A stretch of 64,000 bases of DNA from Podarcis filfolensis. Lineage: Eukaryota. Positions 1 to 64,000 of the stretch are shown piece after piece. How positions within the stretch are numbered: position 1 is the stretch's first letter; each line of letters starts with the position of its first letter. The notes under the pieces were generated by a model, which was not told the DNA's origin, did not search any database, and saw only the letters and a program-made list of their open reading frames with translations. Location of the stretch: the NCBI GenBank assembly GCA_964270895.1, contig OZ185436.1. One strand, given 5' to 3'. The position numbers and the translations under genes are program-made.

Positions 1-329
1 TCTAGACTTGCACCTCAGTCCCAGTTAGAGGGGATGATAGCTGAGCTCCCTGGGGGTGCCACATATATCCTGATCTCATTCTGATCAGCCAGCTGGTGAC
101 ACGATAGCAAGGAAAGTGGAGTTAGGGAGGTGGATTCCATCTCTCACAAACTCTCTTCATTCTGTCATATCAGCTTGTGCTGTGTATAAAATTATAAGTA
201 GTATAAACCCTTCACTTCAGCCCCTTGCTCAGCTATGTAGCAATGACTTGCCATAAATGGCACTTTTGCAAGATACCACAAGTCAGTGAAGTGTCACTTC
301 ATAAGGGCAGGGCACGCCTGTCATTTTAA

Positions 330-760
330 ATTTCTCTCCTCCCCCCCCTTTTTTTCCAATCTCACAGTCAGTTCTCCATACTTCCATTTCAGTTTACAAT
401 TTTTAAAAAAAATTCTCATGAAAATTTATCAGAATTTTAGTACGCACTTCTCATATGTACATTTTTGTATGCAATTTTACCTATTAAACATAATTTTGCA
501 AGTGATTTTCCGTAACATTTTTGGATGTTATCTTCACTAACGTATGTATTTTTAAATGCACATATTTACCCTTGCATATACATTTTTTAAAAACATTCTT
601 TGGTTTGATAATGCATTGCAAAATTTGGAGAAGTATGGATTTTGAGGAAAAGCTGTGTTTTGGGATCTTGTATTGTTTTGAGAAATGAAAATTAAGTAAT
701 TTGACATTACATTGCAAACCTAATTTTCCCTGCATTTTATACATCTGAATTTTGCCTTGG
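330..760. repeat. AT-rich dispersed repeat (probable DNA-transposon derivative)
   Basis: Shares TTTTCCAATCT...CAGTTCTCCA...GAAAATT..CAG blocks with 44800-45090; weaker relatives near 13330-13960. Confidence 0.55.
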
Positions 761-954
761 GTGGTTGTCAGTGTTTTCCCTTTGGCCAGAAAACGCAGCA
801 AGCTTTTCCTGGAAGGGGAGGAATTCGTGAGAGCTCTCCCTTTGAGGAAGTGCCTCCTGCCATGGACTGAAGCCCCATGACTGCCTTTTGGGAGGAACGT
901 GCTAATCCACACACACATACACCTCTCTCTTTCTCTCTCTCTGCTTCTGCCCAG

Positions 955-1109
955 GTTTAAGGATGGAAGGTTAATTTCCAACAGGCAGTCTCAATATTCC
1001 CTGCAGATCAAGGATGTGGCAGAGCAGAACTCTGGCTCCTACACATTGGTTCTGAAGAACGGGCCGGCTGGACTGGAGAAGAGCATTAGTCTCCAGCTGG
1101 TGGTCAATG
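955..1109 (+). CDS. FLT4: FLT4 exon 9 (Ig4): (W)FKDGRLISNRQSQYSLQIKDVAEQNSGSYTLVLKNGPAGLEKSISLQLVVN
   Basis: cccag|G acceptor, G|gtaagg donor, 155 nt, phase 2 to 1. Confidence 0.96.
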
Positions 1110-1950
1110 GTAAGGAGGTTGGACTAATGGGAGAGGAATGTCCTGAAACTCTGTGCAGTTTGACAGATGTTTGTACCTGATGTCATTTGGCCTTGTGTGG
1201 CTGTTTATTTTAACAAGTCCGTGCTATAGAGGATGAAGTCCTCTTCATCCTTTGCCCCCCCCCCCCGCCCCAGTCCAAATTGGCCCCATGTGCATCCTAT
1301 TCACAATGGGAGGGGAGCTGTCATTGGCAAGAGGGGAGCTGGCTCTGTCTGGGAACATGGCAAGGGCAAAAGGGCTGGAACCCTTCTTCTCCCCACACAA
1401 GGCTGAACAATGAGGATGACATTGCATCTAGAATGACTCCTTATCGGTTTGTGTTATCCTTCCCCCTCTGGGACTTCTCTGTCCTTTCAGATCAGAAAGT
1501 TATAAAATGAATGCCTCTGGGTCACTTTTTTTAATAAAAAAATAAAATATGATATGATGAGTAGGGCAAGGAAAGAGTGTCAGGTTTGGAATGGGGGGGC
1601 CCTCTGTTCAAATACCGTTTCCGACTGCACATAATGGCAGCAGATCCATGTATTAGGATTTAATTGCCACAAAAATCCCTATATAAAAAGGTTTAGTGCA
1701 GGCAGGTGGGAGAAACTGAAATCTTCTCCCACCCCCATCTTCCCACCCCCACTGACACTGCATTCTAAACAAAGTTCTCATTCATTGGGGCTTTGTTACC
1801 ATTGCCAAGGAAAGGCTAAAAGGTAATTTGGAGGTGGGAAAAACAATTCCACTTCTCCCCCCCCCATCCTGCACATTAAATCCCCCCTCCCCGCCCTTCT
1901 CTGCTTTGTAGGGATTCAGCACCACCAGTCTGGGTCACATTGTATTTGGC

Positions 1951-2201
1951 CAGGGGTAGGCAACCTAAGGCCTGGGGGCCGGATGCGGCCCAATTGCCTT
2001 CTCAATCCGGCCCGCGGATGGTCCGGGAATCAGCGTGTTTTTACACGAGTAGAATGTGTCATTTTATTTAAAATGTATCTCTGGGTTATTTGTGGGGCAT
2101 GGGAATTTGTTCATTTTTTAAAATCAAAATATAGTCCAGCCCACCACATGGTCTGAGGGACGGTGGACCGGCCCACAGCTGAAAAAGGTTACTGACCCCT
2201 G
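1951..2201. mobile_element. Non-autonomous hAT transposon (MITE)
   Basis: TIRs CAGGGGTAGGCAACC / GGTTACTGACCCCTG with perfect 8-bp TSD TATTTGGC (1943-1950, 2202-2209). Confidence 0.9.
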
Positions 2202-3829
2202 TATTTGGCCCTCAATAGCAGCACATAGAAGAGTGAAATGTGGGAGGGGTATGAGGAGTAAAATGGGGGGGGGGGTCTCATTCAGGCTACCAAAGGATCT
2301 GCAGTCTTCTGACTCCATGATGTCAATGTAGAAGAACGAATTGCAATAAGTGAGTTTTCCTGGAGCTAATCCAGAATCCCTAACACGCCTGGCAGTCACA
2401 TCACTGTAGTGTTTATAGAGGAAGAAAATAACTTCCCAGTGTTTTAAAATAGGATTGGGCAGAAGGTAGATTGGGAGACCTTTGGATGGCAGACCTTTGG
2501 ATGATTTGCAGTAGATCAGCAAGGGCTTCTGATTCCCAGCTGTCTAACAATAGCAACAGTTTAAACTCTGCACACCCTCACCCCCATGCACCAAATTAGG
2601 TGAAAAAGAACACCAGGAGCTGGATTCTCCTAACAACCCCTGTCAGCAGAAGCCTTGAACAAGGACTTTTGCCTGTGCAATGGGACTTCCCCACCTCTCC
2701 TCCCACCCACCATGAACTTGGTTCAGAGGGGGCTGGAGAACTCCAAGAACAGCACACTGAGGGAGAAGAGGGGGGGTCATTCGGCAAGCTGAAATGCTTG
2801 CACATTTGGAAGTCTATAATAGTGCAGTATTGAATTCCACCCAATGAATGGGTGTTTTGTGTGAAGGACTTGTGAGCTTGGTTATGGGAACTGCTCATTC
2901 ATTCCTAGACTGAGCATGTGCTCAGAGGCTCCTTGTTCCTTAATTCTGAACTTACATCCACCTACCTGATCCACTAATTTGCACCTGGTTCTGGTTGGTG
3001 GTCCGCGAAGTTGTAGTAGAAAACAAAGTAGATCTCGCAAGCCTGACGCCCACCCAGCCATACTCTAAATGCACCTGTAACTTAAGCTCAGGTCATTTCA
3101 TCCATTGCATGTAGTAGATAATTTCTTAAATGAGAGGTGTGCCAGGTAATTGTACATTACCTGCTGGTAGTTCAGCATTTGCTTGCTCTCCTGTAACAGT
3201 TGCCCTCAAGCAATGATGTGTCATTCTCTTCCTCAAAACAATGACTTCCAACAGGGGCAGGGAAAGACCAACGTACACTGCCTCCATAGTGCTCTCCTGC
3301 TTAATAGAAGGCAGCACCAGCATTGGCCTGTGGGGTGGGGTGGAGCCACAGATCCACCCTCACAATGCCAGCATCACTTACATTGCACCTTACCTGTATG
3401 GAACCTCCCCACCCCTTCTCCACTCTCACCTGGTAAGCAGCAACAACCTTGCTGCTGGGAAGCTAGTGTTGCAACTCCACTCCACTGGATGAGGCACTTT
3501 TGGACAGAACATGGCACTGGTGAGGTTGAGGCTGTACAGGAGCACCAGCTGAGCCAATCAGGTGATCCCACCCTGACATTGCTGCCCCACTCCAGCCCTG
3601 CCCAGGTAAGCTGCAGTGACATTAGTGCTGCTGGGACCTAGAGCAATTCTAAGGGAGAGGAAGGAGTATAATTACTACTACTACACAGCAGCAACATGAG
3701 GTTGGGAGGGGAGGGAGAAGATTGAGGGAGATAGTGTGGGTGAGGATTGGCAGAGAGAGCAGCAGAGGCAACCATCCCAGAACAGTTATTATTTACAAGG
3801 CTGATACATCAACATTCTTCTTATTTCAG

Positions 3830-3992
3830 TTCCTCCACAAATCCATGAGAAAGAAGCAACTTCACCCAACATCTATTCCCGTAAAAGCCGACAGGTGCTC
3901 ACCTGCACTGTGTATGGCATCCCAGCACCAGAGAAGATCCAGTGGCAGTGGAGGCCTTGGACACCCTGCCCAATGTTCTCCCGTCACAATCT
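3830..3992 (+). CDS. FLT4: FLT4 exon 10 (Ig5): [54 protein letters not shown]
   Basis: tttcag| acceptor, CT|gtaagt donor, 163 nt. Confidence 0.97.
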
Positions 3993-4817
3993 GTAAGTAA
4001 CTGGCCTCCTTTGATCTTTGCCGTGTTCTTAATGCTTCAGTAAGGGAGGAAGACCTTGGCATGTTTCTTCATGCAAATGCATGTGAGATGGTCACCACAA
4101 GAGGGTCACTAGGGATGTGCATCGGATGAATGCCAAAGCGGGCTACTTTGGACAGATTTCAGCCATCTCCGAGCTAAAGTGGTATCTCTTCAGTATGCCC
4201 CAAACCGAAGTGGGATTTGGGGCACTTCAGTTATTTGGATATTTAAAACATTGCTGGTTATGTTGTAGAGGTGTCCCTAGGAAAGTATGCCGTTTTCATA
4301 ATAAAATAGTTGCCCACAAAACCAGAGGGAGAGAAGCAAATCCTTTTTTGTTCTCCCCATCCTCAAAAGCACCTAGCACAAAAAACATTTTGTATTTTGG
4401 CAGGTTTCTTACAAAGAGGGGGCTGTCTGGTGTATGCTATTTGCATACAGATTGCATACAAAATAAGAAGGGAGCTTAAGTGATTTCTTTTTTGACCATC
4501 CTAAAATGGAAAAGCCTGCCCTTGCAGGAAAACCATTATGGCTAGATAAAAAGTGCCAGAGTGCATCCTCTCAGAAAAGGCAAACAAGAGAGCAAATTTC
4601 ATACACTTCTGCCAAAAGGTAAAAGAATTGTAGACAATTCTGGTTTTGTTTTTAAAGGTGCCTAGTACAAAAACTAATGGAACTGTTTCTCTGTAATTTG
4701 GCAGGCTTTATCCACTAAGCCTTGAAATTTAATGCAAGTCCATTAAAAATGAAACTGTTTTTTGTTTTCCTATTTGTTCCTTGAAAATTTGGATTTGGGT
4801 AGCCTCCATGTTGCTGT

Positions 4818-4837
4818 TGCTGCTGCTGCTGCTGCTG
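4818..4837. repeat. (TGC)n microsatellite
   Basis: Seen directly. Confidence 0.9.
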
Positions 4838-7800
4838 TTACTTGCCTGCCCTTCACTTTAAGGTGCCAGGACAGGCTACAACAATTAAAACACAATGTTA
4901 AAAATGGATTAAAACAACTTACAGTGACAGAAACGAAGCCATTTGTGTGCAGTGGCTTCTTGCACTTACAGGACAATATTTCTCCACACTGCCTTTTGGA
5001 GAACATTTGTAGTGGCATGGAGAGTGGTGTGAGTACCTGTCCATTTGAAGGGCATGCCATAAATAATGTTGGCCAGGAGCTAAACGCAGCCTGTTCCTTC
5101 ACTTTAAAACCTATGAATAAGACCTAATTCAAATGTCATAATAAGCTGGTATTATCACCTTGATCTCAGAGAGGTAGTGTTGTCCAACATCTGTAGGTAA
5201 AAGTATAAATGGTGGTCCTTGTGCAAGAGCATCAGTTTTTTATTCATATGAGTGGAGTAGACAATGAGGTTTACCCTCCTGCATCTTCTAGTCCCAAGAG
5301 AGGGGGCTATTCATTTGGCCCACAAAATGCTCCCTCCTTATGGGTGTGACTGGAGTGGCATGAAACCTGACTACTGGAAAAGAGATTCCATGCTTCTCTA
5401 GCAACTAATTGTGCCATGGGGGTGCATTTTAGATTTCTCATGGAGCAACATGAAGGAGCAAGGTTAAGAGCAGGGGTTTAGACAGGTTTTTCTTCTGGTG
5501 TTGAATATGTAAAAATGTTGCTGATTACTCCTCCATAGAAATATCCTGCTAGTGCTTTTTCTTTGATTTCTCTGGCCACTGAGGACTAAACTGGGCATGA
5601 CATGGGAGATTTCAAGAACTGGATGTCTCATTATTCCAAAGAAAGACAAGCAGCTACAGAGGGCTCGTATTTGGATTAAAACTGCTGTGTTTGGGAAGGC
5701 AGAACATAGCAGTACTGTATGGGTAGATATACATTTTTGCCTCAGAGTTGATTTAAATCAGGGAAATGTAATGTGGGCACAGGGGTGCTAAAAAGCAAAA
5801 CAAATAATTTCCCCACAACATGGCAGTGACAATCTGAATGAGGGACCCTCTGGCTACTTTTAAATATTTTTAAAAGCTGGGGAACCTGATCCCATAACTC
5901 CTGCATCAATTTCAAGTTTGGGCCTTGGTGTCTGAATACTGGTTAGGATCTAGGCCCAGTTTAAAGTGGAGCTGAGAAGCAATTGTTCACAAACATGAAC
6001 AGGCCAGCAGCTGCATGAAAAGGCAATTTGTAAAGTGGACTCAACTCAGCCATTTGACAGAAAAAGAACAAGAAATGCAGTGGTCTAACATGAAGAATCG
6101 CCTATAAATAAGTGGCTCTTCAGTCTTCACAGACATCTATCAAACCAAATGCTGCTTTGCCTGGTGCAGTTTGCACCATCTTAGGAAGCTGTAGAGATTT
6201 GTTACCCTCTTCAAAAGATTTGTTTCTGAGCATGCTAGTGGCAGAACTCAAAACTTGCCTGCTGCTTGTCTGCAGGGACAATGGAGGCAGAAATTATTAC
6301 AATGGCAGAGTTGTGAGGTTTTCAATGTGTGTGGGTTTTTCCTGCAGAAAATTTATGTAGCTGCCAGAAAATGTCTAGGTAGGAAGTGGCATCTAAGGTG
6401 TTTAATACTCTATTTAACAGAAACAGACTTAGAAAGATCGATGGGAGTCTGATACAAAGTTTTACAAAGATGTGTTTCAATGCCCTTGTTGCTTACCAGA
6501 ACAATATCTCATAAAAACAAATCTATATGAGTACTGCTGTATACCGTAATTCATGCACCTCAGAAGGTTCTAGTAGTGCTAATAGATAAAGGGGTTTTTT
6601 TAATAGTCAGAATGCAGAGTGAGATGATCCAGTGGTTGTTGAAAATAAAACTAGATAAGAATATGTTTGGACCCAAAAGTGTTGGTGAAATGAAAAAATG
6701 GGTATACTGTATAAAGAATTCCCTAGATGACAAAATCCAGGTTTGGGCAAGTACAGAAAAAGTTGCACAGGCAGTAAAACCTGGATTAGTTACAGTGGTG
6801 AAAGTTCCCAAATTATTGGTATAGGAACTCAAGAGTGGCTTGTTAGAGCCATATGGCTAATTTGGAGCAACCAGTTTAGCCTCTTCACATGCTGAGCTTC
6901 TCCCACAGACTAGGAAGAAAGGATAGGCTTGATTACCTAGTTCCTCCCAAGGTGAGGGGAAGTGGGCATACCTAAGCCTAGCAAAACAGCTTACTCTGTG
7001 GTATTAACCCCTTCATGTGTTAATTAGACTTAAGCAAGTTGGTTATACGAGGCTGGTTATCCCACACAAATAACTTATGTTACTTCAGTAAATTCCACAA
7101 AGACCTTGGCAGAAGCTTGAAATAGCAAATCTGTCAAAGTAAGGTGTGAAAGCCTGCAAAAGTGACTGAACAGTATGTGACCCCAGCAGTGAAACGTATG
7201 CTCCTGCCACCTAAATTGGGTGTGTGGGGCATGGCCTAAGGGGCAGCAACACTGCTGCTGTGACTCTCCTCCTTCTCTCCGCCTCCCGGGTCAGACCTGG
7301 CCCAGAAGCCGGAGCCAGGCCCAATGAGGGAGTCTGGGAGGGGCGCCTAGTCATGCCCCCTCTCAAAACTGTGCCCAGGGCCATGCTCCCCACACACCAC
7401 ACCCCTGTGTGACCCCAAGATCATATTTGATTCAAAGTGACAATGAAGCTTCAGTAAAAGCTGAGTGAATGTAGAAGTAGCAGATTCACGCAAGTTAAAG
7501 TCATAAGGCAGAATGTATGGAGCTGTTGTAATACTAAATGATAGGAAGACTCATAAAAAGTTTTGGACTCCAAGATGCCTGTGACTACATCAAGAAGCAG
7601 AGAGAGAAAAAGAGCCCATTAGATTGGGAGAAGAAGAATGTGTGAGAGAAAAAGAACAAGAATACGAAGCAAAGTGGTCCACTTTGTTTCCACTGTGTGG
7701 AGGGAAACAGTTTTTGGAAACATTAACACAGAATTGAAACATAGGGCAGCAGCCATTTAATAAATGAGAATTTTACTGGCCTTCGGCATTTTAAATCCAA

Positions 7801-8000
7801 AACAAATCCCTTAGTGCAACGGTTCTGAGAATGTGAAGTAGGCCTGTCTCCAAGGAAACTTGGGCAGCTTGCTAAGAAAGGCTTGAACTGCTTGTTTTCT
7901 CCCAGACAGTTTAGTATCTGTGCTTCAACTGGGTGAGAAGCAGGGTGCTTATTTTCCCTGTCACAAGCAATGTAGCCCAAAGAGCTGTGGAGGCTGCTAA

Positions 8001-8345
8001 AAAGGTAAAGGACCCCTGACAGTTAAGTCCAGTTGCGAACGACTCTGGGGTTGCGGCGCTCATCTCGCTTTACTGGCCAAGGGAGCCAACGTTTGTCCAC
8101 AGACAGTTTTTCCAGGTCATGTGGCCAGCATGTGACCAGAGCAGCACACGGAAACGCCGTTTACCTTCCCACCGGAGCGGTACCTATTTATCTACTTGCA
8201 CTTTGACACGCTTTTGAACTGCTAGGTTGGCAGGAGCTGGGACTGAGCAACGGGAGCTCACCCCGTCATGGGGATTTGAACCGCTGACCTTCCAATCGGC
8301 AAGTCCTAGGCTCTGTGGTTTAACCCACAGCGCCACCTGCATCCC
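8001..8345 (-). mobile_element. Sauria SINE (Squam1/lacertid type)
   Basis: Reverse complement of the GGGACGCGGGTGGCGCTGTGGGTTAAACCACAGAGCCTAGG head and (ACCTTT)n tail; aligns to the copy at 28739-29098. Confidence 0.93.
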
Positions 8346-9899
8346 TTGTGGGTGCCGAATTATTTGCTTTTTCTCTTGCTGGTTGACTGGAGAAGGCCCT
8401 GTTTGACCAGGTGTGACAGACTCTGGATGTGGCGAAAGTAGTTGTGGAACTGCCCTTAGAAACAAGGACAATTTATATGACCTCTATCTCTGTCTCAATG
8501 GTTATTGTGCAGGAGACAAGCTGCCTCCTGTTCCTTTGGGTACTGCTGGCAGGACATTTTACAGCAAAGGTCTATTATTATTGAGAAAGAAAGATAGAAG
8601 GAGGCCTCTAAGATAGACAGGAATGTGACAGGGAAGCATTATTGACCCAGGAGGAAGTGGGCCAACTATAAAAATACTGATGCCGTAAATGTACTGCTTG
8701 ACGGGCTGAGGAAACAAGGGCATTTCCAGTCCCATCAGAATGCTTTGTGGCCTTGTCAGGAAGGAGAGGAGTTGTTGAATTATTAGCACTGTCTCCCAAG
8801 GCCACAATCTTTATGCTTATCCCAGCTTCAGAGGATGCATCATGATTTCCTGTTGTTTAAACAGATTCTCACTCTTGTTATGGTACACTAAGTGTGCTAA
8901 ACATCTGTCCCCTCATCTTCTCTAATGAAGGCATGTTGTTTGGGCGGAGGAGCACACTATCTGCCAGATGTTAATTTGGGCGCCAGAACTATCCAACACT
9001 CTCATAAATGTTTTGGGCCACCAGTTGTCCATACCTGGTCTACTGCATACACAGCAGTGCAGACACTTTATCCAGGTATCCACATTGAATTACATTTGAA
9101 CCCGACTTTCCAGCAGACACCTTCTGACACATGTTGCAGGATACCACACCCTGTAGCATACTCTCTCTTAACTCTCAGTCAACGTCCCTTAGATGCATAT
9201 CAATCCCCTGACCTCCCACATTAAAAACTCTTTCAGGTTGTGTGCACACCATATATTTAACACACACATCCACACAGCATGGCATGAGGCTATATTCTTC
9301 TCCTGCTTTTGCTCCCCAGACACTGGCACCCCATATGGTCAGGGTTCCAGGCAGAGGGAGGGGCAAGGTGCAGGGAGCTTAACTGTGCAGGCATGGCAAA
9401 GGAGCCAGTCCAGTGCTCTTGCCACACCATCACCCTGCCTGTACCACCTTGAGCTTCCTGCACCTTACCACTCCACCAACTGCTGCTGGCTCCATATAAC
9501 AATCTGATAGCTGTGGGTATATGAAATATCCTTGCATTTTTACCCCTTTTTAAAGCAATCTAAGCTAGTGGTTATGAAATGGAGTGAATTGTTCACTACA
9601 TGAAGAGAAGTGCTTATATTCCATCTCTTCTGACTCTCTTGCCATCACTGGCAATCCTTGATTTCTCATACTGTGGGAGAGGGAGAACATTTTCTCTTTA
9701 TCCGTTTTCTCTGTGCCATCTAAAGTTTTATAAGGCCATCTCGTGCTCCCCCTTAGCCATTTTCCCTCTCCTCCTAATTATATTATAGGCAGCATTGTAT
9801 GTTAATGCCCTGTAATCTTCCCAATAACTTCTTTTATTGGCAAACCAAATCTCCTGTTTCTCTCTGTCTCTTCTTCTTTCATGGCTTCTGGATAAATAG

Positions 9900-10041
9900 G
9901 AGCAGGAGGAGGACTGTCCGGCGCCATCAGCGAGACCGGATGCCCGAGTGTAAGGACTGGAAGGATGTGTCGCAGCTGGATGCTGTGAATGCCATTGAAA
10001 GCATTGACACCTGGACAGAGTTTGTGGAAGGAAGGAACAAG
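9900..10041 (+). CDS. FLT4: FLT4 exon 11 (Ig5 polybasic loop): (L)[47 protein letters not shown]
   Basis: First AG after a pyrimidine tract (aatag|), donor AAG|gtgagg; start could be shifted by 3-12 nt because of tandem NAGs. Confidence 0.92.
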
Positions 10042-11644
10042 GTGAGGACACATGTTTCTCTTTGTCCTTTCTGCGCTGGAAAGAGGTAGAAGCACCTCGA
10101 GCTCATGAGACGGAGCCTTCTCAGGCCAAAACGTTTTAGCTGATTTTGCAACATGAAGCCAAACTGTGAGTTGACTTCCATCATGTGGTCAGTTAGTTAT
10201 GCAGCTAAATGATTACACATTTAGTAATCAGTTTTTGTCTTATCTATACGTTTATATGAAAAACCAAAGCCAGTTTTGGATAACCCGTTAAGATCCTTAC
10301 TACCAATTATGATACTAGAGAGAAAAATGAGGTATAAAATGTGAAGACTGACATTACTGAATACATTCACATGAAATAAAAAATAGTTCACAATGCGGGG
10401 TGGGGGGGAGGACTCTGAAGAAATGAAGGCTGCAGAGTGTGAAACTTCCATATCTGTCATGTACTCCTAATATGGCTGACGTTACTCAAAGGTTAAGAAT
10501 GCACCAGATTTATGGCACTGGCAAATTTGGGGACAAACGTTGTATGAATGTGCAAAGGACGGAATACTAGAAACAGTGATAATAATGATCTAAATTTGCA
10601 TTGCTTTCAGTGAATTCAGTACTGAATGTATGCTTATTCAATAGAGTGATTTAAAAGGTGAACATTAAAGTAGAAGGTATTGTCCACTGTGGTTGTTTAA
10701 AGACAGTTCCATGAGTCAGAGCATGGCTTTCTTCATAGAGGAATGAGATCATCTATGAGCAAGCTGAATGGAAGGCAGAGTGCAGTGGAATATTCTAATG
10801 CAATGAATGTACAGCAATCTTCATTCTTCAAAATAAATTCACTGCTGACATCCTATAAATGGCTGAGGAAATACATGAATTTTGAGTTAGTGCCAAAAAG
10901 ACAAAAGACATTCCATAACGGGTGCCACCACAGAAGATGCCCTACAATATTCATTCCCAACTCCATTCCATAAGAATATATATCACAACTGTTTTTACGA
11001 CTCAGGTCAGCATTCTGATTATTAAACTACACTTTGTCCCACGTTAAGCTATATTCAGTGAAACTGCTGGAAATTTAATTTGATGTCGCAGTGGCAGAAC
11101 CACCTTGGTACTGCTAAATATAAGGGGTGGGTGGGAATTGGAATTGAGAACTTGAGGTGGAATGGCAAGGAGAACCCTTTTCCTATCCTTATTTTTTGCT
11201 CCCAAACTACTGTGCTTCAGCCATTTTTCTCCTGGTGGAAATTTCATAATGCCACTCAGAGATGGTGGGACAGCTGAGCTAGGATATTTAAGGGGCAAAA
11301 AACATAGGCAACAAGAGTCCAACTCTTCCTTCTTGCTCATGCTGTGCTTTCAGTCGCCCTACTCACCTGCCCCCTACTTTCTCTCGATTCAGCTACCAGA
11401 CTCAGGGGGCCATTATGAACAGTTTGGCCCTGTACACTATTCCAGTACAAATATGTGAATCCAAATGTATGAAGTGTTGCTTTGAAGTGTGAGAGGTTCC
11501 ATTGGATATTACACTATATTTCCTTTCTGGAATGATTTTTTTTCTTTCTCTCCTGTCCTGATGCATGACTAGCTGGCATTTAAAGGCTGTTTCTTTCCAT
11601 CCCCCCTGTATAAATGCCAGAGTCATGTGTGCTTTTCTATGACT

Positions 11645-11800
11645 AGTTTCCTGTTCTAGGTGACAATGTCAGTTACCAAACACGCGTGCATAATAGTGAT
11701 GCAGGCTAAAGAACAAACAAATGGTTCCCAGTTTCCTGAAGTCACTTCCTGTTTTCATACACCCCTCCAAAATCACTTCCTGTTCCAATTTCAGTCAGGA
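11645..11800. promoter_or_regulatory. Candidate endothelial enhancer in FLT4 intron 11
   Basis: Four ETS cores (TTCCTG at 11648, 11733, 11746, 11777); the third reads AAAACAGGAAGT on the - strand (FOX:ETS composite); SOX-like GACAATG at 11662; AACAAACA at 11712; CACGCG at 11681. Confidence 0.55.
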
Positions 11801-13455
11801 GTTGGAAAGCAACGGAAAGGATGATGGGAAGGAGAGAGGCATGTTTCGTGCTCTGATTCAGGCTGTGTTAATGGCTTATACCAAGAGACAGTCTGTTTTC
11901 TGAACCTATCCTAATAATAGACAAGTCATATTTGGTGATATTATTTGTGATAGTAATTTAACATATATTACATTCACTTCTTTTACTTTCCTTTCTCTCC
12001 TTTAACCCATTTCACCCCTGCTTTGTCCTTTATAGGATCCATTCCCATATATATTTCTTTATCCCCCCCCCCCCAGTTACTAGTAGGGAAAGAAGCATGA
12101 ATAGAAAACATTTGTAAATAACTTCCAATTCTGACTCAGCTGTCAGCCCCTCAAATGTTTGGGTTTTGGAAAAGAGAGCCGTAACACTCCTGGAGTGGTG
12201 TCTCCAAAAGCTGTCTCGCATTTCCATTATGTGATGGCATTTTTGCATTTGTTTATTTTATTGTTGTTAGCTACCTGAATCATATTCGGTGGAAAGGTGG
12301 GCTATATGTTTCATAATATAAGTATGCCATTATAAGAAAATAGCTAGTCTTTTGGCCTTCAAAACTTTTGCTAATGGAATTGATACTCATTTTCCAGAAC
12401 ATTAGGAAAGTCTCCTGTCTGTGAACAGGTCACTAGATGCAGCTCTGGGTACTGCTATTTAAATTTGTTTGTTTCATTTGATACCAATTCAAGTAGAGGA
12501 AGAACACAAAGTTGCTGGTTTTTCCACTGAGCAACAGAGTGGCTCTACTTCCTTTCTTCTTCCTTTGTGACAGTCTGACGGAATGGCTGTTATTAAATGA
12601 CCACTGATGCGGGGAGAAACCTGATGCCGCTGGTTTCTCAGCAGAGCTAATGGAATGGCCCTGCTTCCCTCCTTCATTGCAACCTGATGGAATGTCTGTT
12701 ACAAGACAACAAATGAGGAATAAACTTGCCAGGGTTAATTGATTTCATTTGATGAATGAATTTCTAACCAGCTTTTCAGTTTACAAAAAGGATTCCCTAG
12801 AGCACAGACTGAAAGCCACTGCTATGTAGTTTCTGAAATAGAAGAAAGCAGGTCTATGTGGATAGGTGGAATAGGCTTATAACACCAGAATAGTTAATTT
12901 CCAAGCATAGATTATAAGACAATTTGGAGGCAATAGGAATTAAATCTAGATGATGGATGTTGTGCATACCCTGCATGGTTTTGTACTGTAGAATTTGTTA
13001 AATATTATATTGGTTTAATTGCACTAGCCAGCAGCTGTGTTGACATTTTATGGACCACTGCATATATCATTAAAGGAACTGGAGCTATCCTTCCACAGAT
13101 GATCTGCAAAGGTCAGCAGAGCAGATCCATCTTAGAGTGGGCTTGTCCACGTTTGAGCATTACTTAGCTCTTAATCTACCCCCCCCCCCATTCAAATTAG
13201 ACTGGAGTAGTCTTTCCCATTCATACTAGCAGGCATTCTCTTTTGCGTTTGTTGTAGCCTTCTAATTTCTTGATTCTATTATGCCAGTTAAGCACTGACA
13301 GGACACGCATGCAGGTAGCTTATATGTGCACCTTGGGTTTTTTTGTTGTTTCTTAACATCTTTGCCCAAGAAGTGTGCAAAAACACACTGTCAGGCAATC
13401 ATAAATTTGCTTGTGCAATTTTCTATTTCTGTGCAAATCTGAGGGATCAAAAGAA

Positions 13456-13463
13456 ATATATAT

Positions 13464-13510
<47 letters not shown>
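13456..13510. repeat. Compound (AT)/(GATA)n/(GA)n microsatellite
   Basis: Seen directly. Confidence 0.95.
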
Positions 13511-14608
13511 CACTAAGCTCCTGACTCACTATTACTAGGATGCTGGAAAAGAAATGAAATCAATTGTAAAATTTCAGCACCCACTTTTCAGATGGCTGCC
13601 CAATGTAATTGGTGTAGAATTTTTTCATGTGTTTTGTGCAATTTTCTGGTTTAGTGCAAATCTATGGGATCAAAGGCTGGGGGTGGGTGGGGGAAATCCT
13701 GCATTCAGGAGTGCACCAAAAACAGTTACGGGCACAGCTGGAAAAGCAATGAAAGCACTGAGGAAGTAGCAGGCATGGAAAGGACAGTGGCAGAAAGTGA
13801 CAATTGATTTACCCATCCAAAACACACCAAAACAAATGATCTGCAACCCTGGGTGAAGTGGTTTGCAGCCAAATTTTCCCCAGTTTATCAAAGTATCCCC
13901 GTATTGCGTAAACCTAAATTTACAGGGGGAAAGCCCTGAGATTGGTGTTGTTTGAAGGTTACATCATGTGGACTAAGCAAATTAAATGGGGATGCAAACA
14001 GTTGCAAACACACTGAACTGTAGTGTGGACAAGCCTAGTGGTCCCACCCATACATTTCTCATCTGTTGCTTTTCCTATAGTTTGCACTACATCTGCAATC
14101 CTCTCTTTAAACAGGGACAAAAGATGGCATTGGTCTGGTGTACATCTCTTTGTTCCTGTCCTCGGCTTCTCCAAAATTCTGTGTCAGGTCATTATGCACC
14201 ATCTGTTTGTGTATGGCTAGTAACCCCCTTTCAACCTACTTCCCTGTAAGCAGAATGGCAGCACATAAATAAAGTTTGCTGCCCCTGATTTAACCCTTTT
14301 TATTGAGGGGAGTGTCTCAGTGCAACAGCAGCATTTCAGTAGGGGAAGTGGTGAATGGAGATCACAGGACAATGCTGAATGATAAGCAAACTATCAGTGG
14401 AAACAAAATGCAGAGATAGGAGAAACTCGACAAAAATTGAATGGGTGGTGCAATCATACCCTTAAATATTTCATCATGCAATTCCCCAGAGCATAAGAAT
14501 GAAGCTAGAGCATCCTCTTCCTTCCTGGAAGGTTAGTAAGAAGCTGAGAAGTCTTGTGTTTCCACATTTTAAATGTCATTCATGTTGCCCATTCTGTTTC
14601 TTTACCAG

Positions 14609-14717
14609 ACGGTCAGCAAACTTATCATCCAAGAAGCCAACGTTTCTGTCATGTACAAGTGTGCAGCCTCTAACAAAGTTGGCCGTGATGAACGGCTCAT
14701 CTATTTCTATGTAACTA
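14609..14717 (+). CDS. FLT4: FLT4 exon 12: [36 protein letters not shown]
   Basis: taccag| and A|gtgagt, 109 nt. Confidence 0.97.
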
Positions 14718-14859
14718 GTGAGTATCATAAAGCATGTATGTGTGTGGGGGGGCTGTCAATCCTTTGTCTTTCCTTCTGACCTTCGCTCACAGACCATTTG
14801 AATGGTTCATGAGTGTTTTTAAAAGCATTACTGCCATGATGTGCTCACAATCAGACAGC

Positions 14860-14863
<4 letters not shown>

Positions 14864-14906
<43 letters not shown>
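14864..14906. repeat. (GT)n microsatellite about 150 bp downstream of exon 12
   Basis: Seen directly. Confidence 0.95.
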
Positions 14907-14908
<2 letters not shown>

Positions 14909-15214
14909 ATATGGCCTCCTCAGGAACCGAAGATACAGATCACTGGAAGACATGGACCTTTTAATAAAGGCTAGTGGTGAATTATTTTTTTTTCTCAGAT
15001 TTCAAAATCTGTACAGTTTCAGATTATCAGATTTTTAATAATATAGGAGTTCCCTCAAACTTTGTCAAAACATTGAGTTTGAGGGTAAATCTCTAACTTT
15101 GGTTCTTATAGTTTAGTCAGTAGAGCCACACATTTGCCACCTCAATTTGTCTTTCATCATCATGATCAGAATTTGAGCTTTGTAGCTGAAAGATGAGTTT
15201 TCAAGTTGGGATTT

Positions 15215-15632
15215 CACAGAATCATAGAATTGTAGAGTTGGAAGGAACCCTGAGGGTCATCTAGTCCAACCCCCTGCAATGCAGCTGTCTCAACTGAAGC
15301 ATCCTTAACAAATAGCCATCCAACCTCTGTTTTAAAACTTCCAAGGAAGAAGAATCCACTGTCTGTAGAAGGAGACTGTTCCACTGTCAAACAGCTCTTA
15401 CTGTCATAAAGTTCTTCCAGACGCTTAGTTGGAATCTCCTTTCTTATAACATGAAGCCATTTCTTTGGGTCCTAACCTGGAGGAGGATAAAACAATCTTG
15501 CTCCATCTTCCAAGTGACAGCCCTTTAGATATTTGAAGATGGCTATCATATCTCCTCTCACTGTCATCTTTTCAAAGCTAAGCATACCCAACTCCCTCAA
15601 CTGTTCCTCATAAGGCTTGGTTTCAAGGCCCT
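15215..15632 (-). mobile_element. CR1 LINE 3' fragment
   Basis: (ATTCTATG)-type tail on the - strand; - strand reads ...ELGMLSFEKMTVRGDMIAIFKYLKGCH, matching the CR1 ORF2 C-terminus. Confidence 0.88.
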
Positions 15633-16635
15633 TTTGAAAAATTCACTTTGCAGATGTTTATATTTGAGCATTCATAGTTTCATTTGCGATTTCATTTTTT
15701 CAAACTGGCTTCATCTGTAACAAAAACATGGGCCTCCACCTCCTTAGTACAGTCTGCATCCAGAATAAAAAATATCCACTATAAGATGTTAAAAAGCCAG
15801 GCTGGTTTCCACTGCAAATAAGAGTATGCAAGAGATGTCCTGGAGCTAGAAAAGAGAAAATACAAACTCAGTTCCTCTCTCATGCTTCCTGTGAGCAGAT
15901 ATTTGCTAGTGAAGAGATCAAAGCTCTCTTCCACGAAAATGCTGGAGCATGCATTTCCCATGTGTTCCTGGTGCAGTAGCACCCCCTAGTGCCCTGTCGC
16001 TGAATAGACTCTCTGAATAGACTACATATTTAGGAAGTTGGGTTTTTGTCTCTTTAACAGATTTCTTCAACCAAGTTTGGGACTACAACTCCCAAGTTTG
16101 GGACTACAACTCCCAGCAGCACCCAGTGGACTGTGCTATGGAGTCAGCCTCCTGACACTGGTGTCACTTCCACTTCCCAGAGTAGAGCAGCACTGTGGCA
16201 AGGTTGGGGCTGCATGATTGCACTGGTGAGAGCTCCAGAGTGGCTCTGCTGGTGTGCCAACACAGCCCTGACCTTGCCACTCATAGTATAATAGTAAATC
16301 ATAGTATAATAGTAAATCATAAATCATATTATACTAAGTCATAGTATAATAGTAGTGATTTCCTCTTATCAGTGTTTGGATTGTAGCTTTATTCACTGGT
16401 GGCTTTTTCCATTCTTCTCTGTGTGTGGACAAAGCCAAACCTTTCATTCGGCATATTTGAAGCGACCATTGTGCATGCATTTAAATAAACACATACAAGT
16501 AAGTGGTTTCTCCCATTCCTTAACCATACAGCATTGAGCACATAGAATAGAATTCCATAAGCATAGCCTGAGACTGGTATTTCAGCTTTTGCAATTCCGT
16601 CACACATCTGTTTCCTTGTCTTGTTTTCCTGACAG

Positions 16636-16995
16636 CCATCCCAAATGGGTTTGAAATTGAATCGCAGCCTTCAGAAGAGCCCATTGAGGGGCAAGACCTG
16701 AGGCTAAGCTGCAATGCTGACAATTACACCTATGAGAACCTGCAGTGGTACCGACTCAACCTTTCGACGCTGCATGATGAAGAGGGCAACCCGCTGGTCT
16801 TGGACTGCAAGAATGTCCACCACTATGCGACAAAGATGCAAGGAGAGCTGCATTTCAAACCCAACTCCAATTACGCTGCTTTGACACTCACCATTCCAAG
16901 TATCTCACTAGAGGACGAAGGGGACTATGTGTGCGAAGTGCAAAACAGGGAGAACAGTGAAAAGCACTGCCACAAAAGATACATCTCTGTGCATG
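16636..16995 (+). CDS. FLT4: FLT4 exon 13 (Ig6): IPNGFEIESQPSEEPIEGQDLRLSCNADNYTYENLQWYRLN...HCHKRYISVH
   Basis: gacag| and G|gtaagg, 360 nt, open frame. Confidence 0.97.
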
Positions 16996-17316
16996 GTAAG
17001 GACCACTCTGAAAGTACTAGTCAGGTTAGTTGGCAGGACTTCATGATGCTGAAAGATGTATGGAAAAGAGAATGTGGTGGCAATGGCTATAGGGAATTGC
17101 AGCCACTAGGCTGCAGCCTAGATTGAGATATAATCTTTGGGCCATAGATTGATCCAGAAGGCACTTCTTTTTTGGATCATATATTCTTATTAGAATCCTG
17201 AGACAACATAGTTTGCACCAAAAGAAATAACAAGGGCAGGTGCTAGCCCTAATAGCTGGAGAAACATCAAGAAAAGGAGAAACTTAGACTAGGCGAAAGT
17301 AATAATTCCAATGCCA

Positions 17317-17370
17317 AATAAAATTATGTCCATTCATATGTCTGGTTTATTATTTCTGTATTTTTATGAG
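17317..17370 (+). terminator. Intronic poly(A) site in FLT4 intron 13
   Basis: AATAAA at 17317-17322, CA dinucleotides just downstream, then GU/U-rich tgtctggtttattatttctgtatttttt. Confidence 0.45.
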
Positions 17371-17660
17371 GCTGACTCATGATTTAAAATATCCAGTTTT
17401 ACAATAATAAGGTTCACAGTGGTCCTGAACACTCCAGGAGTCTCATACTGGCAACAGCAGGAATCTTGTTAAACTTCTTACTAAAATTTCAAATATTGTT
17501 TCATAATTAACAAAATGCCCCCTGTCACAGCTGTAGTCCAGCTATATCAGAAGGACCAAATGTTTCTCACCCCTGCTATAAAGTGTTTTTTCTTTACTGT
17601 TCTGCCAAACTGTTCTTTTGTGGTTGATCACCTTCATTTACCATAACATCCCTCTTTTAG

Positions 17661-17807
17661 CTCTAGAGGTCCCCAGGTTGAAGCAGAACCTGTCAAACAT
17701 CTTGGTGAATGTGAGTGATTCCATAGAGATGCGCTGTAAAGTGGATGGCACACATATTCCAAACATCAGCTGGTATAAGGATGAGAAGCTGGTAGAAGAG
17801 GTCTCAG
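17661..17807 (+). CDS. FLT4: FLT4 exon 14 (Ig7): [49 protein letters not shown]
   Basis: ttttag| and G|gtatgg, 147 nt. Confidence 0.97.
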
Positions 17808-18004
17808 GTATGGCTGGTTGAAGATATCTGTTGGGGAGGGAATGAGTGGCATATGAATTTTCCTGCTTCCTAGTGGAGCCTTGCAAGGCTCTGGGTTGGG
17901 ATATTCAAATTAAAATTCAGGCTGGGTTGTATGCCCAGGCAACGGTGTGTTGATGCATTCAGTTCAATAACATTCCAGGTGCCATACCAACACAAGTACA
18001 TTGG

Positions 18005-18215
18005 TGTAGCCAGTGTGATGTTGTGAACAGAGTGTTAGATTTGTACAAGGAAATCCCACCCAGCCATCAAGCTCTTAGGAAGATTTTGGATCAGTTGCTT
18101 TCTCTCATCTTACCCTTCCTCACAGAGCTGTTTTGATGATAAAATGAGAGTGGAGAACAACTCATGTGTGCCAGCACAAGCCTACTAGAGCAAGGGTGTA
18201 ATTAATTAATAAAGA
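18005..18215 (+). mobile_element. Old MIR-like/CORE tRNA SINE
   Basis: CCAGTGTG...AGAGTGTT head and CTCACAGAGCTGTT..GATGATAAAATG core; related - strand copies at ~59070-59255 and ~62752-62930. Confidence 0.55.
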
Positions 18216-18534
18216 CTTTCCATACTTCCTGCTTTGTTCCTCTGTGTGCATGTATCTGCCAACCTATACCAAGAGGCATTATCAGTTATAGCTGTAATTA
18301 ATGCACAGGAGCAGAGCAAATATAAAAGTTTATGCTACTGTAAGATGTTTCCGAAGAACAAGTAGGCAACACAGATGTTATTCCTGCAATTTAATTTAAG
18401 CTTCCTCTTCTCCACAAAAATAATTACTTGCATCTTCATTTTAAACTTAAATTGAATTACATTTATATGAATTACACTTATATCCTACCTTTCTTCCATT
18501 GTGGAACCCCAGGCAGCATACATGTGGAATCCTT

Positions 18535-18584
18535 GTGGTCACCCATCCAGGGATTGACCATACCCAGACCTGCTTAGCTTCAGC
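18535..18584 (-). mobile_element. 5S rRNA-derived (SINE3-type) fragment
   Basis: - strand CTGAAGCTAAGCAGGTCTGGGTATGGTCAATCCCTGGATGGGTGACCAC resembles the 5S internal control region GAAGCTAAGCAGGGTCGGGCCTGGTTAGTACTTGGATGGGAGACC. Confidence 0.7.
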
Positions 18585-19472
18585 GTCATGTGGCCTCATG
18601 TACCTTCAGCCCATCCCTTGGGAAATATGGGCAGCAATCCCAGGGAACTACTTGCATGCATGTAAAGGAACCACAGGCAATGCTTGAGCAGTCACTTCTG
18701 TTTTTGCTACTGAAATTCTGATAACTATGGGTTGGATAAGATTAAACAGCTTACCTCATCAGTTGTGTGCTTAAAAGCTACAGGAAAATATTTGACTACA
18801 TGGGCAGTTCCCATTCACCAAAGTAAATGGTGCATTTGGATCCCAGTTTCATTCTACTGACCTGCAGTGACAAACCAATCAATTTTAAAATCTTTCTTAG
18901 AGAAGATTTATGCCATAAAGATCATGGAGAAAACAATTTGTTCTATGGTTTGTTACTTTACCATTAATGTGTGTCATGTTATACTCTTTGACCACTGAAA
19001 ACCTCCACAAGCTTTTTCTATCTGTATAGCCTTCAGGATCTATCTAACTAGTTTCTGACTTTTATCCATAATGAGGTAGGCTAAAATAAATTCCAAAAGA
19101 AAATTGGGAATTGTAAGAGCTGCAAAAATTAAAGAGTTGCAGAACTGTGAATTGTGAAGCCACAACCTGTGATTTGTTTATATCTCCGTACTGGCACACT
19201 GCATTTTGTGAAAACTACGTACTGCATCTGGGGGCTACTCTTTCACAAATATTACTTCATTGCTGGGGGATGAGGCATATGAAAGTGACCAAGTGCTGAT
19301 TACAACAGCATGTGGCGAGCAGTGGTGAAAAGGACTGGTCCCAGTTTGATTTCCATACTCTAATTTTAGTCCAGGCCAAAGGCCTGAACTAGGCCAAAGG
19401 CCTGAGGATCCCAGCCCTCCCTAGACACCACTAGTTCACACCTGAAAGCCCTTCCCCTTCTGCCTGTTTCAG

Positions 19473-19604
19473 GAATTGACCTGGCAGATTCCAATCAGAG
19501 GCTGAGTATCCAGAGGGTGAGAGAAGAGGATGCTGGCCTTTACCTGTGCAGTGTCTGCAATGCCAAGGGTTGTGTGAATTCCTCCGCCAGTGTCTCTGTA
19601 GAAG
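19473..19604 (+). CDS. FLT4: FLT4 exon 15 (Ig7): [44 protein letters not shown]
   Basis: tttcag| and G|gtacta, 132 nt. Confidence 0.97.
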
Positions 19605-19915
19605 GTACTATTACTAACTTCAACCCCCTAAGCCTGCAGAGGGAAATGTTATTTGGATAGAAAGCAAAAGAAAGAAAGAGGGATCCCATCAGAATAAAGA
19701 CCATGCCGAGACAACAGTACAAGATTCATCTTCCTTAACCCAAACTATTAAAAAGAAATCCTATTCTCCTATATTTATCCCAACTGGAAGGAAATCCAGA
19801 ATATTCTCAATAATGTTTCCTCTGCTGTCTCTTGAAAATGCCCTTGGTTTTGTCATGTGCCTGCTTTAAACTTTATTCTCTTGCTAATTATTATGTGGTT
19901 CTTTCTGACCTGTAG

Positions 19916-20022
19916 GCTCAGATGACAGGACCAATGTGGAGATTGTGATCTTAATTGGGACAGGTGTCATTGCCATCTTCTTTTGGATTCTCTTAATCCT
20001 CATCTTCTGTAACATCAAGCGA
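19916..20022 (+). CDS. FLT4: FLT4 exon 16 (transmembrane): [36 protein letters not shown]
   Basis: ctgtag| and CGA|gtaagt, 107 nt, hydrophobic helix. Confidence 0.97.
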
Positions 20023-20985
20023 GTAAGTCTCCTGTGATCCTTCCAACAGAGCCTGATTTGGTGAACAGCAAACAGAATCACGAGCAAGAGATGATCCCAT
20101 AGAACCCATAGAACCTCAGGCCTGGGGCCCAAATGTGGCCTTCAATGACTCTCTATCTTGCCCTCTCCGCAGGCCACACCTCCTCACTGGCCAGTCTTCA
20201 TGCTTCAAGTGGTATTGCTTGGCTGGAAAATGTCCTTGAACTCTGATAGTGCCTTTTGCTAGCCTTGATGGGCGAGAGAGAGAGCTGTACAAGTTTATGT
20301 AGAAACAAGCCTATTACACAAAGGTCAAAATCCACCTCCACCCACTACTAGCATGTGGCCCTTGAAATGTTGCCCAGAAGGGAATGTGGCCCTCGGGATG
20401 AAAAAGGTTCCCCGTCCCTGCCACAGGATGGCTTTGTCTCCCTCCTCTACATTCCCACTGCCTTATGTTTGCAGTTCGCCCCATTCACTTAAGGCAGAAA
20501 AGTATCTGGTTTCCAGCAGAATGAGAAATCACCTTGGTAACCACCGCTGAATACAGATTGCATTGCCATGGGAGGGTAACCAAGGAAAGGCGGTATATAA
20601 ATGTAAAAAATAAATTAGGGCTCTCCTTTTTTAAATAACTGCAGACCCATAGAATCATAGAATTGTAGAGTTAGTTTCCTTTATTTCAACAGTCTGGTTA
20701 TTTTAGCTGAAGGATGAACCCTTGTTGTGTACAATTTCTTGTGAAGGAAATGATTTAGAGGGAAATGGATAAAATTGCAATATATCCTGAGCTAATAGTA
20801 ACAGTTTTCTTTCAACTGGGATGGGGGGACTGAGACATGGATGTTGAAATGTCAGACCATCTACTTTGCCCTTTTGCTTTGTCAAGCAAAGCCCAATGTA
20901 TAGGTTCAAGGCATGAGGAAAATTGCACAGTAATAGGGGCCCATTGCAAAACAACAGATTTACCAGCATCTGTCCCTCCCCGCAG

Positions 20986-21121
20986 CCTGCTCATGCAGAT
21001 ATCAAGACGGGCTACCTTTCTATTATCATGGACCCAGGTGAAGTTCCCTTGGATGAGCAATGTGAATACCTGCCCTACGATTCCAGCAAATGGGAATTCC
21101 CTCGGGAGCGACTTCGACTCA
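20986..21121 (+). CDS. FLT4: FLT4 exon 17 (juxtamembrane): [45 protein letters not shown]
   Basis: ccgcag| and A|gtaagg, 136 nt. Confidence 0.97.
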
Positions 21122-21714
21122 GTAAGGTTCAGCATGTTGTTTGCTGCTAAGTGAAGAATATGTTTAGTTCTTTCTTTTTTCTCTCCTTTCCAGCTTGCCA
21201 TTGCAAATCCAATTGCCATTTATGAAAGTTGGTTTGCACCACAAAATAACTAAAGAAGCCATTCTTTATTCAGTCTCAGAACGCAGCACTTTCTAGAACA
21301 GCCCATGCACCCAGCCTCTGTAGGGCTGCCAGAAATGCAGGCATTGATGGAACGATTATGAAGTTCTCATACCTATGCAGTATGGCCTCACCTTTCCCAT
21401 GCGCTCTGGTCAACAGCAGCAAAAACGACACCTCATTTTCAGCTATCTGTTTCCTTCCTCTGCTTTGTTGACTCTGCGCCTGTCTCACTTCCTCCCCTCT
21501 CTCTAAAAATACAGCCACCTGGAGATGGTGAAAATGCCATTCTTTCCTCTTCCTTTTTTCACACCTTTTCTTCTTTTTGTCCCAGTTTCCTGTTTTGTTT
21601 TGATCCCATTCAGTGACTGTTGCAGTCATTACATAAAATGAGTTCATCTAACTGGCCATATTTATTTTTTTTAACGCTGTCTCTCTTCTCCCCCCCAAAA
21701 CTTTCTTTTTTCAG

Positions 21715-21819
21715 GTAAAGTCCTGGGCCATGGAGCCTTTGGGAAAGTGATGGAAGCCTCTGCATTTGGAATTAATAAGAGTAACAGCTGTGAGACAGTG
21801 GCAGTAAAAATGCTCAAAG
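21715..21819 (+). CDS. FLT4: FLT4 exon 18 (G-loop, VAVK): (S)[34 protein letters not shown]
   Basis: tttcag| and G|gtaggc, 105 nt. Confidence 0.97.
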
Positions 21820-23364
21820 GTAGGCATGATAAATGACATCGAAGTATTACTTGTCTGTCTAGAAACATTCACTTAGTTAATATTTTCTTTCTGAAAGTCC
21901 ATTTCTCCATGATTTAAGCAAATTCCTCATCATCTCCCAACCCTAACCCCAATATGTACTTCTGCCAGCAGGATCTACTAAGCTGATCTTCCTCCGTAGA
22001 AGTAATTAGCTATAGCCTTTTCTGAATCTTCAGTTTCTTTGCCTTTGACTGTTTGTCAATCAGTAACTGCTAAACAGTGTCCCATTCCTCCCAATACAGC
22101 TGGGCAGGGAGTAAGGGGAAGGTGGCCTTCTTCAAACAGAGCTGACCTACAGAGGCTCTAAAAGTCAGATCAACATCAGATCCAATAAAGTGAGGGCAGA
22201 GAGGATTCTCCATAACCGGTTAATATAGATGACTCAAGTGATAACTTACTATAGCACGCATGGAACCAGTTGGTGAGCCAGCTGTTTATATTGGTAAAAA
22301 CCATTTTGTTATTGGATTATCAGATGGGTACTCAATACTATGGTAAGTTACCACTAGGTAAACTGTCATCTCTGTTCTCCCAGTGGGCCAATGAGTCTCA
22401 GAACAAAATGTTACAGTGCCCAAAGATTGATTACAGGAGAGAAAAAGATCAGCTGAGATAATGTAGATGATAACAAGGAGGAAACAGATGTAAGTGGCAT
22501 ACTCTAATGGAACAACAATAGAATAGTTAGCTCAGTAGACAAGAATAGCGTTGCTCAGATTCTCCAGGTAGGAACCTTCATATAGCAGCTGTTCAGGGAA
22601 ACCTCTGGGTATACCTTGCGCTGTTTGTCAGAATTAACCACGGTGCTGCAGTCAGGCATTAAGCTGTGGTTCCATCTGTTACAATCAGAACCAAAAAGAA
22701 TCCAAACCCCTTGAAATTAGAGCTTGCCATTAATGTTTGTAGTCATAATTTCAAATGGTCAAGAGCAATTCAGGTAGGGATTTCTGCAAAGGCCACCCAA
22801 TGTTCCTGTTTCATCTCCAGGGCTTGTGGACATCCACACTTGGCTTAGGGGACATGGGGGTGGGGGTGGGAAGTCTGGCTGCATGAGTATAACTTAGCAC
22901 TACACTGAATTCCATCCCATATTTATAATTATTTTTCTTAAGCTTTCTTAAGTTTCACTTATATAATAGCAGAGCATGACACATTTTAATGTACTGGCAC
23001 TGCCGTACAGGCCCAGTGAATGTATGATGGTGGCTGCATTGTATGGCATTCTTAAAGTTCAAGCCTATACATGTTTTCTTAGAAGCAAGTCCCATTGAGT
23101 TTAGTGTGAATACGTTTACTCCCAATGTACTGAGCTGAAAGAGACAGATATTTGAATAACAAAGCCTTTGCTGCACTGGTGTCAACAAACAAAAAAGAAC
23201 TTACTGTCAAGAGAAGTTGTCCATGCTATGTAGTTGCAAAGACTACGCTTTCCTCTCCTCTCTCTTACAAGATGGGATGCTGAATGAAGAAGTTAATATT
23301 TTGTTTTGGATGAATCATATCAAGCTCTGCAATGTAACATTTGCAAACAATTTCTTAAAGCAAG

Positions 23365-23367
23365 CTA

Positions 23368-23403
<36 letters not shown>

Positions 23404-23418
23404 ATCTATCATCTATCT
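23365..23418. repeat. (ATCT)n microsatellite
   Basis: Seen directly. Confidence 0.95.
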
Positions 23419-23510
23419 AATTCAGGAATGGTTTGGGGTGACAAACATAGATATGAGCTATCTGGATGCTAGAAGTGGCAATTAAGGGATAATTGTAACA
23501 TTGTTTTCAG

Positions 23511-23624
23511 AGGGAGCTACTGCAAGTGAACACAAAGCGCTTATGTCAGAGCTGAAGATCCTCATCCATATTGGAAACCATCTGAATGTGGTTAACCTGC
23601 TGGGTGCCTGCACCAAACCTAACG
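23511..23624 (+). CDS. FLT4: FLT4 exon 19 (alphaC): [38 protein letters not shown]
   Basis: tttcag| and G|gtaaat, 114 nt. Confidence 0.98.
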
Positions 23625-24738
23625 GTAAATATTGCAGCCAAAGCCAGGGAGGAGGGGGTTAACAGTGTGAATGCGGTTAGAAAGACATGGCACCAGCTTG
23701 GGATAGAAATAGCCACAACTCTATTGGCACAGGCATTGGGCATGGATCCTGAATCAGCTAACCCAATTGCTGACTGATGTCGCCATTAGAGTCATACAAG
23801 GTGAGAGGGTAGCCTCCACTGATGCAAATCTAACAAGGAAATCCCACCAGGATGCCATTCAGGATGTTCTGTGGTCCAGGTTTTTGGACAGAACCCTACC
23901 CCCTTTACCAGATTACCTTGAGTTTAGCCTGATATTTGGGGGGTGGAACACCTACCCAGCCCAAGCTTTTGACTAAGGAGGCAACCCAGTACCTTTTTTT
24001 ACAAAAGTTGTGACAGCTGCTATGAGGAAGGCAAAAAACCCCAAACTGGCCCGATACATCTGCAGGCAAATTCCTTCCTGCTCATGAATACGATGACTGA
24101 AAAATTCAACAGCAGGGTCCTGTACATGCACTGCCCTTTTCCCATTGGGCAAAGCCACAAAATACAGAGAGGGTGAGTGGGATATCCATTCCGGACTGTG
24201 CTGCTGGATAGTAATGTGGCCGACTTTTATGCCTTGCTGACATCAGCTAGATATGTGGGGTGATGACCTCCCACCCTTGGTCTCCCTAGTTCCGCACCAG
24301 GCCGCAACTGCTGCCACTGTCTTGACCACCTTGCATGTAAAAGAAAAATGGCATGAGAGCCATCCCACATTGTCCCTGTACAACAGAATAGGGAACCTCA
24401 GGCACAGAGGTCAAATATGGCCCTCCAGGCCACTCTTTCTGTCCCTTGAGACACTCCTGAAGCCACATTGCCCCTGCTCTGCTTCCTCCTTGAATGCTTT
24501 TACCAGGCTATAATGCATATTTGAATTCTGATCATGCTTCTTGCTCACCCTGATGGGGGGGGGTGTCAATAAATTAACATTTGTTGTGCCACCCACTTTT
24601 GCTCCTGGCCCTGCCCACCACTCCCTGTGGCCTTCAGAAGCTTGTCTAGAGAGGAACGCAGCTAGAAGAATGCCTTGCACAGGGTATATACCATGTGGGT
24701 AGTATGGTGTGAAAGACAAGGCAATCCAAATTTCTTAC

Positions 24739-25563
24739 TGTCAGGGGCTCGGGAGCAGGAGCACAGGGGAGAGAGGAAATGGAGAGCGAAGGGGAAGAAT
24801 CCGAGGGCAGCGTAGGGGAGTATGACAGTGACCTGAGAGATTCCATGAGCTTCTCCAGCGAATCAGAAGATTCCCAGAAGGGGGCGCCGATGGTCAGGGC
24901 AAGGGGGGTCCCAGGGGGGACGCACCAGAAACAAGGAGCCAGCGGGGAACCCCAAAGCAGCAGCGGGGGATCAGGACCAGTTTCCCCACCAGAGCGTAGT
25001 GGGGGGGAAGAGTCACAGGTGTCAGGACCAGCGTCTCCTCCAGCGGGGAGAGAAGATGAGTCAGGGCTGACCACGCCTCCATCGGAGAGTGGGGGAACGG
25101 AGGGGAGGTCAGTTGCAGCTAGCCTCCCCGAAGGGGGAAGCAGTGACAGCAGCAGTGAAACGGTCAGGAGGAAAGTTGCTGGCTGGGCGCGCGTGCCAAG
25201 TTCAAATGTACAGGCACGAGGGACAGCAGGAGACCCGGATTGGGAACCAGCTCCCAAAGCCCGCCGGAGGGAGGGGGAAGGCTCAGGGGATTCAGCGTCA
25301 GAAGAGTCTAGAAAGGGCGAGACCCCGACGGACAGGCGGAACCAGAGGCGGAAAGAGCAGAGGAAGAGGTGGAGTAAGGCTAGAGTCTTAAACTGGTGTC
25401 TGGGGGGAGGAGACTCAGACGGAGCATCAGCGATCTAGAGTTTGAGACGTAGAGCTGCACGCTGCGGCTCTGGAAGTGAAACTGAACTTCAATAAAGACT
25501 TTCGTACTTAACAACGAAGCGGCGTTGGTCCTTTGTGAGCTGGGACCTCGGGCAGCTCTGACA
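24739..25563 (+). mobile_element. Solo LTR (825 bp, probably Ty3/Gypsy-type) in FLT4 intron 19
   Basis: Termini TGTCAG...CTGACA (inverted), perfect 5-bp TSD CTTAC at 24734-24738 and 25564-25568, AATAAA at 25491, CpG-rich against CpG-poor flanks, no PBS or internal region after it. Confidence 0.9.
24779..25438 (+). CDS. 219-aa ORF inside the solo LTR; acidic Ser/Gly-rich N-half and basic C-terminus; function unknown, coding status unproven
   Basis: Uninterrupted frame, open from the first LTR base; low complexity and a T-poor strand favour chance ORFs. Confidence 0.35.
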   Translation: MESEGEESEGSVGEYDSDLRDSMSFSSESEDSQKGAPMVRARGVPGGTHQKQGASGEPQSSSGGSGPVSPPERSGGEESQVSGPASPPAGREDESGLTTPPSESGGTEGRSVAASLPEGGSSDSSSETVRRKVAGWARVPSSNVQARGTAGDPDWEPAPKARRREGEGSGDSASEESRKGETPTDRRNQRRKEQRKRWSKARVLNWCLGGGDSDGASAI

Positions 25564-25620
25564 CTTACGCTTAAGCCTGCCTGAAAGAAACACACTTTCT
25601 TCTTGACTTCTCTACTGCAG

Positions 25621-25709
25621 GTCCCCTCATGGTTATTGTTGAATTCTGTAAATATGGAAACCTCTCCAATTATCTGCGGACCAAACGGGAAGGATTCAGT
25701 CCTTATAGG
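25621..25709 (+). CDS. FLT4: FLT4 exon 20: [30 protein letters not shown]
   Basis: ctgcag| and AGG|gtatgt, 89 nt. Confidence 0.98.
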
Positions 25710-25769
25710 GTATGTGACTGACATTATCTTGGCAATAGTTCTAACTCTGTTTTCATAGGATAGGCTGAA

Positions 25770-25790
25770 CATCATCATCATCATCATCAT
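25770..25790. repeat. (CAT)7 microsatellite
   Basis: Seen directly. Confidence 0.9.
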
Positions 25791-26616
25791 ATCATTGAAG
25801 AAAGATCACTTGCTTAAGCATGTTTCAGTCCCTCTGAACAAACAGCTGCTGCTTCCCCTGCCCTTGCCCACAGGTTTTGCCTCCTTTACTGTGCCCCCCA
25901 ATTTACTTTTTTCCTTGCTAGGCCCACATTCAGTCTAGGGGCCTGTGCTGGAGAAAGGAGATGAAGGGGTTGTGGTGTTAAGAGCGACAGGACAAACCAG
26001 GATCCAGCATCCTTCCTCACCTGCTCTGCTCTTCCTGCTTCACACTTTCCCCTGCCAGGAGGCCCATAGGCAGCATACCTCCAAACGTCAGTTGCAGGAG
26101 AACAACAGTGGTAGAGGACTGCTGCCCACATGCCCTGTTTTTGCAGCCTTCCCAGGGGCATCTGGTAGGCTGCTGGAATAGAGGGACATTTGTTCAGGGC
26201 TTTCCTGATGTTCACCATAATACTTTACAGCTCAGTAACAAATGAGCCTTCTGACAGCTGGGTCTGCTTCTCCGCTTCTAGTCAGTCGCTCCTAAGTGGA
26301 GGTTAGAGCTTCTGGGCTGCTTAACCTGAGCTGAGATTGAATCACTGCAGCACAAGCATGAAGGCTTTTCCACACTTCCACTTGTACCATGCCTAAAAAG
26401 TATGGATTAAAGCAGTTTTCCCCTGGTCCTGCCCCTTTCCAAAGGAAAACCCAGTGTTTAGCGATAGATCGGAACAAATGGCAATCTGAGGGAAACCCAA
26501 ATCGCTGTTTGCTCAGATTGAGCACTAAATAGAGGGAAAGCAGTGGGACTAGGGGAGATGTGGATAAGCCCACAGTCTGCCTCATGGTAATCCTTGTGAT
26601 GTGGTGTGCTTCCCAG

Positions 26617-26773
26617 GAAAAATCTCCCCGACTACGCGTCCAAGTTCGTTCTATCGTGGAAGCTGTCAGAGCAGACAGAAGAAGTCGGTCTGGTACCACT
26701 GACAGTGCAATTCTTAATAGACTTCTGATGAACAAGAGCCAGGCAGCACCGCCGCCACCACTCATACAAGAAG
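26617..26773 (+). CDS. FLT4: FLT4 exon 21 (kinase insert): EKSPRLRVQVRSIVEAVRADRRSRSGTTDSAILNRLLMNKSQAAPPPPLIQE
   Basis: tcccag| and G|gtaaag, 157 nt, phase consistent with neighbours. Confidence 0.95.
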
Positions 26774-28220
26774 GTAAAGAACTCACTGAATCTTCATGGG
26801 CGGAGGGGAGTGAGGAATTGACATTTAGGGAACTTGAAAGGAAGTGTACAGGATTGATTTAAGCACACGTGAGGGTTGGGCCAGTGGCAGAGTGGATAAT
26901 GTTCCCTTTTAGAGACCTGGAAGCAGATGGAAAGGGAGGCAGCCAGACTTTATGGGTATTCATCACAGTTCACATGCAAGGTGGGAAGAACTCGAGGAAC
27001 CAAAAAGAATGCACTGAAGAGGAAGCTGGGGGCATTGGTCCTTAGCGCCCCTAGTCTGTGTAACAAGTGCAGAGGAGTACAGCCTGCAGAGCAGCCTACA
27101 CTGAGTTTATTGAGAGGTGCATAGGGTAAGATTCCACTCTGTTCCTTGACCATAAAAATCTAGGTTAGAGAGTATGGAACAAAGTCATGGAGGGCCCTGG
27201 ACCTTCCCTTGGAGGCCTGAAGCTCCCTTCAGCAGGCAGTCAGATGACCATGTATCATCTGCAACTTAAATGTGTCCCCTTTATAGAAATTTTGAGGGCA
27301 TTAAAAAACATTGAATGCTAACAATATTTGTAAAAATTAAAGAGCTTTATACAGCTTTACAACTGCACAAACATAAAAAGTGATTGTTCTAAGCACTGCA
27401 TGAGGACAGTAACAAATTCAATCACTTTCATGCAAAATGCATGTGCTTAATGTTGATTAGTAAATATAGATCCAGTTCTCAGACCTTTCCTGTTTCTCTG
27501 TTAGTCTCCCAAAGCTTTTGTAGGAGCAAAGGAATCCCTTCTAAAGAGAATGATTCCTAGGCTTTCCTAGTACAGTAAACCACTGTTCTTACCCCATGAA
27601 TATATATAACTTTCCACAATAAGCTACAGGACTATCTAAAGATGATTAGCCCCTGGTCAAATGGCAAGCTTATAAATCTACAAAGGTCAGCAATCTGCAG
27701 GCAGTACCTCAGCCAAGTAAAATGATTTTCCTAGAGGCAGGCAGTTTTCCTATCTGTCTGGCACTGAAATACAGTTTTTTTGTTCGCAGAAATATTAAGC
27801 CCTGTCTTTATTCTCATCTACAGGCCTCACATCTGCTTGAAGTGTCTCTCATAATTAAATGAATATATCTGTAGGTGTCAGTACCACCTTTCCATTTATG
27901 CGGAGACAATGTCCCTAGTGCAGAGTCCTCATCAATTGTATAAAGTCAGGCTGTGCTTTCAGCAACACAAATGGTTAATGGTAATCATTTTTAATACCAG
28001 GCATACATCTGCACAGGCTTAAGTTCTGTTAAGCTTGTACTTAACCATGCATAGCTTTGTCTTTGATTGCCATCACTGATCCCAGTTATTTGTCCCTACT
28101 TAGCCAGCAAGTCTAAGATTTCTCTAGGACACTCTAAAGAAAATCACTTTAGTCTAGGCAAAAAGCTGGCTGACCTGGAGATAGTTGTCTTTTTGACTGC
28201 CACAAACCTTCAGAATGTAA

Positions 28221-28427
<207 letters not shown>

Positions 28428-28738
28428 TAACAGAGGGGATATAATAAGAGATTTATAAAACAATGTGTGGTGTGAAGAAAATGGGCAGAGAGAAGCATTT
28501 CTCCTTCTCTTGTACTAGAACTTTGAGTCATCCAGTGAAGTGGACTGACAGTAGATTCAGGACAAGTAAAAGACGGTACCACTTCACAAACTGCATAATT
28601 TGTGCTGCCACAAGGTGTGCTGATGGCCATGTACACACTTTATACACATTCAAGAAGGAGCAGTCTAACCATGTTTTTTAAGCCATGGTGGATGATATTT
28701 AGTACATCCAATTTGAGAGACAGTACCCTTTATGCTAA

Positions 28739-29098
28739 GGGACGCGGGTGGCGCTGTGGGTTAAACCACAGAGCCTAGGACTTGCCGATCAGAAGGTCGG
28801 CGGTTCGAATCCCTGTGACGGGGTGAGCTCCCGTTGCTCGGTCCCTGGTCCTGCCAACCTAGCAGTTCGAAAGCACGTCAAAGTGCAAGTAGATAAATAG
28901 GTACTGCTCCAGCAGGAAGGTAAACGCCATTTCCATGCGCTGTTCTGGTTTGCCAGAAGCGGCTTAGTCATGCTGGCCACATAACCTGGAAGCTGTACGC
29001 CGGCTCCCTTGGCCAATAAAGCGAGATGAGCGCCGCAACCCCAGAGTCGGTCACGACTGGACCTAAAGGTCAAGGGTCCCTTTACCTTTACCTTTACA
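28739..29098 (+). mobile_element. Sauria SINE, near full length
   Basis: tRNA-like head with GGTTCGAATCC B box, ACCTTT tail, TSD TATGCTAA at 28731-28738 and 29102-29109. Confidence 0.95.
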
Positions 29099-29695
29099 CT
29101 GTATGCTAATTGTGATCTTGTTCTCCGAGTGTATAGTGAAAACTGCACCATCCACAAACAAGGGAGAGGTAGTGGCATGCTTGGACAGTCACAAAGTTTG
29201 CAGAAGTACAAAAAAATCATTTGCAAAAATCCATAAAGGGAGGGGGTGGATCCCAAAACAGTCCAATGAAGACTGAACATGGTCAGTGGAGACAACAGGA
29301 TGCAGACAGACTGTTGGGGAAGAGGAACAGAAAATGAAGGAGGGGTGGAATGGAATATCCTGGATAAGGGCATGGCTGGAAAATTGATCCACGCTGCCAT
29401 TGTGTGATTGTATTTCAACAGAGGGCTGTTGCTTTCAAGCCCTGCCTGCTCACATTGGGTGACTTGTGAGCAATAGATTAAAAGTCCCTCTCCCCAAAGG
29501 AGCTATTACTTGTGCTGAACATAAGGATTACTAGACTATCTTCGTAGGATCAATGATCTGCTTTTGACTTACTTTGAGAGAAAAGGCCTGAATGAGATTT
29601 CTGTACTTGTTCATAGTTTCTGATATCCCATCTGTCATTTCCACACTGGAATCTATATTCCTGATGATGTCTCTCCTTTTTTCCTTTTCCTTTAG

Positions 29696-29869
<174 letters not shown>

Positions 29870-30644
29870 TAGTCAGTCAGTGCCTTCAGTATATGTTTGC
29901 TTATGACCAATTCTTACTGAAATACAGAGAGGATGTTTATCGTCTGTTCTTATAGTTGATACGAAGAGGAATGGAGTAGAGAAATAAAATGGTTAAGAGG
30001 CTTTGTCTAATGCACTTCCTTGGCACAAAATATGCATTTTGTTCCGTGTAAGAGAAAGACAGTATAGAGGGTAGCACTTAGCCTTGCCATCTGTAGTGTA
30101 GGGCTACTTGATTTCACCTGTCATCTGCAATAAACATCATGCTTCCCTCACCTGAAAGATGTTCATATGTTTTCTGCTTAGCTGTGCATCCCCAACCGAA
30201 TTAAAGCCTAGGTCCCTAGGTCCCTAGGTCCCCTGCTTTTGCTCACAATTATTTATTGCTACACTTTGTATACAGTATTTTGAAACGTGTGTGCAAAACA
30301 TCAGCTTTCTATCTGTTGTGGAAGTATTCATAACCTCATTGAGTTAGTGAGTGAATGAAGCCCAAGCATCTAAGGATTGCAACTCCCATGATTCCTGACT
30401 ATTGGCCTGGGGCTGATGGCCAGCAACATCTGGATGGCCACAGATTAACCACCTCTGATCTAGGTAGATAGTATCAGGCTACAGCTTCCTAATCTGCACC
30501 TAAATAGATATTCACTTGATTTTGTGCCTGTCTGCACGAGCCACTATAGGATGTTCAGAGATTTTTCTGTGGGTTTTCTTATTTAGTTGCTATTAACCTT
30601 TTTCTGAGCTGTAATAGCCATTCACATTTATTTCTCTTCCATAG

Positions 30645-30764
<120 letters not shown>

Positions 30765-31400
30765 TGATGAATAGTTGAACTCTCCCCTGGGCCACCCATA
30801 CTTTTACAAGCATGTGACTTTGAAGGTAGGTTGCTGGAAGGGCCCCCTAAATCTCCTTATTTTACTTACCTTACCACTCCAGTTGCATCTATTCTGCTAA
30901 TTATTTTGGGTTGTCATGCTTGTGCAAGGACTTCCACCTAAGGAATAGGACTCTTTCTCTCCGCATGAACGCCAACCTACCCAGATCTGTTCTGGAGGGT
31001 TCCTCTAACCATCCAGAGGAAATAGGGAGGGAGCTTGGGGGGAGGTAGAGAGAGGAAAAAGAGAGGAAGTCCCATTGAGCAGGTAGATGCAACACTTTGC
31101 TACATGTGACCTGCAGCACACCTGCTTCGGGCATTACAAAGCCTACTTTTGGATCTTAACACCCCTGAATGCATATCCCAGAAACCTCCTGTCTCAAACT
31201 TATCAACTAGGTTTCAATTCTATAGAATTTCTTTACAGAAAGTTAGCCTTTCCTTTTTGTGCATAATTTCCAGTTTTATAAAGGCCTGAACCAATATTGA
31301 CTAGTTCTTGAGCAACATTTTGATTCCAGTACTTGTAGCTTTGGCCCTGTCTAAGTAGGCTACTTCAGATTCCTTAAAGCGAGTGTAAAATAACAGGTGA

Positions 31401-31652
<252 letters not shown>

Positions 31653-31990
31653 TGAGTGAGAGCACTTGAAAACATGGCCAGCAGCAAAAAATAAAAAATA
31701 AAAAATACTGTGGTCAACAAAATATAGTTCCATAGAGGTTCCCAAGGTCTGAAGCATATTTTCTTCCTCTGCTTTGGCTAGTGTGCTGAAGGTTCAACAT
31801 GATATAGCCATTTAAACTGTTTCATTTGCTTCTGTAGTAACACTGCTGGTGCTCAAGTCCAGCATTTACCTTAAGGAGAGGCTTTCCCTTTGCAGCAGTT
31901 TCCAAATTCTAGCTTTGTATTTGATTGACAGTTATAGGATGAAGAGATTGACCAGCTTTATGCAAAGGCTTATTCTGTTTTTCTCTGCAG

Positions 31991-32096
31991 TTACCGTATA
32001 ATGCTAAGCTGTTGGTATGGTGATCCCAAGGAAAGACCAACATTCTCAGACTTGGTGGAGATCCTGGGGAACCTTCTTCAGGAGAATGTCCAGCAT
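31991..32096 (+). CDS. FLT4: FLT4 exon 26: [35 protein letters not shown]
   Basis: ctgcag| and CAT|gtaagt, 106 nt. Confidence 0.98.
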
Positions 32097-32804
32097 GTAA
32101 GTTCTCATTTGTAATCATAGCTCAGAAACCAGCTGCAAAAGCCAGCTATGTGCAAGGAGTTATTTTTTTTGGTGAGCTGCTGAGTAAACATTTAGATACA
32201 GTGGAGATGGGGAGCCTTTTTGTCTGGCAGCCCAACTTTGACAGTTGAATGTGATTAAGTTTAGAAGACTAGTATCAAATCTCTTTCCTCCTCTCTCTCT
32301 CTTCAGAGAGGTTTTCCAACACACATGCTGCCCTCTTTTACCTTAGTGCCTTTCTAATAGTGCTTGGAGGAAAGCTTAAAACCAGATATTGTTTCAGAAA
32401 TATACATCCTTACTTATCTTGTACCCCTTGCCTTTCTTGTATCCCAGGACATTTGGTACAATTGGACTGTAGAGTTGATGCCACCAGCAAATAGTTAAAT
32501 GGGTTGGATGACAGAAGTGGGTGTCCTTACCTTTTATTTGCAAGTCAGGAGATGGGGAGATGAAAGCATTGTTTCACTTTCCGATATAAAACAGTTTGAT
32601 CTATTTGCTTTTCTTATGAAATTCATCTACCTATTATTCCTCAGAAGTATGTGTCTGCACAGGCGTTAACGGCTATCCTCTTTTTTCCTGGAGGAGAAAA
32701 TGGGAGCAGGGGGAGAACTACCGTTTATTCACTCTCATTGTTGCTGCTTCTGGCAAATTCTTCAATTTTCCTGGCACATAACTACTTATTTAAATTCCCA
32801 TTAG

Positions 32805-32944
32805 GAAGGGAAGGATTATATCCCACTTAATGACTCTCAGAGTTCTGAAGATGATGGCTTCTCCCAGGTAGCTTCCTCCATCCAGCAGAATTCTGATGAA
32901 GAGGAATTTGACTTGAGGATGCACTGTCACAATATAGCAGCAAG
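32805..32944 (+). CDS. FLT4: FLT4 exon 27 (C-tail): EGKDYIPLNDSQSSEDDGFSQVASSIQQNSDEEEFDLRMHCHNIAA(R)
   Basis: cattag| and AG|gtaagt, 140 nt. Confidence 0.95.
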
Positions 32945-33859
32945 GTAAGTCCCTGCTGAATCTTGGAAGAGTCAAGCTGAGAGCTGGCCAAACTAAGAAC
33001 AAAGCCTTTTAGAAAGGCAGTATTATCTCACATCAAACATTTTTATATCATTAGGCTACGAACAATATTTTCAACCATAACTACTTCTCATGGATGTTAT
33101 GCATTTGACTTGGACCCCTGCCCTCCCCAAAATACAGTTTATCTGTTGCTTGATAATAAAACAGCAAGATTTGCTCTATACATGTCCAGATAATATACAT
33201 GTGGGACAATAAATACTTTTTGCTAGACTGGAAAAGGTGGGTACCCCAAGCACTAAAAAATGGAAGGCCATTGATGCACAATATTTGTCTTCATCTTGGA
33301 GATGCAAAGTGACAGTAGCTATGGGGGTGGCATAGGAAGAGAGACATGTCATTTCCACCCAAAGCATCAACATCCCCAGTGACAGCTGGTGAATCCTGCT
33401 TCATGTTGCTACATTTAAATCACTGCTGTACTTACCAAGGTTATTCTAAGGGCTAAACCAGGCACTCTATGCAATATATGTGTAGCAGTAGAAGAATGGC
33501 AGGGGGAGGGGGATTCTTAAAATTTCTCTGCCATCCATATTCCTGTTCTAAACCAGCCCTCAACCTGCTTTTCATCCTTGAGGACTGGGAAAAGTGGCTT
33601 CTCCCAGGCTACTTTTCCTTTCCTGAAGCTACATAAATCTGTGTGCAATGTCTACTTAGGCCTTAAACATACTTCCTGAGGAGCAAGGGGAAAGGGTAAT
33701 AACACATTCAGACTGTGCTACTTTTTTTCTGCAGAATTTTATGTCTTAACTGACCCAGTATTGCTGACCAGAAGAGCACAAATGAAGATTTCCTTATTTA
33801 ATGTGTATGTTCCACCAGTATTTTTTCTGATTCACCCTTTACTTTATGTCCTCTCCCAG

Positions 33860-33980
33860 ATATTATAACTGTGTGTCTTTCCCTGGCTGTTTAACTGGTG
33901 GGAATCAGATAAGGTGTCCATCCAGAATAAAGACTTTTGAAGAATTTCCTATGACACAAACCATGTATAAAGCACATCCG
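33860..33980 (+). CDS. FLT4: FLT4 exon 28: [40 protein letters not shown]
   Basis: tcccag| and CCG|gtgagt, 121 nt. Confidence 0.97.
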
Positions 33981-34873
33981 GTGAGTGGAGCAAAGTGGTA
34001 GTGAGACAGAAGGAAAAAATGAAAAATAAACAGTTCAATGTATATTTGTCCATTACTGCAGTCTAAAGACAAGTTAAACTGTGTTTTCTGCCACACTTCA
34101 ACATTCACACAAATTGCTAACACGATGATTTACAGTTGGCATGAAAGCTAGATGTGTATTGAGGAAACTCTTCTAAAAATAGAATATAGGGACTCCCCAT
34201 CCTCATTATATTTAGGCAACTACATCCCAGTTAAAGGTATTTGCTGTATTAATGGTGGTAGGGTGTGTTAATTCAAATCTGCTATTATTTTTGTGATTGG
34301 ACAACATTTGGTTTGGTAAGTCTACTTCTGATGAAGAAGCACATACACTGCTTTCAGAAAACCAAAGAATTTAAATTTTACCTTCTGAAAATTGTCAGGT
34401 AATGCAACATAATAAGAACAAAACAACAACAACTAATAATAACTAATAATAATAAATACTAATATATAATATAACTACAAGTACTTGGCAATCATTTTTA
34501 ATGATTTTATGCAATTTTGCACACATTTTACTTACCAAGCAAAACTTAATTATATTAATTTAACCAAAAGATCTTTTGAATTCCGAAGTTGTGTTACAAT
34601 TTTTTAGCACCCCTCATTTTTGAAAGTTGAAAAATTCAACATGCTCTATAACATGCTTATAAAAATTTGTACAGGCTTCTAAGTTTTACAGGCATATATA
34701 CAAGGCTGAGTTAAGCTCCACTCAGCTCATCATCTGCAGCTGTTCCCTGCCCTACATTTGCTTTTCAGTCTCCATCCATCAGAGGAAAGGTTCCTGGTAA
34801 AAAAAATTCAGAATGCTTGCTCAACAAGGCTGGCACTTCTAACACTTTTTATTTTTTTTCTGCTCCCTTGCAG

Positions 34874-34959
34874 GACAATCAGACAGACAGTGGGATGGTT
34901 TTGGCATCTGAGGAGTTTGAGAGGATAGAAAATAGACACAGAAAAGAAAGTGCATTCAG
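34874..34959 (+). CDS. FLT4: FLT4 exon 29: [28 protein letters not shown](S)
   Basis: ttgcag| and AG|gtactt, 86 nt. Confidence 0.97.
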
Positions 34960-36666
34960 GTACTTGGTTATTTAGATCTCCTCGCTATATCTCACAGCCC
35001 TCAGTAACATACCCAGCAGTGTCCTCTGCAGCAAACCTCACTGCAGCCTCCTGTAAATGTGCTGGGAGCACAGAAATGCAAGCGCATCCATTCTCCTGTA
35101 ACCTGCTGCTGGCGGCAGCATTCCTGATGGCATTTGTAACAAAAAGGGTTGATTGAGCTTAATGGCTTTTGAGTGGAGTCAGTTGACTCTGTGCAAGGAA
35201 ATAAAGAGAGGAAGCATATTACACGGGCATGAAATACAGCAAGAAATCAAGGAGCTTTCCAGACAATCAAGCAGCAAAGGTACAGTTCTTTCAAGAAAAC
35301 ACTTTTCTTGTGGAAATGTCACATATTCCCAATGCTCAAACTGCAATATAATGCCATTGGGAAAGTGTGATTCTTTCCCCAGCTAGTGTGAAATGTTTCT
35401 GTAGTTGTTATGCATTTGACAGTGGATATGACATCAAATGACAACTCAAACCATCAAGGAACTATTTTATGGCTACTTTTAGAACACATAGAACAAAACC
35501 AGGCTAGGTTCCATTGATTTCAGGGAGAGAATTAATCTGTTTCTCCCATTGAAATAATTGAGACTTAGGCTGCTGCCAGATGGGGAGCTCCTAAGCTACA
35601 AGGGGAAGTCCAATTGATTTGCCATACTATCAGGAGTATTGCACTTGTTCTGTGTATACATCCTGTTATGTTTCATTAAGCATAAAATTGACTGAAATAA
35701 ACAAAAAATAGGGACAAACATGATATTCACTGTAATAATTATAATGAATATGTGCTGAGTTGCAATAGGTTCACTTTTCTGATATGTCACTGCCCATGTC
35801 AATACTCTACCCTTTTTAAAAAGATGTAAGAGTAGCACTAAAGGCATCTGTACCTGTGGAAATAGAACCACTACTGAGAAAAGTCAGACTTTCTGAAGTC
35901 TGACAAAGGAGGGAAGAATCACAGGAAAAATACAAGATTTATTAAAGCTCAAAGTGTAACTCAGCTGATATTCAAAACCATTGGTGATACTTAACTGGCC
36001 TATATGATTCCTGGCTTCGTTCAAATCCTCCCATAGAAATGGTGGATAAAAACAATGAAATCCTTGGTGGTGAGCATGAGGTACATCGCTGGTAGGTCTA
36101 AAAGCAATAAGAAAATCAGTATACATAGATACATATTTTTTTGGGTTTTTAAAATGAAACTCCCTGCTTTGAAGAAGTGATATTACAGTGCAATCCTATA
36201 AACTCTATGGGGCTTACTCTCTAGTAAGTCTGTTTAGGGATAATCTGCCAGTAGCTGAATCCAGTTTTCCTATATGAAATCAAGTTCCTGACAGCAATAA
36301 GGTTTACAAAAAAACTACATTCTTGCATCTCATTTCTGGTGCACCACCTTCACTTTCTCATTAGAAAGATGCTCTCTGCATTTATTTATTTAGTTATTCA
36401 GTCAGTCAGTCATTCATTCATACATACATACATACATACTGCCCTGTGCCCGGAGGTCTGAGGGCGGTTCGCAGAAGTCCTCTGTCATGTAACTTCATAC
36501 ATCTTGTAGAATTACCAACCTGCTAAATGGCTAGCTGTGCTTGCCCTGAGCTTTCTGATGCTAAGAACCTTTTTTCCCCCTGGACAGTCAATTAGAATAC
36601 TATCTCTTACTCAGAAGAACTGACTTCCTGTCTCTTGCTCTTTCTTTCTTCCCCCACCCCCAACAG

Positions 36667-36886
36667 CAGTAAAGGATCCAGTCGAAATGCAGAATCAATA
36701 GTGGATCAATCAGACCTGAGGGGTAGGTGTCGGCCATCGTACCAGTCCCAGCTCAGAGGCCAGACTTTTTACAACAGTGAATATGGGGAACTGTCAGAAC
36801 AGTCGGAGGAAGGCAGCTGCACTCCACCCACTGAGGGAGCCAGTCCCTCCCTCCTCCATGCTTCATTCTTTTCAGACCAATACTGA
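36667..36886 (+). CDS. FLT4: FLT4 exon 30, long-isoform C-terminus: SKGSSRNAESIVDQSDLRGRCRPSYQSQLRGQTFYNSEYGELSEQSEEGSCTPPTEGASPSLLHASFFSDQY*
   Basis: caacag| acceptor, conserved FYNSEY docking motif, TGA at 36884-36886. Confidence 0.96.
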
Positions 36887-37998
36887 AGGGAAGAACAGAT
36901 TGTGGAGACACTCTGCTGAGAGACTACACTTCGCCCCTTATGCAGCACTACATTTGTTCAGTGGAGCCCACTTTCCCTTCATCCTTGAGGAATCCACAGT
37001 AGGGAACTCCTGTGGAACAGATGGCGAACTCCTTGGATGTGAAGATAGATGCCAAGCATTTTGATGCGGGATATAGTCCTTGCATTTGGCACTAGCACAC
37101 TTCCTTGATCTGATTCTGTATTTGCCCCCTACCGCCCTGCCATCCTCAATTAGATATTGGATGCAGTTCCCTGGGTGAAACAGGACTGTTCTGCCACCAG
37201 ATGGATGTGTGTAGAGAGCTGCAGCCTCCGCTCAGTATTCAGCCTCCATTCAAATACTTTGCCGTAATAAGCTTCATTTCAGGTCAGATAAAAATAGATG
37301 TGTCTTAGCTGAGTTTCTTCCTGATATGCAGCCTTGTTTGCTTCTGCTCTTGTTTCAACTCAGCTATCATGGGAGGGGGAAGAAGCAAATGAATGAATTT
37401 GGGCAATGGAGGAGCAGCAGTATTTCCAGACTTGGAGAGTCCTGCTTCACTAGATATAGGCATTCCCTATAGACACATCAGTACAAAACTATATATTACA
37501 TACTTAATTCTTGTATGGTGTTACATATTTCATTTATGTTAGACACTAAGCCTATTATAGATTTTATTCCATCACCATTCCCATGTCTGTGGTGGCATTA
37601 TTGGCTGCTCTAGTACAAGCGGACCACTTTATCTCTGTGCAGTGGGGGATTTGGTGTTAACTAGTTCAAGGTGGAAATTAATTTCCTTCACTATCTACTG
37701 ACATATACAGTCTTGGAACCCATTTATGTGTTCAGTCATCTCCCACCCCACCCCTGAATCCCTGGTCAGCTATAAAATGTTCTTTATTGGCAGCCATCAT
37801 TTTCAAAAATTTAGTGTCCCTTATCATCCCACGGCAAAGTATGGAACTTTGTCTTTGTGGAACTGAATGCAACCTTATAATAATAGAGAATCTAATGAAA
37901 CCCTTAACTGGTGTTTTTAGCTCTGTCCCTCTACTTATTATTCTCTACCTCCCAATTCCTACATCCTTACTTCCTCTTCCCAAAATATCATATGTTAG

Positions 37999-38018
37999 AA
38001 TAAATAGTACAAAATAAA
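37999..38018 (+). terminator. Candidate proximal FLT4 poly(A) signals (tandem AATAAA at 37999 and 38013)
   Basis: Two AATAAA hexamers about 1.1 kb after the stop codon; usage not demonstrable from sequence. Confidence 0.4.
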
Positions 38019-39719
38019 TTTCTGCAAATGTATCAATTTGCATTATTTATAATAGGAGGAATACAATGCAGGTCATTTTGTTAGTGCAAGCTGTTCTGCT
38101 TGCCTAATTAAACAATCTACCCTATCCTCTTGCTGTCCACGGTTCCAGGGGTTCTCCTGACACCTCATCCCTGAGCCAATGGGGGAGGATATGGGGCACC
38201 GAAGGGAAGAAAGCCCCATTGCGCTCGCAGAAGTCCTTGTTTAGGCTTCCACTGGTGGAACTGGTTAGCTGAGCCCAGCCCTGAGTCTGGAATTTGAGGA
38301 TATTACTAAACATATACACACATTTGCATTCTTCCCTGACACAGTCCTTAGCATAGTTTTCCATCTTCTAATTGTAAACCATTTCATCAATGAGGTTTTG
38401 TTTTTTACATAAATGATGAATAAGTCTAGAGTCAATCTGAACTTGTTTGTGTAGTTGTTCCCTTGCATAGCCTACGAGCCTTTCCCTCCCAGCTCTAATT
38501 CTGAAGGACGCTGCCATAGGAAAATGTCTGTGAAAGCCTTATGAAATGGCTTTTGACCAGCTTGTGAATTTCACTTTGTAATTCTGTACAGTGTCAGAGG
38601 CTCTCACTCTCAATTGTGTCTCCATGTGAAAGAATTTCTGCTTGCAGGCCAGGCTTCTGTTTATAGAACTGATAGTTTTGGTTTAGCTTATTTTATTTTT
38701 TTCATATTGGGCATATGTTTCCCCCCCTCCAGATTATATATATTCCTCCATAAGAGGGCTTTATGCATTTACACATTTGTAATTATCATTGTTCATGCCT
38801 TTTCTACATTCATTTGTATCTTTATGAGTGCACTCAATGTCTTGCCCCTTTTTTATTACATTTCCTATCTACATAAGTATACAGTTGTGGTTTAGTTATT
38901 ATCAGGTGTGGAAGGGATGAAAGTTCTCTTGCCTCTGTTTGTGTATTACATATTCTGTAGAAAGGGGGAGGAGGACTCAAAGAGGTATATAAATGGTGTA
39001 CAAATGGAAAACACAATTCTACATGGAAGATTTCCTTCCTTTTTTCTGTTATCAGAATCCCATTGACCTGAACAGCTGAGAACTTCACAAACCAGACCCA
39101 TTTCAGATGTACTTTTAGTGCACTGAATCACTACCCAGATGCAGATGAAGTCCCCCTGCCCTGATACACATGCAAAGCTGTAAATCTAATCTAATCAAGT
39201 GTTCCAGATTACAGGAAAGCTGAAAGATCATGTTGCAGCTGCCTTAGGACCAAGCAACCTGTTCATTGAGCATTCATTCTCATTTCTTTGCAGGAAGGTT
39301 AGATGACCTTGCATCAAAGCAAGTGTCATCCCACACTTCCTGGCACTTCCCTTACTGCAAAAAAATCTGTGGGGGGTGGGGGTGGGAGAGCAGGTTGTTG
39401 CACAATACTTCAAAATCAGCTGTAATTCTGCAACCTGAATTTTCCAGTATGTGATTGAATTCCGCTCAAAAACAGTGACAGTCTAGAAGTGCCCTTAGTC
39501 TTAATACCTAGTTTAAAAAGATAAGGGACAGTGTGGAACCATAACAAGTTTAGTGTTCTATGAACATCAATATGTGACTTGCTCATCCTGTAGTATTGCT
39601 ATAGGCATTGGTTGATCTTTAATGGGGGATAAACTCTCGATTAAGTCATTTTGGGGTGCAGCTACACAGCATTCAGGAATTGGAGCATTTTGAAATGTGA
39701 CATTGTTCCTGCAGTGTTT

Positions 39720-39792
39720 ACATAAGAAAAACCCTGCTGGGTGATGCCAAAGGCCCATCTAGTCCAGCATCCTCCTCTCACAGTGGCCAGTC
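39720..39792 (-). mobile_element. CR1-type 3' tail fragment
   Basis: acataagaa...ctgctgg...ggcccatctagtccagcatcc...cacagtggcc is the reverse complement of a common squamate CR1 3' end. Confidence 0.6.
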
Positions 39793-40024
39793 ATAGGGTG
39801 TATCTTGAGGGGTGTGTGCATCCACCTCTCACAGGATTAAAATGTCACAAGGAAAGCAGCCCTCAGTGTTAATGTGTGAAGAAGCCACATTCTATATTCC
39901 ACTTCCAGTTTTATTCTCTTGCAATACTAAACTAGCAGTAGTATTTCCATTTCATTAAAATAACTTATTTTAAAAACTATCATCTTTTTTTTCTCTTTTC
40001 TATTTGGTCATATTCCTGTTTACC

Positions 40025-40373
40025 CAGAGGTATAATTAGGGGTTTGCGAAATCAGGGGCCCAGGTGTGGGGGGGGGCCAAAAACCAGCTACCAAGCTATG
40101 GAGTGTATGACGTATATATATGGCAACATGACACTGCTATTGTGGCAAGCTCAAACGCAGGAGAAGCTTCCCGTTTTTCTCACACCGCAACAGAAAGGCA
40201 TACATTTTTTTCCCACCCTTCCTCTTCACCTCACTCTCACTCCGGATGCTTCGGGTACCAGTACTTGGTTGTGTAAAATGTAGGAATTTCTAATATGGTG
40301 TTGTGGTAAAGTGATGGGGGGGCACCAATATAGCTCCTTGCCAAGGGTGCAAGGGACCCTTGATTCGCCTCTG
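40025..40373. mobile_element. Non-autonomous hAT-type element
   Basis: Imperfect TIRs CAGAGGTATAATTAGGG / CCCTTGATTCGCCTCTG; 8-bp TSD TGTTTACC / TGTTTATC (7/8). Confidence 0.7.
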
Positions 40374-40411
40374 TGTTTATCTGCTGAATTTTACATGGCT
40401 TCAGTTGCTTA

Positions 40412-40430
40412 AATAAAGCATTTAAATAAA
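40412..40430 (+). terminator. Candidate distal poly(A) signals (AATAAA at 40412 and 40425)
   Basis: Tandem hexamers about 3.5 kb after the FLT4 stop. Confidence 0.3.
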
Positions 40431-41451
40431 TGTTTACCAATATAGTAGCAACCTCTGTAAAACTCTGTTAAGCAAACTGCAATGGTAGAAGGCCATATCA
40501 ATTCTACAGATGAAGGTATTACTGGTATCCCATTAATGCACCAATAATTGTAAACTGGGGTGTTTTTTAATAGAAAAAAATGAAAACCAATTATAGATAT
40601 CTCAGTGAGTAGGGAGGGGCAATTTGCTCATGCTAGGTCAAATAACCAAGTGCCTCAGGACATGTTCAGTTCTTCCCTGTTGTGAGATAGCAGTTTCTTT
40701 ACGATTTCTTGATGCTCACTGTAAAGAGTAGGCCATAGAGAGAAATTCCCAAATAATTACACAATTTTGGGGAAGCGAGCTCCTCACCATCCTTATTTTA
40801 TCTTGTTCTGAGCACTTTCACTACTACTTGCCTATTACTTTTAATATGTTACTTCTCCTGATGTTATTTGATGGGTAAAGTGATTGATGCACCCCAATTC
40901 ACCATGGTCTTTTAATGGTACTGTTGTCTTCCTAAATTTGTAATACAAAACATCCACACAGTGTGCAGATTTTATATCTCCAAAGAAAAAAGTCTTGTTT
41001 CTCAGTTTCTCTGTTCAGGACACCAGCTGCATAAGCACAATTACTGCAAAACTGGAAATATAAATGGATAACAGAAAGAATGGTGGTGGGCAGTATTCTA
41101 GGACATAAAAGCAAATACAGACTTGCAAAATAAAGCATTCAACTTTTCTTTGTCCACTATTCTATTGTTTCAAAGAGTATTTTAAAGCATATGCTATCTT
41201 CCGGATGCAAGGGTTACTCTCACTTCCCCATTCTCTGATAAAAATGGCTCTGAAATTCTGATTCTGACTGAGTCATTCTTTAAAAGAACATATCTGTTGG
41301 AAAGATCTGGCACAGGACAACACTTCTACTCCTGAATGAAACTCCCAATGGATCAGGGACCATACTTGTCAGTAATGCAGATTATACAAGCTGCTTGCAT
41401 GCTGGATATGTCTTGTTTATTTGACGCTGCAGCCTCAGTTTCTTCTGCAAC

Positions 41452-41591
41452 AAGGGTGAGGGACCTGTGCACCTCCAGATATAGCTGGACTGCAACTCCC
41501 ATCATCCCAAATCACTGACCATGCTGACTGGAATTGATGGGAGTTGGACTCCAACAGCATCTGGAGGACCACAGCTTCCTTACCACTACTG
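41452..41591. mobile_element. Small palindromic lizard MITE (ACAACTCCCATCATCCC...GATGGGAGTTG family)
   Basis: Internal inverted repeat and imperfect TIRs; diverged copies at ~30372-30460, ~61540-61663 and a fragment at 16071-16120. Confidence 0.7.
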
Positions 41592-42989
41592 CATTCTACA
41601 ATATATCTCTCTAGTTTTCACTAAGTGGAAGCATTAAAAGTCTGGGTAGTATTCATCTGATTCCCATTTCCCTTGAACAGATTTGCAGTGTTTTGAGAAA
41701 CTCTGAGAAAGAATCAGTTTGCCCTCGGTATGGGCAAGTGTCTAATTTTAATGCAGACTCTAGATCTTAAATAGCATGAATATATAGAAAGGCACTTCAA
41801 AATTACAGGACTATCGCAGGACAAAACCGCAGAAAAGTAACCTCTTTTCTGTTGGATCTTCTGCCACTGCTGTAACCTCTTAAAGGCACTGTAGAAATGC
41901 ATCTGTTGTCTGTATGGAGTAATATACATTTTTAATCAATTAAGATGTATGAAAAGTCCCCTGTGTGGAAAAAATACTTCTGGAGTTAATTTAAATTGGC
42001 TGGTAAGAATCAAGAATTGTTTCTTAGGCTCCAAATTCACATTTGAGAGGGAGAAGGATGAGCTATTTATAGAGTGGTTATCTATAACTTGCAAGATCTT
42101 TGTTGGGCCTCTTTGGTGTCAAAGATACCCTGTGTGATTTGGGATTCTTCTCCAGTCTCATTTTCCAGTCTGTAAAATGGACAGGATGCACTTCCCCATA
42201 TCATACATAATGTAACCAGATGTGTGTGAATTGAAAGAAAATCCATATTTCCATAGCACTTAATAGAATTCCAAGCACAGTTCCAGAATGTACTTTGTTT
42301 TACTGCTGCTGTGTTAATTTTGATACAGCAATTCTACACTTTTATAAACAGGAACTATTGCAGTAAGAGGAAGCCTTGTGACAGTCATGGGTTTGTGGGC
42401 AAAAGTTGCCAAGCATTCTCCAGAATGTTGTTGGGTCCTCTACCACTTGCATTCCTTGGCAAATCCTTTATTGCCTTCTGAAGTGCACGTTCAGCTCAAA
42501 CTAGGCTAAGGAAGCAGGACAGGTTTTGCTGAGGATCCCCTCATAATGCCACACCTTTAATACGAATTTAGTAACTATATATATTCACAAGGTTTTTAAG
42601 AATGTTTTCATACTTAGTGGGGGGGAAGCTTCTCATTAAATTGGACCTGAATTAGAAAGATGAAATGAGATTTCTTTTCCATTGTCTGAATGTAGAGATA
42701 AATTAGTCATACACTCACCAGGATGATCTCAAAACGGCTTCAAAATAAGCCAGAAAGTCCTTTCTCCATCTTCATATTGAAGCTATTTTGATCTTCCCTG
42801 GTGAGTATATGACTTTAATTTTCTCTAGAACACTCATCAGTCTAGCTCTGGCTTCACTAATTGTCTACAAACACTGAAAGGTGGGAGAAGGCTCATTTCT
42901 CACAATGGAATTGATTAGAACAGTGTCTACAGGATTTGCTTCATAACACTCCTTAAAAGGGCTGGAGGCTTATTTTAAAACAAATCATG

Positions 42990-43452
42990 ACAGCTAGGAG
43001 TCTCGGCCCCCTGTGTCTCATCAGTTCGCTGATGACAGTCAGCTTTACTTCTCTGTAATCAGGAGTGGCTGTGCAAGCCCTGGCCCAGTGTCTGGATGTA
43101 TTAGTGGGCTGATGGGGGCTAATAAACTGAGTCTGAATCATGGCAAGATGGAGGCTCTGTGGATGAATGACTTCTGGATCCAGGAGGTCAGTCAACTGCC
43201 TGCCCTAGATGGGACTATACCATGAAGGAGCAGCTACATTGCATGTGCTCCTGAATCTTGCTTTGTCACTGGAAGGTCAGGTGGCCTGTGTGGCTAAGAG
43301 TGCCTTCAACCAGCTGTGGTTGGTGTCACAACTGCAACTGTTTCTAGACCACAGCAGCCCAGGCATTGGTAATAACAAGATGGAATTACTGCAATGCACT
43401 CTAGGTAGGTCTCCCCTTGTGATCTGGAAGTTGCAGCTAGTGTAGAATGTGA
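42990..43452 (+). mobile_element. Degenerate L2-clade LINE reverse transcriptase fragment
   Basis: HQFADDSQLYFS (YADD motif) and ANKLSLNHGKMEALW in ORF 43013-43225, continuing with frameshifts to ...QLVQN-like sequence. Confidence 0.85.
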
Positions 43453-43823
43453 ATGTTAGACTGCTTGTGAATTCTAAACACTGATTGATTACCTGCAATG
43501 GGCTAAAACCAACCAAACATATTAATATTAATTAATATGTATGATTTACTGTTAGCACACTTAAAGCTGGTGAAAGAGTAGCATTTATTACCATTCTTTG
43601 ACTGGTTTGATTAGGGCTATAAAACCCTGGTTATTGTTCTCCCAATCAGAGCTGTTAAACAGTATGGATGCCTTCTATCCTCTCAAAGCATATTGTTGAT
43701 AATCCATTTGTAGTGTAATCCTGCATGTGTCTACTGAGAAGTAGCCGCGCAATCCTAACTGTCATCTCAGAAGCTGTAATGAATTCAGTGGGGCTTACCT
43801 CCAGATACATGGGGTTAGTATTA

Positions 43824-44074
43824 TAGTCATACCTTGTTTCTCAAACGGAATCCATTCCAGAAGTCCGTTCAACTTCTGAAAATGTTCGGAAACCAAGGCG
43901 CAGCTTCCGATTGGCTGCAGGAGCTTCCTGCACTCAATCAGAAGCTACGGAAGCCGTGCTGGACATTTGGGTTCCAAAGAATGTTCGCAAACTGGAACAC
44001 TCACTTCCGGGTTTGCGGTGTCCAGGAGCCAAAATGTTCGAGTTGCAAGGTGTTCGCAAACCAAGGTACGACTG
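43824..44074. mobile_element. Tc1/mariner (Tigger-like) MITE
   Basis: TIRs TAGTCATACCTTG / CCAAGGTACGACTG flanked by TA on both sides. Confidence 0.85.
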
Positions 44075-44689
44075 TATGTCCTTCATAGCTTTGAACATAA
44101 TGGGCAGTGCTTATTCCAAATTAATTTATGAAGAGTACAAGGGTGTGCTTTTGTGCGTGACAGACACAAGATGGCTTTAGTGACTGATCAGTATTACAAT
44201 CAGCAAATCGCTCTGAAACTTGCAAATCAGTTGTTGTTTTTACTAGACACACATCTGGACCAGTAACTGTCCCACACTAAACTTTAATGACTTAACTCAT
44301 GTACTTACCAGCTTAAAAAAAATAAGCCATAAAATATACCCCAGAATACGGCTGTTCTTGTTCAAAAAACCTAAGCGATGATGAAGTAAGCATTTTGCTA
44401 CACACACCTGTGCTGAAAATGTTTGTGCACACACAAACAACTGACATAGATGTATTCAGTGTAGTGATGTTGGTGGGGGTGAGCAAACTACTTCTGGATT
44501 GGGTCACCTGCATATGCAAAAGGGTAATGTGAGACCTTTAATCCAACACACAGTTCTGAATGCTAGAGTCATTTGCGCTCTGTCACTTTTGACTGAAGCA
44601 TCCACCAGTTTGGGGTGTGATAATTCAATCCAACACATACCATTTGTCCTTCTAGCAGGTGAGCTAAGGTAGCAAAGCTTTCCTGGGCA

Positions 44690-44785
44690 TGGGTAATGTG
44701 TTTACTGTGGCATATATATTGGTAAATTGTCTGGACTATTGTAATGCAAGCTTTGTTGGGCTTTCCTTGCAGCTGGTCCAGAGTA
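44690..44785 (+). mobile_element. L2 fragment (LDYCNA...GL.LQLVQ)
   Basis: Translation CLDYCNASFVGLSLQLVQ resembles the L2 ORF2 post-RT region. Confidence 0.6.
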
Positions 44786-45229
44786 GGGATAGAAGAATCT
44801 GTCTATTTCACATCTCAGATTCTCATTTTTCCAATCTTAAACCCAGTTCTCCACATTTTGCAGCAATTTGTTGAAAATTTTGAAAATTCACCAGCATTTC
44901 AGTGTGAATTTCTCCTAATAAACAATTGTATACAGTTTTCAGTAATGTACACATTTGTGCAAGTAATTTCTCCTAATACATGCATTTTTGTAAATATTGG
45001 TTGGCAAAATACAATGCTAAATTTGGATGAGTGAATTTTGAAGCTGTGCTTTGGTTTGCATCTTGTTTCAGAAAGTGTCAATTTGATAGATACTTACATA
45101 CAAAATTTAAATAAGCTGACCAGGTTAACTGAAAAAAGTATTCTTATTCACTGCCTAGCAAGGGCAGTAAGATCAGCTAAAGGAACTAATTTAGTTTTGC
45201 AATAATTACAGGCTTGTGGTAACATGGGC

Positions 45230-45545
45230 TTTTTCACTGGCAGCAGCAATGTTGTGGAATGCCCTCCCTGCTGATATATAAGAGACCCCATCAGTATTGG
45301 CATTCTGCCAGCTCCTGAAGACACATCTGTTTAGGCAAGCATTCCCCTGAACTGAACTTCTGGTTTGATGGTTTCAACTGTGTTTTGGTTTTTAAAACTG
45401 CTTTAAAAACAGTTTTTTAATTGTTTGTTTTATTGCATATTTTAATTAAGGATGTTTTGGGCACAATTGAATTGTTATTGTGTGTTTTAATGATGCATTG
45501 ATTTTATTGATTTTATTGTTGTAAAACACTTAGGAACCATTTTGG
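45230..45545 (+). mobile_element. L2 3' end
   Basis: Reads FSLAAAMLWNALP...LKTHLFRQAF* followed by T-rich 3'UTR. Confidence 0.7.
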
Positions 45546-47238
45546 CAATAAGAATCATAGCTGTCTATTTAGCAGCTATTTCTACACAGAGCCTCATGCA
45601 CAGCACACTATTGCTTGTCCGCAAGTGTCAGATATGTGGATTTCTTAGTAAAAAAAAAAAAAATCTTAAAGCTATCTGTTAGATTGTCAGTAAATGGAAA
45701 GTACATGAGGCACGCCTGGTTTATTTTTTTTATTTTACATTTACTGTATTCCCAAACAAATCTTTAAATGCTATAGACCTCATTTTCTCTTTATCCTTAG
45801 CATCAAGGAAAACCTATTATGGCCTATATGCCTTTCTACTTTTCATTAAGAACTATCCACTAATCATATCTGTTCATAAAGCTTAGAGGAATTATAATGC
45901 TTCTTCAAAAGAAAATATTGTGGAGTCATTTAATTTCTGCCGAATGTCCTAGTGTTCTGATGTCTGGGCATTTAGGCGCACTCCTGTTCCTCTAGTGAAA
46001 ACGATACTAGGGATGAGGCATAGAGAATCTGAGCTCATGCAAGCTAGAGAAAAGATGATTACAGAGGGAATCTTGGATGACAAGGTCTTAATGGAAATAA
46101 AAGCTGTACCTGGGGAAAAGAAGAGAGGCAGGTGGAAGAATACAACATAGAAGAAACTGGATCCAAGAGACTGGGGTCTGCCCTAGTATAAAGAGAGAAG
46201 GGGTCTAAGAATAAAGTATGTGTGGTGGGATTTAAGAAATTAAAGGACGGAAGGGTCAAGAAGAGTTCAGCTCCTTTTATTCTGTCAATAGATCTGCCAC
46301 TGATTTGTGTGTTTTGTTTCCTAAGGACTTTAGTTTGTTCACCAATTAAAGTACGTAATGTAATAAACACTAATGAATGCTGCTTTGCCTGATTAGAAAG
46401 ACAGTACAATTGTGCATGGGGGGGGTATGTTCCAAGGATGGTGAGTATATGCAAACTCATGTAGTTCTGAACTACTTCCAGGCAACCACCTGTACCTTCC
46501 AAGCTTAAAAGCTCTCTGCCTTACTTAGTGGGCTCTAGGATGCTTTTGTGCCAGCTCTGAGATGTTCCAAGTTCCAGCAAGAACATCCCAGAACCTAGTA
46601 TGCAAGCTTAAAAGCTCTTTCCACCAGGAAAACTCAACACAAAAGGAGCTTTTAAGCTCTTCACCTTGTATGCAATTAATTTGTGCGATTTCAACCAGCC
46701 AGTTTTCAACCATACAAGGTTGAGATCGCACAAGTTAATTGCACACAAGATGCTGTTGTACTGTATATGAAAATATTTCCCATTGGACGATTTACTTTCA
46801 TTTCTCTTTGCCCATGCAGGAGTGTTTGTGCTTTTGTATATAGCTGTGCTGCAGATTTACTTCTGAATAACAGCAGTACATCAAGTTGTCTGGTTTGTTG
46901 TATGAATGCATCCAGTGTTTTTGTACCTGTTTCTCATTTTGATTTCTTAATGAATGGCTGAACTGACTTGATAAGGTGCTTTGACTCATTTGAAACAAAA
47001 TAGTCGTAGAATTATTTACTTCATACAAATATAGCCCCATCTGTGTACATAAGCACATTGAAGAATTATATTAAAAAACTGTGAGTGCCATTAGGATTGT
47101 AGCCAAAACACAGCTGCTGGAAAGCAAGAGGGAGGGAGAACCAGGAGGATTGCAAAGGAACAGAAGGAAAATAAACTATTGAGACCAACCAACCCCAATC
47201 CCCAAGGGGTTGAGATCATGCTCAGTGGTCACAGCAAA

Positions 47239-47428
47239 GGGCTGTAGCTCAGTGGCTGAGTATCTGTTTTGCATAAGGATGGTCCCAGTTTTATTCACTG
47301 GCATCTCCAGGTAGGGCTGGGAATGTCCCCTGCCTGAAACCCTAGCCAGCTGCTTCCAGTCAGTGTAAACAATACTGAGCTAAACAGACCAATGGTCTGA
47401 CTTGGTATAAGGCAACTTCCTATGCTCC
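47239..47428 (+). mobile_element. tRNA-derived SINE (Squam3-like)
   Basis: GGGCTGTAGCTCAGTGG A box, degenerate B box, GGCATCTCCAGGTAGGGCTGGG body, CTTCCTATG tail. Confidence 0.85.
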
Positions 47429-47727
47429 ACAGAATACTGTTATTATTTAGTGCATTTAAAATCACTCTTCATTCCAAATTTTTGTGTATGTTGGTTTTTT
47501 TTGTTGGGGGGGGGTTGGTAGGGTTGGTAAAAGACCAGGGAGAGTGGAGTATGGAATGGAGTATGCTGGAAGGGAGCATAGGTGACTAACTGGCTGGAGC
47601 ACTGGAGAGCAACATTTTGTTGCAGCTTCCACTTGCTGTAAATAATAGTGTTACAGCTATGTTGTGCTGTTGGGCTAAGCAAAGAGCAAAGCTTTCTTTC
47701 TAGGTTCTAATTGTTTGATAGTATGTA

Positions 47728-47908
47728 CTGTATTTACGTGAATCTAACGTGCCATTGAATCTAATGCGCACCTCAATTTTCAAAACCTTGAAACCAAAAA
47801 AGTATTTGCTTCCAAAGGTAATATGCGCCATCAAATCTAATGTGTGCCCTAATTTTCGCAATGTTAATTTGGCCAAAAAAAATGTGCATTACCTTTGAGT
47901 AAATACAG
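47728..47908. mobile_element. Mariner-type MITE
   Basis: TIRs CTGTATTTAC / GTAAATACAG with TA TSDs; internal repeated AATCTAA(T/C)G motif. Confidence 0.8.
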
Positions 47909-49524
47909 TATTTCCTTACTGGCTAGTCACTACTATCAGTCTTGTTGCCCTTTATTTAGTCTAATGTAGGTAGACACACCTTCTTGGAGGGAGGCTGTAT
48001 TTGCTCAATCTGTGTGAAAAATGGATGTGCCAAGAGAGCTAAAATCTTCTGACGCTGACCCAATCCATGGATAATGCAAATTGGTTACAAAAGGTTACAA
48101 AATGGTGCCAACCAGTAGAACTGATCTTTAATAGTGTGCTGGGATGAGGCTAGAATTTTGTCCACTTGCTTGGGTTTCCTGCCTGCTCAGCTTGTACATT
48201 TGTAAATAGGCAGTTTATTACAAATGCCACACTAAGTCTCTAGTGTTACTTTAGCCAAAGGAAAACTGCTCTATAGAATAAGATTTCCCTGGAACATCCC
48301 ACTATTCAGAGATTTACGTAGCACAAAACAAAATCTACATCTCCAAAACATTTCTAAAACTTTAGCTGTCACCCAGCAGAACCAAATGCAGTGAAAACTT
48401 GTTATATAAACTGTTGTGATATTCGTTACATCCCTGCTCTAGATATTCATAAGCTCTATATTCACCTATGATGCTATTCTATCCTCTGTTGCTGATATTA
48501 TAGACAGATTTCATAAATTCTGCATAGGAAGGAATTTCAAGGAGACAAGCAGGCAGCTTTTGCTGCTGATTTTAGTTCTGGTGTTACTGCTTGCATGAGG
48601 GACACAAGGTGCTACCGTGACATTTACACATTTAGAAAAGCAGCATTCTTCCCAAGTATTTTCTGCTTTGCATAAAAGTGAACACTGTCAACTCCACTGA
48701 TGCGGTGACACTTTACAGTACAGCTGAGCTGTCAATAAAGTTGCACTAGATTGGGAGATATTATTCACTGTAGAACTGTGAAATTTCTCTACAGCAATGA
48801 AAGCACAAGACCAGTTCTGAGCAATCATAGTGGAACAGCAAGGCATTTTCTGTATAACTAGTACTTTTGTTCTGGTGCCTGAGGCATAGGTGATATTTTG
48901 CAATTTCCCCTTCTGGATTGTAGTTTTGTAACCCTTTTTTATTTGCACAGTTTGATTGAGCCTTTCCAGCGTCATAAGCCATGGTTTATGAAGCCAGGAA
49001 CAAGCATCAGGAATGAATGCTTCTCCTCTGCTTCTCCACTCCTCCAACTGTGCATTGGGTTCTTTGGTATGAAAAGTCTAGATGTATTAAGTCAAAGTTT
49101 CCTGCTATGTCCAAACCAGTGAACTCTGTCTAAATGTCAGCAAACCAAGACAACAAGTGAGGATGTGATCCTGGCTTTATTTTGCTGGTTTGCTGATAGG
49201 TAATGGAGTACAGTATCCTGGAAAAAAGCATGCCTGTATACTGAAAAGGAGTGTAAAGGCAATGAAAAATCAGAAAAGACTGGCAGGAGAGATTTCACGT
49301 GCTTATTTAATTATTGTTAATGGTATGTTTCTTCACACAAATGTGCAGATAGCTCAGCCAAGTCTACATTATCTTCACATCAGACATCATGGATGCCCAT
49401 CTATATGCAGAACAGATGTGGAGCTAAGGAATCAAACTGTGCCATGTGCACAGGACTGATTCCAAACAGCAGAATAATTTTAGCTAGGCCTGTTTCTGTG
49501 CCTTTCTGCTACTGGGTGGCACCA

Positions 49525-49598
49525 CACATCAGTTATAAAACACATGATTTGCATGTGGAAGAGCCTAGGTTAAACCCCTGGCACCTCCAGATGAAAAA

Positions 49599-49634
<36 letters not shown>

Positions 49635-49735
49635 GTGATGGGGAAAATCTCTTTCTGGGATCTGAAATAACTTTTCCCAGACAGAATATTCAGCAATAGG
49701 CTAGATGGACCAAGAGTCTGACCACCTATAGTATG
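49525..49735 (+). mobile_element. Diverged Squam3-like SINE interrupted by (AAAT)n
   Basis: TTTGCATG...GGTTAAACCCCTGGCACCTCCAG and GCTAGATGGACCAA...GTCTGAC motifs shared with 47239-47428. Confidence 0.6.
49596..49633. repeat. (AAAT)n microsatellite
   Basis: Seen directly. Confidence 0.95.
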
Positions 49736-50939
49736 TAACAGGTATAAAAATCTTCATTGTAGTCAGAAGGATCTAGCAAGATCTGCTAGGCATTGCAGCT
49801 GGTCACAGTCATCTGTGTGAATTCAGATACAAGATGGAATGTACAGTAACAAACACTCATTATAGAATGTAGTACAACGATAGAAAATGGATCGGTTCAT
49901 TATAGCTCTATTATTTTCTTATAGCTTCAAGTAAAAGCAAATGCAAGTGGGCTAGACGTGAACTAATAAGGTTGTTCTAATTTTGCTATAAAATGCAAGC
50001 TGTTTTCCCACAGAGCTGTCTCCTGATTCCTGTGACAGAACAAATACAGGAACCCATTTTTTCTGTTAAAATAATAAGTGTATTATTTTCAATAGCAAAG
50101 ACGCATGGAAAACATTAAACGTTGTCAAGCAATCTGCCCACGGTTAGACACAGTAAATATTTCTTGTGAAGGACACTAGTGAAATGTGAATATTTGTCAT
50201 TTTTGTTGCTGCATAGTCCCCTGAGTACAGGATGAAGAGTTTTTGCAGAATGCTTAAAAGGCCATTAGTGGACCCACTGTGGTTCATCACCTTGCATTTC
50301 CCAAGCACGGGGGTGGGGGGGTGGGGGAGATGTGATGTGAAAGCAGAACATTCAGCTACCACTTCAAAAACATTTCCTGTATTATATTGACATTTCTATA
50401 GAGCTTTTCATAAATGACATCTCTGAGGATTTTACAGATCCACAAGTTATCTGCCTTTAGTGGGTTTTGTGGGTCAATGTTTGCTCTCACAAGCACGCAC
50501 AATGCATACTGCATTTGTTGAAAGCCACCCAAGAAGAGGAGGGAAACTTGGCCCTCATTAAAGGAAAAATTAAACTAGCACAATGCAATTTGCTTCTAGA
50601 TTCCTCACACTGGTGATCAAGTGTATCATTCACAACAAACACATTAGCTTCTCCAAAAGGAAACATTTAACCACACTGCTAAAGATTAATAATTGCTTCA
50701 ATGTGGGGCTTTCCATTGCTGCTAACAAAATAACTAGGCAGGACATGTCTCTGCAGAGCAGACAGGTGGTTATTTGCTTCAAAACACAAATATTTTCTGC
50801 AACAAATACTAAAAGTAAAAAATAAAACAGTGCATTTAACCATCATAAATGTTAGATGGAAGGTTGCTTCTGAGTTTTCTTTTTGGATTTTTTGTGGCAT
50901 CCATTTCTGAGGACATAAAAAGTGATCCGGAGTGGTTTC

Positions 50940-51300
50940 ATGCATATTTATTTTATTTATCTGTGTACCCACTTTTCAGAGCAAAAAGCCTTCAGAAAGC
51001 AATTTAAAAGAATAAATTGGAATAAATACAAGTTAAAACCAATTAAATATAGCAAGCAATACAAAAAACAACAAGCCAACAGCTATATAAAACAGGAGTC
51101 CAATATGACAGTTAAAAGGCCTTCAGACTCAGGCTAGTCTTTAGCACATACCTAAAGTCTGTGAGTGAGGGGGCTGGCAAATCTCACTAGGTAGTGAGAT
51201 ACACAGTCAGGGAGCCACCCCTGAGAGGACCCTGTTTCTAGTATTTCTGATAATGGCAGGGCCAAGGCAAGACCTTAGATACTAATCTCAAGATAGATTC
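50940..51300 (-). mobile_element. Degenerate L2-like 3' fragment
   Basis: (TTTA)n tail on the + strand plus L2-like 3'UTR motifs; highly diverged. Confidence 0.4.
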
Positions 51301-51724
51301 ACATGAATGGGATGTTCCATATTGATGAACAAAATTACAACTACTTTACCATTGTTACATGTGGTGGTATTATTTATATATATGGTGCATCTGCTGGTGC
51401 ACCAACTGCAACCTTCTCTGGAAAGTTCAGACAGTAACCCATGCCCTTCTCACAGGCAAGCTAGGCTTGACTATTGAAATGTGGGGGGGGGTTGGGGTTG
51501 GGGGGACTGCCTTTAACATGACTCAGAAACTTTTAACTAGTTCAGAATGTAGCCACATGAATCCTGATGGGTGCTAGTATTTGCGTCATAGGACACCATT
51601 ATTGTGCCACTTGCACTGGTTGCTGGTGTGCTTTCCAAGCCCAATTTGCCAATTTTAACTTTTAAAACCTTAGAGGGATTGGATCCAAGTAATTTGAAGG
51701 ACCAAGTTCACTAATACCAATCTT

Positions 51725-52155
51725 TTCACATGTTATGGCCAACAACTGAGGCCATTCTCACTTGCATGCCACCAAGATGGTGGGCACAATGTGGAGGGCT
51801 TTCTCCGTGATAGCCCATGACTCCAGAATTCACTGCCAGCTGGCTGCTATACAGTTAGTACTGTTTATAAATAAAAAATTATTATTATTATTATTAGGTC
51901 TTCAGAAAGGCCTTGACAACCCGCTTAGTCTCAATGGCTTATTTATACCTTATGCTGCCCTTGCACTTCTGCAAATTATGTTTTATTCCTGGGATGCATG
52001 TGTATTTATTATTATGGCTTTTATTAATGTTGTGAGCTTTATTGGAAGTTTTAGTATTGTATTCTGTTTTAATATTTTCAGAAAATGTTTTATGTGTTAT
52101 TGTGTAAGCCACTTGGAGAGGATTTTAGTCATAAAGGCAACCTATAAATATTTTT
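51725..52155 (+). mobile_element. Degenerate L2 3' end with internal (TTA)n
   Basis: RAFSVIA...NSLP-like translation, T-rich UTR, TGTAAGCCACTT...TATAAAT terminal motif. Confidence 0.55.
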
Positions 52156-53782
52156 AAATCAGTTGTAGAAGGCTGATTAAAACTCTAACAAAAACTGTGC
52201 TACAGCATGGACAAATTCCGTAGCCTCTCCCCCTTTATTGCCAGCACATGTGACAGCCACAAGTCTTCCCCCACCCCAGTGATACCCTGATCTTCATCTA
52301 TGAAATATTGATCGGTGTATGACCAAGATGGAGATGAATCTTTAACCCCAACATTGAAAAATGTGCACCCATAATAGCCAAATGAGTATTCTGTATGTAT
52401 GAAACGTGTGGATGTAGATGAAACACATGCTAAGCCCATTCTTCTGCTGTGAAGTAAATGCGTTCATTCTCCACACTCTCAATACAGTAGTCACAATGAA
52501 GGACTACTAAGCACCAAGAGAGGAAAAGCTGGTTGATGATACAAGGTATAACAAGAATGGGATGTTTATATTTAGTAAAATGAATCACAGTGCAATTCTA
52601 AGTGCTTTTACTCATAAGTAAATTATGCTGTGTTTAATTGTATTACTCCTAAGTAACTAGATAAGAGTCCCTTCTAAGCAAAATACATGGGATTGCACTA
52701 CATAATATTAACTTATTTATGTACTGCTTTTCAGTCAGGATTGGCTCTCACACCAGGTTCCAGTTAAAACCCACATAAAGGTACAATATAATTAAGGATA
52801 TATTTGGCATATGTCAGGAAGTCTCTTCTGGTTTTGGCAGCTGGTGATACAGTCCAGGCTCTTCCCTTTGAATCAAGAGGGTCAGAGCAGAAGGTGCTAT
52901 ATAGATAGACTGGCAGAGGGTAAATAGGCAGCATCTGTAGCTTGACATTTTTGTGAATCCACTGTCTGGCCAGCATATTGCCAGTGGGACAAAAAGTTTC
53001 TCTTCTATCAGGATATGGCTTAAGCCACATTTAACCCCAATGAAATGTAACTTGGCATATGAGGTTTTAACTTATTAAAAAGGAGCCAGAAGAGACGTGC
53101 TTACACTATGCACTCACCAACAACTTAATACATAGGCATATCAGAAGGAGCTGCAGAAGAAATCTTGACGCCCAGGCAAATGATCCTCATGAGACCTCAA
53201 CACACACACACTGCTTAGCCCGTGCGTGAGAAAGAGGGATTGGGGGGAAAGCTGTGTGTGTGTCTATGCAAGAGGGATCTCAGGCTTCACCGGCCTCTGG
53301 CATGTATTCCTGGTCTACACTAACCGGCAAAATCTTTGCAGGGTTTCAGAGAAGAATATTTCCCAGCCTTACCTGGAGATGAAAGAGGCTGGACCCAGGA
53401 CCTTCTGAATGTGCAGCTTTAGCACTGATTTTGGCCCTTCCACCGGAGCAAGGCAAGGTGAATTATGCGGACTTGAGGGGACTTGGGTCCCAAAGAAATG
53501 TGGGTTGCGCGAAGCCTGAGGGGATTTCTAGCTCTCATCAGAGAAGTGAATTTGTGAGGCAATTTCCTCCTAAAATGATGGGGAGGAGTGGAGTGTCGTT
53601 AACTATTATGTCAACGTGTGGAAGGCACAGCATAATGCGGGAAGGAAAAGGGGGCTTATGGCTGGGAAATGGAATGGCCGGTGTGAGGTAATTGGACAGA
53701 GCGAAGGAGTGATTTGCTTGACGGGTGTTGCTGCCCTGCTTTTGCTCCCTTGGAAGAGGGTATAATAATAACACTGAGCTTC

Positions 53783-54240
53783 AGTACTGGAAGACGCAAG
53801 AACTACCCACACTGGAAGAATGGCAGATGAAGGTGATAGACTATATGGGCTTGGCAGAAATGACGAGCAGAATCCGAAACCAGGGAAGAGAAGCAGCGCA
53901 AGAAGAATGGAAAAAATTCAAGGACTATTTAAAGAAATATTACAAAGTTAATGAAAGTTAGAATGATGTTGGACTGGAAAGTAAATGGTTACTATTAGTA
54001 ATGGTTAAGACAAGGAGAATAAGGAAGAATAGTCTAAATTTAAATTAAAATAAGGGAAGATTTGCTGAACAATCGATAAGAATTTGGAATACAGAAAGGG
54101 GAGGCATGAGGAAGTCGGGGAAGATAGGATATGAAATTAGGATATGAAATGATACATGTTTTTTGTTTTGTTTTTGTTTTTGTATGTTTATGTTTGTTGT
54201 ATTGTGTTTATATGGAAAAATAAAAATATTATAAAAAAAA
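53783..54240 (+). mobile_element. 5'-truncated L1 LINE insertion (ORF2 C-terminus, 3'UTR, A-tail)
   Basis: 17-bp perfect TSD TAATAACACTGAGCTTC (53766-53782, 54241-54257); frame YWKTQELPTLEEWQMKVIDYMGLAEMTSRIRNQ...EEWKKFKDYL resembles squamate L1 ORF2 end; AATAAA at 54219 then A-run. Confidence 0.9.
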
Positions 54241-54399
54241 TAATAACACTGAGCTTCGATCGACTGGTAACGGCGGAGGAGAAAGGGTCAGTTTCTGTTG
54301 GGAGCACACACACACACACACACCAGTCCTGCCTCAGTGTCCAATGAGTGTGTGGAGGGGGGAGGGGTAAAGCAATATAAGGAAGATACATATAGATGT

Positions 54400-55560
54400 G
54401 GAGCTGGTTCGCAGGCTGCCTTTTCCCTTTTCGACTGTTCAGCTCCCCAAGAACAGCGACCGCGCTGCCGCCTCTTCCTCAGCATCCAGCGCAACCCAAC
54501 TATTTTTAAACTAGCCCCGCCTCCGCTGCCTCAGTCCCTGACTGTAACGCTCGCGCACCCTCCCCTAGGAGTGGGTGTGACTTTTCACTCGAGTTCCCTC
54601 CCACCTCCTCGTGGCGGTGCGTGGGGGGAGGAGGGAGAGAGGACGAGGGCGAGCAACGGGTTGGCGCAGTGCGCCTGCGCACGCGGCGCGAGAAACTACC
54701 CGGCAGGTTGCGGTTGGTGGTTCGGCCGTAAGAACCCGCCCGGGCGCTGCCGGCTGCCGTTGTTTCCAAGCTGAGGGGGGAAAGGGAAAGGCTTGACGGT
54801 TGCTCGGTGGGTGGGGCTGCTGGCGCCGCGAGCTCCCTTTCGGCTGTTGGTCGCGCGGCCGGACTGAGCGAGGGGGGTGGGGGTGGGAAGAGGAAGAGGA
54901 GGGACCCGCGAAGCGGCCGGAGCCGAGTCGGCCTCCATGGAGCTTCCGCGGCTCCTGACTCCGCCGCAGTCGACCGCCTGGGGCTGGGGAGGGTCTGTGG
55001 AGGCTGCGCGCGAAACTGGGCTCCGCCTCGGGACCCGACAGCAAGCCTGAGGAGGGCCGAAGGCTCCGGGGCGGCCGAAGCAGCGGCGCCGAAGCGATCT
55101 CCTTGCCGAGCCGCAGGCTGTCCTGGAAGCGGCGGCGGCGGCACCGTTCGCCTTCTGTCTCTCTGTGCCCCTCGGGCGGAGCGGCGACGCTGAGTGACTG
55201 CTTCCCCCCCTCGGACGAGACTGTCGGCCGCTCCTTCCCCGCGGCCGCCCCCGGAGATACGAAGCCCCGCCGGAGCGACCGCCGCCACCTGCGCTTCTCT
55301 GCCTACCTTCATCCATCTCCTTGGCAGAAAGCGAAGCCCCAGGAGGCGAGCGGGCAGGCCCAGAGCTGCCCCTCTCTTCGGGAATCGAGTGACGGACTGC
55401 TCGGCCTCTGGAGCCCCATCCTCTGCTTTTAAAGCATTTGGATCCCACTGCCCCCCCTTCCTCGTCTCCTTCGAATAAGCTGTTGTGTGTCGTCTTCCTT
55501 GCAGCTGCTGTAGAGCTTAGGTTATTATCCCGGCTTCTTCGTTCGGATTCGTTTCCACCT
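54400..55560 (+). promoter_or_regulatory. RNF130: CpG-island promoter of RNF130
   Basis: Dense CpGs; GC box CCCCGCCTCC near 54515; NRF1-like TGCGCCTGCGCA at 54670-54681; no TATA. Confidence 0.88.
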
Positions 55561-55798
55561 TTTAAAACCCGATATATTTTTTAAAAAATCTCCTTTCCCC
55601 CACCATCCATATCATTTTAAGCTTCCTCCGGTGGCTGAATGTATGGAAAGGACTAGGCACCCAGGGTGGCTCTCTTGCTTCTTGTAGCGATTCTAATTCC
55701 TTTTTATTGTGATATGGAATAACATGAATTTATGCACACAATAATCTTTTGTTCAAGAGACGTTTTGAAGATAAAATTTACATTTTTTAGGGCTGAAA

Positions 55799-56057
55799 AT
55801 GTTCCTAAAGTGGGTTTTGCCTTATTGGAGCTATTTATCCTCTGTGCCCATTTTGGTCCTGTTTAATTGTTACACTCTTCCAGCTAGTGCAGATAATGCT
55901 AGTCAAGCATATTATACAGCCCTCATAAATGTGACTGTACTGAGTCCTGATCGTTCAACACCTACTTTGCTGATACTTGAGCGTGGGCGCTATGGACAAG
56001 ATTCTCCCAAAGTAGCTGTCAGAGGCCAACTTTTGGCACCTCTGCCAATCAATGGAG
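55799..56057 (+). CDS. RNF130: RNF130 (Goliath, PA-TM-RING E3 ligase) first coding exon: signal peptide and start of PA domain
   Basis: ASA|[16 protein letters not shown]...[27 protein letters not shown] matches RNF130 (human [17 protein letters not shown]...[23 protein letters not shown]); phase-1 donor G|gtaagg; next exon not in window. Confidence 0.93.
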
Positions 56058-57254
56058 GTAAGGATTTCCTTTGGTTCTTTCTCTTTAGTTTAAATGAGGC
56101 TTTGGTTTGTTAAGCTTTCCTTACAGTGCACATTAAAATTTTCACAAAAACTATCAAACCCTCTGCCTTCTCCCTTGCCCATTGGTTCTGATTGGGTTTC
56201 CGTAATTCCTTATTTAAGCAATCTGTAACTATGAAAGTCAGTTCGTGGACTGACCTGTGAAGTACATTTGGGTGAATGTAGTACAATTTTACACATTTTT
56301 TTAGGTGTACACCTAAAATACATACACACGTTGAAAACACATGTATCATAGGCACTCCTTTTCAGCCTACTGGGAACTGCCTGTCAAGTTGCCCTTCAGA
56401 AGTAAATCTGAGTTTGCTGCCATGTAATGTGTGAAATGGCTCTTTGTGAGTATTCAAGGGCATTGAACACAAGATTGATTCGAAGCCTCTCACAATCTAG
56501 TATGGTATCACACTAGGTTCAGCCAACAGGCAAGAAGTGGTGGTTTCTGCATCTGCTGCAAATTTCTACAGCCTTCCAGGTTTGAATTATAATAGTGGCA
56601 AGGTTCTTCCCTCTAAGGAGGTAGGCAACATATCAGGGAACTAATTGCAAGCAATCTGACTGGATGCCATCTGGCCCTCGAAAACAAAGCTGAGACTAAG
56701 GCCAGTCAGTCTTAGCTTTAGTGTTTAACTTGCTTTAAAGTGAAGTTCCATCTGGAACAGGCAGTCCCACCAATAGCAGCTCTCTATAAAAAGAATGTTT
56801 TTCCTAGTCCTTTGAAAGTTAATCCATTAATTACTGTTACATTAATTTAGACACATGAGTAAGTCTTTTTAAAAAAATCTCAACCTGACAGTCTCTTGAG
56901 TACCTTTTTAGTTCTGAAAGACCTTGGAGCAATAAAGTTCTCTTCTACCTGATAGCATAAATTGATGCTTAAGATTTGTTTTAAGTTGTGTAAGAGTGTT
57001 TTGTATATATTTAGCAGATTCTTATACACAGTAGCTTGATTTTTTGTCACAGTTGAAAACTTGCTTAGAAAAAATGGTTGCTCTGGAATGTAAGCATAAG
57101 ACATACATTAAGTATGCAGTGTTATAGCTATTGTAAAGTGGAAAGTGCTATAGAACTAATTTTTAAAATTGCAATTAGGACATACATGTAAGCATTAAGT
57201 GGTGAATAAGTTCTAATTTAGTACTTCTGTGCAGTTAATTGTCAGCACTCTGAG

Positions 57255-57340
57255 TTATGTGATCTTATGCATGTTTGCTCATAAGCAAGTCTCATTGTAG
57301 GACTTACTCCTAGGTATATGTGTATAGTATTGCAGCCTTA
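57255..57340. repeat. ~90-bp palindromic lizard MITE-like repeat (CAATCCTAT...AAGTCCCATTG...GGACTTACTCC...ATTGCAGCC)
   Basis: Self-complementary layout; diverged copies at ~23065-23135, 36185-36245, 43720-43815, 52590-52700. Confidence 0.5.
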
Positions 57341-60300
57341 GGCCTGTATCATTTTCTACTTCCTATTTTTTCTTCATACCTCACCTTCTGTTTAATTTTC
57401 TTCTTCTTTTGTGCTCTTTGCATGTTAACAGTTTGCCTAAAACCTTGCGTAATTCATCTAAATACTGTAGGTTTTTCCTTTTTCGTCCTGTGAAACTAAC
57501 ATTACGTGCATGCTGAGAATGACATGCCCTAAACATTTAAAAAGATTATTTGGAACAAATTTAATAGAAAACAATACGTAGTTGTTTGAGGTTATAGATG
57601 TTCTTCGTTTTATGCTGTCTTGACTGTTAAGGACCTATTGATAGTACAATTTAGATTCAGGTATATCTGAATGTCCAAGGAATAGACATGGGCACAAAGC
57701 ATTTTCAGCCATAATTATTTATCTGGATGCAGCTTTAGTTAGCTTTTCTGCATCCAGTCTCCAATTCTAGCCAGACAGAGTGAACATTTGCAGGACAAGA
57801 ACTGATTGACATAAACGTATTGAATACTCTAAAGTCTGTATAAATATACAGTACTCCAAACCGAAAGGTGGGGGACCATAGTGAATAGCATCTTGTACAT
57901 GGACAGCAATTCAGAAATAATAAGAAGTAGGACACAGAGTGCTTCTGCATTGTACCATTTGGGAAGAGTGGGGTGTAAGTATGAGGTCCACAAATTAGTG
58001 ACATTTCATACCTCTCATATGGACAGTTTGTGCCTCTGAAGGACAGTTTACGTCTCTGAAGTTATCTATTTTGACTCTTCTTTCCATCACTCTTTCCATC
58101 ACTTCCTCTTTCCATCACAGGAATAGGTTTCTCCTTATTTGGGGGTGGGGTGGAATAAAAAAGGCAGAACTTGAATAATTTTTAGGGGCACTTTTTTACT
58201 GAACCCCTATTCCAGTTGGCTTTATTTTATTTAAAGAATTTTAAAACTGTTTTAAAACAATTCTTTCATCTGTTGTTTGTATGCTACTTTTCTGATACTG
58301 AATGGAAAATAGTGTGGCTAAACAGCTTATAGACTGCTAGAAAAGTGGTTTTATTTTAAAATAGAAAACGACTACTTTCAATTAGTCAGCATTATAGGTT
58401 ATGAAATTTCACCCCTCCAAATTACTGCAGTTTAAAAATGGTATAATCATTAAAATTTGGTATCATGATCATTTACCAACCTAGTCCAATATTACTGGGA
58501 AAGCTAAATACACAGCAGCCATTAACTATTTACCACTTTTTTTTCTTGTGTGTTGCTCTATTTAGGCTGTTCTATATCAGATGCGTTGTCTTTAAGCAGT
58601 TAATATGAGAGTGAAATTGAAGTCACACATTTCAGAATAGGCATGTAAGCTGCTGTATGTAGCTTATTTTTAGTATTTTGAGTGTCAGTTAACCTGAATA
58701 TGTCTGATCTCAATAGTTGTACCAGGTGACCCTTTTATATCATGCATTCACTGTTGTGAGTCAACTGTGAAAATGAATACACTCTTAACACACTGATTGG
58801 GTGCTTCATAGCAAGATACATAGTAAGAGTAGGAAAGGCACTTGAAATTGTTTGCCAGTGTGTTGTGTACATCTTCTAAATGCAAGGTTCAACCTTCTAC
58901 ATCCACAGTAAATGTTCAAGTGACATTTTGTGGTGGTAAAGCAAAAGTTGGGCCCTGTGCATAGGAGTAGATGCATACCGCCAGGTGGAGATGGGCTGGC
59001 ACTTGCATGTTTCTTGATCTGTTACTATGCCTGTATGAATAATCTCTGAGAAGAATGGATTTATTTATAGCATTTATATACCATGTTCTCCAAGTAGCTG
59101 AAGATGATGTACATGCTTCTTTCCCTCCTTATTTAATTCACACAACAACCATGTGAAGTTAGGTTGAGAGGTTGAGACTGGGCCACTCAGTTTAATGGTT
59201 TAATGGTTTTGAACACTGGTCTCAGAGGTCCTAGTCTAACCACGATACCACATTCATTGTGATTAAGGATGGAAACCATCTAGATCATTTTTATTTCCAT
59301 AAGAAGTCCAAGTTCTTGAGGTAAATGACATTGTCATCAAATTTACTGTCCCTGAACTTTGGTATAGGTAGTAAAGATTATGGATATGTGTTGTAGTGCA
59401 CTGAAATTATTGCACTTGTTAAGTAAAGTGACTGAATTGAATTTCATGGATAAACTCTAGTTCTGAAGGCATTTGCAATTTGTAAGAGTATTAAGATTTG
59501 CGTGTTTCCATTTCCAGGTAAACTCCTAAATCTTTTTACTGCTGTTTTATTATAATAACTTTATATAGCGTTCTTGTATGTATTTCTCATTCTACCTGAA
59601 AGGTACCAAGTTGGGGAAGGCTGTTAAGTGTGATGGAGATCTCTACTTCTTGTTCTTTGAAATACTGTAGAGGGTTTTTTGTGTTTTGTAAAAACATTAG
59701 ATATTCCCTGACATAGTTTTCCTTTGGAAAAGTATTTCAGACAATATCTAATGTTTGCTATGGAAAACATAATTTTAATAATATGTGATGTGATGAATCC
59801 TAATCCATAAATTGTTATGTATCAGGAAAATCTTTAAAATGTTGTCAGATAGTTTTTGTTTAATAAATCAAATTTAAGGAAAACTTTATTCAAATTGAAG
59901 GCAACCATTATCTTCAAGATTAGATAACAGAGATACTCTAATTTTAAGCAAAAGAAAATTATAAAGGTCCCAAACATATTGGTATTTGTGATGACTTTTA
60001 ACTGGAATAGAACTGGAGTGGGTTATCTGGCAAAAATTACAGCTGAAGCTAGTTCTGGGTTGGCCTTGGTGTAACTGGTGTTTTTGTCAGAAGTAAGTAG
60101 TATTGTATCAGAACCATCACAGTGAAGCTTTAGTTGTTTTTCGTGGATGTGTGGATTTTTAGAGACCAGCTATTTGTGTAAACCAGTGTTTCCTATCTGG
60201 GGGCCATATGGCCCCTGGGAGGCCCCAGGATATTCCAAGGGGGGCTACAGGTGAAAATCACACAAATGGGGGGCCACAGCACAAGGCTAGGGGTCTACAG

Positions 60301-62214
60301 AGGGAACTGAGAAGTGAAGATAAAAGGAACATAAGAGATGACAGAACACAGCTAGTGAATATGTTATACTTCTTACGTGATGTCATGAATGGAGTACCTG
60401 TAACTGGTTTGAGGGTGATATGAAGGTTGTTAAAATGTTGGTCACATTGATCTGATCCCATATTTACATATAATATTTTTCAGAAGCAGAAATATTTGCA
60501 CTCGCATGCACATGCTGGCAACAAAAAGCTATGCTAAAAGTATTTATGTATCACAGATTTTAACTATGTTAAGTAAATTCTATTATTTTCTCTTGTTCCT
60601 CTTGTTCCTCTTATTATTTATTGAATTTGTTAGTCACTTTATCTTGCCAAGGGCAACCCAGAGCAACTTAAAACCCGACAGACAAAAAAACCCCACATAA
60701 GATACTTTAAAACTTAGAGGAAAAATGAAATAGATTAAAAATTTCATTTCTACTTTTGTTTTATTCCCAAAGTAGGCTGGGGCAAACTTGTGTCTGTGGG
60801 AAAAGGTGCCTGGGGAGACCTGCTTAACTGCTTCCCCTTCCCCTCTGGTCATTTTGCTCACAACTGCCTTCCCCAAGCTACTTTCCTTCCATAGGGGGAA
60901 AACATATGGGAACCCTACATCTTTTCTCTCACAACTTAAAAAAGGAGCTGAGCATGTATTATATTGAGCTAAAACAACTACTGAATGAGAAATAATTAAG
61001 CAGCTCCCCACCCCTCCCACCTTGTCCCAGACTACTTTGTGTTTAACCAGCACAAGGATGAAAGAATTCTAGAACTCCTCATAACAAGTACTTTGAGCCT
61101 CAGGTGACTAAATGTTCTGATATTGTCAATCCAAAGTAGCCTAATTTTAAACTGTTTCAATTTATAAATGTGTGTTCTAGTTCTAAGCTTTTTAGGACAT
61201 ATTTTCTCCACAGTGCTGTGAAAACTACCACATGTACTGTAGTCATATTTCTTGATACTTTGGGCAAGGTTTTGATATTAGCAGGTGGATGTTATAAGCA
61301 TTTATTTCAGTTCAAGCACTTTGGAGAGGAAAAGAGTAAGTTGTTGCACAATGCTAATTTGTTAACTATAAGCAAATAACTGCTGAGCAGTCACTGCTGC
61401 TTCCTCTTTGAATTAAGCAAATTGTACTTCCGTATTCTTCAGTAAATTTCAGTTGTAGGCAGAACTTGGGTGACTGCTGAAACTGATAACTGAGAGGAAA
61501 GGCCATAATCTGTGTTGCATCTGTCGGAAGAATTTCAGTCAAGATGGGAAGCCTATTGGACTCCCAGCTCTTTTATTTCCTTTATTACCTGATGATTGGT
61601 CATACTGGCTAGTGCTGATGGGAGTCCAAGAACATCAGTAGAGGCACAGGTTCCCTATCCTTGGCTTAGAATCACAATAATCAACATTTTTGAGACATTC
61701 CTGTAAAATAGGAATGAGTTCTCAAAAACATTTTTTTTCCAGAGAACACACATTCCGTTAAATCTAATACATGTCCCCAGTTTTGTGGTAAAACTGAGAA
61801 TGAGAGGAAACAAAATATGTTTATCAGGGAATTAACCTGAATGTTTACATGAAATTGTTAATTTGATATTGTAATTGTGAGGGGAATGCAATGTATGCTG
61901 CTAGGTGTTAGTGCTGCTTCTGTCTTTTCTCTTTATACTGATACAACATTTTTGCAACACAAGTGGACCTGCAACAAAATGTTACCTTTTAAATCCACTG
62001 TGATAGTGGGATGTTTGCACATTTATGGTCCGCCTGGTTTCTCTTTTTTGAAAGATAGTGAGTAAACTAATACTTCCATGCAATACAACCAACTCTGAAA
62101 TAAGTTCCATTGCAACAGTTTTACAGTACTGTACTTCCAAATAAGCTTAAAATTGAACAACATTGCTGTGTTAAGCAAATGCCTACATTGAATCTGTTAT
62201 ATCAGGAGTTTACT

Positions 62215-62640
62215 AAATTTGGTGTACCGCATCTGTCTGTCTGAGGGGACAGTGGAGGAGTGTACTTTTGGGGGTGAAGTCAAATTGTTGAAGAGTTACA
62301 GCACCTGCTGTGGCTGTAGAGACACTGGTATGGATGAGATGTGTTTTGTTGCAGCTGAGGCAGATGAAGCCACCCAGTTGTGCTGAGGCTGATGCCCCAT
62401 GGCGTTTCTTCTCTCTGTGCTCCTCTCAGCGGTCCTATTCCTCCTCTGGTCACTGCTGTGGATACACAACCTGACTGACTGTCTCCAGGCACTGTTGTCA
62501 TATGCTAGGGATTCCCACACAGCAGGGTTGATGTTACCAGCCTTTATGTCACATTTGCAGTCATCTTTGTAATGCAGAGTTGGTTCTTGTAATGCAGGCC
62601 TGGTGCTTGAAGCCAGCTCCCAGTAGAGCATGTCCTTGGG
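62215..62640 (-). mobile_element. RTE-clade LINE 3' fragment
   Basis: LYWELASSTRP...LHYKDDCKCDIKAGNINPAVWESLAYDNSAWRQSV matches the RTE ORF C-terminal LYGEL..GRP.LRYKD...WE.LA.DR..WR pattern. Confidence 0.85.
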
Positions 62641-64000
62641 ATCCTGCCATCTTTCATTGTGTGGACATGACCAAACCAGTGTTTACTAGCTTGTTTATTT
62701 TTTTAAAATATCTGTACCAAACTCCAGTTATATCAACTCAGATTAGATGTTTATTTTATTTGTTTATTGCATTTATATCCCACCTTTCCTCTAAGAAGCT
62801 GATAGTGATGTATATGGTTCTTCTCCCCTTTTTATCCTCACATCCTGTGAGATCCCCTATCCTGTGAGATAGGGTTGAGAAACAGTGACTGGTGCAAGGT
62901 CACCCAGTGAGCTCCATGGATGATTAGAACTCCAGAAGGAATCTGCTAGCAGAATGAGGAAGGGAGGCAATGGAGGGGGGCAATTCTCCTCTCTCTCATA
63001 GCTCTCGGCCCCCCCATCTGCTTCAGGGGATTAGGGATCCTCAAACAGATGATGGCATGGGACCTGTAGTGGGGAAGGGAATTGTCATCTTCCTTCATTT
63101 CACTGACAGATTCCTTTCATTGCTGACCAACATTCTTTACCAACCCGTTTGTGCAGTTTTGTAATATGTGAGCATTCACCATTTCATCCATCCATTTGTA
63201 ATCTGAAGTGATACAGATTGTCACATGGGCTGGATGATTCGGTATTTAAGTAGTCAAGAAAAGGTGTTTCAGGGAAACTTGTTTGCAGAAAAGTGCACCT
63301 GCAATTCAGTTAGAGGCATGTTTGATTCCCTCCACCCCTGAAATTTATATAATGTGTACATCTCAGGTGTGGATATTTCCAGAGTGGTAAAGGTCAAGAG
63401 AGCCATCTGTAACAAGAAACATCTGATCAGCACTGTCTGCTAGCTGGTAACCAAGATGCTGCAGTGTTATACAGAGTACTGTACTACTTTGAGATTTAGA
63501 TTCTCCTTTGGAGTGGATTATGCTCCAAAATTCTGTGGACTGAAATTACTTCCCCCCCAAAATAAATTGCAACTGTCTGAGCACAGTTTTGCTTCAGCTT
63601 ACATGCTTTTCTGCCAAGTCTTTATTTCCTGTAGCTGAAAAGATGACACCTGGGGATTTCTATTTTTCTCTAATTAGCACAACTATGCAAGTTTGCCAGG
63701 TGTAACCTCAAAAGTTTCTCACACATAACACATAGAAAATGCAGAAGATTTTGCTTTAGCAGGTACAATAGCTACCAGAAAATAAGCAGTTGCATACTTC
63801 ATTGCAAGCTCTTGGAAGGACTAGGAAGGATACTTAATAGGATGGTGAAATCCCATTTTCTGCATGTTTTGTGGGACAGACCAGTTTCTCCAAATAATCC
63901 ACTACTTGTTGAGTATTAGAGCATTACAGCAACTTGTTGAGTACTTGAGTATTACAGCATCACCTGTGCTGTAGGCATTGAACACCACCACTGAATAAAA

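Follow-up and report, generated by a model that had tools for sequence, protein, structure and literature searches.

A young solo LTR in the genome of Podarcis filfolensis raises the question of why almost its entire U3 is one long open reading frame, and whether this frame is a gene of its own, the end of a larger one or a product of base composition. The first-pass annotation of the window, i.e. the 64,000 nucleotides of DNA analysed here, had described an 825-bp element with perfect CTTAC target-site duplications (TSDs), intact CpGs and an accessory-protein candidate in U3. The boundaries (24739..25563), the termini TGTCAG...CTGACA and the CTTAC repeats flanking each side were confirmed, and the CpG observed/expected ratio was 0.60 in the LTR versus 0.22 in the window. 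The frame, its location in U3 and the two promoter-proximal and polyadenylation motifs were equally found as described. The following features were assigned:

24734..24738, no strand: left target-site duplication CTTAC; repeated on both sides, empty site in other runs
24739..25563, plus strand: solo LTR of subfamily A, 825 bp, of an apparently Tf1/Sushi-type Ty3/Gypsy retrotransposon; linked to pol in L027 and L031
24740..25438, plus strand: very probably the last 232 codons of the pol frame, U3-coded, and the stop, as a copy stranded in the solo LTR; acidic, Ser/Gly-rich tail, predicted to be disordered
24779..24781, plus strand: ATG, an internal Met in some subfamilies only, by comparison of copies
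25328..25399, plus strand: conserved basic terminal motif, residues 197-220; low-confidence prediction of a helix at 199-216; a distant sister family has a similar motif
25387..25392, plus strand: TATA-like CTTAAA, 30 nt upstream of the putative start and overlapping Val-Leu-Asn codons
25417..25427, plus strand: putative R start and self-primer, complementary to the primer-binding site behind 5' LTRs
25491..25496, plus strand: poly(A) signal AATAAA, by sequence motif
25564..25568, no strand: right target-site duplication CTTAC, repeated on both sides

In three of four DNA runs, contigs bridge the site with 830-831 bases missing, equal to the LTR plus one TSD, so the insertion is recent and an empty allele exists elsewhere. 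The solo LTR occupies an intron of a VEGFR-family kinase gene, presumably FLT4, in the region of the kinase domain, and has the same orientation as the gene. It ends 57 bp before the next exon (25621-25709), and its AATAAA stands about 130 bp before that exon; the insertion could trigger early polyadenylation or alter splicing of the host gene. A second GC-rich stretch of the window (53000-56000, GC 0.54-0.55) is not a copy of the 825-bp LTR.

The plus-strand frame is open from 24740 to a stop at 25436-25438, which gives 232 codons, or 219 amino acids when counted from the ATG at 24779. It covers U3 and ends only seven codons into the putative R, which would begin near 25417. The U3 of this subfamily-A copy has 11% T, and the caveat that a T-poor strand eases long frames was a fair one: a frame of at least 219 codons appeared in 106 of 3000 first-order Markov simulations of the strand and in 7 of 3000 mononucleotide shuffles. 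The length of the frame alone is weak evidence; that the frame is real follows from the family data, not from its length.

Copies and subfamilies of the LTR

A genome search with the LTR returned 2710 first-look candidates, and the 40 that were scored were all 98-100% identical. The 30 copies fetched were nearly all solo LTRs with 5-bp TSDs. Three subfamilies were compared: A, to which the window copy belongs; B, with an 801-bp LTR of 89% identity; and the very young C, found by a search with a diverged U3 peptide, with 714-bp LTRs that were identical within both pairs checked. Preservation of the frame across copies, on which the earlier suggestion had been made to depend, was observed, since it is open in 27 of 30 copies of A and 28 of 30 of B, and selection was detected in this frame only (see below).

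Length changes also keep the frame. The LTR lengths of 714, 771, 801, 810, 813, 816 and 825 bp are all divisible by three; among the length classes with at least four copies this holds for 7 of 12, including the four largest, and each of the remaining five deviates by one base from such a class.

The frame in full-length elements

In full-length elements the order of pol is PR-RT-RH-IN-SH3-degenerate chromodomain-acidic spacer, and the frame runs on into U3 with no stop. All 14 subfamily-C 3' LTRs among 30 loci fetched lie inside frames of 1495-1868 aa. The U3-peptide search that had yielded these loci, with a query covering U3 only, gave frames longer than 1100 aa in 70 of 150 rows, the rest being mostly their 5' LTR partners. 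In the elements L153 and L154, pol is open through the polypurine tract (PPT) and U3 to the homologous stop, and in the B-like element L160 it is open to the U3 stop; the stop of the extended pol lies 125 nt before the LTR end. The same U3 tail ends the P. muralis UniRef Pol entries P0009 and P0010, and P0006 (P. lilfordi) and P0014 also cross the pol/LTR junction in frame. Four runs presumed to be RNA gave contigs over pol and U3, which carry no information on start, strand or level and were given no weight. As to whether the ORF begins in the internal region of full-length elements, it does so there as a continuation of pol and not as a gene of its own.

Two very young lineages (L153:1278-6884 and L154:514-6134) differ by 13 bp in LTR spacing. 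In one, a single frame of 1868 codons holds both gag and pol; in the other, gag (383) and pol (1512) occupy frames of their own, with a slippery-looking site that we take to resemble that of PEG10. The single-frame form was commoner in the U3-peptide search, which suggests that Gag and Pol are balanced in another way or helped in trans.

The main result against a read-through of pol came from subfamilies A and B. For an unbiased sample of the junction, 60 A/B elements were picked by the DNA upstream of it (30 with an A query, 30 with a B query). At LTR entry 29 were in frame and 22 and 9 were shifted into the other two frames; 15 were open to the U3 stop. In-frame entry was found for 20 of 30 elements with the B query and 9 of 30 with the A query. 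Small differences in length underlie the shifts and fall largely in the PPT's purine runs; 13 changes are scattered on the tree, and near-identical copies differ in their state. This scatter suggests repeated slips in base runs or assembly error. Among the survey elements closest to the 825-bp LTR no fully open copy was found, so that the case for read-through in subfamily A comes from its relatives. Searches with P0007 and P0008 were left out of these frame counts because both queries are frameshifted and enriched broken copies. L027 serves as 3' LTR to an element encoding PR, RT, RNase H and integrase, whose pol terminates in a different frame at 77 nt within that LTR; a separate U3 ORF, considered on this ground, was dropped after the long frames of subfamily C.

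Priming, putative transcription start and classification

The primer-binding site (PBS) behind the 5' LTRs is complementary over 9-12 nt to a segment of the LTR that lies 146-148 nt from its end, and the PBS and its complement change together in several subfamilies. We infer that transcription starts about 147 nt before the LTR end, near 25417 in the window, which is 30 nt past the CTTAAA and upstream of the AATAAA at 25491. Because this putative start is downstream of nearly the whole frame, U3 would be transcribed only in the 3' LTR of the genomic RNA, and a solo LTR would transcribe almost none of the frame from its own promoter.

The elements have TG...CA LTR ends, a TSD, a PPT preceding the 3' LTR, and gag and pol in the order PR-RT-RH-IN (Pfam) with Ty3-like enzymes and no env, as is typical of Ty3/Gypsy. 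The best solved match of the element's protein was Ty3 Gag-Pol (E 8.6e-135), and no further long sense ORF stands between pol and the LTR in L153 and L154. A Tf1/Sushi-type placement fits the structure, the LTR ends, the SH3_Tf2-1 domain and the priming. The Pfam Chromo model gave no match in the element's own family. The corresponding segment can nevertheless be aligned to a sister family's chromodomain that Pfam does recognise (identity at 19 of 55 residues, E 3e-05), the Trp and Tyr of that domain being replaced; the segment (L027:873-1040) has lost the aromatic residues of the sister families, yet stays under purifying selection (omega 0.10). By alignment, the chromodomain of the family is probably a degenerate homologue.

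These results bear on the proposal of an independent accessory protein of the sag or nef kind, whose source would be a spliced or subgenomic RNA, reinitiation at the ATG of subfamily A or release from Pol by the protease. We consider it improbable. Of the intact copies, 35 of the 42 with an 825-bp LTR and 14 of the 16 with an 810-bp LTR have the ATG in good context, but none of the 43 with 801 bp and none of the 30 with 714 bp has it, so that the subfamilies have no start codon in common such as a sag/nef-type gene would have, and the codons upstream of the ATG are likewise kept in frame. In many full-length copies of the A type, pol terminates just behind the ATG, 74 nt inside the LTR, which would suit a separate product; the youngest elements, like those of other species, have the frame joined to pol without a break. 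The putative start site would moreover lie downstream of the frame, about 640 nt downstream of the ATG. Selection on the frame is compatible with any translated product. The accessory protein starting at 24779, as the first-pass annotation had it, was accordingly given up in favour of a continuation of pol.

Purifying selection on the U3-coded frame

The U3 frame is under protein-level purifying selection that is about as strong as on the internal acidic spacer of pol. Codon tests were conducted on 130 distinct frames among the 152 intact LTRs of 232 extracted, broken copies being excluded. Between the window copy and subfamily C, the differences at codon positions 1/2/3 were 45/39/100 over 195 codons, and 36/32/71 without CpG sites (p 6e-8). 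The corresponding dN/dS was 0.20 (CI 0.11-0.32), as against 1.45 and 1.14 in the other plus-strand frames. Private non-CpG mutations, which served as neutral control, were evenly distributed over the codon positions (23/23/23 and 15/18/14). The lineages C1 and C2 differed at 2/2/15 positions. A closer pair without CpG sites gave a non-significant 13/17/24 (p 0.10), and tests of private versus shared positions within subfamilies were not significant either (p 0.43 and 0.27).

The GY codon model of IQ-TREE, applied to 10 real copies, returned an omega of 0.31 in the frame, 2.35 and 1.49 in the other plus-strand frames and 2.18, 0.39 and 1.79 in those of the minus strand. The minus-strand frame with 0.39 shares its third positions with the U3 frame and has many stops. 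Along pol, omega between C and B-like elements was 0.05-0.09 for the enzymes, 0.10 for the chromodomain-like region, 0.26 for the internal acidic spacer and 0.21 for U3, with a dS of 1.2 in U3 versus 1.04 in RT and IN. The table of domains for C1 versus C2 ends at the chromodomain, where there were zero synonymous changes.

The tail, its terminal motif and sister families

No match in Pfam, the ESM Atlas or structure prediction points to a function of the U3 tail. Neither the U3 peptide nor the antisense frame matched a Pfam family at E up to 1, and the ESM Atlas held no usable match for the U3 peptide and, for the longer tail, only SH3/Chromo leads below 0.9. HMMER over 1.84 billion representatives yielded seven matches, four of them family members (P0005, P0013, P0014 and P0007) and three low-complexity-looking; the named homologues are from Podarcis lizards. 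Gene predictors already annotate frames of solo LTRs as hypothetical proteins. Eight tail sequences of 52-88% identity align with 26 invariant columns. From an eight-row alignment AlphaFold2 predicts, at low confidence (mean pLDDT 47.7), a tail that would be disordered except for a single basic helix at 199-216.

A similar terminal motif is found in the distant sister family D, whose LTRs of 408-435 bp have no DNA similarity to the 825-bp family. In all four elements checked, pol extends 100-109 codons into the 3' LTR; 20 loci had been picked with a query spanning the tail and are thus no test of the frame. The end of the family-D protein, RRKLSRRESRRRVSVKELLCW, is identical to the motif of the 825-bp family at 10 of 24 residues without gaps. 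None of 300 global shuffles reached its score, nor did any of 300 local ones, where the margin was small (53 versus 52). Part of the motif overlaps the TATA-like site, and some of its conservation may therefore be at the DNA level. Family D also has the PBS complementarity expected of self-priming. In both LTR families the stop lies just past the putative R start, 104-125 nt from the LTR end.

In the decayed family E, 3 of 19 scored copies are open for about 350-360 nt into the LTR and a fourth for 283 nt; these three copies and one P. muralis entry indicate that pol likely reads into the LTR there as well. The family-E tail (C-terminus of P0022; L292 and L322) ends in a PRRSARL-like motif. 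To us, this end recalls the nucleosome-binding core of HMGN proteins. P0021 and P0022 are distant Pol proteins with Pfam-positive chromodomains and tails that end acidic, then basic.

The frame might instead be kept open for the sake of the RNA. Long 3' UTRs are sensitive to decay, and a pol stop near the poly(A) site would avoid a 3' UTR of 700 nt and nonsense-mediated decay, the peptide being a tolerated, composition-limited appendage with no binding role. The position of the stop just after the putative R start in two LTR families without DNA similarity agrees with this explanation, as does the middle of the tail, which tolerates in-frame deletions of up to 37 codons. Avoidance of stops alone would not, however, yield a dN/dS of 0.2, blocks of invariant residues or a terminal motif common to two families, and we assign the explanation a low probability.

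That the frame is a chance product of the G-rich, T-poor strand in a young family is highly unlikely and already refuted by the codon-position and dN/dS tests: the simulated frames of equal or greater length and an open antisense frame would allow it, but the third-position excess between lineages is absent among private mutations, LTR length changes stay in frame, the tail is conserved in other lizards and the antisense frame has a dN/dS above 1. For the latter reason a coding role of the antisense frame was dropped as well, and this frame is regarded as a shadow.

Proposed role of the U3-coded tail

Very probably, pol continues into U3, selection on its U3 part acts on the encoded protein, and transcription starts about 147 nt before the LTR end, with U3 transcribed only in the 3' LTR. 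We also consider it likely that the U3 frame is the 3' end of pol, passing through the PPT and the whole of U3, and that it supplies the integrase with a long, acidic and disordered tail whose final basic helix would serve nuclear import and chromatin tethering. The genomic RNA would be translated into Gag and Gag-Pol, via a -1 shift or in a single frame. The U3 copies in the 5' LTR and in every solo LTR would be silent, as products of reverse transcription and of LTR-LTR recombination. As integrase is the last domain of Pol, the tail would stay on it unless removed by the protease. The integrase would then carry the degenerate chromodomain together with some 160 internal acidic residues and a further 195-232 encoded by U3.

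If Ty1 integrase and plant CRM elements are a guide, the terminal basic motif may bring about nuclear entry of the integration complex and/or its attachment to chromatin, conceivably as a substitute for the degenerate chromodomain; we see this as an evenly balanced possibility. More speculative, and rather unlikely, is a version in which vertebrate Sushi-type chromoviruses would use their whole U3 as both promoter and integrase code, and the basic helix common to distant lizard families would be a chromatin-targeting domain hitherto undescribed. Such a domain would have converged with the plant CR motif, would replace the decaying chromodomain and would set the insertion sites.

Comparison with known systems

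In MMTV sag and HIV nef, protein code overlaps U3, is present in both LTRs after reverse transcription and is expressed from the 3' LTR copy. Both are separate genes with their own start on a spliced RNA. The lizard element has the coding overlap with U3 in common with them, whereas its frame is an extension of pol without a conserved start.

The closest known layout is found in plants. According to the accessible parts of the reports, pol reaches into the 3' LTR of every group A CRM element, where the LTR encodes the CR motif (PMC3059260), and likewise in some beet chromoviruses (PMC3605345); the CR domain sits on a tether (PMC11302176). The layout as such is already described. The lizard element shares with CRM group A a polyprotein frame that enters the 3' LTR, but is not a member of it. 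It keeps an apparently degenerate chromodomain upstream of the PPT, its frame spans all of U3 and the TATA-like site with 195-232 codons, and its tail has neither a match to the CR motif nor the TRARAR/K motif, as given in the accessible part of the source (PMC11302176). It is predicted to prime itself, whereas CRM is described as primed by tRNA-Met, and its young copies, among the best matches listed, are not confined to one chromosomal region. In short, the U3 frame is real and selected, in a layout known from plant CRM.

A self-priming arrangement has been reported for the Tf1/Sushi group in the part of the source at hand (PMC6317226). With this group the lizard element has in common a Gag with a CCHC knuckle, the order PR-RT-RH-IN-SH3, a probable chromodomain homologue, a 5-bp TSD and predicted self-priming (PMC6317226; PMC3601003). 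The available text on Sushi, which concerns mostly zebrafish LTRs, describes U3 as T-rich, unlike the lizard U3 with its 11% T and coding content (PMC3601003). The lizard LTR ends match the Sushi consensus TGTYANR...CNTNACA, as given there, at 6 of 7 positions on each side.

Ty1 belongs to the Copia elements, and its integrase tail is not known to be LTR-encoded. The C-terminus of Ty1 integrase contains a bipartite NLS region that binds AC40 and directs insertion, according to the accessible part of the source (PMC7459421). A short basic signal at the very end is common to both proteins, and Ty1 serves as a model for the function suggested here (PMC7459421). There is no sequence similarity between the Ty1 tail as described there and that of the lizard element.

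The literature searched contained no description of a vertebrate Gypsy element whose pol is read through U3; an earlier mention may exist. An apparent LTR accessory gene becomes a measurable case of a single sequence with two uses, promoter and protein code; the vertebrate retrotransposon family in question is highly abundant and has been active recently. To our knowledge, little is known of how vertebrate Ty3/Gypsy elements choose their insertion sites, and a short selected motif at the integrase end is now named that can be directly tested for nuclear import or chromatin binding. For annotation, ORFs in solo LTRs of this group should be read as stranded pol ends.

Distribution of insertions

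Locations were counted among the best matches listed only. Of the young C elements, 9 of 68 lay within 1 Mb of a contig end (2.6% expected), a mild enrichment, the other 59 lay farther away, in the chromosome arms, and none was on C19, which may be a W-like, low-recombination chromosome. The LTR matches were spread, with 8 of 70 near contig ends. The older full-length A/B elements were within 1 Mb of a contig end in 42 of 50 cases, and 29 more were on C19. As the young copies are mostly in the arms, the positions of the matches listed do not support a strict CRM-like targeting of centromeres; they fit a loss by solo-LTR formation in the arms better.

Some copies are inserted in elements of their own family or stand in tandem with them (L032:57-1851, G000:C4:63110184/63116030 and G000:C14:216-11205); among these cases are an LTR with its TSD inside the start of gag and arrays with a spacing of 2572 bp.
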